64,000 nt of DNA. Source: Bacillota bacterium (GTDB taxonomy: Bacteria > Bacillota > Clostridia > Christensenellales > UBA3700). Below the pieces are notes generated by a model that saw only the letters and a program-made list of their open reading frames with translations, was not told the origin of the DNA and did not search any database. Made by a program: the position numbers and the translations under genes. Shown here piece by piece: positions 1 to 64,000 of the stretch (position 1 is its first letter; each line of letters starts with the position of its first letter). Location: the NCBI GenBank assembly GCA_023396095.1, contig JAEWXG010000027.1, forward strand, positions 14,121 to 78,120, read 5' to 3'.

Positions 1-200
1 TCCTCATCACATAAATATATATTACCCGATTCAATTTTGATAATTCTCCCAATCGCCTTTAATAATGTTGATTTTCCACATCCATTAGCTCCAATAATTG
101 ATATTATTTTATTTTTTGGGATTTCAATGCCTATAGATTCAATTATTATCCTCCCATCATATCCGGCTTTTAAATTTTTAACATTTATTCCAAATTCCAT
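1..200 (-). CDS. ABC transporter ATP-binding protein (FecE/FhuC-like); N-terminal part only, gene runs off the left edge
   Basis: Reverse translation from ATG at 200..198 gives MEFGINVKNLKAGYDGRIIIESIGIEIPKNKIISIIGANGCGKSTLLKAIGR with Walker A GANGCGKST. It follows two FecCD permease genes. The plus-strand ORF 37..219 is its antisense shadow. Confidence 0.8.
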   Translation of the reverse strand, partial: MEFGINVKNLKAGYDGRIIIESIGIEIPKNKIISIIGANGCGKSTLLKAIGRIIKIESGNIYLCDE

Positions 201-208
201 GATCACCT

Positions 209-1207
209 CTACTTTTTAATCAACAAATATATAAAATATGGTACAGATAAAATAGAAATCACTATTCCTGTTGGTATATTAGAAAATAAAGAAAGATTTC
301 TTATTAAAATATCCGCAAACAGAATAATAAGGGCTGAAATTATGCTAGAAGCTGGCAATAAAAATTTGGCATCTTCCCCAATAACTTTTCTTGCAATATG
401 TGGTCCTATTAACCCTAAAAAAAAGAAATTTCCGCCAAATGCCACTGATGATGACGATAGAGCAACAGCTGATAAAGACAGCATTATGAATTCTCTGCTA
501 ATATTTATTCCTAAACTTTTTGACGTATCATAGCCTAAATTTATAATATTAATTTTTTTTGCTTTTGAATATATCGCTATAGAAAAAAATAGCAACCAAA
601 TCGAAAATATTTCAATATATCTCCACTCAGTTCCCCATAATTCTCCCGAATTCCATCGTTGTAGAAACTCTAATTTATTTTGATCTATTAACATCATCAT
701 AAATGTTGCAATCGCACCATATCCTGCACTCAACGCAATACCTGTCATTATGATTCTATTTGTATTAAAATTACTTTTCCTTTTTACACTCAGCACAAAA
801 ATTAAAATTGCAGCCGTAATTCCCCCAGTCATTGCAAGAATAGGTAACATAATAGCTGTCAAGGATGATTTTTTAAATAAAGCAATATACACTGTAACGA
901 ATAATCCAGATCCGGCACTCACTCCTAATGTCCCTGGAGATGCTAATTCATTGTGAAGCAGATTTTGCATAACTACACCTGACATTCCCATCCCTATCCC
1001 CACCAAAATAGAAAGAATTACTCTAGGCATTCGAATTTGAAAAATAATTAATCTTGTTTGTTCTGTCCCTCCACCAAAAAATGTTTCAACAACTTCCTTA
1101 AACGAAACCATGTGTTTCCCTAAACTGCACCCTAATACAAAAGAAAACAATAAAAATGTTATTAGTACTATTAATTTTAGTATTTTAAGTTTATTTTTTT
1201 TACTCAT
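209..1207 (-). CDS. FecCD-family ABC permease (iron-siderophore/cobalamin type)
   Basis: 332-aa polytopic membrane protein with typical FecCD strings (RMPRVILSILVGIGMGMSGVVMQ, GIVISILSVPYFIYLL). Lies in an operon with a second permease, a binding protein and an ATPase. Confidence 0.9.
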   Translation of the reverse strand: MSKKNKLKILKLIVLITFLLFSFVLGCSLGKHMVSFKEVVETFFGGGTEQTRLIIFQIRMPRVILSILVGIGMGMSGVVMQNLLHNELASPGTLGVSAGSGLFVTVYIALFKKSSLTAIMLPILAMTGGITAAILIFVLSVKRKSNFNTNRIIMTGIALSAGYGAIATFMMMLIDQNKLEFLQRWNSGELWGTEWRYIEIFSIWLLFFSIAIYSKAKKINIINLGYDTSKSLGINISREFIMLSLSAVALSSSSVAFGGNFFFLGLIGPHIARKVIGEDAKFLLPASSIISALIILFADILIRNLSLFSNIPTGIVISILSVPYFIYLLIKK

Positions 1208-1219
1208 ATATTTTATACT

Positions 1220-2269
1220 TTAATAATTATTTTTTCTCTTGGCCGTTGATACAGCAATAAAGAATGGAACCCCTACAACAGCAACTATAATTCCTACAGG
1301 AAATTCCCGCGGCCGTATAATCGTTCTTGCGATTAAATCAACAACAGTCACAAAAATTGCACCATACATACATGAGATTGGCAAAATGTATCTATAATCT
1401 AATCCTACAATCAGTTTTACTATATATGGTATTAATAATCCCACATATCCAACTGGACCTATAACTATCACTGATATCCCAGATAAAAATAGAACAATTA
1501 ATGTACTTAACAACTTACCAATAAATAAATTAACCCCAAGACCTTTTGATACTTCATCTCCTAAATTTGATAATGTTAAAGTTTTTGCAATAATCAATGA
1601 TAAAAAAACACATATTAGAAAAAATGGTATAGATATTTTTATATCCATCCATCTTGTATTAGCTGAACTCCCAGCCATATATTTCATCATTCTAATAACT
1701 GCTCCATTTTTTAAAATTATCGCCATCGTTATGGAACTAAACAATGTTGAAACGGCCATCCCGGATAAAATCATTCTTTCAGGTGTTGACCCTCTTCTCC
1801 CCATTACAGCAATAGAATAAATTAAAATTGTAGCTATTAATGCTCCTAAAAATGAGAATCCAAATCTTTCCAATCTAGACAAATTGGGGAAAAATGTCAT
1901 CATAAAAATAATAGCAAAGGTTGCACCTGCATTAACCCCCATTATTCCCGTATCAGCCATAGGATTTTTGGTATTACATTGCATTATTGCGCCAGCTATA
2001 GCTAATGAACCTCCCACGATAATATCGGCAAGTAAGCGCGGTAGTCTAATATCCTTTATGATAATGTGTGAAAAATTTGAAGCATTAAAGTGAAAGATAC
2101 TATCGTATATTTCAATAAAACTAATTCTTTCTGAACCGATGTATAAAAATAATGAAGATATTATAAATAAAAAAATTGCACCCACTATAAAAATTATTTT
2201 AAAGTAGGTGTAATTTTTATTGGAAGTATTACTTATTTTATTATTTTTTAATAGCTTGCTGTAAAGCAT
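1220..2269 (-). CDS. FecCD-family ABC permease (second subunit)
   Basis: 349 aa with RLPRLLADIIVGGSLAIAGAIMQ and VGIIVAVVGVPFFI motifs, paralogous to the 209..1207 product. Confidence 0.9.
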   Translation of the reverse strand: MLYSKLLKNNKISNTSNKNYTYFKIIFIVGAIFLFIISSLFLYIGSERISFIEIYDSIFHFNASNFSHIIIKDIRLPRLLADIIVGGSLAIAGAIMQCNTKNPMADTGIMGVNAGATFAIIFMMTFFPNLSRLERFGFSFLGALIATILIYSIAVMGRRGSTPERMILSGMAVSTLFSSITMAIILKNGAVIRMMKYMAGSSANTRWMDIKISIPFFLICVFLSLIIAKTLTLSNLGDEVSKGLGVNLFIGKLLSTLIVLFLSGISVIVIGPVGYVGLLIPYIVKLIVGLDYRYILPISCMYGAIFVTVVDLIARTIIRPREFPVGIIVAVVGVPFFIAVSTAKRKNNY

Positions 2270-3248
2270 TCAAAATTTCCTTGTACTGTTCTGCTAAATA
2301 TAACACATCTTTTTCTGCAAATAGCATTCCATTTAAAATCCCAACATTACCATTTTGAACCGCTTTCAAACTCTTCCATCCTGGATTATTTGCAAGTTCA
2401 TCCGATATTCCGTCGCCAAAAAGATCAACATAAATGACCACATCACCCTCATAATTTTTAACAGATTCATTACTGATAACATCAAATGGTGTCTTTTGAT
2501 TTTTCAAAAATTCGTCAACTTTTGCTGTTCTTTTTAATCCCAAATAGTCGTATAAAATTTTGTTAAAATACCAATAATCAGTAGGGGGGATTGATATTCC
2601 ATCCATGTAATAAAATAATGTTGCTGTTTTTCCTTCAAGTCCCAAACTATTAATTTTTGTTAATGCTGCTTCCTTAACATCTTTTGCATATTGTATTAAT
2701 TGATTTGCATTTTTTTCCAACCCGAAAATTCTACCAATATATCCAAGTCTTTCTTCAAAATCAAAGCTTTCCCTATATAATGGAATAACTGGAGCAATTC
2801 TTTCCAATTTTTTAATATTCTGCTCATCCATATGTTGATTTACTAAAATTAATTCTGGTGCGTAATTTAATATCTCTTCTTCATTAAAAGGCATTGTATC
2901 TTCTAAAAGTTTAACGCCATCAAAAAAATCTTCATATTTTTTTATAATAGTTTCATCAGCTATTGCCGCTAATGGCCTGATTCCAAAAGCAACCAAGTCC
3001 CCTACCCCAGACAAAGCAACAATTTTTCTAGTGTTCATATTATATTTCACATCATTGCCATTTAATGTTTTAAATATGTTTTCTTTCTTGTCCTTTAATC
3101 TTGTATCGACAAGTTTTTCTACACTAGTAATAGTTTTAACTTGTTGTTTTTTTTCTTCCTTTTTACACGATACAAATAAAAGACTGAAAATTAAGCTCAT
3201 CACAGCAACTATTCCTACAATTATTTTTTTCTTATTAATTTTTGACAT
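2241..3248 (-). CDS. ABC transporter substrate-binding lipoprotein (periplasmic binding protein, FhuD/BtuF-like)
   Basis: Start moved to ATG at 3248, which has an AGGAGG RBS (aataaaggaggacacATG). Signal peptide with lipobox LFVSC. First gene of the ABC operon. Confidence 0.85.
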   Translation of the reverse strand: MSKINKKKIIVGIVAVMSLIFSLLFVSCKKEEKKQQVKTITSVEKLVDTRLKDKKENIFKTLNGNDVKYNMNTRKIVALSGVGDLVAFGIRPLAAIADETIIKKYEDFFDGVKLLEDTMPFNEEEILNYAPELILVNQHMDEQNIKKLERIAPVIPLYRESFDFEERLGYIGRIFGLEKNANQLIQYAKDVKEAALTKINSLGLEGKTATLFYYMDGISIPPTDYWYFNKILYDYLGLKRTAKVDEFLKNQKTPFDVISNESVKNYEGDVVIYVDLFGDGISDELANNPGWKSLKAVQNGNVGILNGMLFAEKDVLYLAEQYKEILNALQQAIKK

Positions 3249-3283
3249 GTGTCCTCCTTTATTTTTTGTTAAATACAATTAAC

Positions 3284-3311
3284 ATTTTATTAAAACCTCC
3301 AACTTTGTCAA
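3284..3311 (-). promoter_or_regulatory. Putative sigma-A promoter of the ABC importer operon
   Basis: The minus strand reads TTGACA, a 16-nt spacer, then TAAAAT, about 35 nt upstream of the binding-protein start. Confidence 0.5.
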
Positions 3312-3360
3312 CATTATTCTTAAATATCTAAACGTTAATCATTGTAAATAAGCCAAAAAT

Positions 3361-3386
3361 GAGGTGAACCCAAAAAGTTAGACAAT
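3361..3386 (+). repeat. IS-end-like motif, copy 1 (GAGGTGAACCCAAAAAGTTAGACAAT)
   Basis: A near-identical 26-nt string recurs at 34103..34128 with 1 mismatch. Here it is followed by an AGGAGG RBS and a 26-codon ORF (3407..3487). Confidence 0.5.
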
Positions 3387-3630
3387 CCAGAAAGGAGGTT
3401 CAACAAATGCATTTAGATTATGATACAAGGTTAGAAATTTATTTGGAAAACAAATTAAAAGGGATAAAAGCCGATTTTTCACTTTAAACATGTAGCTATT
3501 ATAATTAATTGTTGTTATTTTGAATTTTAATTATTTTATACAATTATTCTGCATTCTTATAAATGCCTAAACATTCTTAAATAATTTTTCAAGTTCATAA
3601 ATGATTATTGAAAATTTACATCAATCATTA

Positions 3631-4557
3631 CTAAACAATTGGGAATTTAGCCTTATTAATAACGGCTTCTTGTATATCTTCCAATTGCTTCTTATCTAAA
3701 ACTAACGATAAATAATTTTCAATTCCATAATCATTTTTATTAATAACAATACAGGCCGCTGTTTCTTCTAACAAATCATTATTTAAAGTAATCTTTTTAG
3801 CATAAATTTGTCTTTTTTGCAATTCTTGTTTTATCTCAGGTTGCTCAACAACATCGGTATTAAATAAAACTGCATCTACTTCGCCTAAATATAAAGATTC
3901 AAGTAACATCGTATAATGGATTTCCTTAAAATGAACTGTTTCCGGGAAACTTCTAAGTGAAGCAAAATATTGGTCAGGAGAATTTTTATCAACACCAACA
4001 ACCAAATCCTGTTTATTTAAATCGTCTTCATTCTTTGCAAGACATGTTAAACCACTATTATATGTGTAATTGTCAAATTTTAATAAGACACTTAAAGATG
4101 TATTATTTTTAACTATTTCATTAGCTGATTTTACAGACATTAAGGCAAAACTGTATTTATTGTCAACAATTGAAATACCTCTATCAACGGCTCCTTGCAT
4201 ATATGACATCTTAAATTTTGAATAGGTGCTTTTAAAGGTCGTATATAGCGCTGTTGCCATTCCTTGTAACCTAACAGTATATGGCAATGGAGCAGCACCG
4301 ATAATTAATTCCCATCCAGCAATCTTACATAAATTCTGATAGTTTAAATTTAAAATGCAAGTTCCTAATGTTCCTTTTTTAATGACTTCTATTGCCCCAA
4401 CTCTAATTAATTCATCAATTGCATTTTTTACTAAGCCACGCGAAGAATTAAACTTTTCTACATAAAAAGCAATTGTATCAATATTATCTCCAACTTTTTT
4501 GCATAATAAGTCCCTTGCAATATTTCGAATGATTAAATCACTTTTATTAACTTTCAC
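3631..4557 (-). CDS. YhfZ-like putative transcriptional regulator (N-terminal HTH plus binding-protein-like C-terminal domain)
   Basis: 308 aa. The N-terminus (IIRNIARDLLCKKVGDNIDTIAFYVEKFNSSRGLVKNAIDELIRVGAIEV) looks like a winged HTH and the overall pattern resembles the YhfZ family. Assigned from recollection of the family, not from a search. Confidence 0.5.
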   Translation of the reverse strand: MKVNKSDLIIRNIARDLLCKKVGDNIDTIAFYVEKFNSSRGLVKNAIDELIRVGAIEVIKKGTLGTCILNLNYQNLCKIAGWELIIGAAPLPYTVRLQGMATALYTTFKSTYSKFKMSYMQGAVDRGISIVDNKYSFALMSVKSANEIVKNNTSLSVLLKFDNYTYNSGLTCLAKNEDDLNKQDLVVGVDKNSPDQYFASLRSFPETVHFKEIHYTMLLESLYLGEVDAVLFNTDVVEQPEIKQELQKRQIYAKKITLNNDLLEETAACIVINKNDYGIENYLSLVLDKKQLEDIQEAVINKAKFPIV

Positions 4558-4577
4558 AATACTGCTCCTTTAAAATT

Positions 4578-4616
4578 AAAATGCTCTTTCTTGCACGAAC
4601 AGAGCATTTTATTTTC
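4578..4616. terminator. Hairpin terminator (bidirectional appearance) after the 88-aa gene
   Basis: 10-bp perfect stem AAAATGCTCT / AGAGCATTTT with a 13-nt loop and flanking A/T runs. Confidence 0.45.
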
Positions 4617-4724
4617 AACAGACTTACTTTTAGCATAATATTAAATTTGCAAAAGTATATCCAACTCAAATTATAACACAAGTTATATTATGAATAATCG
4701 CTTTTCAAATTAAAATTACTAATC

Positions 4725-4991
4725 CTATTCTTCTGGTTCAGTCTTATATTTATTAAAGATCTCCATATATTTTTCATAATCTTTACCTAACACACCTTTA
4801 TTTTTATCAATAGTGTGTTTAACATTGATTTCTCTAATGGTACCATCTTCTTTTTTGTTTAACCAAACTTCAAATCTTTTGTTAAAGATCGCTCTATACA
4901 TTGGATTTAAAAGTTTTAACATTTCGTCAAACATTATTTTGCTATTTCCTGTCCAATTAAACTCTTCTAATTTTTTCCTTTTTTCTGCCAT
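4725..4991 (-). CDS. Hypothetical small protein (88 aa), last gene of the flavoenzyme cluster
   Basis: Its ORF starts 3 nt after the stop of the Etf fusion gene. No family recognised. Confidence 0.5.
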   Translation of the reverse strand: MAEKRKKLEEFNWTGNSKIMFDEMLKLLNPMYRAIFNKRFEVWLNKKEDGTIREINVKHTIDKNKGVLGKDYEKYMEIFNKYKTEPEE

Positions 4992-4994
4992 AAT

Positions 4995-6716
4995 TTAACC
5001 TCCAAAAATTTCTTGCCATCTACATTTATAATAAATATCAGATTTTTTAAATAGTTCTGAATTATTATCATCATTTATTGCTATAATTTTTTCAACATTT
5101 GTAAGTCCTTCCATCGTTTGATTAGTGCCGGCAACACCAATTAAAACAGCAACTTTAGCTTTAGGCGTTTTACCGGAAACCCCAACCTGCCTAGCGCTAT
5201 CCATTAAACCTCCAATTACTAATGGCCTTGTGCAATATATTTCCGCATTATAGTTTCTTGCCGCTTTTTTTATTATTTCTAAGTCTTCTATTGTTTTAAT
5301 TGCATTACCAACAACAAAAATTACTTCACTTTCATTAATCTTTTCTTCAGGCAAAATTTTAGTCTCTAAAATTTTATTTTTTTCATTCAACGTATAATTT
5401 ATATTCTGCACTTGTGTATCACAAGTTCCCTTATCTAAATCTCCATCAAACTTTCCGACTCTATAAGTCGAAAAGACTTTAGAATTATTAATACTTTTAA
5501 TTTTTGCATATAACTTTTCTGAAAATGTCGGTCTTACTTGCAACAAATCTTCTCGTTCCAACTCGAAATTACTACAATCTGCTGTAATACCAGATTGATT
5601 TTTTGCTGCAATATATGGTAAATAATTTTTTCCTTTATCAGTCGATGGAGCAAAAATATATTTATAATCAGACAAATCTAAATCTTTTAATATTTCTATA
5701 TAAGCATAATAATCATTTCTATTAGCTTTATATGATAGTATTTTAGAAAAGATCTTAGATTTTTTTATATCTTCTATCTGCAATCTTGTAAAATTCACAG
5801 TAAATAAATCTGCCGTAAAGTTTTTTGCAAAGCTCTGTATTTTACTTAATATTTCAAAAATTGCACTAATATTATCCGATTCACCACAAACCAAAATTTT
5901 TTTATTTAATAAATCATATCTTTCTTCGACAGTTGGTTCGACCGTTCTTTCTTCCATCATGAGTTGTACTATATCCTTTTTTAAATCTGGCTGTTTTTTA
6001 ATACTTTTTCTACAAGACATTTTTGAAAAAAGATTAACAACTCTTGTTTTAGAACCGCTTATACCATAGTGAGTTTCCTCTTTGTCAATAAAATTATCAA
6101 GTTCCAAATATTTTATTTCTTTTTTGTCAGCTTCTCGTTTTGCTTTCAGCGTAGATTCTATTTTTTTAAATGATTTATTTTTTATACTTAATACAACAGG
6201 CAACTTAACTAGAATTTTAGAGATTTTATTATCTTCTTGCTGCATAACAACCATATTAGTTGAATTTACTTCGCATATTTTAATTATGTTAGGTACAAAA
6301 TTATAATTTAATTGATACGCTAATTCAGAAGGAACCTGTCCAGTTTCCCCATCAGAACTTCTTTCACCAAGCAGCACAATATCAATATTAGCTATACTTC
6401 TAATCGCTTGAGACAATGTAAATGCTGTAGCATAAACATCAGCTCCAACAAATTCTTTGCCGTGAACCTGATAAGCAAAATCAACGCCTAAAGATAAAGC
6501 TTGCCTTAAACTGTTCCTAGATTGTTTAGGCCCCATAGTTAATGCATAACTTTCACCCGGACATATTTTCTTTATTTCACATAAAGCACTAAGCGCATAA
6601 TTATCACTTTCATTTGGTATTGATCCAACAGTATCTCTTTTTAAGTTACCTGAAGTATAATCAATTTCTATATGCCTGGTATTGGGCACCTCTTTTAAAC
6701 AAACTAAGTATTTCAT
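4995..6716 (-). CDS. Fused electron transfer flavoprotein, EtfB (N-terminal) plus EtfA (C-terminal), in one polypeptide
   Basis: 573 aa. The N-terminus is EtfB-like (MKYLVCLKEVPN..., ERSSDGETGQVPSELAYQL). The C-terminus is the EtfA FAD-binding domain (RPLVIGGLMDSARQVGVSGKTPKAKVAVLIGVAGTNQTMEGL). The length equals EtfB plus EtfA. Confidence 0.8.
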   Translation of the reverse strand: MKYLVCLKEVPNTRHIEIDYTSGNLKRDTVGSIPNESDNYALSALCEIKKICPGESYALTMGPKQSRNSLRQALSLGVDFAYQVHGKEFVGADVYATAFTLSQAIRSIANIDIVLLGERSSDGETGQVPSELAYQLNYNFVPNIIKICEVNSTNMVVMQQEDNKISKILVKLPVVLSIKNKSFKKIESTLKAKREADKKEIKYLELDNFIDKEETHYGISGSKTRVVNLFSKMSCRKSIKKQPDLKKDIVQLMMEERTVEPTVEERYDLLNKKILVCGESDNISAIFEILSKIQSFAKNFTADLFTVNFTRLQIEDIKKSKIFSKILSYKANRNDYYAYIEILKDLDLSDYKYIFAPSTDKGKNYLPYIAAKNQSGITADCSNFELEREDLLQVRPTFSEKLYAKIKSINNSKVFSTYRVGKFDGDLDKGTCDTQVQNINYTLNEKNKILETKILPEEKINESEVIFVVGNAIKTIEDLEIIKKAARNYNAEIYCTRPLVIGGLMDSARQVGVSGKTPKAKVAVLIGVAGTNQTMEGLTNVEKIIAINDDNNSELFKKSDIYYKCRWQEIFGG

Positions 6717-6720
6717 TTAT

Positions 6721-8151
6721 CTATTTTTTTAATAAAGAGTCAGGATTCAAAATCCAATTAGGATCTAATGCTTCTTTTATTTTTTTCAACATAATATACG
6801 CATTTCCTAATTCTTCTTTTAAGTAAGGCGTTCTATGTTTACCAACTCCATGATGGTGTGCTATAGAACCATTATATTTTAACGTATTTTCCATAACAAT
6901 ATCCCAAATTCTTCTATGTATTTTTTCAATTTCATCTAATGTTGCATCTTGTGGTGGCATTGCTGCAAATTGGAAATATACATTTGTTCCATTTAAATAA
7001 CTATGAGATGAATGTCCAGATGCAAACATCATATATTCACTAATTTTTTCATCATAATATATTTGATCTAATGTTTCTTCATATATTTTATAAATATCTG
7101 ACCACTTTGCTGAAATTTCAATTGTATCAACTAAAATACCCTGTTTAGCATATTCTTCATACTCAAGCGCTGCGTCATTTCTATGCTCATACCAAACATC
7201 AACAGGTTTTGACCCTGCAGAAATTGCCCCATTTTCTTTAGCAATTCTGCTTATTATTTTCCATTCCATTTCTGTTAACTCTTTTGTCCCATCTGCTCTA
7301 AAAATTAAAAGACACTCTCCCTCTTCCATAAATGATCCATATGGTTTCGCACATTCCATCCAATCGTGTAATCTTATAACAGATGGTGAAATTCCTTCTC
7401 TCATTATTAATCTTATTATATTAAATCCTTGGTCCATTGAAGTTACTCTAAATGCTTCTTTATATGATGATTGAGGCATTGGGAATACTTTAACTGTCAC
7501 TTCAGTAACAACTCCTAGTGCTCCTTCACCACCCAAGAAAATATGTCTCAAGTCTGGCCCAGCAGCTTTACGAGGATTAGATCTGAAAGATACTTCAGTA
7601 CCATCAACTAATACACCTTCAAGACCTAAAAGAAGGTTTTCCATACCACCATATCCAGTAGAAAATTGCCCTATTGATCTTGTCGATACCAATCCTCCCA
7701 TTTGAGCTAAATCCATTGATTGCGGATAATGTCCCAAAACATACCCCTTAGAATTAACAAATTTCTCAAGATCTTTAATGTAAACACCAGCCCCACATGT
7801 AATTGTCAAATCTGTATCATTAACATCATTTACATAATTTATGCCTGACATATCTAAAACAACTACATTTGGATCTGTTGTTTCTGCTCCAGCCAAAACT
7901 CCGGACCCGCCTCCGTATGGAATTATTGCAATTTTATTTTTATTACAAAACGCTAAAATTTGTGAAACTTCTTGTTTGTCTACTACCTTAACAACAACCA
8001 AAGGTAAAATAGGTTTCCATCCAAATTCTCTTTGATATAAACGTAATGCATACAAATCCACTGCTTTTTGTGCTCTTGTTGATTCATCTAAGAAAACTCT
8101 CTCTTCTTTTACAATCTTTTTTAATCCATCAATAATTTCTGTATTTTTCAT
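6721..8151 (-). CDS. FAD-linked oxidase of the VAO/PCMH family, alkyl-DHAP-synthase-like subtype
   Basis: 476 aa with an FAD-binding region (IPYGGGSGVLAGA) and the C-terminal signature SIAHHHGVGKHR (6841..6870). This triple-His loop is typical of ADPS-type members rather than the GEHGIG of GlcD/LctD. Confidence 0.8.
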   Translation of the reverse strand: MKNTEIIDGLKKIVKEERVFLDESTRAQKAVDLYALRLYQREFGWKPILPLVVVKVVDKQEVSQILAFCNKNKIAIIPYGGGSGVLAGAETTDPNVVVLDMSGINYVNDVNDTDLTITCGAGVYIKDLEKFVNSKGYVLGHYPQSMDLAQMGGLVSTRSIGQFSTGYGGMENLLLGLEGVLVDGTEVSFRSNPRKAAGPDLRHIFLGGEGALGVVTEVTVKVFPMPQSSYKEAFRVTSMDQGFNIIRLIMREGISPSVIRLHDWMECAKPYGSFMEEGECLLIFRADGTKELTEMEWKIISRIAKENGAISAGSKPVDVWYEHRNDAALEYEEYAKQGILVDTIEISAKWSDIYKIYEETLDQIYYDEKISEYMMFASGHSSHSYLNGTNVYFQFAAMPPQDATLDEIEKIHRRIWDIVMENTLKYNGSIAHHHGVGKHRTPYLKEELGNAYIMLKKIKEALDPNWILNPDSLLKK

Positions 8152-8162
8152 AATCTCCTCTC

Positions 8163-8513
8163 TTATCCCATTGTCTTTGATGCAATCATATTTACACCAG
8201 TATTTAATATATTTTCTATTATTATGTCCCCTTGTTTAATCGGAGTTTTTACGCATTTTGTTTTTAAGATTTCAATTGCATCTAACAACAACTTTTTTGA
8301 AATAGTTGATGTTGAGATGACAGGCAATAATTGCCCTAAATCAGTTAAAATCGTCGTAGTCAACATTCTTTTAGGATCAATCATCTCTTGAATCCCAAAC
8401 ACTTCACCCTTTTGACAAGAATTCCCATTAACAATAACTTGTTTATCATCTTTTGTTACCGTTAACGAGCACCCTATTGGGCAAGCAATACAAATCAAAT
8501 TTTTTGTTTCCAT
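8163..8513 (-). CDS. DUF1667 domain protein (MOX-like small subunit of GlpA-type complexes)
   Basis: 116 aa with the Cys motif CIACPIGCSLTV...NSCQKG. Conserved partner of the two upstream flavoproteins. Confidence 0.8.
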   Translation of the reverse strand: METKNLICIACPIGCSLTVTKDDKQVIVNGNSCQKGEVFGIQEMIDPKRMLTTTILTDLGQLLPVISTSTISKKLLLDAIEILKTKCVKTPIKQGDIIIENILNTGVNMIASKTMG

Positions 8514-8514
8514 G

Positions 8515-9771
8515 TTACCCCCTTAAGTTTACCTCAATATCATCATTAATATTTAAAATTGTCTCACCTTCAACGATAACTCTAACCATCTCTTGTGGTC
8601 TCACTACATTGAATTTCTTTTTTAAAATTTCTTTTCCACCTGATATTAACGTTACATTTGCATTTTTTATTTCTTTAGCGGGGCGGAAATATATTTCCAT
8701 CTTTTCTTTATCTATTTTAACAAACTTTTGAGGTAATAAAAATTTAACATTTTCACCTTGTATAATATTATATGATTTCATATTATTAAGTTTCCCGTCA
8801 AGATATAATTTTGCTCCCTTTGCTGCAATCTCCCCTGTTATAGAGACATAATCAACCAAATCAAATACTGAGGTAACATTCCCAGCTGCAAAAATTCCAT
8901 TGGTTTGCGTCATCATCAAATTATTTAGAATTGGTCCTTTAGTTTCTTTGCATATCGACACTCCAGCTTTTACTGACAATTCATTTTCTGGAATAAGCCC
9001 CACTGATAAAACTAAAAGATCACAAGGTATATACCTTTCAGTTCCTTCTATTAAATTCCTATTCTCATCAACCTGCTGAATTGTAACACCTTCAATTTTT
9101 GTATTGCCATAAATATTTGTGACAGTTGTTGATAAATATAGCGGAATATCATAATCATTTAAACATTGATGAATATTACGTTGTAAACCACCAGGACGAC
9201 TCATAACTTCATATACGCCCTCAACTTCTACCCCTTCTAAAACCATACGCCTTGCCATGATAAGACCAATATCGCCGGAGCCTAAAATAACGGCCTTCTT
9301 CCCAGGTAAATATCCCTCAATATTAATATACCTTTGAACGGCACCAGCTGTTAAAATCCCTTGTGGTCTTGTTCCATATATAAATACTTGATTCCTTGTT
9401 CTCTCTCTACATCCCATTGCAAAAATAATACTTCTTGCCTTCAATTCAAACACACCATCTTTTGAATTAATTGCCACTATTTTTTTATCCTGGGAAACAT
9501 CAATAACCATAGTATTTAATTTAACTTCGACATCTGTTTTCATTAATTCATCGATGAATTTTTGAGCATAAGTTGGTCCTGATAATTGTTCTTTAAATCT
9601 ATGCAATCCAAACCCATCATGAATACACTGCTTTAATATACCGCCAAGCTCATTGTCTCTTTCCAAGATAATAATTTTTTCAATCCCTAATTTCTTTGCT
9701 TCAAGTGCAGCTGCAAGCCCCGCTGGTCCAGCGCCAATTATTGCAAGATCAACAAGTTTTTCTTTATTCAT
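8515..9771 (-). CDS. NAD(P)/FAD-dependent (pyridine nucleotide-disulfide type) oxidoreductase, NOX-like subunit
   Basis: Start placed at ATG 9771, which has an AGGAGG RBS and overlaps the upstream stop. Dinucleotide motifs DLAIIGAGPAGLAAA and AVILGSGDIGLIMA. Confidence 0.85.
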   Translation of the reverse strand: MNKEKLVDLAIIGAGPAGLAAALEAKKLGIEKIIILERDNELGGILKQCIHDGFGLHRFKEQLSGPTYAQKFIDELMKTDVEVKLNTMVIDVSQDKKIVAINSKDGVFELKARSIIFAMGCRERTRNQVFIYGTRPQGILTAGAVQRYINIEGYLPGKKAVILGSGDIGLIMARRMVLEGVEVEGVYEVMSRPGGLQRNIHQCLNDYDIPLYLSTTVTNIYGNTKIEGVTIQQVDENRNLIEGTERYIPCDLLVLSVGLIPENELSVKAGVSICKETKGPILNNLMMTQTNGIFAAGNVTSVFDLVDYVSITGEIAAKGAKLYLDGKLNNMKSYNIIQGENVKFLLPQKFVKIDKEKMEIYFRPAKEIKNANVTLISGGKEILKKKFNVVRPQEMVRVIVEGETILNINDDIEVNLRG

Positions 9772-11503
9772 GTTTTTCTCCTCCTTGTCTAGTCTTTGCA
9801 ATCAAAACGCGATCTTTTCCTTTTTGACTAATTTCAAGAGGTGATACATTAAGTTCACGCGCCATAATTTCAATAATTCTAGGTCCGCAAAATCCTCCCT
9901 GACATCTACCTGCAGTAACTCTAATTCTTCTTTTTAATCCTTCAATAGTTGTACAAGGTATAGACCTATGCATTGCAGCAACAATTTCACCTTCAGTGAT
10001 TGTTTCACACCTACAAACAACATTTCCATATCGTGGATCACCTTTAATTAATCTATCTTTTTCCTCATTCGATAACTCATTAAATATAATCGGCTTCTTT
10101 CTATACGGATTAAAATTTGGATTTTCTTGATATGAGATTCCATCCCTTTTAAAACTTTTTTCAACAAGTTCTTTGACATATTCGGCAATTGCAGGAGCCG
10201 ACGCAATTCCTGGCGACTGTATTCCTGCACAATGAATAAATCCTTTAACCTTTTTTGATTCTTCAATAACAAAATCTTCATTATATGTTGCAGCTCTCAA
10301 TCCAGCAAAATATGCTATTACGTCGCCTCTAGCAGTATTCTGATACGATTGATGCCCGACTCTATACGCATAATCAAAATCTTCTGGATGAACTGATAAA
10401 TCATCTCTAGACTCTACTTCCCTCGCAGATGGTCCAAATAAAGCATTACCAGCAACAGTTTTTTCAGCGCATCCTCCTTTTGAATGTTTATTTTTTCCTT
10501 TTACAACACCCAACGAACCATAACATATAGGATCAACAGGTACATTTTTATCTAAAATTGCAATAACTCCCTTTCTTGGATGAATAGTATAAAATCTGTC
10601 ATCTGCATATTCTGCTATGTAATCTGCATATAAACCAGCAGCGTTTATAATTAATTTAGTTTGTATAACTCCATTATTTGTAACAACCGCCTTCACTCTT
10701 TCATCTTTATCAATCCCTATCACTTCATGATTTAATAAAAACTTAACACCATTATCTGCAGCATTTTCAGCAGCAGCAATACAAACTTCAAATGGATCAA
10801 CATAACCACTTGTTCTTGTCAAAACTGCAATCTTAGCACCATCTGGACAACTTGGAATATGTTTTTTTATTGACTTTCCTATGTACAATTTATGATCTGG
10901 AACCTTGTTAACCTTACAAGCAAGCCAAGCTAAAAATATGTTTAATAAACTTCCACCTTTTTCATAATATGCAACACTACCTGGCCTCACAAACTTAAAT
11001 CCTAATTCTTCTGCAAATTGAGTGTATAAGAAATTTCCTCTTAAATTCATTTTAACCTTTACAGTATTAGGATATACTCCGTTCCCTGGATGAATCATTC
11101 CATTATTTGCTTTTGAAGTACCACAAGATACATCAGCCTCTTTTTCAACAAGAATAATTTTTAAATTAAGTTTAGAGAGCTCTCGCGCAATTGAGGAACC
11201 GATTATTCCACCACCAATGATAACAACATCTGCAATATCTATAATCCCCTTACTTCTTGCTTGTTCAATTGCTTTAGTATCTTTAACTAATGGCTTATTT
11301 AGGCTTTTACCATTTACAGTAATATCATTCACTAAATTTTTAAGTTTATACTTTTTTACAACTTTGAGACCTAATTCTACAACATCTTCCCAGTTTGACA
11401 AAGTTCCAGTTAAATAACCTATTTCATCTTTGATTTCAAGATTAATAGATGAAATATTAATTCCCATTTCCTTCCCTATTTTCAATAATTTCCCTTTGTC
11501 CAT
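9764..11503 (-). CDS. FAD-dependent oxidoreductase, GlpA/glycerol-3-phosphate dehydrogenase-like, with BFD-like [2Fe-2S] C-terminus and a BON-like N-terminal extension
   Basis: Start placed at ATG 11503 (RBS GAGGGG). The track start at 11608 has no RBS. Contains GxGxxG (VVIIGGGIIGSSIA) and a C-terminal CRCETITEGEI...AGRCQGGFCGP. About 100 aa lie before the FAD motif. Confidence 0.8.
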   Translation of the reverse strand: MDKGKLLKIGKEMGINISSINLEIKDEIGYLTGTLSNWEDVVELGLKVVKKYKLKNLVNDITVNGKSLNKPLVKDTKAIEQARSKGIIDIADVVIIGGGIIGSSIARELSKLNLKIILVEKEADVSCGTSKANNGMIHPGNGVYPNTVKVKMNLRGNFLYTQFAEELGFKFVRPGSVAYYEKGGSLLNIFLAWLACKVNKVPDHKLYIGKSIKKHIPSCPDGAKIAVLTRTSGYVDPFEVCIAAAENAADNGVKFLLNHEVIGIDKDERVKAVVTNNGVIQTKLIINAAGLYADYIAEYADDRFYTIHPRKGVIAILDKNVPVDPICYGSLGVVKGKNKHSKGGCAEKTVAGNALFGPSAREVESRDDLSVHPEDFDYAYRVGHQSYQNTARGDVIAYFAGLRAATYNEDFVIEESKKVKGFIHCAGIQSPGIASAPAIAEYVKELVEKSFKRDGISYQENPNFNPYRKKPIIFNELSNEEKDRLIKGDPRYGNVVCRCETITEGEIVAAMHRSIPCTTIEGLKRRIRVTAGRCQGGFCGPRIIEIMARELNVSPLEISQKGKDRVLIAKTRQGGEKHE

Positions 11504-11658
11504 TTTCCCCTCAATTGAATGTTCAAAAAATTGTACATTCACAATCATGATATTAACACACAAAAAATTTTTTTCAAGATGAAATAGTAAGAAATAGTTG
11601 ATTGCCAAAATTTTGTCAATAGTATACTACCATTTATTATATTTTTAGCCTTAATTTA

Positions 11659-11692
11659 TAATAAAAATAATGGGATTTTAATGCCCATTATT
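11659..11692 (-). terminator. Rho-independent terminator after the dUTPase-like gene
   Basis: The minus strand reads AATAATGGG, loop, CCCATTATT, followed by TTTTTATT. Confidence 0.6.
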
Positions 11693-11744
11693 AATTATCA
11701 TCGTAAATTAACTTTTATTTTTATAAAAAGATTGCAACAAAAAT

Positions 11745-12107
11745 TTATTTTTTTACTTCATAACCTTCTTTATTTGATTTACCATCCTGCCTTTCAATAT
11801 TCTCCTTATTTTTCGACAGATATATATTAAAGACTTCTTCAGCATTCATTCCAACTTTTAAGCACATGCTAACAAAAAAATGCAAAACGTCTATTATCTC
11901 TTCTTTCAAATTAGACATATTAATTTCTTTTGGATTCTTCCACCACTTCCAATTTATTTCACCTAATATTTCATTTAGTTCAGACATAATAGCTAATATC
12001 TCTTTTTGAACCCATTCACTCATATTAATATCTTTTAAATTTCTTTCATTTATAATTTTCGAATCCAATGCATTTTGCATCTCAAAAATTTTTTCTAATT
12101 TATCCAT
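11745..12107 (-). CDS. Dimeric (all-alpha) dUTPase family protein
   Basis: 120 aa with WVQKEILAIMSELNEILGEINWKWWK and EEIIDVLHFFVS, typical of the dUTPase_2 / YncF-like family. Confidence 0.7.
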   Translation of the reverse strand: MDKLEKIFEMQNALDSKIINERNLKDINMSEWVQKEILAIMSELNEILGEINWKWWKNPKEINMSNLKEEIIDVLHFFVSMCLKVGMNAEEVFNIYLSKNKENIERQDGKSNKEGYEVKK

Positions 12108-12108
12108 T

Positions 12109-13398
12109 TTACCTCACAATATTATATAAATCACTAATTACAAATAACTCACTTTTTTTACCAACAAAACTAATTTTTGCAGTATTAGCAAGGAAAATTT
12201 TATTTTTATATGAGCCTATATCTTCATACGAAAGGCGTTCACACTCTAAAATTATATCATCCAAACTAACTTCTTCATTAGAAATGATTAATTCCTTAAC
12301 AAAACTATTACTCATTTTAATTAAAGAATCTTTGGATGATTTTAAAAGATTAATCATTCTTATTTTTGCATTATAGAATTCTTTTTTTGATATACCTTTT
12401 TCTGCTAATTTTAAAACTTCTTTATTAACTAATTTTAATGTTTTTATTTCATTAGAATTATCACAAGAAAACACTATATATCTCTTTTGTTCTTCCTTTG
12501 CACCACTCAAATATGAATTAATTGAATAAACTAAACCATTTTTTTCTCTAATAGTAGTAAAAAGCCTAGAACTCATGCCTTGAGAAAAAATTAAATCATA
12601 TAGTGACAATATGGTCTTCTCCTTCAAATTCTTTGGAGAATATGTATCATATGAAATATACGTAGTAGATTCTTCACTATCATTAATATGCTCAACATAA
12701 TTATCTTGCGAATAATTATCTAAATCTGTGACGTACTCATAATTATTTACATTAGAAACATCAATTTTCCCTTTAAAAAATGTATCGAAAATTGATTTTG
12801 CTTTACTTTCAGAAATATGCCCTGTGATAGATAAAAATGTATTATTGCTAGTGTACATTTTCTTTTTAAATTCTATTAAATCATTCCTAGTCAACGACTT
12901 TATTGTATCTTCAAACCCGATGATTGGAATTGCTCTTCTTGACTTACCATATGCAATTCTTTCTAAATTATCAGCAGCAATATCATCATCGTCTGTTTTT
13001 GACGCCTGTAGCTCACTTAAAATTACTCCCTTTTCTAATTCAAATTCTTTTTCCGGAAATTTTGCATTAAAAAACATATCTGAAAAAAGTTCAGCACATT
13101 TTTTAATATATTTTTCTGTTGTAATTGCATAATATGCAGTAATATCGCGGGAAGTAAAAGCATTAAAACTTACACTATACAAATCTAATAACTCATTAAG
13201 CTTAATATTATTGTATTTATCACTTCCTTTAAACATCATATGTTCTATAACATGCGATATCCCAGCATTTTCGTCTCTTTCAAAAACACTGCCACACCTA
13301 ACATAAATAGCTATAGCTGTAGTGCTAACCCCATAATTTTTTTCATATAATAAAGTAATATCATTTTTATTTTTAAAAACTTTCAAATCATGCCTCAC
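12109..13398 (-). CDS. M16 (pitrilysin/insulinase) family zinc peptidase
   Basis: 429 aa with the inverted zinc motif HVIEHMMFKGS (HxxEH). The position downstream of pnp matches MlpA/YmxG synteny in Firmicutes. Confidence 0.85.
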   Translation of the reverse strand: MRHDLKVFKNKNDITLLYEKNYGVSTTAIAIYVRCGSVFERDENAGISHVIEHMMFKGSDKYNNIKLNELLDLYSVSFNAFTSRDITAYYAITTEKYIKKCAELFSDMFFNAKFPEKEFELEKGVILSELQASKTDDDDIAADNLERIAYGKSRRAIPIIGFEDTIKSLTRNDLIEFKKKMYTSNNTFLSITGHISESKAKSIFDTFFKGKIDVSNVNNYEYVTDLDNYSQDNYVEHINDSEESTTYISYDTYSPKNLKEKTILSLYDLIFSQGMSSRLFTTIREKNGLVYSINSYLSGAKEEQKRYIVFSCDNSNEIKTLKLVNKEVLKLAEKGISKKEFYNAKIRMINLLKSSKDSLIKMSNSFVKELIISNEEVSLDDIILECERLSYEDIGSYKNKIFLANTAKISFVGKKSELFVISDLYNIVR

Positions 13399-13399
13399 T

Positions 13400-14929
13400 T
13401 TACGCTTTTTTCTTCTTAATTGCCTTGAAGGTAATTCTTAGAGCTATCAGCAATATTATAGCTCCAAAAATTAGACCTATTTCTAATTTTATTTTCTTCA
13501 TTGGGTTCATCATTTTAGGATTTGGCGTGTTTAAATAAACATCTTCCACTTTACCAGTTTTTACACTGTTGTATTCAGATAATCCATCACCTTCTCCTAT
13601 TCTTGCCAATTTCTTTTGATATAAATTTATTGCATTTTCACCTTGTTCACCTGTTAACAAAATTACTGACGAACCTCTTTGAAATGTTCTTTTTGCAATT
13701 GATGGGTAAGCTTGATAATCCATCGATTTCCCATATGTTAATCTAATCCCGTCTAATTCAACAGAAAAATTATTATCGTGGTCGTGCCCACAAAAAACAA
13801 ATTTTGTACTTTTCATATCAAGCATTGCTTTCCAAATAGGACCATTAATTGAAGATGAACTAACCAAAACATTGTTCTCACCTTTTCTTGTATATTCTTG
13901 CATATCTCCACCAAAATATCTAACATTGCTACTTAGTGGATTATTAATATCTTTATCGGTTTTTTGTTTACTATTAGCAATGACTGCAAGCCACGCCTCT
14001 CTATATTGTTTTAAAGGGATATGAATATATAGTGATGAAGTAACTGGTGAACCTAAAGTATATCCGTTATCTAAAGATAATTTTTTTATCGTTTCCTTGT
14101 ACCAATTTGCTTGATCTTCGTGTATATAGTCATATTTAAACAAAGGTGGTCCTTCAGATTCCTTATTATATTTATTTGAATCCATCATCATAATTACGTG
14201 TTTCAATTCATCTGTGTTTTTATCTCGAATTAAAATTGGGTAATTTCCTTGTGGAATCTCTCCTACTGTCTTTTTAAACTCAGGTCCTTTTTGGAACAAA
14301 CAAAATTTATCTTTGCCGTTATATGAATTTTCTTCAAGAATTTTTGAAATTTCGTTTTTCGACCCAACAGCATACGCTTCCGTATCGTGATTGCCATAAA
14401 TAAACGCCCAAGGAATTTTAAAAGAATTCATTAACGATGCAAAATTTTTTATTGATTTTTTATTATTAATACTTCCAGAAGTATATGGCACTGGATATAC
14501 GGCATCGCCTGTAATAATAATTAAGTCTGGACGACTCCACTCTATCATTTTCTGAATGCCAACTATTGTTTTTTTATCGTTATTAATTGAAAAAATACCA
14601 CCACCAAAGTGAATATCTGTAAGTTGCAACACTTTTAAATATGAATCATGTGCTATATCTGAATCTTCACCAATCTTTCCTGAATATTTGTCTGCTTTAA
14701 TATTCCAATACCCATTTGAATCTTTCTCAACTAGTATTTTAGTTGCGGCCAATGCTTCTCTCTCTGAACTCACCTTAACTATATTTTCGGTTCCTTTAAA
14801 AGCAATTGATGTCCCAGTCAAAAAAATTATTATAAATCCAATAACAATTGTGAAAACTATAATAAATTTAATAAGCGCCTTTTCTTTCTTACTTTTACAA
14901 ACTTCTTTTGTCGCTTCTTTTCTATTCAT
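13400..14929 (-). CDS. Membrane-anchored metallophosphoesterase (calcineurin-like), paralog A
   Basis: 509 aa with an N-terminal TM helix, motifs LTDIHFG, GDAVYP, GNHD and GHDHDNNF, and a C-terminal TM helix. Clear paralog of 34223..35677. Confidence 0.8.
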   Translation of the reverse strand: MNRKEATKEVCKSKKEKALIKFIIVFTIVIGFIIIFLTGTSIAFKGTENIVKVSSEREALAATKILVEKDSNGYWNIKADKYSGKIGEDSDIAHDSYLKVLQLTDIHFGGGIFSINNDKKTIVGIQKMIEWSRPDLIIITGDAVYPVPYTSGSINNKKSIKNFASLMNSFKIPWAFIYGNHDTEAYAVGSKNEISKILEENSYNGKDKFCLFQKGPEFKKTVGEIPQGNYPILIRDKNTDELKHVIMMMDSNKYNKESEGPPLFKYDYIHEDQANWYKETIKKLSLDNGYTLGSPVTSSLYIHIPLKQYREAWLAVIANSKQKTDKDINNPLSSNVRYFGGDMQEYTRKGENNVLVSSSSINGPIWKAMLDMKSTKFVFCGHDHDNNFSVELDGIRLTYGKSMDYQAYPSIAKRTFQRGSSVILLTGEQGENAINLYQKKLARIGEGDGLSEYNSVKTGKVEDVYLNTPNPKMMNPMKKIKLEIGLIFGAIILLIALRITFKAIKKKKA

Positions 14930-15048
14930 ATTCCCACCTTAATATTTAAAATTGCTCTTTAATTTTACAATATTATAATATTAAAAACAATAAAACATTT
15001 TAATAATTAATGACTCTTTCTTGTTAAAAAATACACAAAAAAAACATT

Positions 15049-15087
15049 AAAAAAGGTTCCAGTCAATTTTTCCCAGGAACCTTTTTT
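15049..15087 (-). terminator. Terminator hairpin after pnp
   Basis: AAAAGGTTCC, 15-nt loop, GGAACCTTTT, with T runs on both strands. Confidence 0.5.
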
Positions 15088-15111
15088 CATCTAATTGTTC
15101 TAAATTAATCT

Positions 15112-17205
15112 TTAAAGTTTTTCAATTAGCCTTAAATCAATTTTACCAAGTTCAGTTTTAATTACCTCAACTTTTACTTTATCTCCAACCTTTACAACAT
15201 CTTCAACCTTTTCGACTCTTTCTTTTGACAATTTTGAAATATGGATCATACCATCACGAACTAATGATAAACTTACAAAAGCTCCAAAATCAGCAATTTT
15301 ATTTACCTCACCCTCTAAAATATCGCCTCTCTTATATGTTCTCACTATTGCTTCAACCATAGCTTTTGCCTGTTGAACATTTTCAAGGTTTTGATGAGAT
15401 ATAAACACTCTACCAAAATCGTCAATATCAATTTGAACACCTGTTGCATCAATAATCTTAGTAATAGTTTTACCACTTGACCCAATAACTTCACCTATTT
15501 TCTCAGGATCAATTGTAAATGAAATGATCTTTGGAGCATAAGCAGAAAGTTCTTTTCTTGGTTCTGGTAAAACAGCTAACATTTTATCAAGTATTTCTAA
15601 TCTTCCAACTCTTGCTTGTTCTAATGCACGAGTTAAAATTTGTTTATCAATACCTTTTATTTTAATATCCATTTGGATTGCTGTGATTCCATCTTTTGTT
15701 CCAGCAACTTTAAAGTCCATATCACCTAGGAAATCTTCTAATCCTTGTATATCCGTTAAAATAGCTACATTAGATTTATCTTCATTGCTAATTAATCCCA
15801 TCGCAACACCAGCAACTGGAGCCTTTAACGGCACACCAGCATCCATCAATGCTAAAGTTGAACCACAAACACTCGCTTGAGATGTTGAACCATTAGAACT
15901 TAATACTTCTGAAACTGTTCTAATAGCATATGGGAAATCAATCTCAGATGGCAAAACTGGTATTAAAGCTCTTTCAGCTAAAGCGCCATGTCCTATCTCT
16001 CTTCTTCCTGGAGATTTTATTGGTTTCGCTTCACCTGTTGAATACCCCGGGAAATTATAATGATGGATATATCTCTTGAAAACTTCATCATCCAATCCTT
16101 CAAGTTTTTGCACTTCAGAAATCATTCCAAGTGTAGCTGTAGTCATAACTTGTGTTTGTCCTCTTGTAAATACAGCACTACCGTGTACTCTTGGCAATAA
16201 ATGAGATTCACACCAGATTGGTCTAATTTCTGTTAATTTTCTTCCATCAGGTCTAACACCCTGTTCAAGGATTTTTGCTCTTACTTTCTTCTTCTTCATT
16301 GCATAAGTTACTTCTGCAACATCTTTCTTTACATTCTCTCTTTCAGGATATTTATTTAAGAAATATTCCAAAACTTCTTTATCAAATACTTCTTCCTCTC
16401 TTTCTCTTTCTTGTCTATCGAACTCTTCTAAAACTTTGTCTAATTTTTTATCAGCATACTCTATAATCTCTTTTTCAAAAGACTCTTCTGTATGGTATAT
16501 TTCAGGAACAATTTTTTCAACTCCAATCTCTGCTTGAATTTGCTCAATAAATGCTACAATTTTCTTTATTTCTTCATGACCGAATAAGATGGCTTGTATC
16601 ATTTCATCTTCTGTTAATTCGTTAGCCCCTGCTTCAACCATCATTATTGCGTTCTTTGTCCCAGATAATGATAAATGCAATCTTGATCTATCTCTTTGTT
16701 CTTGATTTGGGTTAATAATAAATTCACCATCAACATAGCCAACAACAACCGAACCTGTAGGCCCTGCAAAAGGAATATTAGAAATTGAAAGTGCCACTGA
16801 ACTTCCAATCATAGCATAAACTTCAGGTGGAATATCTGGATCAACTGAAATTGCTGTTGCTATTACAACAACATCGTTGAAAAATCCTTTTGGGAATAAT
16901 GGTCTAATTGGTCTATCAATCAAACGTGAAACCAATATAGCTTTATCACTTGCTCTGCCTTCTCTTTTCTTAAAGCCGCCAGGTATTTTACCCACAGCAT
17001 ACATTTTTTCTTCATAATCAACACCTAGAGGGAAGAAATCTTGTCCTTCTCTTGGAGCTTTTGACATCGTAGCATTTACCATAACAACGGTATCTCCACA
17101 TTGCACAAAACATGCTCCGTTACTTAAACCACAATAATCACCAATAGTAACTATTACTTCTCTCCCGCCAATGTTGGTTTTAAAAACTTTACCTTTTTCC
17201 ATCAC
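15112..17205 (-). CDS. pnp: Polyribonucleotide nucleotidyltransferase (PNPase)
   Basis: 697 aa with two RNase PH domains, then KH and S1 domains. Unmistakable PNPase sequence downstream of rpsO. Confidence 0.97.
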   Translation of the reverse strand: MMEKGKVFKTNIGGREVIVTIGDYCGLSNGACFVQCGDTVVMVNATMSKAPREGQDFFPLGVDYEEKMYAVGKIPGGFKKREGRASDKAILVSRLIDRPIRPLFPKGFFNDVVVIATAISVDPDIPPEVYAMIGSSVALSISNIPFAGPTGSVVVGYVDGEFIINPNQEQRDRSRLHLSLSGTKNAIMMVEAGANELTEDEMIQAILFGHEEIKKIVAFIEQIQAEIGVEKIVPEIYHTEESFEKEIIEYADKKLDKVLEEFDRQEREREEEVFDKEVLEYFLNKYPERENVKKDVAEVTYAMKKKKVRAKILEQGVRPDGRKLTEIRPIWCESHLLPRVHGSAVFTRGQTQVMTTATLGMISEVQKLEGLDDEVFKRYIHHYNFPGYSTGEAKPIKSPGRREIGHGALAERALIPVLPSEIDFPYAIRTVSEVLSSNGSTSQASVCGSTLALMDAGVPLKAPVAGVAMGLISNEDKSNVAILTDIQGLEDFLGDMDFKVAGTKDGITAIQMDIKIKGIDKQILTRALEQARVGRLEILDKMLAVLPEPRKELSAYAPKIISFTIDPEKIGEVIGSSGKTITKIIDATGVQIDIDDFGRVFISHQNLENVQQAKAMVEAIVRTYKRGDILEGEVNKIADFGAFVSLSLVRDGMIHISKLSKERVEKVEDVVKVGDKVKVEVIKTELGKIDLRLIEKL

Positions 17206-17244
17206 ATTTTCTCCTAAATTTATTCTTCTGCGTTCATACGCACA

Positions 17245-17268
17245 ATAAAAAAGGGGATAATACCCCTA
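17245..17268 (-). terminator. rpsO-pnp intergenic hairpin (terminator/attenuator)
   Basis: The minus strand reads AGGGG, tattat, CCCCT, followed by TTTTTTATT. Confidence 0.55.
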
Positions 17269-17279
17269 TTTTTATTTAA

Positions 17280-17546
17280 TTACTTTCTTAAATCCAATCT
17301 TGCAATAATATCTCTATAACGATCTATATCATTGCTTTTTAGATAATTTAATAAATTTCTTCTCTTACCAACTAAACGCAACAAACCTCTTCTTGAGTGA
17401 AAGTCTTTGCTGTGAGTTGCAAAGTGATCATTTAAATGATTAATTCTTGCAGTTAACAATGCAATTTGTACTTCTGGAGAACCTGTATCTCCCTCATGTT
17501 TTGCAAATTCTCTAATAATTTGCTCTTTTGTTATATTACTATCCAT
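17280..17546 (-). CDS. rpsO: 30S ribosomal protein S15
   Basis: 88 aa with [24 protein letters not shown]...HSRRGLL, the canonical S15 sequence. Confidence 0.97.
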
Positions 17547-17637
17547 TCTTTAACCCTCCTTTCTTTGGATAATTAATTTGCCTTAAACAATGTAAAACAT
17601 CGGAGTTTTGTTAAACCTTGTAAAAGGTACAATTGTT

Positions 17638-17666
17638 ATATTACACGAGTATATATATATATGCAA
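17638..17666 (-). promoter_or_regulatory. Putative rpsO promoter
   Basis: The minus strand reads TTGCAT, a 17-nt spacer, then TAATAT, about 90 nt upstream of the rpsO start. Confidence 0.55.
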
Positions 17667-17695
17667 GCAAAAGTAAAGTGCTACTATTATTAAAT

Positions 17696-19105
17696 TTAAT
17701 GATTTTTAAAAAATTCACTCTTTTTTTGAAACATCTCTTCAAAATTATTAATGTATCCAACAACATCCTTATTAACAGAAAATCGTTTAATACTATGCGA
17801 ATTAATAATCTTAGAAATACCTCCTGCGCCACAAGTCATAATGTCCGCTTCCTCTTCCATTGAATCTATATTATAAAAGCAAGGAACTTTATCTCTTGTA
17901 TAGCCTAAATTTTCTAATCCTCCACTACTTTTCTTTAGCCTGTAAAGATAATATGGCCTATAACCTGCTTTTATAAGTGTTTCTTGAGAATATAAATTAA
18001 CCTGTTGAGCTAATTCATAATAAGAATTTTCATAATTTTCTTGAGTTAACTGACTGCCTTTTTTTAAAGTTAATGAATGAACTGTTATATCATTGGGAGA
18101 TAGCTTTAAACATTCATCTAAACTATTTTTAAAATCATCTAAGTTTTCATTAGGCAACATAGCAATTAAATCCATGTTAATTTTAAAATTAAATTGCTTT
18201 GCATTTTCAAAACTTCTATAAATATCTTCAATAGAATGCTTTCTGTTAATTAAATTCAAAGTTTCTTGTTTAAAAGTTTGAGGATTGATAGATATCCTAT
18301 TTGCCCCAACTTCTTTAATAGCAAAAAGCTTTTCTTTAGTAATACTATCAGGACGCCCAGATTCAAATGTGTATTCTAAAGGTTTAAACTTTTTAATTAC
18401 TGAAAAAACATCTAATATTTCTTCTTCACTTAAGATTGTAGGTGTACCACCACCTATGTATATTGAACGAATTTTTCTTGAATTTTTTAATATTAAATTC
18501 AATGATTGCAATATATCTTCTTTTAAAACTTTAAGATACGTTTTGTAATACTTCTCTAATTTAGCCTTTTCTATAGAAATAAATGAGCAATACGAGCATC
18601 TAGTTTCGCAAAACGGGATATTAATATATAGATCAATATCTTGAGCCTTTGCTTTAAATTGATTCTGAAAGTCAACAATATTTTTGATTAAATTTAACTT
18701 TTGTTCACCAACCAAATACTCTTCTCTTAATATATCATAAGCTTTTCCAGATTCGCTTAATTGCTTGTATAGCTTAGTAGGCCTAACTCCAGTTAAACTT
18801 CCATACGGCAAACTAACACCTAAAAGCTTAGATAGATATTTATAAATCATTATTTTAGCTACTTTTTTAATTTCTCGCTGCCTTACAACCTCATCATCTA
18901 CCATTATTGCTGAATTAACTAAATCAACAATCTGATTATCCTTAAAAAGCTCGCACGTTACATGTTTATCGTTTACCGACAATGCAACATGCAAATAAAA
19001 ATCTGCATTCTCATTTACAAATACGCAAAAAGGATAAAAAGCTTTAACGCTTTCAATAAATTCGATTAATAAATTGTTGAAATTTGTGGTTAACGCTACT
19101 TTCAT
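17696..19105 (-). CDS. hemZ: Radical SAM coproporphyrinogen dehydrogenase-like protein (HemZ type)
   Basis: Start placed at ATG 19105, downstream of the preceding stop. Radical SAM cluster motif CETRCSYCSF, with the long N-terminal domain typical of HemZ. Confidence 0.7.
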   Translation of the reverse strand: MKVALTTNFNNLLIEFIESVKAFYPFCVFVNENADFYLHVALSVNDKHVTCELFKDNQIVDLVNSAIMVDDEVVRQREIKKVAKIMIYKYLSKLLGVSLPYGSLTGVRPTKLYKQLSESGKAYDILREEYLVGEQKLNLIKNIVDFQNQFKAKAQDIDLYINIPFCETRCSYCSFISIEKAKLEKYYKTYLKVLKEDILQSLNLILKNSRKIRSIYIGGGTPTILSEEEILDVFSVIKKFKPLEYTFESGRPDSITKEKLFAIKEVGANRISINPQTFKQETLNLINRKHSIEDIYRSFENAKQFNFKINMDLIAMLPNENLDDFKNSLDECLKLSPNDITVHSLTLKKGSQLTQENYENSYYELAQQVNLYSQETLIKAGYRPYYLYRLKKSSGGLENLGYTRDKVPCFYNIDSMEEEADIMTCGAGGISKIINSHSIKRFSVNKDVVGYINNFEEMFQKKSEFFKNH

Positions 19106-19127
19106 TGAAATTATCAGATTATATTTA

Positions 19128-19754
19128 TTAATTATCGCGTAAAATAGGATTATTTTCTCTTTCAAAATCCAATGTTGTTAACTGATAGTGCCCTGGGAAA
19201 ATCTGCAAATTTTCTTTAATAGAGAAAATAATGTTTTTTATTGAATTCATTATTTCCTTTTTTGAGCCAGATGGTAAATCATACCTTCCATATGATAAGT
19301 AGAATATTGTATCTCCCGAAAACATATATTGATTATCAACAATAAAACAAACACTACCTGAAGTATGACCTGGTGTATGAATTGTTTTTATATTAATATC
19401 CGCAATAATAAACTCCTCTTCTCCATAAAGAATAACATCTGGTTGAGTTTTCTGAATTGACTCGCCCAGCATAACCGCCAACGATTTAATGCTTGAAGAT
19501 AACATCTCTTGGTCGTTGTTATGTATATATATTGGAATATTATTTTTATGATAAAGATATACACTTCCTGCATGATCATAATGGCCATGCGTTAATAATA
19601 CAGCGATAGGCGTAAGGTCTAATTCTGTTAACCTTTTTGCAACTTTTTCATATTCCGTACCTGGATCAATCAATATACACTCTTTACTATTTTTCGTTAC
19701 AATATAGCAGTTTTCTAACAAGGCCCCATTGACTACTTGATATATATTAATCAT
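19128..19754 (-). CDS. MBL-fold metallo-hydrolase
   Basis: Contains the HxHxDH motif LLTHGHYDHAG. The track start at 19772 is TTG. ATG 19754 has a GAGGA RBS and gives the typical N-terminus MINIYQV. Confidence 0.8.
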   Translation of the reverse strand: MINIYQVVNGALLENCYIVTKNSKECILIDPGTEYEKVAKRLTELDLTPIAVLLTHGHYDHAGSVYLYHKNNIPIYIHNNDQEMLSSSIKSLAVMLGESIQKTQPDVILYGEEEFIIADINIKTIHTPGHTSGSVCFIVDNQYMFSGDTIFYLSYGRYDLPSGSKKEIMNSIKNIIFSIKENLQIFPGHYQLTTLDFERENNPILRDN

Positions 19755-20202
19755 TTTTTGCATCCTCATCAATAACTAGAGTTACAGGCCCATCATTAAT
19801 TAAAAATATACTCATATCAGCCCCGTAACCACCATATCCAATTCTTAACGGTGTGGTTTCCTTTAAATGTTTTAGCATATATTCATATTTATGTTTGGAC
19901 TCAACTTTATCGCCAACATTAACAAAACTAGGCCTTCTACCATGACTAGCATCAGCATATAAAGTAAAATTAGGAATTACCATTATATCCTGTTTTAGAT
20001 CTAATATGGAAAAATTAAGTGCTCCAAAATTATCGGACATAATCCTTAGGTTTACTAATTTGTCACACATCTTGTCTATTTCTTTTGTTGTATCACTATT
20101 TTGAAAACCAACCAAAACTAATAATCCTTTATCAATTTGTGAAATAACCTCATCATTAATTGAACAACTTGCTGACTTTACTCTTTGTATTACACATCTC
20201 AT
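19747..20202 (-). CDS. dtd: D-aminoacyl-tRNA deacylase
   Basis: 151 aa starting MRCVIQRVKSASCSI...GLLVLVGF, with GPVT near the C-terminus. Located downstream of relA. Confidence 0.95.
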   Translation of the reverse strand: MRCVIQRVKSASCSINDEVISQIDKGLLVLVGFQNSDTTKEIDKMCDKLVNLRIMSDNFGALNFSILDLKQDIMVIPNFTLYADASHGRRPSFVNVGDKVESKHKYEYMLKHLKETTPLRIGYGGYGADMSIFLINDGPVTLVIDEDAKND

Positions 20203-20205
20203 TTA

Positions 20206-22377
20206 TTAACCTCTATATACTTCTATCACATTTTTTGTTTGTTGAAGAGCGTCTATTACTTTTTTCACATCATCTAAATCCTTAATCTCAATACCGATAA
20301 CAATATGCGTTTTGTCTTTTTCAAGGTCATTTATTTTCATACTTACAATTTGCATATTAAATTGTGAAATTATTGTTGTAATACTTGCTAATACCCCAAC
20401 AACTCTATACGCAACTAATTCAATCTTACTTCTATATTTAGAATCACCAGTTTGCTCTAACGGCCAATATGCCTCAATTATTCGTTCTTTTTCAAAACTT
20501 GGGACATTTTTACAATCTGCACGATGAATGCAAACACCTCTGCCACGCGTAATATATCCAACAATTTTATCGCCAGGAACAGGATGACAACATCTTGATA
20601 TTCGTATTAAAAAATCATCAAAGCCTTTAATTATAACGCCTGATCCTTGCTTCTTTCTTTCTTTGTGCGCATTAACATTTTTACTATTATCAAATTGATA
20701 GTCAGCAGCTACTAATAATGTTTCTTGCTGTTTAATTTCTTTATCAATAATATTTGTTAATCTAAGCATGACTTGAGCTGGTTTTAAATCACCAAATCCA
20801 ATCATTGAATAGATATCATCAATTGAATGCACCGAATACTTTTGGCAAATAGTCTCTATATTGTTTTGTGTTAACAAATTCTTTAAATTTAAGGCTCTCT
20901 TTTTTGCCTCTCTCTCGAGCATGTCCCTGCCAACTTTTATATTATTTTGTCTTTGTGTCTTTTTAAAATATGCTTTTATTTTATTCTTTGCAGCTTGAGT
21001 AACAACATAATTTAACCAGTCTCTTGATGGCCCTTTAGATGATTTATTTGTAATAATTTCAACAATGTTCCCATTTTGCAAAACTGTATTAAGTGGCATA
21101 ATTTTTGAATCAATTTTAACCCCTACACAAGTATTACCAACCTCGGTATGAACTTTATAGGCAAAATCTAAAGCTGTAGCTCCATATTGTAACGATTTAA
21201 CATCACCTTCTGGCGTAAAAATGAAAACTTCATCTGGATATAAATCCATTTTTGTTGTTTCTAATAGCTCTTTTGAATCTTTTGTGTCTTTTTGAAGTTC
21301 AATAACTTCCCTTATCCAAGCAAGTTTGTCTTCTTCACCATCCAAACCTTTCTTTTCTTTGTATTTCCAATGTGCTGCAATACCAAACTCAGCCACTTTA
21401 TGCATTTTATATGTTCTAATTTGAATTTCAAATGGAGCACCATATTGTGAAATAACCGTGGTGTGTAAAGATTGATAAAAATTAGGTTTTGGCATCGCAA
21501 TATAATCTTTAAATCTTCCAGGTAACGGTTTCCACATTGTATGTATTACACCTAGCATTTCATAACAATCTTTAATTGTTGGAACTATAATTCTTAATGC
21601 AATTAAATCGTAAATTTGGTCAAAAGTCTTCCCTCTTTGCATTTTTAAGTAAATACTATAAATATGTTTTTGCCTACCATTTACTTCACCTTGAATATCT
21701 AACTCTTTTAATTTTTCATTTAATATCTTCGATGTTTGCTCAACAAATTTTTCTCTTGTCTCTTTTGTAGCAGAAATCTTATTCACAATATCTTGATAAG
21801 CATCAGGATATAGATATTTCATGGCCAAATCTTCCAACTCACATTTGATTGTTCCCATCCCGAGTCTACCTGCGATTGGAGCAAATATCTCTAACGTTTC
21901 TTTAGCATTGGCAATTTGTCGCTCAGGGCTCTTAAATGATAATGTTCTCATATTATGAAGACGATCTGCTAGCTTAATTATGATTACTCTTATATCTTTA
22001 GACATAGCAAGTAACATCTTTCTTAGATTTTCAGCTTGTTCGTCCTCTCTCGTTTTAAAATTAATTTTACCAATTTTAGTCACTCCATCGATAAGATCAA
22101 GTATCGTTTCATTAAACATGTCCTTGATCATATCAAATGTATACTTTGTATCCTCTATTACATCATGGAGCAACGATGCCGCTATTGTTTCATAATCTAA
22201 ACCATGTTTAATTAATATGGCAGCAACTTCGATTGGATGGACTATATAATCTTCCCCAGATTCTCTTTTTTGTCCAGAGTGTGCATCTATAGCTAAATTT
22301 AAGGCACGAAAAATAACAACCAACTCTTCATCATGAAAATTCTTAACTGCTAAATTTCGAAATTGTTGTACTTTCAT
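20206..22377 (-). CDS. relA: Bifunctional (p)ppGpp synthetase/hydrolase RelA/SpoT (Rel)
   Basis: 723 aa with an HD domain (HPIEVAAIL...LLHDVIEDT), a synthetase domain, and TGS and ACT domains. Confidence 0.95.
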   Translation of the reverse strand: MKVQQFRNLAVKNFHDEELVVIFRALNLAIDAHSGQKRESGEDYIVHPIEVAAILIKHGLDYETIAASLLHDVIEDTKYTFDMIKDMFNETILDLIDGVTKIGKINFKTREDEQAENLRKMLLAMSKDIRVIIIKLADRLHNMRTLSFKSPERQIANAKETLEIFAPIAGRLGMGTIKCELEDLAMKYLYPDAYQDIVNKISATKETREKFVEQTSKILNEKLKELDIQGEVNGRQKHIYSIYLKMQRGKTFDQIYDLIALRIIVPTIKDCYEMLGVIHTMWKPLPGRFKDYIAMPKPNFYQSLHTTVISQYGAPFEIQIRTYKMHKVAEFGIAAHWKYKEKKGLDGEEDKLAWIREVIELQKDTKDSKELLETTKMDLYPDEVFIFTPEGDVKSLQYGATALDFAYKVHTEVGNTCVGVKIDSKIMPLNTVLQNGNIVEIITNKSSKGPSRDWLNYVVTQAAKNKIKAYFKKTQRQNNIKVGRDMLEREAKKRALNLKNLLTQNNIETICQKYSVHSIDDIYSMIGFGDLKPAQVMLRLTNIIDKEIKQQETLLVAADYQFDNSKNVNAHKERKKQGSGVIIKGFDDFLIRISRCCHPVPGDKIVGYITRGRGVCIHRADCKNVPSFEKERIIEAYWPLEQTGDSKYRSKIELVAYRVVGVLASITTIISQFNMQIVSMKINDLEKDKTHIVIGIEIKDLDDVKKVIDALQQTKNVIEVYRG

Positions 22378-22381
22378 ACTA

Positions 22382-24781
22382 TTAAATTACCTCATACTCA
22401 TCTGTTTCAATATATTGTTTTATATTATTTAAAAACACTGATTTTTCTAATGACGATTTAATACCATCATTTATAATAATTCTACCATTAATATACTGAA
22501 AAATACCTAACTCAGTTAATGTATATATAACAATATATAAACTTACTTGTGAAATTTTAGAGAATTTATTCTGATATACATCGTATAATTCTTGCATAGT
22601 CCCAACAAACTGTTTAGTTATAATTCCCCTAATATTTTTAAATATTTTGCTGAATTCATCCCTATCAATCATATGCATTCTAATTTTATTAACTAAATTT
22701 TTCCTATTATATATGCAAGAAAATACCTTTATTTCTTTTGAAAATTGGAAATTTATTAAATTATTAGTGCCAATTAGTGGATCAAGAAAAACAACATTTT
22801 GATAATAACTTAAATTGATATTTGATATTGGATCCAAAATTAAACTATTATATGGAGTTTCTGTTTCTAAAAAGTATATATTTTTACATATCAATCTATC
22901 AGACATATTATTGTTTTCAAGTAGTTTCAAAAAATTTTCATAAGTGTCTTTTAAATTAGCAATAAATAAAGTTCCAAATAATCCATCATTTAAAAATTTA
23001 ATTAATTGCTCTTCTTCATGAATCAACTCTATTTTATATTCATTAAATTGCTTATTCGCCTTAAACCCGCTAATAAATCTTGCAAGTTGTTCTTCCTCAT
23101 TAATATTGTTCATATTATTTTTAAAACTTGCATGTATTTCATTAGGAAAATAATTAATTGTTTTTTTATTATTAAAAACATTAAGTGATATGTTACCTAT
23201 ATATTGTCTTTCAAAAAAACGATTTAAAACATTAATATTACTTCCTTTATTAAACAAAATCGTATGAAACTTTTCGTTTTCTTCTTTAATATGACTTGTT
23301 GAATTAGAAGAAATAAATTTAAATTGTCCATTATCTTTATTTAATAAAAATTTTGGTCTTGAGTTACTCATCCCATATGGTTCAAAATTTTCTAAAAATT
23401 CCACGTCTTCAACATTTATTTCAGACGTTAATTCAATATCGTATTCATACTTTTTAATAAAAATATCTTGCTCATACTTAAGATTAATATACTCGTTTAA
23501 TCTATTTTTCAAATCTTCTATTTTATATTCCTCAAGAGACAAGCCGCATGCCATTTCGTGCCCACCAAATGATTCCAATAAATCTCTCGCGGATGAAACA
23601 ACATCAAAAATATTGATGCCGTTTATACTTCGTCCTGAACCTTTTAAAAGATTGTCCTCTTTAGTTAGTATAATAACTGGCTTATTAAAAATTTTAACCA
23701 AATTTGAACATGTAATCCCTAATATTCCTGCTATCCAATATTTATTATAAAGAATTATGATATTATCATTTTGCATTTTATTTTTTAGTACAATTTCAAT
23801 ACAATGTTCAGTCAATTCTTTAGTTAAGTCTTGTCTTTCTTTGTTATAAACATCAAGTTTTTGAATCAAGTTATTAACTTTTTTTCTATCATTTGAAACA
23901 AATAAATCCACAGCTTCTGTAGCATCACTAAGCCTCCCTAGAGCATTTAGTCTAGGCGCTAATTGAAATGCAATTGAAGTTGATGTCACTTTATCTTTAA
24001 CTCCTGACATTTCTGCCATTAAATATATTGATTTATTCTTTTCTTGATTTATTTTTTGTATACCTAAACTTGCAATAATTCGATTATCTCCGATCAATGG
24101 AACCATGTCTGCTATAGTTGCAATTGCCGCTATATCAATATACTTCAACATTGTCTCTCTATCAGATAACCCCTCCACTAATCGTAATGCAACACCGGCC
24201 CCACAGTAATAAGGAAAAGCTGTATCTTTATCTAATTTTGGATTAATTACAATGCACTCTGGTATCATTTGCGCAATTTCATGATGGTCTGTAACAATAA
24301 CATCAATTCCTAACACATCTTTTGCATACTCAACTTCTTCATATGCAGTTATTCCACAATCAACTGTAATAATTAAATCCGGGGCGAATTTTTCCGCTAT
24401 CAATTCTAGCGATTCAATATGTAAGCCATATCCATCATCGTTTCTATTTGGAATAAAATACCCGATTTCAACAGAAAATTTACTTAAAAATGCATATAAA
24501 ATTGAAACAGCACAAACTCCATCACAATCATAATCACCGTAAATAACTACTCTTTCTTGATTCTCAATGGCAAGTTTTATCCTATTTATTGCATATTCCA
24601 TTCCTGAATATGAAAAAATAGGTTCTAAATTGTCTAAACTTGGATTTACATATTCATCAACTTTCTCTAAAGTATCAAGATTTTTTTGTAATAACAACTC
24701 TGCTATCAATTGTGATTGCCCTATTTCTTTAGAAAATTTATTTATCGCATCTTTTTCAATTTTTATTCTTTTTTCAATCAT
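22382..24781 (-). CDS. recJ: Single-stranded-DNA-specific exonuclease RecJ
   Basis: 799 aa with DHH motifs (VIYGDYDCDGV, ITVDCG, VTDHH) and DHHA1 (GGHEMACG). Confidence 0.9.
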   Translation of the reverse strand: MIEKRIKIEKDAINKFSKEIGQSQLIAELLLQKNLDTLEKVDEYVNPSLDNLEPIFSYSGMEYAINRIKLAIENQERVVIYGDYDCDGVCAVSILYAFLSKFSVEIGYFIPNRNDDGYGLHIESLELIAEKFAPDLIITVDCGITAYEEVEYAKDVLGIDVIVTDHHEIAQMIPECIVINPKLDKDTAFPYYCGAGVALRLVEGLSDRETMLKYIDIAAIATIADMVPLIGDNRIIASLGIQKINQEKNKSIYLMAEMSGVKDKVTSTSIAFQLAPRLNALGRLSDATEAVDLFVSNDRKKVNNLIQKLDVYNKERQDLTKELTEHCIEIVLKNKMQNDNIIILYNKYWIAGILGITCSNLVKIFNKPVIILTKEDNLLKGSGRSINGINIFDVVSSARDLLESFGGHEMACGLSLEEYKIEDLKNRLNEYINLKYEQDIFIKKYEYDIELTSEINVEDVEFLENFEPYGMSNSRPKFLLNKDNGQFKFISSNSTSHIKEENEKFHTILFNKGSNINVLNRFFERQYIGNISLNVFNNKKTINYFPNEIHASFKNNMNNINEEEQLARFISGFKANKQFNEYKIELIHEEEQLIKFLNDGLFGTLFIANLKDTYENFLKLLENNNMSDRLICKNIYFLETETPYNSLILDPISNINLSYYQNVVFLDPLIGTNNLINFQFSKEIKVFSCIYNRKNLVNKIRMHMIDRDEFSKIFKNIRGIITKQFVGTMQELYDVYQNKFSKISQVSLYIVIYTLTELGIFQYINGRIIINDGIKSSLEKSVFLNNIKQYIETDEYEVI

Positions 24782-24885
24782 AATATATATATATTAACAT
24801 ATATTTTGTATTATAAATCTTTAAAAATCATTAATGAAGAGTTTTTAGTTTTTATGATTTTTTCTTATTATACTAATGCATTATA

Positions 24886-24917
24886 CAAAAAAAGAGATAG
24901 TTTTTATTACTACCTCT
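24886..24917 (-). terminator. Terminator after secF
   Basis: The minus strand reads AGAGGTAGT, 7-nt loop, ACTATCTCT, followed by TTTTTTT. Confidence 0.55.
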
Positions 24918-24993
24918 TTATTACCCTTTTTTAATATAAATAACTTTAATTTATCCCCTAGTACAATAAATTAAATACAAATACCAACTCTTC

Positions 24994-25998
24994 TTATTTC
25001 TTTTTAAATCCAACAACTTTGTTCCCGTGTCTTTTTGAATATCCTTTTTTCATTAATACGAAAATTGAAGGAGCTAGACAAACAGAAGTAAATAATCCTG
25101 AGAATAAACCAAAAATTACTGGTAAGGCGAATTCTCTAATCGAACTTACTCCTAATATTGCAAAAATAACAATTGAGAACAATGTCGTTGCAGTTGTTGC
25201 AATTGATCTTACTAAAGTGTCTCTAACAGAGATATTTACAACATAGTCATCATCATATTTACTTAAATCTAACAACTTATAATTTTCTCTCACTCTATCA
25301 AATACAACGATAGTATTGTTTATTGAATAAGCAACAATTGTAATTATCGCGGCTATAAATGTAGAATTTATTTGTACATGGAAAATAATCATCATTAAAA
25401 ACATGTGTAAAACGTCTACTAATAAACCAATAACCGCTGCTATTGCAGAAAAAACTTCAAATCTAATCAAAATATACAACAATATTAACAAAGTCGAAAT
25501 TAAAATTGAAATCAAAGCTGTGTTAATCAACTTTTGAGACGCTGTTGGTCCAATATATTTTGCAGAAACAAACTGCGGATTAGATGTATAAACAGTTGGA
25601 TACGCATCTTGAATTTGTCCCACAATTTTATCATTAATTTCTTTTAATTGATCAGCATTTAAATTTGAAGGTAGAGCATATTTGAAAACTAAAGTATCAT
25701 TACCGCTTACCTGAAGATAATTCATTTGTCCACGATTATTTGATATAATACTTTCTATATTTGCTTTATTATTTTGATACTTTGTCCCTTCAACCTCTTC
25801 TTTAGAGAGTTTTACAGTAAGCGCAGTACCACCTTGAAATTCAACGCCTATAGCAATACCTTGTTTTGCGTTTTTATACACACCAGCAAACACACCAAAC
25901 ATGATAAGTGCTATTACTATAACAACAAAAGGAAGGGTAAGCCAAGCTTTATATTTTGAAACTATATCAAAACGTTTAATTTTATTATTCATTATCAC
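24994..25998 (-). CDS. secF: Protein translocase subunit SecF
   Basis: 334-aa multi-TM protein with typical SecF strings (GIEFQGGTALTV, VVFDRVREN). Overlaps the secD stop. Confidence 0.9.
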   Translation of the reverse strand: MIMNNKIKRFDIVSKYKAWLTLPFVVIVIALIMFGVFAGVYKNAKQGIAIGVEFQGGTALTVKLSKEEVEGTKYQNNKANIESIISNNRGQMNYLQVSGNDTLVFKYALPSNLNADQLKEINDKIVGQIQDAYPTVYTSNPQFVSAKYIGPTASQKLINTALISILISTLLILLYILIRFEVFSAIAAVIGLLVDVLHMFLMMIIFHVQINSTFIAAIITIVAYSINNTIVVFDRVRENYKLLDLSKYDDDYVVNISVRDTLVRSIATTATTLFSIVIFAILGVSSIREFALPVIFGLFSGLFTSVCLAPSIFVLMKKGYSKRHGNKVVGFKKK

Positions 25999-27634
25999 TT
26001 ACCTCCTCTGATTGCTCATCATCTTGTGTATTTTGCGTATTTATTATTGTCTTTTTCCCAGAGAATCCAATAAATTCTCGTTCTGCAGGAGGATTTTTTC
26101 TATCCATCTTTTTATACTTACCTTTGTTGCTTGCAAATTTTTTGTTCTCATTATTCGCTACTGACATTTTTTGCTGACTTTCGATTGTTACCACATTATC
26201 ATTTTCTAGCATAGTTTCTTGGGAGTCATTTTTTTCATTATCATTTTGAATATTAGAACTTAATACTTTATCTTCTTTTTCTAAAGTTGCTCCATTGTGG
26301 CTAGCAACTAAAAATTTATGTGATTTAATAGTCAAACCATAAAATTTAGGATTTGGCGATTTAAATGATATAAACGCTGATAATAAAAGTCTTGTCACAA
26401 CTAATGAACTAAATAAAGATATTACGATACCTATTAATAATGTAACAGCAAAACCTTTAATACTTGCAACACCAAATATAGCAAGAACAATAGCCCCTAT
26501 AATTGTTGTTACGTTTCCATCTATAATAGCGCTTGCGGATCTTCTAAAACCATTTCTAACGCATGTAGAAATTGATTTTAAGCCTTCCGACATTCTATAT
26601 TCTTCTTTTATTCTTTCAAAAATAATTATATTCGCATCAACAGCCATACCAATACTTAACAAAATACCTGCAATACCCGGCAATGTTAATTGAGACCATG
26701 GGAAAATTGCTAAGAAAAATAAATATGTAATTGTGTAATAAATCAATGCTAAACTCGCAGCAAGACCACTAATTCCATACAGAGCGATTAATAATACGAA
26801 TATTAACAATAGACCAATCCCGCCAGAAATTAAACCGTTTCTTAAGGCTCCACTGCCTAAAGTAGGTGATATTGTATCACTTTCAACCAAATTTAATTTA
26901 AGTGGTAGCGCTCCAGACTGTATCCTTATCGCCAAATTATTTGCCTCTTCATAGGTATAATTACCAGTAATTCTAGCACTGCCATTTGAAATTCTAGCTT
27001 GTACCCTTGGCGATATTAATAGTTTTCCATCTATATAGATATGAATTGGCGCTTGTGACGACACTAGTTGCGCAGTTGCTTCATCAAATTTTTTCGCTCC
27101 CTCTGCTGTAAGATTTAATGTAATATCATAGTTCATATTTTCATCAAGCCCAACACCAGTGCTTTTTATATCTTCTCCGGATAATACAACATCTGAACTA
27201 TTTACATCAAAATCATTATTTTCAGTCTTCTTAAAAAGAATAGTAGCTGGTTTTCCAATCAAATCAAAAATCTTCTTTGGATTGTCAACGTTTGGAACTT
27301 CAACTCTTATTTCTCCCGTTTGCCCTGTTACTGCGTTCTTGTTGACTTTAGCTTCTGTGTATCCTTTGCCTAACAGCAAATCTTCAAAATTTTGCACTGT
27401 TCCATCAATTCTTCTTTTGAACTCTTCTTCAGTCATGGTTTCCGGTCTTTCAGCTAAGTAAACTGCGTAAACACCGCCTTTTAAATCAAGACCTAATTTA
27501 ATAACTTTAGGATAAGCTATATAGTCAACGTTACCAAGTTGTCCTTTATCTAATGAAACAACAGAAAATACTATACCTAAAACTAATAGTATAAGTATCA
27601 CCACAGAAACAATTATTCCTTTCTTTTTTGTCAT
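25985..27634 (-). CDS. secD: Protein translocase subunit SecD with a low-complexity C-terminal tail of about 125 aa
   Basis: 549 aa with LGLDLKGGVY and VDANIIIFERIKEE motifs. The tail is rich in N/E/K/Q. Confidence 0.9.
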   Translation of the reverse strand: MTKKKGIIVSVVILILLVLGIVFSVVSLDKGQLGNVDYIAYPKVIKLGLDLKGGVYAVYLAERPETMTEEEFKRRIDGTVQNFEDLLLGKGYTEAKVNKNAVTGQTGEIRVEVPNVDNPKKIFDLIGKPATILFKKTENNDFDVNSSDVVLSGEDIKSTGVGLDENMNYDITLNLTAEGAKKFDEATAQLVSSQAPIHIYIDGKLLISPRVQARISNGSARITGNYTYEEANNLAIRIQSGALPLKLNLVESDTISPTLGSGALRNGLISGGIGLLLIFVLLIALYGISGLAASLALIYYTITYLFFLAIFPWSQLTLPGIAGILLSIGMAVDANIIIFERIKEEYRMSEGLKSISTCVRNGFRRSASAIIDGNVTTIIGAIVLAIFGVASIKGFAVTLLIGIVISLFSSLVVTRLLLSAFISFKSPNPKFYGLTIKSHKFLVASHNGATLEKEDKVLSSNIQNDNEKNDSQETMLENDNVVTIESQQKMSVANNENKKFASNKGKYKKMDRKNPPAEREFIGFSGKKTIINTQNTQDDEQSEEVSDNE

Positions 27635-27824
27635 GTTTATTACCTAAAAATAATTATTATAATTCGTTAATCATTATACAACTAAAATCATAGTTTCGTC
27701 AAAAATAATTTCTCACGTTGGTATGAACTAAGCCCCCATCTTTCATTAAGATGCGCAAAGATTAATGAATACATTAAATTATTTGTTAATCATATATAAA
27801 ATCGACAATATTATTTTATCTCCA

Positions 27825-27860
27825 ACAAAAAAGTGATATGTCCAAAATGCACATATCACT
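27825..27860 (-). terminator. Terminator after the MBG-like lipoprotein gene
   Basis: 10-bp perfect stem AGTGATATGT / ACATATCACT, with TTTTTTG following on the minus strand. Confidence 0.65.
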
Positions 27861-27953
27861 AAAATTTTAATACATATATATTTTGCTAAAAACAGATTTT
27901 AGACATCCAAATATTAGACATCCAAATATATAAATCTATCATTTAAAATAATT

Positions 27954-29546
27954 TTATATTTCTTTCTCATACACAACAAGTTTAAAGTCGGTAATTTTTC
28001 CTGGATTAACAAGTTTTATAAAGAAATATGCACTATCGCCTTGTTCAAAGCATAAATCTTTAGCGTTAATCAAATCATATATGTCCGAATCATCTCCATC
28101 GGATTGTCCAAATGTATATTTAACCCTAGTTGACCATTGTAAGAACTCACTTATTTCAAAATAAAACCATTGGCCTGCCGCTTCATTAGAGGAAACATGC
28201 AAAAATTTATACATAGGATTTTCTTCGTTATCAATCAGACTATAATCTAAGTGAAAGTCATAAAGAGTTGTATCAGCCAAAACATTTTCCAAAAGTCGTT
28301 TTGAAGATATACCAACATCACCTGTAGTGACCTTAAGTAAAACAGAAGCATTTTCATTTCTTATAACTATTTTTTTATCAACAACAGGTAGTTTACGGGT
28401 ATATTCCCCTGAAACAACTTTGCCAAAACATTCAATTATTATTGACTCATCAAGTTCATGCCATTTTTCTAATAACAATTTTTGTTCATTGCTAACTGGC
28501 AAGTAAAAATATGCTGTGCTTAAAGGGTCAACTGTTACTTCTTGTTCTAATGTTATATTTTCAACATTTATTACACTCATTAAAACAGGATTACTAATGT
28601 TAAATGTGTAATTTTTTGACTCTACTTCATATTTAATTGAATAAATTCCAGGATAAGTTTCAGCATAAGTTATATCAACCTTGTTTGACCCACGCAGAAT
28701 AATTAAACTTTTATTAAATGAAGAATCGCCAATCATCTCTTTTTCAAATTGTAAATTAATGTCTGCTATTCTATCACTTAACTTATCAATTCCAATATAA
28801 ATTTTATTGTTAAAATTTTCTCCCATAATAATTTCACAATTTATTCTATTTTTAGTAATCTCTAATTCAGCTGTCTCCAAATCTATTTCATAATTTGAAC
28901 TATGCGCCCCAACTATCTTACTCTCAATAATCTCTTTAACACCAACATTAGCAAACCCTTTTCCATTTAAATCAGTGTAATCAGCTGAAGTTGTAAATTT
29001 AACTATAACTTGTTCGCTTGATGAAACAATACCATGATTTATATTAAGTTGTTCTTCATAACTTAAACTCCCATTATAAGACCTGCTGATACTAATATTT
29101 TTAAGCAACCTTTTTGCAATAATAAATTCTTGCTCCCTTACAATTGCATTATATTTACCATGTGCAGGAATTGAAACTTGTGCAATATATTCTCCAGCAT
29201 TAGTCGGAGCAACATCCGTAAATGAATACACCGAATTTTTGTCCTTATACTTAATAGTTGCTTCCCCATCTTTTGATGTAAAATCGCGACCTTGTACAAG
29301 TCCTTGTTGTTGTCCATTATAGGTTCTTGCTTGAATTGTGAATTGCAATTCATTGTCCAAAAGAACATTAGTTTCTTCTCCATTATCAGGTTCATCAATT
29401 GTATTTCCAGGAACTTGCTCCACCTTAGGAACGTTGGTTTGTTGTGATTCAGCAGGTGTTTTAGTTTTATCTTTATTACATGCAAAAAGAACAACTAAAG
29501 CAGTCGTTATTATAAAAATCACAAATAAAATTTTCAATTTTTTCAT
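27954..29546 (-). CDS. Surface lipoprotein with MBG/YDG-like repeat modules, function unknown
   Basis: Start placed at ATG 29546 (RBS AGGAGAG), giving MKKLKILFVIFIITTALVVLFAC with a lipobox. Repeat-like segments (ARTYNGQQQG...NAGEY...IIAKRLL; RSYNGS...SSNYEI...EITKNRI) resemble MBG-domain repeats. Confidence 0.65.
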   Translation of the reverse strand: MKKLKILFVIFIITTALVVLFACNKDKTKTPAESQQTNVPKVEQVPGNTIDEPDNGEETNVLLDNELQFTIQARTYNGQQQGLVQGRDFTSKDGEATIKYKDKNSVYSFTDVAPTNAGEYIAQVSIPAHGKYNAIVREQEFIIAKRLLKNISISRSYNGSLSYEEQLNINHGIVSSSEQVIVKFTTSADYTDLNGKGFANVGVKEIIESKIVGAHSSNYEIDLETAELEITKNRINCEIIMGENFNNKIYIGIDKLSDRIADINLQFEKEMIGDSSFNKSLIILRGSNKVDITYAETYPGIYSIKYEVESKNYTFNISNPVLMSVINVENITLEQEVTVDPLSTAYFYLPVSNEQKLLLEKWHELDESIIIECFGKVVSGEYTRKLPVVDKKIVIRNENASVLLKVTTGDVGISSKRLLENVLADTTLYDFHLDYSLIDNEENPMYKFLHVSSNEAAGQWFYFEISEFLQWSTRVKYTFGQSDGDDSDIYDLINAKDLCFEQGDSAYFFIKLVNPGKITDFKLVVYEKEI

Positions 29547-30046
29547 AAATATCTCTCCTTTATTCCATTGTATTTCTTTGAGAGAAAAAACAAATATTTC
29601 TATATATATTTGGCGTAAATGAATCACAAAAATCACTTAACCAATCACTTTTGTATCAATCTGGCCTCCTTTTCAACTCTTTCTTTAATGTACCACCAAA
29701 GTTTTAATTACACTAAATATACAAAAAATAAGACACACTAAAATTTAATCTTAAATCACTATTTTGGCATTTTTTAACATTTATAAATAATGTTGAAAAT
29801 TATGGGAAAATTAAATATTCTTAAAAATTTACTGTACAGTTTATTAGAGTTCGATACAACACTTAGCTTTTTAATAAGTTATGTGTTGAAATTAACAGAC
29901 CTATAAAACTAAATTTTACATATCCATATGCGTTAACCCAAATTAATGACAGCATACAAAAGATTTAAAAATTTCTCTTAACAAAAACCTAAATGCATAC
30001 TGGATTTAGTTTAAAATAAAAACATTGTATTGCTTTTTCATAAAAT

Positions 30047-31405
30047 TTAATAAGCACTTTCTATCGCATTAATGAACAAAGCTAATTCAAATCTTTTTTT
30101 CATCATTGCACACGTAATATCATATGGAATATTTATATTTCCTTTATAAATTTGATTGTTGGCCGCACACCCACCAGAACAATAATATTTTGCAAAACAA
30201 TTTGTACAATCCAATTTATTAACCACAACATTTTTAGAAAACTGTTTTGATACTGCTATATTAAATGACCCTTCATAAACATTTCCTATCTTGCTTTCTT
30301 TTATGTTAGTAAATTGATGGCAAGGATAAATATCCCCATTTGTTGCGACAGAAATATATTCGCACCCTGCCCCACACCCTGTCATTCTTTTATGCATGCA
30401 AGGTCCATGATTCAAATCAACATAGAAATGAAAAAAGTTATACCAAGTTTCAGGTTGCTTACGACTTTCAAGATATTCATAAGCTAATTTTTCATACTCT
30501 TTTTCTATTCTCGGTATATCTTCTTTTGTTATTTCAAGATCTTTAATATCAGTTACTACAGGTTCTAAGGAAATTTGTTTAAATCCATTTAATGCTAAAA
30601 ATTTTACATCCTCTGCAAAATCAAGGTTGTTTTTTGTAAATGTCCCTCTAACATAATATGACTTTTCTCCTCGTACGCTAGCAAATTTCATAGCATTCTT
30701 TAATACTGTTGCATGGGAATCTTTATAGTTTGCTGTTTTTCTCATATTATTATGCACTGTTTGTCTGCCATCAATCGATAAAACTACATTATGCATTTCC
30801 TTGTTTAAGTAATTTATTACATCATCCGTTAGAGCTAAGCAATTTGTTGTTAATGTGAAATAAAATGTTTTGTTGAATTCTTTTTCTTTTACTCTTGCAT
30901 AATCAACAATACCCTTTACAACATTAAAATTCATTAATGGCTCACCACCAAAAAAATCAACCTCCAAATTTCTTCGATTCCCAGATTTTTCTATTAAATA
31001 ATCAATTGCTTTTTTACCAGTTTCTAAAGACATAATAGAGCGATCACTATTATGATATTTCCCATCGTCAGCAAAGCAATATTTGCATCTCATATTACAG
31101 TCTTGACAAATCAAAAGGCACATAGCTTTTAATTCTCCAAAATTTTTATGATCTCTAATTATTGGAGGAGGCGCATTTATTAATTGTTGTATTTCTAAAT
31201 CATTAAATTCATTTTCAATATCATTTTTTTGCGATGCAGGTATTTTAAAAAAGTCTTTTTGTTCTTCCTGAGTAAGTGTATTTGTATACTTTTTCTTTGC
31301 CACAAGAAAAGCGGCAGCATCAACATTCAATAAACTGCCACTCTCTATATCCCAAATAAAATGATATGTTCGCCCTTTATATGGATATTTAAAAAAATGA
31401 AGCAT
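30047..31405 (-). CDS. scfB: SCIFF radical SAM/SPASM maturase (thioether cross-link forming)
   Basis: 452 aa with the radical SAM motif CNMRCKYCFA and a C-terminal SPASM Cys cluster (CTNCFAKYYCSGGCAANN). Lies immediately downstream of a SCIFF precursor. Confidence 0.9.
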   Translation of the reverse strand: MLHFFKYPYKGRTYHFIWDIESGSLLNVDAAAFLVAKKKYTNTLTQEEQKDFFKIPASQKNDIENEFNDLEIQQLINAPPPIIRDHKNFGELKAMCLLICQDCNMRCKYCFADDGKYHNSDRSIMSLETGKKAIDYLIEKSGNRRNLEVDFFGGEPLMNFNVVKGIVDYARVKEKEFNKTFYFTLTTNCLALTDDVINYLNKEMHNVVLSIDGRQTVHNNMRKTANYKDSHATVLKNAMKFASVRGEKSYYVRGTFTKNNLDFAEDVKFLALNGFKQISLEPVVTDIKDLEITKEDIPRIEKEYEKLAYEYLESRKQPETWYNFFHFYVDLNHGPCMHKRMTGCGAGCEYISVATNGDIYPCHQFTNIKESKIGNVYEGSFNIAVSKQFSKNVVVNKLDCTNCFAKYYCSGGCAANNQIYKGNINIPYDITCAMMKKRFELALFINAIESAY

Positions 31406-31578
31406 TAAATTAAAGGCTTTTTCTCAGGATTATTAATTTTTATATCCTCTTGTTGGCAAGATTGATTCCCTACAGTGCAACTTGTTTTGCAAGCTGATTG
31501 ACAACTAGATTGGCATTCTCCGCATCCCTTTCCATTCTTTCTAATACTATTTTTTGATATAACGTTAATATGTTTCAT
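31405..31578 (-). CDS. scfA: Six-cysteine ranthipeptide precursor SCIFF (57 aa)
   Basis: Below the 60-aa cut-off, so absent from the ORF track. GGAGG RBS then ATG at 31578. Translation: MKHINVISKNSIRKNGKGCGECQSSCQSACKTSCTVGNQSCQQEDIKINNPEKKPLI. Its stop overlaps the scfB ATG (TAATG). Confidence 0.88.
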   Translation of the reverse strand: MKHINVISKNSIRKNGKGCGECQSSCQSACKTSCTVGNQSCQQEDIKINNPEKKPLI

Positions 31579-31733
31579 TGTAAACCTCCGTTGTATTCAT
31601 ACTTAAATGATTATACTATATTTTTTCTTTACTGCATATAAGTATATAAATATTATCACACTATAATTGACAAAGTATGACCATTTTTTATTAACTGCAA
31701 ATTATTTTACATATTATCCTTGTTTTATTTTAA

Positions 31734-31776
31734 CAAAAAATAATGCCCTAACTAATCAGGGCATTATTTTTTCAAT
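31734..31776 (-). terminator. Terminator after the APC permease gene (bidirectional appearance)
   Basis: 11-bp stem AATAATGCCCT / AGGGCATTATT flanked by A6 and T6 runs. Confidence 0.7.
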
Positions 31777-31787
31777 TATCTAATAAT

Positions 31788-33398
31788 TTATTCGTGGGAT
31801 TTATCTTCAATAACAACATTTTGATCTTGCGAATTATCCTCTAGAACAAAATTATCATCATCAATATTCTCAATATCAAACATATGTTCTGTACTATCAA
31901 TAATGCCTAATTTTTCTTCTAATGTTTTTGTTCTGATTTGCAATCTCTCAACTAGTTGTTTTTGCTCTTTAAGATATGCATATAACATTCCACTACCAAA
32001 GAACAAAGAACATATAATTAAAAATATTGTTACATTTTTAAATTGCAAAACCAAACTACCTATAAGTAAAATTATTGATCCTAAAGTAGCAAGAATTGGA
32101 GCAACATACCCAGTAAACGCATTAGTTACCTCTCCCTTCTTCTTCATAATAAACACTTTCACATAAAGAATAATGTACGATAAATAACTGAAAACTATAG
32201 CTATCTCAGAAATATCTCCTCCATTAAACATATTCTTTAATTGTGTAACATAATGTACAACCATATAACCAATTGACAAAACGAAGAAGATTAGTGTGGA
32301 CTTAAATGAAATTTGATATTCTTCATTAATTTTTCCAATTTTACCACTTTTATCAGAAATCATACCTTTTGATGCAAGTGCTTGTGGCATTCTTATTCCA
32401 CCTATTACTATTCCATTTACAACTCCTAAAATTGCAAGAACTATAATAAACATTAAGATTTTATTAAATACTTTTATAACAGGTGTGTTGGCTTCAATAT
32501 TCCCACCACTAAAAATTGCGGCTATTACATAACCTACAGCATTATTACCTGTCAATGCTATTAACTTAGCCCCTAATATCCTATATACACCAGAAACATA
32601 TAGCGCATAAACTATAAATATTATAATTGGTGCAATTATAAAACCCAATCTCATATTCTTTTTTGGATTTTTTACTTCTGGAGCTATAGAGGTTGCAATA
32701 ACCCACCCATCATAAGAAAATGCTACTGCTGGTAATGCTGCTAACCAGGCAAATCCTTTAGAGTTGGCCGCCATTCCATCCAATCCTGTAGTAGGATATG
32801 AACTCATCACACTTGGTGGAATTTCAGATGCTCCATTATTAAAAAACAATCCAGCTATAGCTATAATAATCAAAGGTAAAACTTTAATTACAGTAGTTAT
32901 AAATTGAAAATGTCCTCCTAATTTTCTTGATAAAGAATTCCCAGCAATAAAACAAGTTAAATAGGCAAATCCTAGTAAACATGTTTGTATTAACCACTGG
33001 TTGCCGGCGGGATTATAATCAAATAAAACAAAAGTATATATTGCAGCCGCCCAAGAAACAACTACACCTAAAGAAGGCAAATACAAAAATGTTTGAAACC
33101 AAGCAAACCCTGTTGCAAGTTTATTATTTGTAAATTTTTCATAATAAGAAACAAAACCTCCATTTGATTTCGTCCTAATCGCGAACTCAGAAAGAGTTAA
33201 ACTTCCAAATATAATACCTATTGCCCCAATTGCTAAAGTTAAAATAGCCTTAGCTAAACTTCCACCAACATTAATTAAAATATCATCTGACTTATAAAAA
33301 ATTCCTGACCCAACAACAATTCCAACTATCATTGAGATAATCGTAAATAATCCAAATGTCTGTCTTTTCCCATGCTCATTATTATTTTTATTCTTCAT
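31788..33398 (-). CDS. APC-family amino acid permease with an acidic C-terminal tail
   Basis: About 12 TM segments, with the N-terminal motif IVGSGIF. Start placed at the second ATG (33398), 8 nt after AGGAG. Confidence 0.85.
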   Translation of the reverse strand: MKNKNNNEHGKRQTFGLFTIISMIVGIVVGSGIFYKSDDILINVGGSLAKAILTLAIGAIGIIFGSLTLSEFAIRTKSNGGFVSYYEKFTNNKLATGFAWFQTFLYLPSLGVVVSWAAAIYTFVLFDYNPAGNQWLIQTCLLGFAYLTCFIAGNSLSRKLGGHFQFITTVIKVLPLIIIAIAGLFFNNGASEIPPSVMSSYPTTGLDGMAANSKGFAWLAALPAVAFSYDGWVIATSIAPEVKNPKKNMRLGFIIAPIIIFIVYALYVSGVYRILGAKLIALTGNNAVGYVIAAIFSGGNIEANTPVIKVFNKILMFIIVLAILGVVNGIVIGGIRMPQALASKGMISDKSGKIGKINEEYQISFKSTLIFFVLSIGYMVVHYVTQLKNMFNGGDISEIAIVFSYLSYIILYVKVFIMKKKGEVTNAFTGYVAPILATLGSIILLIGSLVLQFKNVTIFLIICSLFFGSGMLYAYLKEQKQLVERLQIRTKTLEEKLGIIDSTEHMFDIENIDDDNFVLEDNSQDQNVVIEDKSHE

Positions 33399-33414
33399 GC
33401 ACATAACTCCTAAT

Positions 33415-33450
33415 TAAAAATAACGCGCAAAGTGTAGCGCGTTATTTTTT
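33415..33450 (-). terminator. Terminator after yajC
   Basis: 10-bp stem AATAACGCGC / GCGCGTTATT with flanking A/T runs. Confidence 0.7.
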
Positions 33451-33460
33451 ATATTTAATC

Positions 33461-33976
33461 TTACAATAAACTACTTTCTTCTTTTACTTCTACTTCTTTG
33501 ACTTCTTCTTTCTTGTTTTTCTTTTCAGCTTTCTCTTTAGCCTTTTCTTCTGCTTTTTCCTGAGCCTCGATGTCATCTTGAGTTAATACTTCATCTTTTT
33601 TAGTTGTATTTTCCTCTGTAACATTTTTACCATCCACTAATTTTGCAGCAGGTTCTTTACCACTTAAAACTTGATAAATTGCAGATCTATCAATTGTTAC
33701 TAAAACTTCTTGATCGTTTCTACCAATATTTAAAACAATTGTTCCAGCAGCTTCATCAAATGCTACGATTTCACCTATAAAGCCTCCAATAGTTTTAATC
33801 TTCGTGCCAGATTTTAAACTTGCCATCATCTCTTGCTGTTGCTTTTTCCTCTTTCTTTGAGGAATAATTGACATAAAAATCATAGCTACAATCATTACTC
33901 CAAGCAATGCAAACATAATTATTTGTTTATTACCAGTTTGAGCTTCTGCCGCAATTAACTTTGTTATATTATTCAT
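33461..33976 (-). CDS. yajC: Preprotein translocase subunit YajC with a K/E-rich C-terminal extension
   Basis: Single TM helix followed by PQRKRKKQQQEMMASLKSGTKIKTIGGFIGEIV, the YajC core. At 171 aa it is about 60-70 aa longer than usual. Confidence 0.85.
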   Translation of the reverse strand: MNNITKLIAAEAQTGNKQIIMFALLGVMIVAMIFMSIIPQRKRKKQQQEMMASLKSGTKIKTIGGFIGEIVAFDEAAGTIVLNIGRNDQEVLVTIDRSAIYQVLSGKEPAAKLVDGKNVTEENTTKKDEVLTQDDIEAQEKAEEKAKEKAEKKNKKEEVKEVEVKEESSLL

Positions 33977-34089
33977 TAGTTATTCTCCTTACATTTTTAT
34001 AAATAATTTTTTAAATCATTCCTAATGATATCATAACTTTTAAAAATAATCATAAACATTTTATATATTTTATAAAATTTTACACATTT

Positions 34090-34128
34090 GAGGTGAACCC
34101 ATGAGGTGAACCCAAAAAGTTGGACAAT
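34090..34128 (+). repeat. IS-end-like motif, copy 2, with a partial tandem duplication
   Basis: GAGGTGAACCCA-T-GAGGTGAACCCAAAAAGTTGGACAAT. Matches 3361..3386, and its first 12 nt are duplicated. Confidence 0.5.
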
Positions 34129-34161
34129 TTCTAATTAACATAATTGACAATGTAAATTTAA

Positions 34162-34198
34162 TAAAAAAACCTCAATTTTTACATGAAAAATGAGGCTC
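34162..34198 (-). terminator. Terminator after metallophosphoesterase paralog B
   Basis: The minus strand reads GCCTCATTTTT, catg, TAAAAATTGAGGT, followed by TTTTTTATT. Confidence 0.6.
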
Positions 34199-34222
34199 AT
34201 TAAATCATAAATTATTAAATAT

Positions 34223-35677
34223 TTATTTTTGCGTCGCAGGTCTAATCTTATCAATAACTTCCTTAACATTATTCATATCAATAATGTCACTTTTACCAAT
34301 GTTTGCAATTGATTTTTGATATATTTTTAAAGCCTGATCGCCTACTTCGCCTGTTACATAAATAATTGTAGCACCACGTTGCCATACACGTTTTGTAATT
34401 CCAATATATGCTAAATGGTCAATCGATTTACCATAAGTTAATCTTACCCCATCGGCAGTCTCTATTGAGAAATTGTTATCATGGTCATGTCCACAAAAAA
34501 CAAATTTACTATGCCCTTTTGCTGCAATACTTTTATAAAAATCATTATACTCTGGAAATAATCCTTTCTTATTATCTGGAGAACTAATTACAATTTCACC
34601 AGTTTTTGCTGACTCACCCCAAATTTCTTGAGTATCTCCTCCAAAATATTTTAATTTATTTGCTTCTTCATCATTTTTAACTGATCCATATTTACCGTCT
34701 TCTGTAGGAATTCTTTTATTGCCAACTTTTGTCTCCCAAGCAGTTCTATATTCTGGTAGTGGAATATGAATGAACACACTTGATGCAATTCCCGGCGCAG
34801 CCAAATTTAAAGCGTCTATTTTCTTTTCATACCACTTGATTTGGTCATTGTGCACAGCATCATATTGAGCAAATGAAAAACCAGCATCATCATGCACAAA
34901 ATATTTATTTGAATCCATAAATATCAACGAATGCTTAATATTCCCAGTGTCGGAATCTTTAACTAAAATTTGATAATTCCCTTGTGGTTTATCTCCACCT
35001 TTTTTTGCTGCAAAATCTGGCCCTGCAATAAATAAACAATATTTTCCACCTGCTGGATTATATGCATTCTCTTCAAGTTTCTTTGAAATTTCAAGTTTAC
35101 TATGTGTTGCAAAACTTTCAGTATCATGATTACCATAAACAAATGCCCAAGGTATTTTAAACGAATTCATTACTTGTGTAAAAATCTTTAATGCGTGCGC
35201 ATTATTGATTGATCCACCTTGAACTGGTATTGGGTACAATGCATCACCTGTAACAATAATTAAGTCCGGTTTTTGACTTGTGACTAAGGCTTTAATATCG
35301 TCCATCGCACGACCATCTTTACTAATAGCCATAAAGCCCCCACTAAAGTGCAAGTCAGTAAGTTGCAAAATCTTTAAATAAGAATCTTCAGTTATTCCTT
35401 CTGGACTCATATTTGATACAAATTTTTTAGTGTATATAGACCAAATATCCTCACCATCAAACTTTTCTTTAACTATTCTTAAACTATCTTCACCTTGTTC
35501 TACACGCTCTGAAACTACAGGTTTAATATTGTGTTTTGCCATAACATAAGCTGTACTCACACCAGTCAAATTAATAATGACAAAAAATAAAATTAGAACA
35601 AATATGAAAGCAAAAATGCTGGCTATTGCTTTTTTTACTTTTGATTTTTTATGAACTTTCGCTTCTCTTTTATTCAT
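34223..35677 (-). CDS. Membrane-anchored metallophosphoesterase, paralog B
   Basis: 484 aa with an N-terminal TM helix and motifs LTDLHFS, GDALYP, GNHD and GHDHDNNF. Alignable along its length with 13400..14929. Confidence 0.8.
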   Translation of the reverse strand: MNKREAKVHKKSKVKKAIASIFAFIFVLILFFVIINLTGVSTAYVMAKHNIKPVVSERVEQGEDSLRIVKEKFDGEDIWSIYTKKFVSNMSPEGITEDSYLKILQLTDLHFSGGFMAISKDGRAMDDIKALVTSQKPDLIIVTGDALYPIPVQGGSINNAHALKIFTQVMNSFKIPWAFVYGNHDTESFATHSKLEISKKLEENAYNPAGGKYCLFIAGPDFAAKKGGDKPQGNYQILVKDSDTGNIKHSLIFMDSNKYFVHDDAGFSFAQYDAVHNDQIKWYEKKIDALNLAAPGIASSVFIHIPLPEYRTAWETKVGNKRIPTEDGKYGSVKNDEEANKLKYFGGDTQEIWGESAKTGEIVISSPDNKKGLFPEYNDFYKSIAAKGHSKFVFCGHDHDNNFSIETADGVRLTYGKSIDHLAYIGITKRVWQRGATIIYVTGEVGDQALKIYQKSIANIGKSDIIDMNNVKEVIDKIRPATQK

Positions 35678-35854
35678 AATACGGCTCCATAATAATTAAC
35701 TCACTCAATTTTAACATTAAAGTATATTTTTAACAAGATTGGTATTTATATATTTATTACAAGATTGGGTCAAACTTATTTTCATATATAACTTCTCCAT
35801 TTTAAAAAAATCTTTTTTCTTGCTTAATTTTGAATAAAAATAGATAATTAACTT

Positions 35855-36916
35855 ATGATGAAAAACAAAAGAGAAAATAGAGGCCTATTAATTGCTGCAA
35901 TATCGTTAATTGTAAATTTGGGATTAGCAATAACAAAATTGCTTATTTCAACTTATACAAGAAGTATTATGATTTTAGGCGATAGTTATAACAACTTTGG
36001 CGATGCTATATCTAACGTAGGTCACTTATATAGTTTTAAAAAATCTTCGTCAAAACCAACAAAACGCCACCCTTTCGGATACGGGAAAGTTGAATATATT
36101 TTTACAATTTTAACAGCTTTTTTAGTTGTCCTAATCGGAATATTTTTTATACGTGATGCCTCGGAAAGATTTTTTATCCCTATATCCATTACTTACAGAC
36201 AACGTTGGTTTTATATTCTTTTAGTGACCGCAATTATAAAATTCGGTTTAGCATTTTTCTATCATTCGCAAAATTTAAAACTACTATCACCTGTTGTTAA
36301 AGCAATGACATATGACGCCATTCAAGATGGCTTCATTTCTTTAATTACTGCATTTTCTTATAAATGGTCATATCTTTCTTCATTCCCTCTAGATGCCATT
36401 TTAGCCATGGTTTTAGCAAGTTATATGATCATACAAGCTATAATATTAATTGCAGAAATGATTAGGCATGTAATAGGTGATAATGCAACATCGACATTAT
36501 CATATGTTTATAAAAATTTAACTTGTTACACAAATATAAAGTACTTTAATGACATTAAAATTCATCAGTACTCTAAAGATATAACTTATGTAACAGCAAC
36601 CATTTTTATAGATAAAGAAAAAAGCACTGATTCAATTTATAACGAAATTAATCAATTAAAGAAATTTTTTAAAATAGAAAAAAATATTAATTTTTATGCA
36701 AATACAGTATTTGATAATTCAAATATTAACACTTTAGATGTGCAAAATATCCAACAAATTCTTGCCTTAAACAATCTTTTTTATGATGTAAAAATTGAAA
36801 ATGAAATTGTAATCATTGAGGCCGAAATCAATGACATCGATAAAAAGAAAGATCCTGAAGAACTTTTAAAAGAAAACAATACTCATATTAATTTTGAAGT
36901 TCGATATTACAAATGA
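35855..36916 (+). CDS. Cation diffusion facilitator (CDF) family metal efflux transporter
   Basis: 353 aa with N-terminal TM helices and CDF-like strings (SYNNFGDAISN, HPFGYGKVEYI). The only plus-strand protein gene. No obvious SD before the ATG. Confidence 0.75.
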   Translation: MMKNKRENRGLLIAAISLIVNLGLAITKLLISTYTRSIMILGDSYNNFGDAISNVGHLYSFKKSSSKPTKRHPFGYGKVEYIFTILTAFLVVLIGIFFIRDASERFFIPISITYRQRWFYILLVTAIIKFGLAFFYHSQNLKLLSPVVKAMTYDAIQDGFISLITAFSYKWSYLSSFPLDAILAMVLASYMIIQAIILIAEMIRHVIGDNATSTLSYVYKNLTCYTNIKYFNDIKIHQYSKDITYVTATIFIDKEKSTDSIYNEINQLKKFFKIEKNINFYANTVFDNSNINTLDVQNIQQILALNNLFYDVKIENEIVIIEAEINDIDKKKDPEELLKENNTHINFEVRYYK

Positions 36917-36927
36917 AATCTGCATAA

Positions 36928-36955
36928 TAAAAAGTTAGGAATCCTAACTTTTTAT
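36928..36955. terminator. Bidirectional terminator between the convergent CDF and helicase genes
   Basis: AAAAAGTTAGG, atc, CCTAACTTTTT: a perfect 11-bp stem with A/T runs on both sides. Confidence 0.7.
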
Positions 36956-36967
36956 TGCAAAATTTAG

Positions 36968-39900
36968 CTACTCTTCTTTTTTCTCAATTATTAAATTATT
37001 GCTAGGCTTTAACTTATTTTGGCTTTGCGCCCAATAATACACATAATCTAATCTCTCATTTGTTTTTAATAATTGTTGATTATTGTTAGTTTTTAATTGT
37101 TTTAATGTTTCTTTAAACAAAACTGCTTTATCAAAACTTCCGTCGCTATCTTGCATAGCAAGAACTTCTCTCATTACCTCTAATATTTCTTCCTTAGCTA
37201 TATCGAATAAATTTCTATCTCCACCAATTCTAAAGTAATTCATTTCCTTTAACGAATTTTCTGGCCAGTAAAAGTATTGATTTTGGTCATTAGTTGTTCT
37301 TAATATAAAATTCTTTAAGGTATCATTGATTGCCTGTTTTGCTTTTTGACTCATTTGTTTTATATTTGATCTTTCTTTAATTTTTTCAACAACTTTATCA
37401 TATGATATTGGTCCTTCTACATTAAATAAATTATTCAAATACGATATTATTTCAGATGAAAATCCTTTTTCGCTATTATACATAATCCTATCATATGTAT
37501 TGTAATCTTGATATTTTATCTTGTTGTACTCAAATTTAATTTTAGCCCCTTTTTTAATTCTAGGGTTAATAATTACTTCTTCTTTTTCAAATGGTTTTGA
37601 TAATGCCTTTATGATTTTTTCGATCGTACGTTTTTTATCTTTATAATACTCAAGAGTATATATATTGATTACTTTCCAATCTAAAGTATTTAAAACATTA
37701 TCTTGAACATATAATTTATCTCTATTTGTTATATTTTGTTCTTTAAAGTTTTTATCAAGAATAATACCTAGTGCATAACTTGTTTGTTTATCATTTAAGA
37801 TCGCTAAATCAACTTTAAAATTGCTTTTTCCGACATTTGCGTGCACTACATATCCTTTTTTCTCTAAATCATTTTTAATATGTTTTACAATAATTTTATT
37901 TGTTTCTTCACCTGCATAATTGTTTTCATAACTACTATCTTCCGCATATTGGATAAAATGTTTAAGTGTTAATTGACCTTTGTTTTTAATAAAATTATCA
38001 CTCATAAAATCAATGCTTCTTAAAGTAGAAATTACAATCATTTTCTCCTTACTTCTACTAACCGCAACATTTAATCTTCTCTGTCCATTTTCTCTAACAA
38101 TAGGCCCATTAACAATTGCCATTCCAGCAGCATTCTTTGTAAAACCAATCGATAAAATAATAATATCTCTTTCATCTCCTTGAACACTTTCTAAAGACTT
38201 AACAAACCAAGGCTCTTGAGTTTTTAATTCTGCTGCGATTATATCCTCGTGCAATTTTTTGTCACGGCTTAACATATTCATTATTGCTTCATAAACTGCT
38301 TCCTTCTGTGTTACATTAAACACAATAATCCCCACAGATTTATCCTTTGTTCTCTTATTTTGATAAATTGATTTAAATGTCTGTAATATTTCATCAATTT
38401 CTTCTTCTGATATAGCAGAATTTTTCTTTCTTTCCTTTATATCCACATATTTAAACTCTACGCGGTTTGTCGATATATCTTTTGATGGGAATGTATATAA
38501 TTGTTTGTTATAAAAATTCTCATTAGAAAATTGAATTAATGATTCATGTCTACTTCTATAGTGATATGACAATTTAATTCTTGGCATATCAATACTTAAG
38601 CACTCATCTAAAAGTGATGTTGCATCATCATATTGAATATCTTCATCCTCGACCTCAAGCCCTGCTGTAAAATACGCAGAAGGTGGCATTTGCTCCGGAT
38701 CTCCTGCGACTATTAATGACTTCCCTCTTGCAATAGCTCCGATAGCTTCATACGTAGGAATTTGTGACGCCTCATCAAAAATTACAATATCAAACTTTGA
38801 AACGTGATTTTTATTTGCCGTATCTACAGATAAGTATTGCGCAGCGCTCATTGGGGACATCAAGAAGCAAGGGAAATATTTTTTAATTAAACCATCATAG
38901 TCTATTAATGTTTCTCTAATTGTTACTCCTCTCCCACCATTAGAAATTGATTTCTTTAATCTCCCTATTGGCGAAGTTACAGCGTAATCTTTATCGTTAT
39001 GATTTAATGATGCACTTAATTTTGCAGAGACCATTTCAATAACTAAATTATTGTACTCATTTATCAAATCTTTATATTTCCTTATCTCAAGCTCAAATGA
39101 TGAAGGATTAAAATAATTAATATCTGAATCTTTAAAATATAATTTTAAATATCCTAATGCACATGAATATTCAAAAATTTCTTTAAAATATCTATAGTTG
39201 AATTCATTTCTTGCTATAGCGTTTAAAAATTGATCTAACCCGATCTCTTCCATATCGTCACGTTGCCTATTTAAGTTAACAATATCAACCAATTGTGAAA
39301 AATTATCTGGATTTGAAATATATGTTACAAATTCAAGTTGCTTTCCAATTTCATCATCGAGCCCTTTATATATTGAATAGTCAAAACAATACTTTTCCTC
39401 TAACTTCTTACTTTCTTGGTTGTATTGCTTAAATTTTCCTTCAAATACTGAAAAAACTGTTTTTAAAGATTTGCTTTTTTGTTCATAAATATCAATAAAC
39501 ATAGTCAAAATCTTCATAAAGTTTGACCCGTTCGATAACGCTTTAACATTGCTTATGAAACTTCTTGTTGCATAATATGACTCCATTATTTGATGCAAGT
39601 TATCGATCTCATTAATAAAGGCATCACCTAAAATATTATTTAATTCTCCAGATAGTTTGATCATTTCTTCTGTCAAAGCTTTGTATTTTTCAATATCTTC
39701 AAAATACATCCTCATATTTTTATAATCATACTTTGCCCCTCTGATTGATACCCTCTTTAAAGCTTTTTTGCATTTCCTTCTAGCCTTAAATTTATTTGAA
39801 AAACCTTCTGCTTTTTCATACTCATCCAGCAAAGCAAACTCTGCAAACGAGGTAATTTTACCAAAATTAAATTTATTTTTATATTTAACTCTTAAATCAT

Positions 39901-42781
39901 ATAACTTTTGTGCTTGATTAAATAATTCAATGTTATTATCTGTCGTATCTTCCGAAATAAAATTAGATAAGGTTGATATATATAAATTTCGATTAAAGCA
40001 AATATCTAAAATTGATAATATTTGCATAATATTCGAATTTGTATAAGCAAAACTAATTGGTAAAATACTCATTAAATCATTACTAATACTCAAAATATCA
40101 TTAAGTTTTGCTTTAAGTTTTACGAACTCTTCTACAACTTCATCTTTATCTGTAACATTAAGTTCTTTTAACTTTACAATCTTTAATGGATTATGTGCAT
40201 AATCAACTATATTGTTAGTAGATGCAATATATGTATCTATTAATTCGTATATCCTTTTTTCTTTTTCCTCGTCTAATGATTTTAAATAATCAGCTGATAA
40301 TTTAATAAAGAACTTATAATTTTTTAAATTTTCGTGCTTATCAATTGATTCATTTAATGAATAGAGATATTTGTGCGTGTGCATTTTGTCTAAAATACTT
40401 GCTATACTATTTCTTTTTGCAACTATTTCTTGACACTTTGCTTCAAAGGTTCTTGGAGTCCTAACAGCACCAAGATCCATTGATTCGCCAAGTCTTGCAA
40501 AAAAATCAGTTTTATTAGCTTTGTTAGAGTGTAACTCCAAGCAAAATCTCCCCAACATTATTTTATTTAATCTGTCTGCAACGACATCCAATGCTGCCTT
40601 TTTTTCCGCAACAAAAAGTACTGTTTTCCCATGATAGAATGCGTTAACAATCATGTTAACTATAGTTTGGGACTTCCCTGTTCCTGGCGGTCCGTCAAGA
40701 ATGAATGATTTACCTTTTGCGCATTCCATTATTGCTTTTAACTGTGTTGAGTCGTATGAAATAGGAGCTGCAAAATTGGCATATTTTTCTTCATCTTCAA
40801 TATTTTTCTTATTATCAATCACATCATCTAAAACATTTTTATTTTCAAGAATTGATTGAACTATTTTATTTTTCTTTAACTGTGCTTTATGATCTCTTAA
40901 ATCTCTCCACATTATATAATGTGAAAAAGTTAAATTGGCGATAAACGCAACTTTTTCATCTAGTTGAATATCTTCCGTATTGTTTTCTTTAAATAACTTA
41001 ACGAAATCAATATATTTAAACTCCGGTCCCAAATGATAAAGTTTTTCAAAATCAAAATCAGGATTATCTAATTTGTAGTATTCAAAAAAGGTTTGATTTA
41101 TCATTAAATCGTCATAATCATAATTTATTGTAAAATATTGCCCAACTTTATCTTTTGATATCTTAATTGGTAAAACCATAAATGGAGCCGTTCCTCTTTC
41201 CTTCTTCCTTGTCTTTTTGTAATTTAAAAGTCCAAGACAAAGATATAAAGTCGGAGCACCTGTCTCCTCCATTGCAGAATTTGATTTTTTTATCAAAGTT
41301 CTTAATGTTTTATCTAACCCTAAAACAAATAATTCATTATTCTTTAATTTAACACCTGTTATATCTGTAGTCTTAATATTATATTTGGCAAAATCTTTTT
41401 CTAAAAGTAAATTAGCTCCCTTGTCTAGTTGATCATAACTACTCAATAATTTAATGCTACTTCTAAACTCTATATCTTCATCCACTCTATGATTACTAAT
41501 AACACGAACACAATTAGACAATTTTAAATCAAAGCAAACAAGCGGATTCCTTTCCGATAAATCTAATAACTTCTTTTCCCAGAACATAAATCTATCTCTT
41601 TCTGTTTCATCCACTATGTCAACATATTTAGTTTTTAAAACAGAATTAAGCTTTTCATTTTGTTTTTCTGTTTCTTCAATCTCTCGTGATAATACAAAGC
41701 TATCCGCCTCTTTAGTAATAGCCGCAAAAACTCCTGCTTTTAAGCTGTTAATATCTAAGGCTGCAAACGATGAATCTCCAAGATAGGATGACATTTTTAC
41801 ATATGGAATCGAAATGGATTCTTCAAACGATATTCTCGAATCTTTTCCAATACCACTGCAATCAATAAATACTATTTTAGATAGTGGGTCACTAGCAAAG
41901 TTATATACAACACCTATCTTGCTTTCAACACCATTAGTAAATGTTTGTTCGTCATCAGTAAAAAATCCTGCAAAAAATTCATTTTCTACCATCATTAAAA
42001 CTGAATGGTATCCTATCTCTTCTAGGCAAGCACAAAAAAGCAGCGTTAAATCCATTTGAGTTGCCTTTCTGTCTCTTAATACCTCATCAGGCATTCTTAT
42101 TTTTTGATATTGACCTATAACTTTCTTTTGCTTGTTGTATTCTTTAAAATAACCACCATTACTCTCAAATGAAATATCATAATCCCTTAAAGACTTGAAA
42201 ATTGCTTCTGCTTCTTTAAGCATTTTCTCTTTAATTTTACCCGTTTTAATTTTATAAGTTTGAAAAGACTTATTTGATAAATATTGTAAAGAAGTTTTTA
42301 ACACATCTTCTGCGTTTTGTTTCTTTATGCCAACTAATTTTGCAAATAAACGTGGATCCTCTTTTATTTCAGATGAAATTTGATTTATTGGCAAAACCCT
42401 AAATTTATATTCTTGTGAATATAAAATTTCTTTTTCTTTATTTTTTACTAATACTGTTAAAATACAATTTTCACTTTCTAATAAATTCTTAAGTAAATCT
42501 ACATCAACTTTTAAAAATGGTACTCTAAGCGATACTAATTCTCCAGATCCAATATTATTGAGCAACAATTTAGACATAGAGAAAATGTCATTATTAAACT
42601 CAAAATCAATTGTTAAATCCCTATAGTTATCTTCTGTTGTATTACTTATTAGGATTGATTGTACTAATGAATAGTATGTTGAAAATGTATCATCCTTCAA
42701 TTTCATTAAACTATCTGCATGATACTCAATATATGAAAACTCTTTCTTGCCCTTTATTACTAATTTAAATTTTTTGTCCAT
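36968..42781 (-). CDS. Giant DUF4011 / SF1 (Upf1-like) helicase / Vsr-DUF559-like nuclease fold / DUF3320 protein (Hhe-like)
   Basis: 1,937 aa. Motifs in order: FWEKKLLDLSERNPLV (about aa 395), Walker A LDGPPGTGKSQT (about aa 695), VIFDEASQ (about aa 1330), SVQGDERDIIILS and RRLNVAVSRSK, VGKSNFKVDLAI...LDWKVINIYTLEYY (about aa 1640-1720), and a DUF3320-like tail. RBS GGGGG before the ATG. Confidence 0.85.
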   Translation of the reverse strand: MDKKFKLVIKGKKEFSYIEYHADSLMKLKDDTFSTYYSLVQSILISNTTEDNYRDLTIDFEFNNDIFSMSKLLLNNIGSGELVSLRVPFLKVDVDLLKNLLESENCILTVLVKNKEKEILYSQEYKFRVLPINQISSEIKEDPRLFAKLVGIKKQNAEDVLKTSLQYLSNKSFQTYKIKTGKIKEKMLKEAEAIFKSLRDYDISFESNGGYFKEYNKQKKVIGQYQKIRMPDEVLRDRKATQMDLTLLFCACLEEIGYHSVLMMVENEFFAGFFTDDEQTFTNGVESKIGVVYNFASDPLSKIVFIDCSGIGKDSRISFEESISIPYVKMSSYLGDSSFAALDINSLKAGVFAAITKEADSFVLSREIEETEKQNEKLNSVLKTKYVDIVDETERDRFMFWEKKLLDLSERNPLVCFDLKLSNCVRVISNHRVDEDIEFRSSIKLLSSYDQLDKGANLLLEKDFAKYNIKTTDITGVKLKNNELFVLGLDKTLRTLIKKSNSAMEETGAPTLYLCLGLLNYKKTRKKERGTAPFMVLPIKISKDKVGQYFTINYDYDDLMINQTFFEYYKLDNPDFDFEKLYHLGPEFKYIDFVKLFKENNTEDIQLDEKVAFIANLTFSHYIMWRDLRDHKAQLKKNKIVQSILENKNVLDDVIDNKKNIEDEEKYANFAAPISYDSTQLKAIMECAKGKSFILDGPPGTGKSQTIVNMIVNAFYHGKTVLFVAEKKAALDVVADRLNKIMLGRFCLELHSNKANKTDFFARLGESMDLGAVRTPRTFEAKCQEIVAKRNSIASILDKMHTHKYLYSLNESIDKHENLKNYKFFIKLSADYLKSLDEEKEKRIYELIDTYIASTNNIVDYAHNPLKIVKLKELNVTDKDEVVEEFVKLKAKLNDILSISNDLMSILPISFAYTNSNIMQILSILDICFNRNLYISTLSNFISEDTTDNNIELFNQAQKLYDLRVKYKNKFNFGKITSFAEFALLDEYEKAEGFSNKFKARRKCKKALKRVSIRGAKYDYKNMRMYFEDIEKYKALTEEMIKLSGELNNILGDAFINEIDNLHQIMESYYATRSFISNVKALSNGSNFMKILTMFIDIYEQKSKSLKTVFSVFEGKFKQYNQESKKLEEKYCFDYSIYKGLDDEIGKQLEFVTYISNPDNFSQLVDIVNLNRQRDDMEEIGLDQFLNAIARNEFNYRYFKEIFEYSCALGYLKLYFKDSDINYFNPSSFELEIRKYKDLINEYNNLVIEMVSAKLSASLNHNDKDYAVTSPIGRLKKSISNGGRGVTIRETLIDYDGLIKKYFPCFLMSPMSAAQYLSVDTANKNHVSKFDIVIFDEASQIPTYEAIGAIARGKSLIVAGDPEQMPPSAYFTAGLEVEDEDIQYDDATSLLDECLSIDMPRIKLSYHYRSRHESLIQFSNENFYNKQLYTFPSKDISTNRVEFKYVDIKERKKNSAISEEEIDEILQTFKSIYQNKRTKDKSVGIIVFNVTQKEAVYEAIMNMLSRDKKLHEDIIAAELKTQEPWFVKSLESVQGDERDIIILSIGFTKNAAGMAIVNGPIVRENGQRRLNVAVSRSKEKMIVISTLRSIDFMSDNFIKNKGQLTLKHFIQYAEDSSYENNYAGEETNKIIVKHIKNDLEKKGYVVHANVGKSNFKVDLAILNDKQTSYALGIILDKNFKEQNITNRDKLYVQDNVLNTLDWKVINIYTLEYYKDKKRTIEKIIKALSKPFEKEEVIINPRIKKGAKIKFEYNKIKYQDYNTYDRIMYNSEKGFSSEIISYLNNLFNVEGPISYDKVVEKIKERSNIKQMSQKAKQAINDTLKNFILRTTNDQNQYFYWPENSLKEMNYFRIGGDRNLFDIAKEEILEVMREVLAMQDSDGSFDKAVLFKETLKQLKTNNNQQLLKTNERLDYVYYWAQSQNKLKPSNNLIIEKKEE

Positions 42782-42915
42782 CTTGCCCCCAATAATAAAG
42801 TTACATTAATAATATTAACATACACAAATCTAAAATTAAACAAAGTATGACAAGAAGTATATATTTATTAATTATAAGAACAACAAAAAGAACAAAGAAA
42901 AATAGATTTTTATCC

Positions 42916-42944
42916 TTGCCATGTAAAAATTGATTTGTTATAAT
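42916..42944 (+). promoter_or_regulatory. Promoter of the tRNA Val-Cys-Leu operon
   Basis: TTGCCA, a 17-nt spacer, then TATAAT, ending 17 nt before the first tRNA. Confidence 0.65.
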
Positions 42945-42960
42945 ATTTTCGTTGTGCTTT

Positions 42961-43036
42961 GGGAGTTTAGCTCAGCTGGGAGAGCATCTGCCTTACAAGC
43001 AGGGGGTCATAGGTTCGAGCCCTATAACTCCCACCA
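42961..43036 (+). tRNA. tRNA-Val (anticodon UAC)
   Basis: Cloverleaf folded by hand: acceptor GGGAGTT/AACTCCC, anticodon loop CTTACAA, T-arm ATAGG-TTCGAGC-CCTAT, encoded CCA. Confidence 0.9.
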
Positions 43037-43051
43037 ATTCACAACAAATAT

Positions 43052-43125
43052 GGCACCATAGCCAAGCGGTAAGGCACGGCTCTGCAAAAGCTTGATCCCC
43101 AGTTCAAATCTGGGTGGTGCCTCCA
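43052..43125 (+). tRNA. tRNA-Cys (anticodon GCA)
   Basis: Acceptor GGCACCA/TGGTGCC, anticodon loop CTGCAAA, T-arm CCCAG-TTCAAAT-CTGGG, short D-arm, encoded CCA. One mismatch at the base of the anticodon stem. Confidence 0.8.
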
Positions 43126-43131
43126 TTTTAT

Positions 43132-43220
43132 GCCGGAGTGGCGAAATAGGCAGACGCACAGGACTTAAAATCCTGGGACTCTAACAGGTCGTATCGGTTC
43201 AAGTCCGATCTTCGGCACCA
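43132..43220 (+). tRNA. tRNA-Leu (anticodon UAA), class II with a long variable arm
   Basis: 89 nt. Anticodon stem-loop CAGGA-CTTAAAA-TCCTG, long variable arm, T-arm with GGTTCAAGTCC, encoded CCA. Confidence 0.9.
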
Positions 43221-43227
43221 ATAAAAC

Positions 43228-43277
43228 AAATTGCACAAAATAGACTAAAAACGCTATAAATTGTGCAATTTTTTTAT
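43228..43277 (+). terminator. Terminator of the tRNA operon
   Basis: AAATTGCACAA, loop of about 22 nt, TTGTGCAATTT, followed by a T run. Confidence 0.55.
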
Positions 43278-43865
43278 ATTTTAAATCACCGTGACCATTG
43301 GGAGGGAGATTGTCGAGTCCAGCTTCTTACAAAAGTTTTGGTGTCTCCTTAAGAACCATAAACGCATCTCTTCTTTGTGCACCGCCTCTCTTTTTTCTTC
43401 TGAATACATCTTTGACACCCCCCTCAAACGAAATCTCTAAAGAGTTTTGATATCACTGCCGTTTTGATTTAAATTATCATTAAGAGAGCCAGTCAGACTC
43501 CTTCCTTAAGATTGCATCATATGGGATTGCTGATAGCTCCCTTTTTTATACTCAAAATCTATTTTCTTAACTTTTACTATATCGTAAAGTTCTAATTCAC
43601 CTCTACTAGTTTTACCTGCAATTACATCCGCATTATATTTTCATCAAGAACATCTAAATTCACATTGCCTCTTGCAATTTATATAAAGTTATTATTTCTT
43701 TTATGCGCAAAATCATCATAAACATAATTATTAGATGCCTTTAGCAACTCATCTACATTATCAACTAAACAAATTTTATCATGCAATCTAAACGATTATA
43801 TTCCTTGATATACTAGCATATTAAGTAAATTTTTCAGCCTTTACATAAGATGAGACAAAATATTT
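43278..43865 (-). pseudogene. Degenerate gene remnants; no intact ORF of 60 aa or more; includes a GC-rich patch
   Basis: The minus strand holds only broken reading frames (SFRLHDKICLVDNVDELLKASNNYVYDDFAHKRNNNFI*, IARGNVNLDVLDENI..., NADVIAGKTSRGELELYDIVKVKKIDFEYKKGSYQQ...). There is also a 42-codon ORF (43281..43409) behind a GAGGGGGG RBS. Positions 43285..43520 are visibly GC-richer than the flanks. Confidence 0.35.
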
Positions 43866-45161
43866 TTATAAATCTATGATTGATTCATTGAGCAAAAAGT
43901 CCTCTACTCCAATGTATAAAATACCATCATTATCATGTTTAGGAATAATGTGCTTTCTCACAATCACAATCTTTTTAAATGAATCATCTATTTTCTTAAG
44001 TGATACCGTTTCTTGCTCTCTTTTCTCTATACTGTCTAAATTTAAAGCTGACTGAATATAGTACCTTTGATGTCCTTTGTTTATAACAAAATCAACTTCA
44101 AGCTGGATCTTTTTTCTATTTCCATCTTTCTTAAAATCATGTTCAACAACACCTACATCTATATTGTATCCTCTACGAAGCAATTCGTTATAGATGATGT
44201 TTTCCATAATATGCGTGTCTTCTACTTGCCTAAAATTTAATCTTGCATTTCTAAGTCCTATATCCGCAAAATAATATTTAAGTGGCGTTGAGAAATACCT
44301 TGATCCCTTAACATCATATCTATTAGCATGGTATATAATGTATGCCTCCTCAAAGAAACTAAGATATTTGGAAATTGTATTAGAAGATATTTTTATCTGC
44401 TTCTCTGACAAAAATCTTCTTGCAAGTTTAGTCGGATTAGTTAGTGAGCCAACGGTGGAAGATATGAAGTCAAGCAGTAATTCGATTATTTCCTTCTCAT
44501 TTTGTATGTTGTTTCTTTCAAGAATATCCCTTATATATGTTTCTTGAAATAAGTCCTTCAAATATTGATTTTTTTCCTCATCAGTTTTTAAACTATAAAT
44601 ATATGGCATACCTCCATATACGGTATAATGCTCAAAAGCTACCTCTTTGTTTTCATGCAAATTGTAAACCTCTGCAAATGATAGAGGGTTTACATGTATC
44701 TCATCGCCACGATCTCTAAACTGCGTTAACACATCAAATGAAAGCATTTTGGAATTACTCCCTGTCACATAAATATCTAAATTGCTACATTTCATAAGTC
44801 CTAGTAACGCATCAACAAAGGTTACACTCTTTTTTTTGCCGTCAATATAAGGATTGCTTACAGATTCAGATAGTTGAATTTCATCAATAAAAATGTAATA
44901 TGTCTGGTTTCTATCTTTAGTTTTTTCTTTGATGTACTCATTCAATCTAAACGGATTTCTATATTCAAGATTATCTATTTCGTCTAGCGCAATCGAAATA
45001 ATTTGGCTTTCTTTGACACCTTCTGACAATAGGTACTTTTTGTACAAATTAAATAACAGATATGATTTCCCGCACCTTCTTATCCCCGTAATAATCTTTA
45101 TCCTACCATTTTTTCTTTTATCTATAAGTTTCTTTAAATAATAATCTCGTTCAATTTTCAT
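43866..45161 (-). CDS. AAA+ ATPase with a DUF4143 C-terminal domain (orphan)
   Basis: 431 aa with Walker A GIRRCGKSYLL and Walker B YIFIDEIQ, the typical AAA_14 plus DUF4143 architecture. GAGGT RBS. Confidence 0.85.
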   Translation of the reverse strand: MKIERDYYLKKLIDKRKNGRIKIITGIRRCGKSYLLFNLYKKYLLSEGVKESQIISIALDEIDNLEYRNPFRLNEYIKEKTKDRNQTYYIFIDEIQLSESVSNPYIDGKKKSVTFVDALLGLMKCSNLDIYVTGSNSKMLSFDVLTQFRDRGDEIHVNPLSFAEVYNLHENKEVAFEHYTVYGGMPYIYSLKTDEEKNQYLKDLFQETYIRDILERNNIQNEKEIIELLLDFISSTVGSLTNPTKLARRFLSEKQIKISSNTISKYLSFFEEAYIIYHANRYDVKGSRYFSTPLKYYFADIGLRNARLNFRQVEDTHIMENIIYNELLRRGYNIDVGVVEHDFKKDGNRKKIQLEVDFVINKGHQRYYIQSALNLDSIEKREQETVSLKKIDDSFKKIVIVRKHIIPKHDNDGILYIGVEDFLLNESIIDL

Positions 45162-45173
45162 ATAGTTACCTCA

Positions 45174-45215
45174 CAGAAAAATTTAGGTGGAATTCCGCCT
45201 TTTTATTTCAAGTTT
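45174..45215 (+). repeat. Terminator-like hairpin repeat, copy A
   Basis: AAAAATTTAGGTGGAATTCCGCCTTTTTATTTC: a 6-bp stem with one G-U pair, loop AATT and a T run. The 33-nt core is identical to copy B. Confidence 0.6.
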
Positions 45216-45247
45216 ATTTTATCATGAATCGGCAAACTGTTCAATGA

Positions 45248-45293
45248 CAGATAAAAAATTTAGGTGGAATTCCGCCTTTTTATTTCGAGTTTT
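45248..45293 (+). repeat. Terminator-like hairpin repeat, copy B
   Basis: Same 33-nt core, 77 bp to the right of copy A. Lies downstream of the his-operon lipoprotein gene on the minus strand. Confidence 0.6.
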
Positions 45294-45446
45294 GTAATTT
45301 CTTCACTAGGTAAAAATGAAGTTAGGATTTCGGTTTTGTTCTTAAACTTTATTTCAAAATATATGAAAGAATCTAACCACAATAAAAACTTAAAACCTAA
45401 TCAAATTAACTTTTGCGTCAAGTAATTTTCGATAGTATAGTTGGTT

Positions 45447-46052
45447 TTATTCAACAAATGTATTTTCTTCTATTTTCTCAATTTTTGCTTGTCCAATGTT
45501 TGAAATTGTAATTTCTATACTGTCAATTCGTTCTTCTGAAGTTTTATAAACAATATTTATCTTAATCGTTTTTTGAACCTCTTGCATTGTAAATGAATTT
45601 AAATTTTGAATATTTAATACTGTTTCAACTTTTTTGAAAACTTCTTTTCTTAAAAAATATGTCAATTCCTCAGCAACATAGTTATAGTTATTGATTTTAA
45701 AAATATTATTTTGCAATAAAAGTTCAACTATGTCATTAAAATATTCTTTTGGATTAACTGTTTTTTGTTCTAACATGTTCCCTTGATAAAACTTTGTATA
45801 ATTAGCAGAATCACCATTTACAACAAAATATTCCAAATATTGATCATTATAGAAGAGATATTCATTTTTAACTCTTGTGAATTTTTCTGGTTTGGGTAAT
45901 GACGAATAATATATGGACACGTCATAATTTTTATTTTTAACTTCTTCTAATAAATCAAACCGTTTTGTCGGCTGACAAGAATAGAATGATAATAAAACCA
46001 TTACTATTGCTACTAAAACTATAATTCTTTTAGTCAAGTTTAACTTTTTCAT
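45447..46052 (-). CDS. Hypothetical lipoprotein (last gene of the his transcription unit)
   Basis: 201 aa with a signal peptide and lipobox LLSFYSC. Overlaps the hisIE stop by 23 nt. Confidence 0.6.
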   Translation of the reverse strand: MKKLNLTKRIIVLVAIVMVLLSFYSCQPTKRFDLLEEVKNKNYDVSIYYSSLPKPEKFTRVKNEYLFYNDQYLEYFVVNGDSANYTKFYQGNMLEQKTVNPKEYFNDIVELLLQNNIFKINNYNYVAEELTYFLRKEVFKKVETVLNIQNLNSFTMQEVQKTIKINIVYKTSEERIDSIEITISNIGQAKIEKIEENTFVE

Positions 46053-46701
46053 TATTATTCATATTTTTGTATTTTTCTTTTGGCGCAAGACCTTCTCTTT
46101 TTTCTAAAACAGAAAATACATCTTGAGGTTCTATATTACAATTTTTCATTAATACTGCCACATGAAAAAATAGATCACCTATTTCTTCAGCCAATTCTTC
46201 TTTTTTATTTCCTATTGCTGCAATAACTGCTTCAGTAGATTCTTCACCCACTTTTTTACATATTTTTTCAACACCCTTGGTTAAAAGATAATTAGTATAA
46301 GAACCTTCCTTAGGATGAGCTGCTCTATCATTGATAGTATCAATAACATTAAAAAGAACCTTATAATCAGAATATGTATCCAAACAAACTAAGGATCTAT
46401 AAAAACAAGTTCTATTGTTTGTGTGACAAGCTGCACCAACCTGATCTATGATATAAATTAACGAATCACCATCGCAATCATACAAAATTTCATAAACTTT
46501 TTGAACATGATTAGATTCTTCGCCTTTCTTCCAAATTTTATTTCTAGATCTACTAAAATAATGCGCAAAACCTGTATCTATTGTCATTTGTAATGCTTCT
46601 TTGTTCGCATATGCTTGCATTAAAATTTCACCATTATTTTTATCTTGTGCTATTACTGGAATCAATCCATTTATATCAAATTTTAATTCATCAAACATCA
46701 T
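46030..46701 (-). CDS. hisI: Bifunctional phosphoribosyl-AMP cyclohydrolase / phosphoribosyl-ATP pyrophosphatase
   Basis: 223 aa. The N-terminal HisI part (GLIPVIAQD...CDGDSL...GAACHT) is fused to a HisE MazG-like part (EEIGDLFFHVAVLM). Confidence 0.92.
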   Translation of the reverse strand: MMFDELKFDINGLIPVIAQDKNNGEILMQAYANKEALQMTIDTGFAHYFSRSRNKIWKKGEESNHVQKVYEILYDCDGDSLIYIIDQVGAACHTNNRTCFYRSLVCLDTYSDYKVLFNVIDTINDRAAHPKEGSYTNYLLTKGVEKICKKVGEESTEAVIAAIGNKKEELAEEIGDLFFHVAVLMKNCNIEPQDVFSVLEKREGLAPKEKYKNMNNNEKVKLD

Positions 46702-47456
46702 TAAATCCTCACAACTATATTATTTTTAACCAAATAATCCTTCAACTCTTTTATATCCAGTTCTCTAAAATGGAATAATGAGGCAGCCAATGCTGCGTCA
46801 CAATTTGTTTTTGAAAAAACTTCTAAGAAATCTTCTTTTTTCCCTGCCCCGCCAGACGCAATTATCGGAATGGACAATTCTCTAGATAAAATGTTAGTAA
46901 TTTCAATATCATATCCAGATTTAGTCCCATCTTTATCCATACTAGTTAAAAGTATTTCTCCGGCACCTAATTTCTCTACTGTTTTCGCCCATTCAATAGC
47001 ATTTAACCCAGTATTAACTTTTCCACCATTGATAAAAACTTTATATTTATCATCAATTTTTTTAACATCGATTGCAACAACAATGCATTGTGACCCAAAC
47101 AAATCGGCTCCCTGCTTTATTAACTCAGGATCTTTTACTGCGCTTGAATTTATAGAAATTTTATCAGCACCCGCATATAAAATTTTTTTCATATCACTAG
47201 TTGATGAAATTCCTCCACCAATTGTCAATGGAATGAAGACCTCTTTTGCCGCCCTCGAAACAACATCAATCATAGCTAAACGCCCTTCATCTGTTGCACT
47301 AATATCAAGGAAAACTATTTCGTCTGCTCTAGAGTTATTGTATGCTTTAGCAATCTCAACCGGATCTCCTGCATCAGTTAAATTAACAAAATTTACACCT
47401 TTTACAACTCTACCGTTTTTAATATCCAAACAAGGAATAATTCTCTTCGCTAACAT
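46701..47456 (-). CDS. hisF: Imidazole glycerol phosphate synthase cyclase subunit
   Basis: 251 aa starting [20 protein letters not shown], with the canonical HisF (beta/alpha)8 sequence. Confidence 0.95.
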
Positions 47457-48172
47457 TAATCCTCCAATTGTAAAGCCTCTTTTATATCGATCGTCCCATT
47501 ATAATATGCTTTACCAATTATGCATCCAAAAATATCCATTTTTTTTGCATTTTTAATATCATCAATATCCTTCAATCCTCCAGAAGCAATAACCTCAATC
47601 GAAAAATCTTTTTGCAATTTAGATGTTCTTTCTAAATTCATCCCTGAAAGCGTTCCATCTCTACTAATATCTGTATATATGTATCGTTGAATGCCAATAT
47701 TTTTTAATCTTTCGACTATGTCATTTAGAAAAATCTGCGAGTTATTATTCCACCCTTGCGTCATTATATATTCACCGTTTGCATCTATCCCGGCAACTAT
47801 TCTATTTGACCCAAACTCTTCAACAGCTTTTTTAACTAAATCGATATTAGTAACACATAATGTCCCTAAAACAATTTTATTAACATTTAAATCATTTAAA
47901 TAATACTGTATTTTTTCGTAAGACTTTATTCCTCCACCAACTTGCAATTCTAAGTTTAATTCTTTACGCATTGCTTTTATTAAATCATAGTTAACAGTAA
48001 CATCGCCAAATGCCCCATCTAAATCAACAATATGAAGCCTTTTTGCGCCACTTTCTTTATGTGACACAGCAATATCGATGGCATTTCCATAAATTGTTTT
48101 TTTGTTTCTATCGCCATGAATTAATCTAACTGCTTCATTATTTAATAAATCAATGGAAGGAAAAATAATCAC
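47456..48172 (-). CDS. hisA: ProFAR isomerase HisA
   Basis: The track start at 48187 is TTG. GTG at 48172 (GAGGT RBS, TAGTG overlap with the hisH stop) gives the canonical N-terminus (M)IIFPSIDL. Confidence 0.9.
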
Positions 48173-48774
48173 TATACTACCTCGCAAAAATTCTTCAATA
48201 ATCTTAAACCGCTATTCCCACTTTTTTCAGGATGAAACTGCACTCCAAAAACATTTTCTTTTTCAATCGCTGAGACAAACTTTATCCCATATTCAGTCTT
48301 TCCAATAGCCGCATCTTTTGATATTGCGTAATAACTATGTACAAAATAGAAATTCAAATCTTCTATATCTTGCAATAATTTGTTTTGTTTCAAAATTTCA
48401 ACTTGATTCCATCCTACGTGTGGCACTTTGTATGGAATATTTGTGAATGGTTGTATTTCTCCCTTAATAATTGATAGCCCTTGTGTTTCACCATTTTCAT
48501 ATCCCTTTTGATATAACATTTGCATTCCAAGACAAATACCTAAAAGTGGCTTCCCTTTTTTTGTTTCTTCTTTAATTACTGATAGTAAGGAAGTCTGCAA
48601 ATTCTGCATCCCCTTAGCAAATGACCCTACGCCAGGTAATATGATATGTGTTGCGTTTCTTATTTCACTTGTATCATAAGTAATAACATTATCCACCCCG
48701 ATACTAAATAAGGCATTAGACACACTACTTACATTACCAAGTCCATAATTTATAATGGCAACTTTTTTTTGCAT
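48172..48774 (-). CDS. hisH: Imidazole glycerol phosphate synthase glutaminase subunit
   Basis: 200 aa with GICLGMQ (catalytic Cys) and QFHPEKS motifs. Confidence 0.95.
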   Translation of the reverse strand: MQKKVAIINYGLGNVSSVSNALFSIGVDNVITYDTSEIRNATHIILPGVGSFAKGMQNLQTSLLSVIKEETKKGKPLLGICLGMQMLYQKGYENGETQGLSIIKGEIQPFTNIPYKVPHVGWNQVEILKQNKLLQDIEDLNFYFVHSYYAISKDAAIGKTEYGIKFVSAIEKENVFGVQFHPEKSGNSGLRLLKNFCEVV

Positions 48775-49350
48775 TTAAAGAACCCCTTTAGAAGATGGTA
48801 AACGATCTGACGTTATTTTTACTGCCATAGAAAGCGCTCTCGAAAAAGCTTTAAATATAGCTTCAATAACGTGGTGGTTGTTTTTCCCATACTTTAAATT
48901 AATGTGCAATGTCATACCTGCATTAAATGCTACGGCTTGAAAAAATTCATTAGCAAGCTCGTTATCAAATTCTCCTGTTTTCCCGTTTAAATCAACATTA
49001 AAAACAAAAAATGGTCTACCCGACAAATCTAAAACAACTTCTGCAAGTGTTTCGTCCATAGGCAATAGCATACTGCCATATCTATTAATCCCAACTTTAT
49101 CTCCCAATGCTTCTTTAATGGTTTTTCCTAAAACAATACCTATATCTTCTACTGAATGATGGAAATCAACGTTAATATCACCTTTGCATTCTACATTTAA
49201 ATCAAAGCTACCATGTACAGCAAATAATTCTAACATATGATCTAAAAAGCCAATTCCTGTGTTAATTGTATTTTTACCGGTCCCATCTAAATTAAGGTAA
49301 ATCTTAATATCTGTTTCTTTTGTCGTTCTTTTAATAGTTGATTCTCTCAT
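48775..49350 (-). CDS. hisB: Imidazoleglycerol-phosphate dehydratase (monofunctional HisB)
   Basis: 191 aa with [17 protein letters not shown] and HHSVEDIGI motifs. Confidence 0.95.
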
Positions 49351-50648
49351 TATTCCTCCCTTACAACTGCAGAAAAAGCATGTGAATATAGCCCTTCCGA
49401 TTCAGCCAATAATTTAATATCGCTCTTTACTCCGTTAAATGCATCTTGATTATATTCAATCAAACTAATACGCTTTAAAAATGTCGAAATTGATAAAACA
49501 GAAGAAAATTTTGCAGCTCCTGATGTTGGCAAGCAATGTGATGGTCCAGCAATATAGTCACCTACAACTTCTGGTGAATATGGGCCTACAAAAATTGCCC
49601 CAGCATTGTTAATCTGTCTAATAGCATTAGGTATTTCTTCGGATGATATTAGTAATTCAAGATGTTCTGGTGCTATTAAATTAGACATTGAAATTGCCTC
49701 TGAAATATTATTTACAATAATGAATGCTCCATTATTAGTTAATGACTTTTTAATAATTTCATAACGTTTCGAATTATTTTTAGCATACTCGTTAATATAT
49801 TTATTAATTTCTAACAAAATTTTTTCATTTGTCGTTACTAAATATGATGCCGCATTTTCATCATGTTCGGCTTGCGCCAACATATCGGCTGCAATAAACT
49901 TTGGATTTGCTGTTTCATCGGCAATGATTAAAACTTCAGATGGCCCAGCAACCATATCTATACCTACGTCACCATAAATTTGCTTTTTTGCTTGTGCTAC
50001 ATACATATTACCAGGGCCAACTATCATATTTACTTTCTCAACAGATTTTGTGCCATATGCAAGTGCAGCAACAGCATGAGCCCCGCCCATTACATAAATT
50101 TTCTTTATTCCAGCTATCTTTGCCGCAAGCAAAATTAATGGGTTATCTAGATTTGGAGTGCACATAACTATCTCTTTAACATTAGCAACTTGTGCAGGAA
50201 TTGCACACATTAGCACAGTTGAAGGGTATGATGCCTTTCCTCCTGGCACATAAACTGCAACTTTATCAACAGGAACATATTTCCATCCAAGTTTTGCACC
50301 ATTAGAAATAGAAACTGTTGCCTTATGATCTTCTATAATTTGGAATGTATGATATTCTCTAATTTTTTTTGCTGCTTTTTTTAACGACTTTTCAAGATTT
50401 TTGTCTATGTTAGAATTTTGAATAATTTCATCAATATCTTTTTCATCCAAAATAAACTTTGAATCTTGTGCCAACTTGTCAAATTTTTCTCTATATTCAA
50501 AAAGAGTTTTGTCACCTTTATCTCTCACATCTTGAATTATATTTTTCACATCAAGAGCTACTTTTGAAGAACAAATTTGTCTTGAAATAAATATTGGTGA
50601 AATATCATCTTTGTTGTAATAATATTTTTTAACAACTATTTCTTCCAT
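49350..50648 (-). CDS. hisD: Histidinol dehydrogenase
   Basis: 432 aa with the AQAEHDENA and PEHLEL motifs typical of HisD. Confidence 0.95.
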
Positions 50649-50650
50649 AA

Positions 50651-51295
50651 CTATATATTTTCCTTAATTAAATTTACAATTTTTAAAATGTTTTCTTTTG
50701 TTTTCAAGCTTACTTTATTGCAAATCAATCTTGCACTAACATCATATATTTCTTCTAAAACAACCAAATCGTTTTCCTTTAATGTCTTGCCAGATTCAAC
50801 AATATCAAAAATGACATCTGAAAGCCCCATGATTGGTGCGATCTCTATTGACCCATTTAATTTAATTATTTCGATATTTTGATTCCTTGCATTAAAAATT
50901 TTTTTAGCAGTATTTGAATATTTAGTCGCAACTCTTAAATTAGTTGCCTTATTATTAACAATCGTATCTGGATACCCAGCAATACACAACTTACACTTCC
51001 CAAATTTTAAATCAAGTAATTCATAAACCTGTTTATCTTCTTCCAATAAAGTATCTTTTCCACATACGCCAATATCTGCAATACCATATTCAACATACGT
51101 TGGAACATCAGTTGGCTTCACAAACATAAATGAAAGTTTATAATCTTCAATATCAAAAATCAATTTTCTTGATGGCTCCAAAACGCTAGAACATTTTATA
51201 CCACTTTTTTCTAAAAGTTCTACAGTTTTTTCAGCCAATCTCCCCTTTGCTAGCGCTACAACAATTCTGTTGGATAAATTAATTTTTGACGACAT
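50651..51295 (-). CDS. hisG: ATP phosphoribosyltransferase, short form
   Basis: Start placed at ATG 51295, 4 nt after the hisZ stop and with an AAGGGG RBS. This gives MSSKINLSNRIVVALAKGRL. The short HisG form fits the presence of hisZ. Confidence 0.9.
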   Translation of the reverse strand: MSSKINLSNRIVVALAKGRLAEKTVELLEKSGIKCSSVLEPSRKLIFDIEDYKLSFMFVKPTDVPTYVEYGIADIGVCGKDTLLEEDKQVYELLDLKFGKCKLCIAGYPDTIVNNKATNLRVATKYSNTAKKIFNARNQNIEIIKLNGSIEIAPIMGLSDVIFDIVESGKTLKENDLVVLEEIYDVSARLICNKVSLKTKENILKIVNLIKENI

Positions 51296-51299
51296 GCTA

Positions 51300-52502
51300 C
51301 TACCCCTTAACTTTAAGAACATTATTATCTTTAGTTAAATAAATATATTCTTCTGCATCAATTAGACTTTTCGATTCTTGCTTAAACTGTTCATAATTTT
51401 CAATATATGTATCAAAAACACTTTTACCTGTTTTGTTAATAATATCGTCAATAAATTTTGATGCCTCGTCAATTACTTCCTCATCATATCCAATTGCTAT
51501 ATCAACTTGCTTAATTGCTGGAAGTTGATTTAACTTACTTAAAACAGTAAGCAATCTATCTACACCAAATGCAGCACCAAATGCATTAATATTATTTCCG
51601 AATGTATTTTTGCATAAACTATCATATCTTCCACCAGCTAAAAATGAAGCGCCATAATCTTTTGTCATACCTTTAAAAATTACGCCAGTGTAATAATCAA
51701 ACGCACTAACTAAACCAAAGTCAAAAACTATGTATTTAGATAATCCCAATTTTTCAAAATATTTATACAATAGTTCAAGACGATTAATTGCCTCTATAGC
51801 TTCATTATTAATTGCAAGATCTTTTGCTTTTTTAAATATATTTTTATCACCAAACATTGTAGGGATAGCTAATATAAATTCCTTTTCTGTTTTATTAAGT
51901 TTTAAACTATCACAAATAGTCTCAAGTGAAGTTAAATCTTTCTTTTGTAAAGCTTCTTTTAATAAAAGGCATTCGTTGTTTTTAATATTTAATATTTTAA
52001 AAAATGCATTAACATATTCAACATTCCCTATTTCAATAACAAAATCTTTTATACCTAGCAAATTAATACTTTCAATGCACAATTTAATAACTTCCGCATC
52101 TATTCTATAATCACCTAACCCAAACACTTCTATTCCCGTTTGTGTAAACTCTCTTAATTCATTTAACTTATTATCAAAATTAAAAGCGCGCCCTTTATAC
52201 GTCAAGCGTATTAAAGGTTTTTCATCCAGTTTTGTTGATACAACTCTAGAAATCCCAGATGTCATATCTGGTCTAAGTGCTAATATACTTCCATCGCTAT
52301 CAATAAATTTAAATAACTTATTTGAATCGATAATTGGCTGATCTCCATTAAACATTGAATAGTATTCAATAGTTGGTGTTTCTATTAATGAATATCCTTT
52401 AAGCATAAAATTATTGACAAGTATCTCTTCAATTTTATTCTTGTAATATGCTTCTGATGATATATAATCTAAAAGTCCATTTGCCGTTTTATATCCAGAC
52501 AT
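51300..52502 (-). CDS. hisZ: ATP phosphoribosyltransferase regulatory subunit (HisRS paralog)
   Basis: 400-aa HisS-like class II fold without an anticodon-binding domain, located immediately upstream of short hisG. Confidence 0.88.
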   Translation of the reverse strand: MSGYKTANGLLDYISSEAYYKNKIEEILVNNFMLKGYSLIETPTIEYYSMFNGDQPIIDSNKLFKFIDSDGSILALRPDMTSGISRVVSTKLDEKPLIRLTYKGRAFNFDNKLNELREFTQTGIEVFGLGDYRIDAEVIKLCIESINLLGIKDFVIEIGNVEYVNAFFKILNIKNNECLLLKEALQKKDLTSLETICDSLKLNKTEKEFILAIPTMFGDKNIFKKAKDLAINNEAIEAINRLELLYKYFEKLGLSKYIVFDFGLVSAFDYYTGVIFKGMTKDYGASFLAGGRYDSLCKNTFGNNINAFGAAFGVDRLLTVLSKLNQLPAIKQVDIAIGYDEEVIDEASKFIDDIINKTGKSVFDTYIENYEQFKQESKSLIDAEEYIYLTKDNNVLKVKG

Positions 52503-52511
52503 TTTATCCTC

Positions 52512-53996
52512 TTAATATAGTTCTCTGATCTTTAAGTTCCCACCAGTAATCAAAACCATCTTTAACGCAGGTAGAGAATATGATTGCAATCTTACATCAA
52601 GAGGTTTTGTTAATTCACCTTTTGCGTGTAACTCAACAAATGTAACATCAGAATCAATAAGTTTTCTGCTTTTTAAACTTGTTAAAGTAACACTCTCGTA
52701 AGGTTTATATGCTTCTTCTAAGTCACCTGTATTAACTATTGCTACTTTCTTCTCATATTGAGAAATATTAATATTAACAACCTCTTTATTTTGACTTGCA
52801 AGTTTTTCTGCTAACTCGTCACTAATATAATTTGCTGTTTCATTAGCTCCAACTTGTCCAACAATAATGTCTTCACAGTTTTCTCTAACCAATGTTGAAA
52901 AATGTAATGGCCCATTATATTCTGAATAATCTTTTGCAATATATCTTTTTGATTTTTCTACAAAAATTTTATCCATTAAAATACCGAATAGAACTCCTGC
53001 ATTTTTCACACCTCTTTCAGATTTCACTTTAACTGTCATTGGTACTTCTTGATAAGCTTTTCTGTCTCCTTCATTAACTTGGAAATATTTATAATAGTTA
53101 AATTCATCTGGATTTAAATTTATATGCAATTTAATAATTTTTCCGTTAATGGTAATCTTTGCTAGCAAGTCTCCTCTATACTTAAATGACTCACAAGAAT
53201 GTGAAATTCTTGAACGTACACCTTTATAACTTAAAAATTCATTCTTAAGTTCTGAATATAAATCTCTTTGTTTTTTATCTAATACTGAGAATTTTGTTAA
53301 GAAATGTCTCTTTATAGCCTCTCTCTTTAGTTTTCCAGATCCAACCATTGCAACTGCAGAAGTATCAAAATCCTCTTCTTCCTCTTGAACTTCTTCATTA
53401 ACAACTTCTTCCTCTTCTTCTTCCTCTTCTTCCTCTTCTAAATTTACAAAAATTGGAGCAAAATATACATCGTCGTGTCTAAACATCCCAGAAATAAATT
53501 TCGTTTTATTTGGATGAGTTTCAATAGGCGCATCATCTAGTTTTTCTTCTTCATTTAATTCTTCTATAACAACTGGCTCTTCTACCACTTCCTCTTTTAC
53601 TATCTCGTCTTCAACAAGTGGCTCATCTTCTTTTTCTTGTAAAATCTCTTCTTTTGTAACTTCTTCATCAGCAATATTTACCGGTTCAATATTTATAACT
53701 TCACTATCATCTTTTTCTTGATTCTTTTTATAAATTTTTTCAGCATCAGCTTTATTCTCTAAAATTTCAGCTTTATTTTTCGCCTTTTTACGATGAAAAA
53801 TCAAAACAAATATTAGCGTAAAAATAAAAACTATTAACAAAACAGGTAAAACAAATTTTAAAATTGCAAAAACACTTGTTATAATTCCACTTGCAGCATC
53901 TTCTGCATTAATTGTCATTATTAAGTTAACAAAAACTGATAAAAATGCTAAAACAGCAACGAAAAATCCACATACAATCTTTAAACTTTTTTTCAT
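52512..53996 (-). CDS. Membrane-anchored acidic protein of unknown function, with a uL15-like C-terminal segment
   Basis: 494 aa with two N-terminal TM helices and an E-rich linker containing an EEEEEEEEEEE run. The C-terminus (AKGELTKPLDVRLQSYSLPALKMVLITGG) resembles the ribosomal L15 C-terminal fold. Its stop lies inside the hisZ RBS. Confidence 0.6.
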   Translation of the reverse strand: MKKSLKIVCGFFVAVLAFLSVFVNLIMTINAEDAASGIITSVFAILKFVLPVLLIVFIFTLIFVLIFHRKKAKNKAEILENKADAEKIYKKNQEKDDSEVINIEPVNIADEEVTKEEILQEKEDEPLVEDEIVKEEVVEEPVVIEELNEEEKLDDAPIETHPNKTKFISGMFRHDDVYFAPIFVNLEEEEEEEEEEEVVNEEVQEEEEDFDTSAVAMVGSGKLKREAIKRHFLTKFSVLDKKQRDLYSELKNEFLSYKGVRSRISHSCESFKYRGDLLAKITINGKIIKLHINLNPDEFNYYKYFQVNEGDRKAYQEVPMTVKVKSERGVKNAGVLFGILMDKIFVEKSKRYIAKDYSEYNGPLHFSTLVRENCEDIIVGQVGANETANYISDELAEKLASQNKEVVNINISQYEKKVAIVNTGDLEEAYKPYESVTLTSLKSRKLIDSDVTFVELHAKGELTKPLDVRLQSYSLPALKMVLITGGNLKIRELY

Positions 53997-54040
53997 TTTA
54001 TAACTCCAATATTAAACGCGCATATAGTAAATTAATATTT

Positions 54041-54049
54041 ATTATAGCA
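54041..54049 (-). promoter_or_regulatory. Possible extended -10 promoter (TGcTATAAT) for the orf494-his transcription unit
   Basis: The minus strand reads TGCTATAAT about 40 nt upstream of the ATG at 53996. No convincing -35 element. Confidence 0.4.
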
Positions 54050-54417
54050 TAATATACAGGAATATATATATAATATTACTAGCGAATCTACATAAAAATT
54101 AACTATAAAGTTATAAAAGTCATACTTTAAGATAGTTATTCTCAAAAAAATCTATAAAACATATCACCCTTGCGTCAAATATTGAATACATTTTTTAACT
54201 TTTTACCTTAACATCTAAAACTTGAAGTAAATTTTTTGTACTTCCAGTTACCATAACTAATTCTAATCAACATCTATATAACTATGATTTCTTAGATAAT
54301 AATAAAAAAATTAGCTAGAAAAATTTGTAGTCAAAATTTTTGACCACAAAATCATTAAATTGTTTTTACTTAACTACAGATAAACATATCTTTTTTTATC
54401 ATAGTAATGACTTACTT

Positions 54418-54977
54418 TTATTTAGAGCTATCCAATTTACTCCTTTGAAGGAATTCTGTAAATGAATTTGCTCCTATTTTTCTTCTTTTCTCTAACATGC
54501 TTGCCCAAATGGTATTACCCTCTTTTTCTGTGATTAGCTCTTTTTGAAAAGTTTCAACTAATATGTCTCTTGTTGTAACATGTTTTAATGAATACTTGTT
54601 TACATAACAGATAATATCTCTAAGGTTATTACTTCCTAAAACTCCGTTATGCTTTTTTGCAAGAGATATGGATGCTGCTTCCCCACTACCAATCACCTTA
54701 TTCCCTCCGGAATTAGTTGTCAGTTCTCTATATAAGGCATATTCTTCTGAGCTAATATCCATACTCATTACAATAGCTGCACCATTTACTATAAGTGTTG
54801 ATTTATTCTGGTTTTTAAATGCGGAATTGCTGGTCTATCAATTTCATTATAAACTTCTTTGGAAATAACAATTTTACTCGGAAAAATCTTTTCCAACAAA
54901 CTTCCCTCATTAATCCATAAAAATGCACAGATGCAGTCAGTGTCAAAAAATATAGAATCAGTCAAGAGGCATCTCAT
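54418..54977 (-). pseudogene. PIN-like nuclease toxin gene, frameshifted
   Basis: Two ORFs (54789..55016 and 54418..54768) join into one PIN-like protein if one frameshift near 54786..54795 is corrected: ...FFDTDCICAFLW...KTRINQH / IVNGAAIVMSMDISSEEY...GSGEAASISLAKK...SNNLRD. Confidence 0.65.
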
Positions 54978-55709
54978 CTCTATCAATTCCATATACAATA
55001 TCATCTCTAAAAGCATCTAGTAACAAAACTTCGTATTTGCTTTGTGATATTATTCCTTTTTCCAACAGTTTCTCGGATGATGTAATATAGCTACCGAGAA
55101 CTATACTTTTTTATTTTCATGTGATAGGCGATAAAGAGTTTATCATATCCTAATTTAGCTGCAATCTCTATAATACCAACTTCCATATCTTCAATTTGTT
55201 CGATTCTAAGATATCCCTCATTTAATAATCTATGTATCTCAGCTTTGTGACTTATGCCATAATATTGTTCTATTCTGATTACTTCTTCAACAGTAAGCTC
55301 TTTGCTATTCTTATTTTCTTTTATGCCTTTAACCATATCATACAAGGAAGAAGAAGGAATTAAAAAATAAGAAGCAAATTGGTCTGCTTTTTTCATTCTC
55401 ATCACCACTCCCAATCATAATACGACTAACTGCATTAACAGTTGAATCATCAAAATACAAATGATACAACTCGTGCGCTAAAGAGAATCTTTGTCTTCCA
55501 ACAGACATACCTGAATTTATAACTATAACATTGGAAGTTTTTCCTTTGTAATACACACCACTAATGTTAGTAGCAAGCGGATAAAAAACAATAGTTAAAT
55601 TTTCTATTTTTTGAACCAACTTAAAAATATCAACAGGTGATTCCCCTTCTTCTCATAATCTTCTTCTAAGATTAGAGGCTTTGTTACTCAAATCCATTTT
55701 GTCAATCAT
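54958..55709 (-). pseudogene. ImmA/IrrE-family (COG2856) zinc metallopeptidase gene, with one nonsense mutation and at least two frameshifts
   Basis: Its ATG at 55709 overlaps the XRE stop (ATGA). There is an in-frame TGA at 55653..55655. The HExxH motif SLAHELYHLY is present. The reading frame breaks near 55400 and 55090. The C-terminal piece ...DRDEMPLD overlaps the PIN start. Confidence 0.65.
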
Positions 55710-56053
55710 TTGCATCCCTCCAACATCTTATCCATTTCAAATTGATTCAATACAATTTTATTGATAGTAGCTAAGGATTTAAGGTCATCAGATGTTAAAT
55801 CACTTATTTTAAATGAAACCATGCACTTTTGTTCCTGATTTACTCCAAACAAAATATAATCTACTGTACAACAAAATAGAGCCGATAATTTCTCAATTAC
55901 ATCTGAAGTTATATTTCTTTCTCCCTTTTCCATTTTTGCAATCATACTTTGATCTAATGATAAATATTATGCAATCTTAGTTTGAGTAAGTTTGGATTCC
56001 TCTCTAAGGGATTTAATTCTTTTCCCGATTTCAATTAAACTCATCATATCCAT
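55706..56053 (-). pseudogene. XRE-family HTH regulator gene with an in-frame TAA at codon 29
   Basis: AGGAGG RBS then ATG at 56053. Translation: MDMMSLIEIGKRIKSLREESKLTQTKIA*YLSLDQSMIAKMEKGERNITSDVIEKL... The stop at 55967..55969 interrupts the HTH. Confidence 0.7.
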
Positions 56054-56081
56054 TACCTCCTGCAACTTTGTTTACTCACAC

Positions 56082-56109
56082 ATTATAGTAGAGTTTGTCA
56101 TAAAGTAAA
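56082..56109 (-). promoter_or_regulatory. Putative promoter of the XRE-ImmA-PIN module
   Basis: The minus strand reads TTTACT, a 16-nt spacer, then TATAAT, about 28 nt upstream of the XRE ATG. Confidence 0.4.
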
Positions 56110-56211
56110 TGCTTCAATTCTATTATTTTATGATTTAACTATAATGGCAAGCATCCCTATTAGAACATATAGGCAGTTATCTCAATTTAAAAATATCACA
56201 AAAAATAATTG

Positions 56212-56236
56212 AGGTGGAATCCCACCTTTTTTATTT
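56212..56236. terminator. Hairpin terminator after ilvB, related to the 45.2-kb hairpin repeats
   Basis: AGGTGG, aatc, CCACCT, followed by TTTTTTATTT, preceded by an A-rich tract. Same GGTGGAATYCCRCC core as 45185..45200 and 45262..45277. Confidence 0.6.
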
Positions 56237-56285
56237 AAATTGAAAAATTTATGTAATTAAGTAATACATATAAACAGCAAAAAGC

Positions 56286-57926
56286 TTATTCAACTATCAT
56301 ATCTGATAGCACTCCTCCTGGAGCAACCATTGGATATATTGATTCATCAATATCAATTTTTGCATCTATAATACAAGGAAAACCTTTTCCATAAACTTTA
56401 CTTAAAACATCCGCATATCCTTCTTTTGTTTTAACACTAAAACCTTTAATCCCATACGCATCTGCTAATTTTACAAAATCAGGCGCTCTATCTAAAGTCG
56501 TTTGTGAGTACCTTTTTTCATAAAACAACCTTTGCCATTGCCTTACCATTCCTAAAGTTCCATTATTTATAATTATAATTATGATAGGTATATTGTAATA
56601 ACTAATTGTTGCTAGTTCATTACAATTCATTCTAAAACTCCCATCTCCCGCAATTGCAACAACTTGTTTTGAAGGATTTCCTATAGCGCTTCCAATACTT
56701 GCGCCTGTCCCAAAACCCATTGTCCCAAGACCTCCAGAAGTAATTAAACTACGCTTCTCTTTATATTTGAAAAATCTAGCGGCCCACATCTGATTTTGTC
56801 CTACTTCCGTTGTAATAACAATGTTTTCACTTTTTGAGATTTTTTCTAATTCGTTCATTATATAGTATGGTGTTAATCTCGAAGTTTTATCTATAATTTC
56901 AACTTTCGTTGATAAAATTTTATCTAAAAATTCTCTTGATTCTTTTTGATGAATTTTATCAATTAAAATTTTTACAATTTTTTTAGCATCTCCAATTAGG
57001 GCTGCCGTAATATTTATATTTTTGTCAATTTCGGCCGGATCTATATCTATGTGAATTATTTTTTGTTTAGAAAAGTTTTTAGAATTAGTAGCAACACGAT
57101 CACTAAATCTAGTTCCAATTGCAATAAGACAATCAGCTTTTGTTATTGCAGTATTTGAAGTAAATGTCCCATGCATCCCTATCATTCCTGTAAAATTTTC
57201 AAAATAATTATCTACTCCAGCAATTCCCATGAGAGTTACTCCAATAGGAGCATTCAATTTTTGTGATAAAAGCATAACTTCTTCTCTTGCATCTGAATAA
57301 ACAACACCGCCACCTGATAAAATCATAATTTTTGAAGATTTTTCGATAATGCTAACAGCTTTATCCATTTGACTATAATCCTCAACATTTCTAGTTTTAT
57401 ATGAAGTTTCAATATCATTATATTCACATTCTTCAGCTGTCACATTTTTTAAAATATCAATTAAAACTGGACCAGGTCTACCATCTTTCGCAATCAAGAA
57501 TGCTTTGTTTATTGTTTTTTCAAGATCTTCAATATTATCTATTATAAAATTGTGTTTTGTTATCGGCATAGTAATACCAGCAATATCAACTTCTTGAAAA
57601 CTATCTTTCCCTAGCAAACTCTTACCTACATTACAGGTTATTATAACTAATGGAATTGAGTCCATAAATGCAGTTGCTATTCCAGTAACTAAATTAGTCG
57701 CACCTGGCCCAGATGTTGCAAAACAAACTCCAACTTTCCCTGTACTACGCGCATATCCATCTGCAGCGTGTATTGCACCTTGCTCGTGTGCAGTTAAATA
57801 ATGCTTAATCTTTGAGTTAGTATATAATGCATCATAAACATTAAGTATCGTCCCACCAGGATAACCAAATATAACATCAACGTTATTTTTTTCTAATACT
57901 TTTAATATAATTTCTGACCCTTTCAT
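56286..57926 (-). CDS. ilvB: Acetolactate synthase large subunit (biosynthetic type)
   Basis: 546-aa ThDP enzyme (GYPGG, GGLGTMGFGTGASIGS, GDGSFRMN). Located in the ilv/leu operon. Confidence 0.9.
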   Translation of the reverse strand: MKGSEIILKVLEKNNVDVIFGYPGGTILNVYDALYTNSKIKHYLTAHEQGAIHAADGYARSTGKVGVCFATSGPGATNLVTGIATAFMDSIPLVIITCNVGKSLLGKDSFQEVDIAGITMPITKHNFIIDNIEDLEKTINKAFLIAKDGRPGPVLIDILKNVTAEECEYNDIETSYKTRNVEDYSQMDKAVSIIEKSSKIMILSGGGVVYSDAREEVMLLSQKLNAPIGVTLMGIAGVDNYFENFTGMIGMHGTFTSNTAITKADCLIAIGTRFSDRVATNSKNFSKQKIIHIDIDPAEIDKNINITAALIGDAKKIVKILIDKIHQKESREFLDKILSTKVEIIDKTSRLTPYYIMNELEKISKSENIVITTEVGQNQMWAARFFKYKEKRSLITSGGLGTMGFGTGASIGSAIGNPSKQVVAIAGDGSFRMNCNELATISYYNIPIIIIIINNGTLGMVRQWQRLFYEKRYSQTTLDRAPDFVKLADAYGIKGFSVKTKEGYADVLSKVYGKGFPCIIDAKIDIDESIYPMVAPGGVLSDMIVE

Positions 57927-57927
57927 T

Positions 57928-59583
57928 TTACTTTAAAACAGCTCCTTTTGATGCAGGTTGTACAGCTTCAGCATATCTTTTTAAATAGCCTTCTAACTTC
58001 ACACTCTTCGCTTTAATATTTTTTGTTCTGTTTTGAATCTCATCGTCTGAAATATCCAAATCAATAGTATATTTTGTCATATCAATTTTAATGATATCAT
58101 TGTTTTGCACAATTGCTATTGACCCACCATTTGCAGCTTCCGGAGATACATGTCCAATACTAGCTCCTCTTGTTGCACCTGAAAAACGACCATCAGTAAT
58201 TAATGCAACATCTTTATCTAATCCCATTCCAGCAATGGTTGCAGTAGGCATTAACATCTCTCTCATTCCAGGGCCTCCCTTAGGTCCTTCATAACGAATT
58301 ACGACAATATCACCTTTTTTAATATCACCTTTTTTGATAGCTTTAATTGAATCTTCCTCAGAGTCAAAAACTTTTGCAACACCAACATTTTTCAACATTT
58401 TTGGATCAACTGCAGATCTTTTAACAACACATCCTTCTGGCGCTAAATTACCAAATAAAATTGCTAAACCACCTGTTTGAGAATACGGATTATCTATTCT
58501 AATTACATCTTTATCATAAACTTTATAATCCTTAACACTTTCTGCTAAACTCTTTAAATTAACTGTTTTCATATCCCCTTTCAATAGACCCAACTTATTT
58601 AAATGATTTAAAACAGAATATACTCCACCTGCATAATGCAAATCCACCATGTAATGATGTCCTGCAGGAGCTAGGTGACAATAGTTTGGTGTTCTCTCGC
58701 TAATGCTATTAATTTTATGCAAATCAAAATTTATGCCAACCTCATTTACAATTGCTAGTAAATGTAAAACAGTGTTTGTAGAACATCCTAAAGCCATATC
58801 TAAAGTAAAAGCATTCTCAAAAGATTCTTCCTTCAAAATATCTTTTGGACGTAATCCAGCTTCAACTACTTTTAAAATTTGTTTACCTGTCATTCTTGCT
58901 AATCGTACTCTCTCTGAATACACAGCCGGAATTGTTCCATTCCCAGATAAAGCTAAGCCTAGAACTTCCAATGTACAGTTCATACTATTTGCGGTAAACA
59001 TTCCAGAACAAGAACCACATGTTGGACAAGCGTTGTTCTCATATTCAGCTAACTCCTCTTCTGTCATTTTTTTCGCATTAACAGCACCGGTTGCCTCAAA
59101 CATATCAGATAGACTTATTTGCTTTTTGCATACTCGCCCTGGAAGCATAGGCCCACCACTAACTACTATTGTAGGAATGTTACTTCTAACCGCTCCCATA
59201 ACCATACCTGGAACAATTTTATCGCAATTAGGAACTAGAACTAAGCCATCAAACGCATGAGCTTTAGCCATAATCTCAACAGAATCGGCAATCAATTCTC
59301 TACTAACAAGGGAATACTTCATTCCTTCATGCCCCATGGCAATTCCGTCACAAACACCAATACTTGGTACGACAACAGCCTTGCCTCCGCTCTCTACAAT
59401 ACCTTCTTTAACTGCAGCAACAAGACTATCTAAATGCAAATGTCCTGGAACAATCTCACTTTGCGCACTAATAATACCGATAACTGGTTTTTTAAAATCA
59501 TCATCAACCCAGCCTAAAGCCTTAAACAATGATCTATGAGGAGCTCTATCTATCCCTTTTGTTACATTCTCACTATTTCTCAT
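57928..59583 (-). CDS. ilvD: Dihydroxy-acid dehydratase
   Basis: 551 aa with [17 protein letters not shown] and [11 protein letters not shown] motifs. Confidence 0.95.
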
Positions 59584-60455
59584 TTAATTATTTCTCCATT
59601 CTCTTCTTTAAGAACATACTTCTTAAATTCACCTAACAACTTCAATGTTAATGCACCAACTTTACCTTGCGCAATTTTTCTTTTGTCTAGTTCTGTTACA
59701 GGAATAAGTTCGGCCGCAGTTCCGGTCAAGAAACATTCATCAGCATTATATACATTAAATAAAGTAAATGGCACTTCGTTAACTTTTATATTGAGATTTT
59801 TTGCAACCTCAATAACTGACCTTCTTGTTATTCCATCCAAAATTCCTAAATAAGTTGGTGGAGTATATAATTCTCCATTTTTAACAATAAAGATATTGTC
59901 TCCAGTACACTCACAAACACAACCATTACCATCTAACATTAATGCTTCTTGATAACCAAATTTTGAAGCTTCAATTTTTGCCAGTATATTATTTAAATAA
60001 TTTAATGATTTAATTTGCGGATCTAACATACTAGGTGAATTCCTTCTCTTTGAAGATGTCATCAAGGCTAAACCCTTTTCATACATTTCGGCATCATATA
60101 ATTTTATCTTAGATGCTATACAAAAAAGTGAAGGTGCCGGACAATTACTTGGAGCTAATCCTAAATCCCCCTTTCCTCTTGTTGCAACCAATCTTATATA
60201 AGCATCTTTTAAATCATTCATTTTACAAGTATTAACTACAACTTGCATAACATCGTCTTTACTCATGTTAATTTTTAAATCGATAGCATGCATTGCTTCA
60301 AAAAAACGATTAATATGTTCTTTTAACTTAAACACCCTACCGTTATATGCTCTAATGCCTTCAAAAACTCCATCACCATATAAAACACCGTGATCAAAAA
60401 CCGAAACACAAGCTTCAGCCTCATCAACAAATTTCCCATTTAAATAAATTAACAT
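59580..60455 (-). CDS. ilvE: Branched-chain-amino-acid aminotransferase (class IV fold)
   Basis: 291 aa with [14 protein letters not shown] and GITR motifs. Located within the ilv/leu operon. Confidence 0.85.
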
Positions 60456-60472
60456 AATTTTTTAGCCCCCTT

Positions 60473-61537
60473 TTACAAATTAGCTACAACTAAATCTCCC
60501 ATCTCTGTTGTTGATACAATTTTTTCACATTTTTTTGCGATATCTGCTGTTCTGTATCCAGCCTTTAATACTTTATCAACAGCTTGTTCTATCATTTTAC
60601 TTTCTTTTTCTAACCCCAAAGAATATTTTAACATCATTGAAACTGACAATATTGTTGCAAGTGGATTAGCAATATTTTTACCTGCAATATCTGGCGCACT
60701 TCCATGAACAGGCTCATACATTCCTAATTTTGTGCTACCGATAGATGCCGAAGCAAGCATACCGATTGATCCCGTTAACATACTAGCTTCATCTGATAGA
60801 ATGTCACCAAACATATTATTTGTCACGATAACGTCAAATTGTTTTGGATTTTTAATTAGTTGCATTGAACAATTATCAACATAAAGATAATCAACAATTA
60901 CATCCTTATATTGACCTTCAACTTCTTTTACAACTTCTCTCCATAATCTTGATGTTTCCAAAATATTTGCTTTATCTACAACAGTTAAATGCTTATTTCT
61001 AAGTTGAGCCGTTTGAAAACCAACATGCAACACTCTTCTTATTTCTTCTCTTGAATAAAACATTGTATCGTATGCGCTGGTGTTATTCTCGTCCCTACCT
61101 CGTTTTCCAAAATATATACCGCTTGTTAGCTCACGAACAATCATGATATCTAATTTATCTCCAACAATTTCTTGCTTTAATGGACAAGCGTCTTTTAATT
61201 CCGAATGGAGTACAGCAGGACGTAAATTGGCAAATAACCCTAACTCGCCACGCAATCCCAAAAGAGCTTTTTCTGGTCTTGAATTGCCGTCTAAATGATC
61301 CCATTTAGGCCCACCAACAGCACCTAGAATTACTGCATCCGCTTTCTTCGCTGCTTCAACTGTATCTTTTGGTAATGGACAACCATGATTATCAATTGCT
61401 ACACCTCCAGCATCTTTATATTCATAAACAAATTTATTATTGGTTAACTCTCCAACTTTGTTTAAAACTTTAAGTCCTTCATTTACTACATCTGGACCAA
61501 TTCCATCACCTTTTATTACAACAATTTTAAATTCCAT
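60473..61537 (-). CDS. leuB: 3-isopropylmalate dehydrogenase
   Basis: 354 aa with GDGIGPDV and [21 protein letters not shown] motifs. Confidence 0.95.
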
Positions 61538-61538
61538 A

Positions 61539-62033
61539 CTAAATACTTCCTTTCTTGTTTACTTTTTGAATTAATCCACCACTCTGAATTAAATCTTGCA
61601 TAAATGCTGGATATTTATTTACTTTAAAAGTATGCCCACTTGTTTCATTTACAATTACGCCGTTATCAAAATCAATACTTACAATATCTCCTTTTTTAAT
61701 ATCCTGACTTGCTTCTTTAGATTCAATAATAGGAAGTCCTATATTGATCGCATTCCTAAAGAAGATTCTTGCAAAGCTTGCAGCAATTACACAAGAAATA
61801 CCAGCTGCCTTAATGGAAATTGGAGCATGTTCTCTTGAAGAACCACACCCAAAATTATTATTAGTTACCATAATATCTCCGCTTTTTACTTCTTTAACAA
61901 AATTTAAATCAATATCTTCCATGCAATGTACAGCCAATTCTTTTGGATCTGAAGTATTCAAATATCTTGCTGGAATAATTACATCCGTATCAACATTATC
62001 ACCATAAACAAACGCTTTACCTTTTGCTTTCAT
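61539..62033 (-). CDS. leuD: 3-isopropylmalate dehydratase small subunit
   Basis: Start placed at ATG 62033 (AAGGAG RBS, 13 nt after the leuC stop), giving [25 protein letters not shown]. Contains GCGSSREHA. Confidence 0.92.
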
Positions 62034-62046
62034 TTTCTTTTTCTCC

Positions 62047-63309
62047 TTATTTAAGTAATTCAGGGTTATAAATTTTTCCCATAATAGCACTTGCTGCGGC
62101 AACTGCTGGACTTGCTAAATATACTTCAGAAGTTGTATCTCCCATTCTTCCTATAAAGTTTCTATTTGTTGTAGAAACCGCTCTCTCTTTTTCTGCCAAA
62201 ATACCCATATGACCTCCTAAACATGGTCCACAAGTAGGCATTGTGAAGACACAGCCAGAATTAATAAATATTTCAGCTAAACCTTCTTTCATCGCTTGTA
62301 AATAAATTTTTTGGCTACCAGGAATTACTAGTACTCTTATTCCTTTTTTAACATGTCTCCCTTTCAATATGCTAGCAGCCATCCTTAAATCTTCCATTCT
62401 TCCATTTGTACAAGATCCAATAACAACTTGATCAATTTCAACTTCACCTACATTATCAATTGTTTTAGTATTTGATGGCAAATGAGGAAATGCTACAGTA
62501 GGTCTAATTTTTGATAAATCAATGTCATAAACTTCATCATACTCTGCATCATCATCAGCTTTATACGCCTTCCATGTTTTTGTTGAATGCTCTTTCATAT
62601 ATGCCTCTGTTAATTCATCAACCTCAAAGATACCATTTTTTGCTCCAGCTTCAATGGCCATATTAGCAATTGTGAATCTATCATCCATAGTTAAATTTTT
62701 AATGCCAGGACCTACAAATTCCATACTCTTATACAATGCACCATCTACGCCAATTTGTCCGATAATATGTAAAATAACATCTTTACCACAAACATACTTG
62801 TTCATTTTCCCAAAAACATTAAACTTAATCGCACTAGGAACTCTGAACCAAGCTTGTCCAGTTCTCATTCCAACTGCCATATCAGTGCTCCCTACACCTG
62901 TAGAAAATGCACCTAGAGCTCCGTATGTACAAGTATGCGAGTCAGCACCTATTACAACTTCCCCACCAACTACAAGTCCTTTTTCTGGCAAAATTACATG
63001 TTCAATACCAACTTCTCCGATTTCAAAATAATTGCTAATGCATTTTTCACAAGCAAATTCTCTTACTTTTTTACATTGATTTGCCGCTTTAATATCCTTA
63101 TTTGGAGTAAAGTGATCTGGAACAATTGCAATTTTATTTTTATCAAAAACATCTTGATTTTCAAACTTTTTAAATTCATTAATTGCAACTGGAGTTGTAA
63201 CATCATTTCCTAATACTAAATCCAATTTTACTGTAATAAAATCCCCAGCAGATACTATATCTTGACCAGCGTGTGCTGCTAGAATTTTTTGCGTCATCGT
63301 CATTCCCAT
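62047..63309 (-). CDS. leuC: 3-isopropylmalate dehydratase large subunit
   Basis: 420-aa aconitase-family protein ([22 protein letters not shown]). AGGAGA RBS. Confidence 0.95.
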
Positions 63310-63341
63310 ATTTATTTCTCCTATTTAAATTTTATTGTATT

Positions 63342-64000
63342 TTAAGCCTTTGAATCTAACAATAGCTTGTATTCTAAGGCGTCAACAAGTGCTAATAAGC
63401 TTGCTTCAATAATGTCTTCTGAAACTCCAACCGTTGTAATAATGTTTGATGAATCTCTTGATTCAATGATAACTCTCGTTACAGCTGAAGATGCTCTCTT
63501 ACTATCCAAAATTCTTACTTTAAAATCCGTTAATTGAAATTGAATTAATGAGGGATAAAATTTTTCAAGCGCTTTTCTTAAAGCTTTATCAAATGCGTTA
63601 ACCGGTCCTTTACCCTCAGCAACGCTAATTTCTTCTTCCCCATTAACTTCTACTTTAACCACCGCACTTGCAGGGGTTGGTTCAAATCCGGTTCTAAATT
63701 CTTGCTCTGTCATAGTCCTGAATATTTTAATATCAAAAAATGGCTTATATAAACCTAATTCTTTCATAATCAATAGGTCTAAACTTGCTTCTGCAGCTTC
63801 ATATTGATAACCATTTTTTTCCATTTCTTTAATTCTCTTAACAACTTTTTCTGTCCTAGGATCCTCTTTTTCAATAACTGGATATAACTTTTGAATTCTT
63901 TTAACTATCGAACTTCTACCTGCTACTTCACTTGTTAAAAATTTTCTCTCATTTCCAATTAATGATGGATCTACATGTTCAAAACTTTTACTTAATTTAT
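63342..64000 (-). CDS. Citramalate synthase / 2-isopropylmalate synthase family (CimA/LeuA type), C-terminal part; gene continues beyond the right edge
   Basis: The frame stays open upstream of the track M at 63824: ...KLSKSFEHVDPSLIGNERKFLTSEVAGRSSIVKRIQKLYP...KEMEKNGYQYEAAEASLDLL. This is the LeuA-type regulatory/dimerisation domain. Confidence 0.8.
   Translation of the reverse strand, partial: KLSKSFEHVDPSLIGNERKFLTSEVAGRSSIVKRIQKLYPVIEKEDPRTEKVVKRIKEMEKNGYQYEAAEASLDLLIMKELGLYKPFFDIKIFRTMTEQEFRTGFEPTPASAVVKVEVNGEEEISVAEGKGPVNAFDKALRKALEKFYPSLIQFQLTDFKVRILDSKRASSAVTRVIIESRDSSNIITTVGVSEDIIEASLLALVDALEYKLLLDSKA

Follow-up and report, generated by a model that had tools for sequence, protein, structure and literature searches.

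A 1,937-residue helicase and nuclease-like protein from a Bacillota bacterium as a probable divergent member of the catalogued ProA anti-phage family

The gene at positions 36968-42781 (minus strand) of the 64,000-nucleotide stretch of Bacillota DNA analysed here, referred to as the window, encodes what appears from its profile matches to be a divergent member of a known, catalogued family, that of the anti-phage protein ProA, which is sister to Hhe. We consider it fairly probable that its product is a single-polypeptide, Hhe-related anti-phage protein of the ProA family; by its profile matches it can be described as a ProA-like, PDC-S37-type helicase and nuclease-like protein. The open reading frame list and translation give one uninterrupted frame of 1,937 amino acids, with a sole, terminal stop codon included in the coordinates. 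An earlier note on this DNA had described the same frame of about 5.8 kb, and all of the motifs it quoted were found near where it had placed them. The apparent novelty of the gene is removed by this assignment, in that its N-terminal module and long insertion are standard parts of the large, catalogued ProA/PDC-S37 family.

The NCBIfam model for ProA (NF058533, 'anti-phage protein ProA', release 20.0) matches residues 36-1896 on profile positions 8-1899 of 1903 (E = 0, 1125.9 bits), and ProA and the window protein are collinear over the full length, from the N-terminal module through the Vsr-like domain and tail. The score misses the equivalog cut-off of 1500 bits, as do those of the close relatives P0002 and P0008 (1145-1188 bits), and identity to bona fide ProA proteins is only ~24%. 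Examples above the cut-off, with the architecture and motifs also seen in the window protein, are those of the Klebsiella pneumoniae plasmid pM63-1 (WP_200995691.1, 2225 bits) and of Bacteroides finegoldii (WP_237924679.1, 2197 bits). In PADLOC the strongest match is PDC-S37 (PDLC05009; E 6.5e-227, residues 396-1904 on profile positions 8-1521 of 1550), a computational candidate that corresponds to the window protein from DUF4011 to the tail; because its 1,550-position profile begins at DUF4011, the N-terminal module lies outside it. ProA stands alone as a single gene, as does the window gene, and the single-gene organisation proposed earlier is borne out by the homologous loci examined, at every one of which the neighbours differ and no partner gene is conserved. 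There are also differences between them. The Cys-His pair of the ProA transglutaminase-like domain, a trait read from the homologue alignment rather than from a published definition, is replaced by Gln and Glu in the window copy. Klebsiella ProA keeps the nuclease Glu (GVECDG), which is absent from both the window protein and Bacteroides ProA, and ProA sites are on plasmids or flanked by insertion sequences, whereas the window gene is chromosomal and has housekeeping surroundings. The family is distributed patchily over Bacillota, Bacteroidota and Pseudomonadota, and relatives occur on 501 plasmids. Searches for an annotated ProA or Hhe gene in complete E. coli genomes, made at the DNA level with an 'E. 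coli' bin locus and a Pluralibacter locus, gave no match, and a full-text literature search found neither the naming paper of ProA nor any paper on PDC-S37. The sub-cut-off score, the ~24% identity and the housekeeping context were counted against the ProA reading.

The N-terminus of about 390 residues had been left unexplained in the earlier note, but it is covered by the ProA profile and is predicted by AlphaFold and Foldseek to contain two recognisable folds. Structure prediction of this region, which that note had proposed, gave an AlphaFold model with a pLDDT of 86.5 and a pTM of 0.85. Its first part, an Ig/RhoGDI-like beta-sandwich (residues 1-135; 42377-42781, minus strand), matches the beta-sandwiches of RhoGDI, GbpA and HAP2 in Foldseek with probability 1.00. 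The second is a degenerate transglutaminase/PNGase-like papain-fold domain (residues 136-355; 41717-42376, minus strand), recognised through the Pfam matches of relatives, Foldseek and alignments; it matches PNGase 2f4m_A (probability 0.99, TM 0.30/0.38) and 3esw_A. When the N-terminal alignment was used as a profile against PDB sequences, nothing beyond a weak DRC7 match was returned, and Foldseek comparison of the model with viral structures gave no usable match. At E <= 1e-3 the module was recovered from 5,680 protein clusters, the majority of them proteins of ~1,900-2,200 residues having the same architecture.

This second domain shares its fold with the transglutaminase-like peptidases (PF01841 / PF04473; 3esw, 2f4m), as well as the helix-strand motif that surrounds their nucleophile, the helix motif KATQMDLTLLFCACLEEIGYHSVLMMV being located at residues 239-265. 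Relatives read G-T-C-L-D...G-H-A-F-A-G in the nucleophile region, Cys and His each being found in 154 of 159 homologues, whereas in the window copy the nucleophile is replaced by Q and the base by E. The substitution of Gln for Cys near residue 240, suspected previously, is thus upheld as Gln242 (codon CAA, 42056-42058, three bases from the Cys codons), and to it is added Glu268 (codon GAA, 41978-41980, two bases from the His codons). Asp307 and Asp343 are retained, and the Cys-His-Asp triad reads Gln242, Glu268, Asp343. Pfam DUF553/Transglut_core is matched by 12 of 13 subfamily N-termini, while the window copy matches no transglutaminase model. In these alignments the domain has lost the Cys-His pair of its family, and it appears to be a pseudo-enzyme. 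Like a few independent relatives, the window copy is in effect an 'active-site mutant' made by nature, altered at two positions and kept by selection, and such natural Cys-His mutants may serve as ready-made controls for which activities the family needs.

Following this module, DUF4011 occupies residues 404-567 (41081-41572, minus strand; Pfam PF13195, E 2.7e-19), with the signature FWEKKLLDLSERNPLV at residues 400-415; the match of 70.1 bits against a cut-off of 22.2 supports the DUF4011 assignment made earlier. The domain order of the DUF4011/Hhe helicase-nuclease defence proteins, also proposed then, was correct as to both order and kinship. The first part of RecA1 (residues 671-756; 40514-40771, minus strand), defined by Pfam AAA_11/AAA_19 and PDB sequence matches, carries the Walker A motif LDGPPGTGKSQT at residues 695-706, with GPPGTGKS at 697-704 and its lysine at 703. 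The remainder of RecA1 together with RecA2 (residues 1301-1600; 37982-38881, minus strand), placed by AAA_12, Sen1 PDB matches and motifs, contains motif II (VIFDEASQ, residues 1333-1340; DEAS 1336-1339, with Asp1336 and Glu1337) and the C-terminal helicase motifs SVQGDERD (1532-1539) and RRLNVAVSRSK (1568-1578). All of the helicase motifs are intact, and in the alignments they are invariant among relatives. AAA_11 scores 55.2 bits and AAA_12 (residues 1389-1585) 63.7 bits in Pfam, similarity to TIGR00376 (the IGHMBP2 family) was seen in the NCBIfam search, and, among PDB sequences, those closest to the motor domains belong to IGHMBP2, Sen1 and Upf1/Nam7. The window protein has its motor motifs in common with the Upf1-like SF1B helicases (IGHMBP2/SMUBP-2, Sen1, Upf1/Nam7), and differs from them in its extra flanking sensor- or effector-like domains and in a helical insert of ~540 residues in RecA1 that is without a PDB counterpart. 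This insertion, predicted to be all-alpha-helical (residues ~757-1300; 38882-40513, minus strand), was modelled by AlphaFold with a pLDDT of 84.6, the stretch from model residue ~86 to ~630 consisting of helices alone. Foldseek comparison with the PDB, the structural check that had been suggested for it, returned no significant match, the proteins that came up being of coiled-coil type (SMC, Rad50, dynein; TM about 0.1). The very long insertion is indeed present, but it is no oddity, as the spacing from Walker A to DEAS is 636 residues here and has a median of 631 among 157 relatives.

The Vsr-like domain, REase_MTES_1575 (residues 1633-1727; 37601-37885, minus strand), agrees with the Vsr/DUF559-like fold read earlier from the letters, matching Pfam PF18741 at 57.1 bits against a cut-off of 38.2. 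It contains VGKSNFKVDLAI at residues 1650-1661 and YALGIILDKN at 1669-1678, and retains Asp1658, Asp1676 and Arg1687-Asp1688. In an alignment of 47 relatives, scored by residue counts, Ile1674 occupies the position of the Glu in the Hhe-type I-E-C-D-G motif. In E. coli Hhe, the E1731A mutation in the Vsr domain abolishes defence (bioRxiv 10.1101/2022.06.16.496414). The Glu missing at Ile1674 is probably that on which Hhe defence depends, the equivalence being drawn from PADLOC profile coordinates, in which residue 1674 falls at about profile position 1727. The reading of I-L-D-K for E-x-D-G was accurate, although the deviation is not peculiar to this gene, being common to 13 of 13 subfamily members and most ProA-type proteins. 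Of the tail (residues 1741-1937; 36971-37561, minus strand), a divergent DUF3320-like region delimited by ProA and PDC-S37 profile coverage, the earlier description holds in part: it is homologous to the ProA and PDC-S37 tails, both profiles reaching residues 1896-1904, and is 74% identical to that of a sister-species fragment, but the DUF3320 model on its own gives only E 0.019 in Pfam (15.3 bits, below the cut-off of 25). The profile and PADLOC searches that had been proposed recovered DUF4011, AAA_11, AAA_12, the REase-like domain and PDC-S37, while DUF3320 was not significant.

Among relatives chosen by similarity to the clade of the window protein, a hydrophobic residue stands at the nuclease Glu position in 117 of 122 that have the transglutaminase-like module, and the Glu is kept in 17 of 20 that do not. 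That the module accompanies loss of the canonical nuclease Glu hints at which domain of ProA-type proteins is the effector. It is conceivable, if rather doubtful, that an effector swap took place in the ProA-type proteins, in which the Cys-His domain and not the Vsr fold became the family effector, and that the window gene is a 'motor-only' derivative. If so, it would have lost this effector too, and yet purifying selection maintains it at a chromosomal site where synteny is conserved; 'motor-only' might then describe a helicase domesticated for a cellular role, or else a protein that still defends but does so through translocation or sensing alone.

For the ProA reading that we prefer, a mode of action can be outlined in conditional terms. 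Hhe is a single gene active against lambda, T3, T7 and PhiV-1 (bioRxiv 10.1101/2022.06.16.496414), and its triggers are phage DNA-metabolism genes, as found by mapping (bioRxiv 10.1101/2024.10.10.617714). The ProA-like protein may act alone, as Hhe does, its ATP-driven helicase loading on foreign or aberrant nucleic acid made in infection, while DUF4011, the helical insert and the N-terminal domains could be sensing or regulatory scaffolds. The transglutaminase-like domain of the window protein would only bind, without catalysis, and damage to the invader would consequently have to come from the Vsr-like acidic residues (Asp1658, Asp1676) or from the translocase itself. As both candidate effector sites are non-canonical, the defence output is not obvious, which was a further point against the ProA reading.

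The surroundings of the gene are mostly of housekeeping type (his operon, cation efflux, YajC, SecDF). It is convergent with a cation-efflux gene (35855-36916, plus strand) 51 bp away and divergent from a cluster of tRNA-Val(TAC), tRNA-Cys(GCA) and tRNA-Leu(TAA) genes (42961-43220, plus strand; ARAGORN and Rfam, recorded as context only) 179 bp away, the convergence and the adjacent tRNA genes being as the earlier note described. An intact GGGGG ribosome-binding site lies 7 nt ahead of the ATG in the divergent intergenic region (42782-42960, no strand assigned), where a consensus scan also gave putative promoter matches, with weak -35/-10 elements for the gene and strong ones for the tRNAs; the frequency of such matches is no higher than in shuffled sequence. 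No integrase, transposase, IS element or att repeats were found within about 10 kb of the gene, and repeat, Rfam and blastn checks were negative both for the flanks and for 43221-43865, the latter having no similarity to plasmid DNA. The decayed mobile DNA once suggested here is therefore not supported, there being no integrase or transposase frame, tRNA-derived repeat or plasmid similarity, and the description of the locus as a typical defence island is weak, given housekeeping flanks, one candidate ATPase and no mobile DNA. Entry of the gene as an island at the tRNA cluster was also considered; it was rejected because the gene is situated 5' of tRNA-Val and no tRNA-derived direct repeat was seen.

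A fragment from a sister species keeps the same order of metallophos, cation efflux and ProA-like genes, and its ProA-like protein has 74% amino acid identity to the window protein, compared with 70-74% for the neighbours, with similar dN. For the proposed comparison of this locus across related genomes, a search via the neighbouring cation-efflux protein yielded just one relative, on a 2.8-kb contig, and this single fragment does keep the gene in the same place. The C-terminal 326 codons, compared between the two species, give a dN of 0.18 and a dN/dS of about 0.08 with dS near saturation, a sign of strong purifying selection on the C-terminal third. Within the protein, the transglutaminase-like domain has diverged faster than the rest, with an identity ratio of 0.68 where the remaining structured domains have 0.90-0.96; the ratio is 0.53 for the linker after it and 0.81 for the tail. 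The synteny with housekeeping-like divergence, seen in one related genome fragment, was counted against the ProA reading.

It is possible, though on the whole unlikely, that the window gene is a domesticated or repurposed descendant of a ProA-type gene, a chromosomal helicase with a cellular role such as DNA repair, replication-transcription conflicts or RNA surveillance, in which only the motor is catalytically competent. The loss of the Cys-His pair and of the Vsr Glu beside invariant helicase motifs would suit such a history, as would the syntenic, similarly diverged sister-species copy and the housekeeping flanks free of mobile-element genes. A precedent is found in Pseudomonas aeruginosa, all isolates of which carry a DUF4011 gene as part of the core genome (PMC10250203); taken with the syntenic retention seen here, this prompts one to ask if some members have turned housekeeping. 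However, synteny was seen in one relative only, the nuclease-like domain and tail are constrained to the same degree as in relatives that keep the Cys-His pair (ratio 0.95), and a second defence candidate lies 1.1 kb away. Moreover, several unrelated clusters include family members whose Cys-His site is degenerate but which otherwise look like ordinary ProA-type genes.

That the gene is a decaying relic, a defence gene becoming a pseudogene, seems improbable. The loss of catalytic residues in the transglutaminase-like domain and the faster divergence of that domain, the linker and the tail would be expected of a relic, but the 5.8-kb frame is uninterrupted, both the helicase motifs and the ribosome-binding site are preserved, the former without variation, and the C-terminal third has a low dN/dS against the sister species.

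Hhe, which is reportedly the single-gene system of Gao et al. 2020, combines DUF4011, an SF1 helicase, a Vsr-like nuclease and DUF3320 in one polypeptide, as the window protein does with its DUF3320-like tail, and in both Walker A and motif II lie far apart; of the Hhe domain order, DUF4011, AAA_11, AAA_12 and MTES_1575 are significant in the window protein. The first proposal, of a genuine Hhe system extended by an N-terminal module, is nevertheless very improbable: the profiles do match (PADLOC PDLC02194, E 1.5e-103; NCBIfam NF042953, E 2.6e-154), but the NCBIfam score is 515.8 bits against a cut-off of 2000 and comes mainly from residues 1074-1729, ProA and PDC-S37 fit far better and along the full length, and Hhe-type relatives are without the ~390-residue module, having Walker A near residue 300 and the nuclease Glu in 17 of 20, where the window protein has 697 and Ile. 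The 'Hhe-like variant' of the earlier note was therefore right about relationship, with ProA/PDC-S37 as the closest catalogued match.

The orphan ATPase gene noted near the tRNA genes was confirmed at 43866-45161 (minus strand); it encodes an AAA_14/DUF4143 protein by Pfam that matches PADLOC PDC-S01 (E 2.9e-104), and, recorded here as context, it is possibly an independent defence candidate.

The protein of 1,937 aa encoded at 36968-42781 (minus strand) belongs, in the broad sense, to the ProA family, the sister of Hhe, and is a divergent member of it, as judged from PADLOC and NCBIfam scores and from sequence identities. Its top PADLOC match is the phage-defence candidate PDC-S37 (E 6.5e-227, aa 396-1904), the Hhe match being far weaker (E 1.5e-103). 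In NCBIfam the top match is the equivalog 'anti-phage protein ProA' (NF058533), to which aa 36-1896 align over profile positions 8-1899 of 1903 with 1125.9 bits, short of the cut-off of 1500 bits. Two proteins taken from plasmid records, WP_200995691.1 of Klebsiella pneumoniae pM63-1 and WP_237924679.1 of Bacteroides finegoldii, exceed this cut-off (2225 and 2197 bits, respectively), and P0002 and P0008, of the window protein's own clade, reach 1145-1188 bits. Full-length identity is about 24% to bona fide ProA proteins and 41-49% to 12 full-length metagenomic relatives. For Hhe, NCBIfam gives 515.8 bits, the cut-off there being 2000. The earlier note overstated the novelty in speaking of an Hhe variant and of an unexplained module; the kind of system is already known, and what is new is this member. 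A literature search found no publication behind the name ProA and none on PDC-S37.

The gene is a single open frame of 1,937 codons without interruption (ORF list and translation), and all the motifs quoted in the earlier note are present (aa 239-265, 400-415, 695-706, 1333-1340, 1532-1539, 1568-1578, 1650-1661 and 1669-1678). Four Pfam families are significant, namely DUF4011 (aa 404-567), AAA_11, AAA_12 (aa 1389-1585) and the Vsr-like REase_MTES_1575 (aa 1633-1727). The domain reading and arrangement proposed there were accurate, apart from DUF3320 (E 0.019 only, under the Pfam cut-off); the 'decayed mobile DNA' falls away too, no integrase, transposase, att-like repeat or plasmid-like DNA being found near the gene. 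The motor motifs are intact, and among solved structures the motors nearest in sequence are those of the SF1B helicases IGHMBP2, Sen1 and Upf1. Walker A (Lys703) and the DEAS box (Asp1336, Glu1337) are 636 aa apart, and this long gap is a family trait, the median over 157 relatives being 631 aa (range 406-1,192). In the AlphaFold model of aa 672-1380 (pLDDT 84.6) an insert of about 540 aa, consisting of helices only, lies after the first three RecA1 strands and before the strand preceding motif II; the insert model had no significant structural match in the PDB.

The N-terminal module had been described as unexplained. AlphaFold, given an alignment of 13 sequences over aa 1-395, returned a confident model (pLDDT 86.5, pTM 0.85) with two domains, for which the Foldseek matches were Ig/RhoGDI-type beta-sandwiches (domain 1, aa ~1-135) and peptide:N-glycanase, an enzyme with the transglutaminase fold (domain 2, aa ~136-355). 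Pfam DUF553 is matched by 12 of the 13 N-termini (best E 6e-05), that of the window protein being the sole one without a match, and Transglut_core by 11 (best E 4.2e-05). When a profile of the module was compared with 1.84 billion representative proteins, 5,680 clusters matched at E <= 1e-3, 455 of them reaching E <= 1e-30, and the majority of the best 150 matches are of 1,900-2,200 aa with the architecture seen here. The module is therefore neither rare nor unexplained. Four close relatives (P0003, P0004, P0007 and P0010) have an extra 70-110 aa ahead of the beta-sandwich, for example 'KYRIVLVTIG...YLCE...LVLVEG', which the window protein lacks.

In relatives, the nucleophile helix and the His strand that are classic for the transglutaminase fold read D-K-K-G-T-C-L-D ... 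G-H-A-F-A-G, and Cys and His are each kept in 154 of 159 aligned homologues. In the window protein Cys is replaced by Gln242 (codon CAA) and His by Glu268 (codon GAA), and the site is predicted to be dead. A sequencing slip is ruled out as the cause because three base changes would be required to reach a Cys codon and two to reach a His codon. The other degenerate copies (P0089, P0113, P0128, P0153 and P0169) are spread over different clusters, and those of full length retain the helicase motifs. Dividing the window protein's identity with the 12 relatives by the identity that these share among themselves gives 0.68 for the transglutaminase-like domain. For the beta-sandwich, DUF4011, the insert, the nuclease-like domain and both parts of the helicase the ratio is 0.90-0.96, which points to relaxed or changed constraint on the transglutaminase-like domain specifically.

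At the nuclease motif Hhe-type relatives have G-I-E-C-D-G-x-x-Y-H and all 13 members of the window clade have G-I-(L/I)-(I/V/L)-D-(S/T/K), with Asp1658, Asp1676, Arg1687-Asp1688 and Trp1702 retained; the window protein's site is evidently non-canonical. In E. coli Hhe, defence is abolished by E1731A in the Vsr domain (bioRxiv 10.1101/2022.06.16.496414), and from PADLOC profile coordinates we infer that E1731 is the Glu of this motif. In a sample of the homologues P0001-P0211 skewed to relatives of the window clade, 117 of the 122 proteins that carry the transglutaminase module lack Glu at this position (Leu, Ile or Met in most), and 17 of the 20 that do not carry it have the Glu. This link between having the module and losing the Vsr-type Glu suggests that effectors were swapped in ProA-type proteins. 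Klebsiella ProA has the Glu and Bacteroides ProA does not. This anticorrelation and the Cys-His loss are the only points possibly of specialist interest.

It seems reasonably probable, by analogy, that the window protein still takes part in defence along the lines of Hhe or ProA, with a helicase that would engage nucleic acid made during infection and an N-terminal pseudo-enzyme that would serve in binding or regulation. The triggers of Hhe have been mapped to genes of phage DNA metabolism (bioRxiv 10.1101/2024.10.10.617714). The main rival, which we consider rather unlikely, is domestication as a cellular helicase, for which a core DUF4011 gene of Pseudomonas aeruginosa is a precedent (PMC10250203). 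Housekeeping flanks fit domestication, as does synteny with the one relative of this genome that was found, a 2.8-kb contig with metallophosphoesterase, cation efflux and ProA-like C-terminus in the window's order (amino-acid identities 74%, 70% and 74%, BLASTP). The ProA-like part has a dN of 0.18 compared with 0.15-0.23 for its neighbours, with synonymous sites close to saturation; given the shared order, the gene has thus been retained in place under purifying selection since the two species split.

The gene, a single-gene unit, is convergent with the cation-efflux gene (51 bp apart) and divergent from a tRNA-Val/Cys/Leu cluster (179 bp). Within 10 kb lie, on the tRNA side, an AAA_14/DUF4143 ATPase, a 201-aa lipoprotein-like ORF and the his operon, and on the other, beyond cation efflux, metallophosphoesterase, YajC, an amino-acid permease, SCIFF with its radical-SAM maturase, and SecDF. 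The 431-aa ATPase (43866-45161, minus strand) is matched along its whole length by the PADLOC single-gene candidate PDC-S01 (E 2.9e-104), so two defence candidates bracket the tRNA cluster. Neighbours vary among homologous loci (RmuC, IS3, LlaJI restriction enzyme, reverse transcriptase, AbiJ-NTD4 with IS elements), which fits a mobile gene that stands alone. Relatives are spread over many phyla; 501 plasmids carry them, and only one phage record does.

In the 51-bp gap (36917-36967) a palindrome, AAGTTAGGA/ATCCTAACTT at about 36932-36950, could be a shared bidirectional terminator; it was not among the calls of a simple terminator scan. A 39-nt unit, AAAAATTTAGGTGGAATTCCGCCTTTTTATTTCAAGTTT, occurs in three direct copies (45177-45350; identities 100%, 97% and 67%; spaced by 77 and 58 nt) between the ATPase and the 201-aa ORF (45447-46052, minus strand; signal …VMVLLSFYSC; no match in Pfam, NCBIfam or PADLOC), each copy containing a small GGAATTCC palindrome. 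A pair of SCIFF and maturase genes typically marks Clostridia, and the one here (30047-31578, minus strand) agrees with a metagenome-assembled genome of Clostridia type and low GC (about 30%). In Bacteroides finegoldii 'plasmid 29' (NZ_OY725931.1, locus L088, 3092-10181) the bona fide ProA gene and a gene of the reverse-transcriptase family are arranged tail to tail; as rpsA and glutamine synthetase III are in this record too, the 'plasmid' may instead be a piece of a chromosome. Relatives in many methanogen genomes (Methanobrevibacter, Methanobacterium and Methanosphaera; loci L032, L035-L036, L039, L048 and L059-L085 passim) match aa ~489-1729 only and lack the N-terminal module, and the core helicase/nuclease family is therefore widespread in gut archaea.
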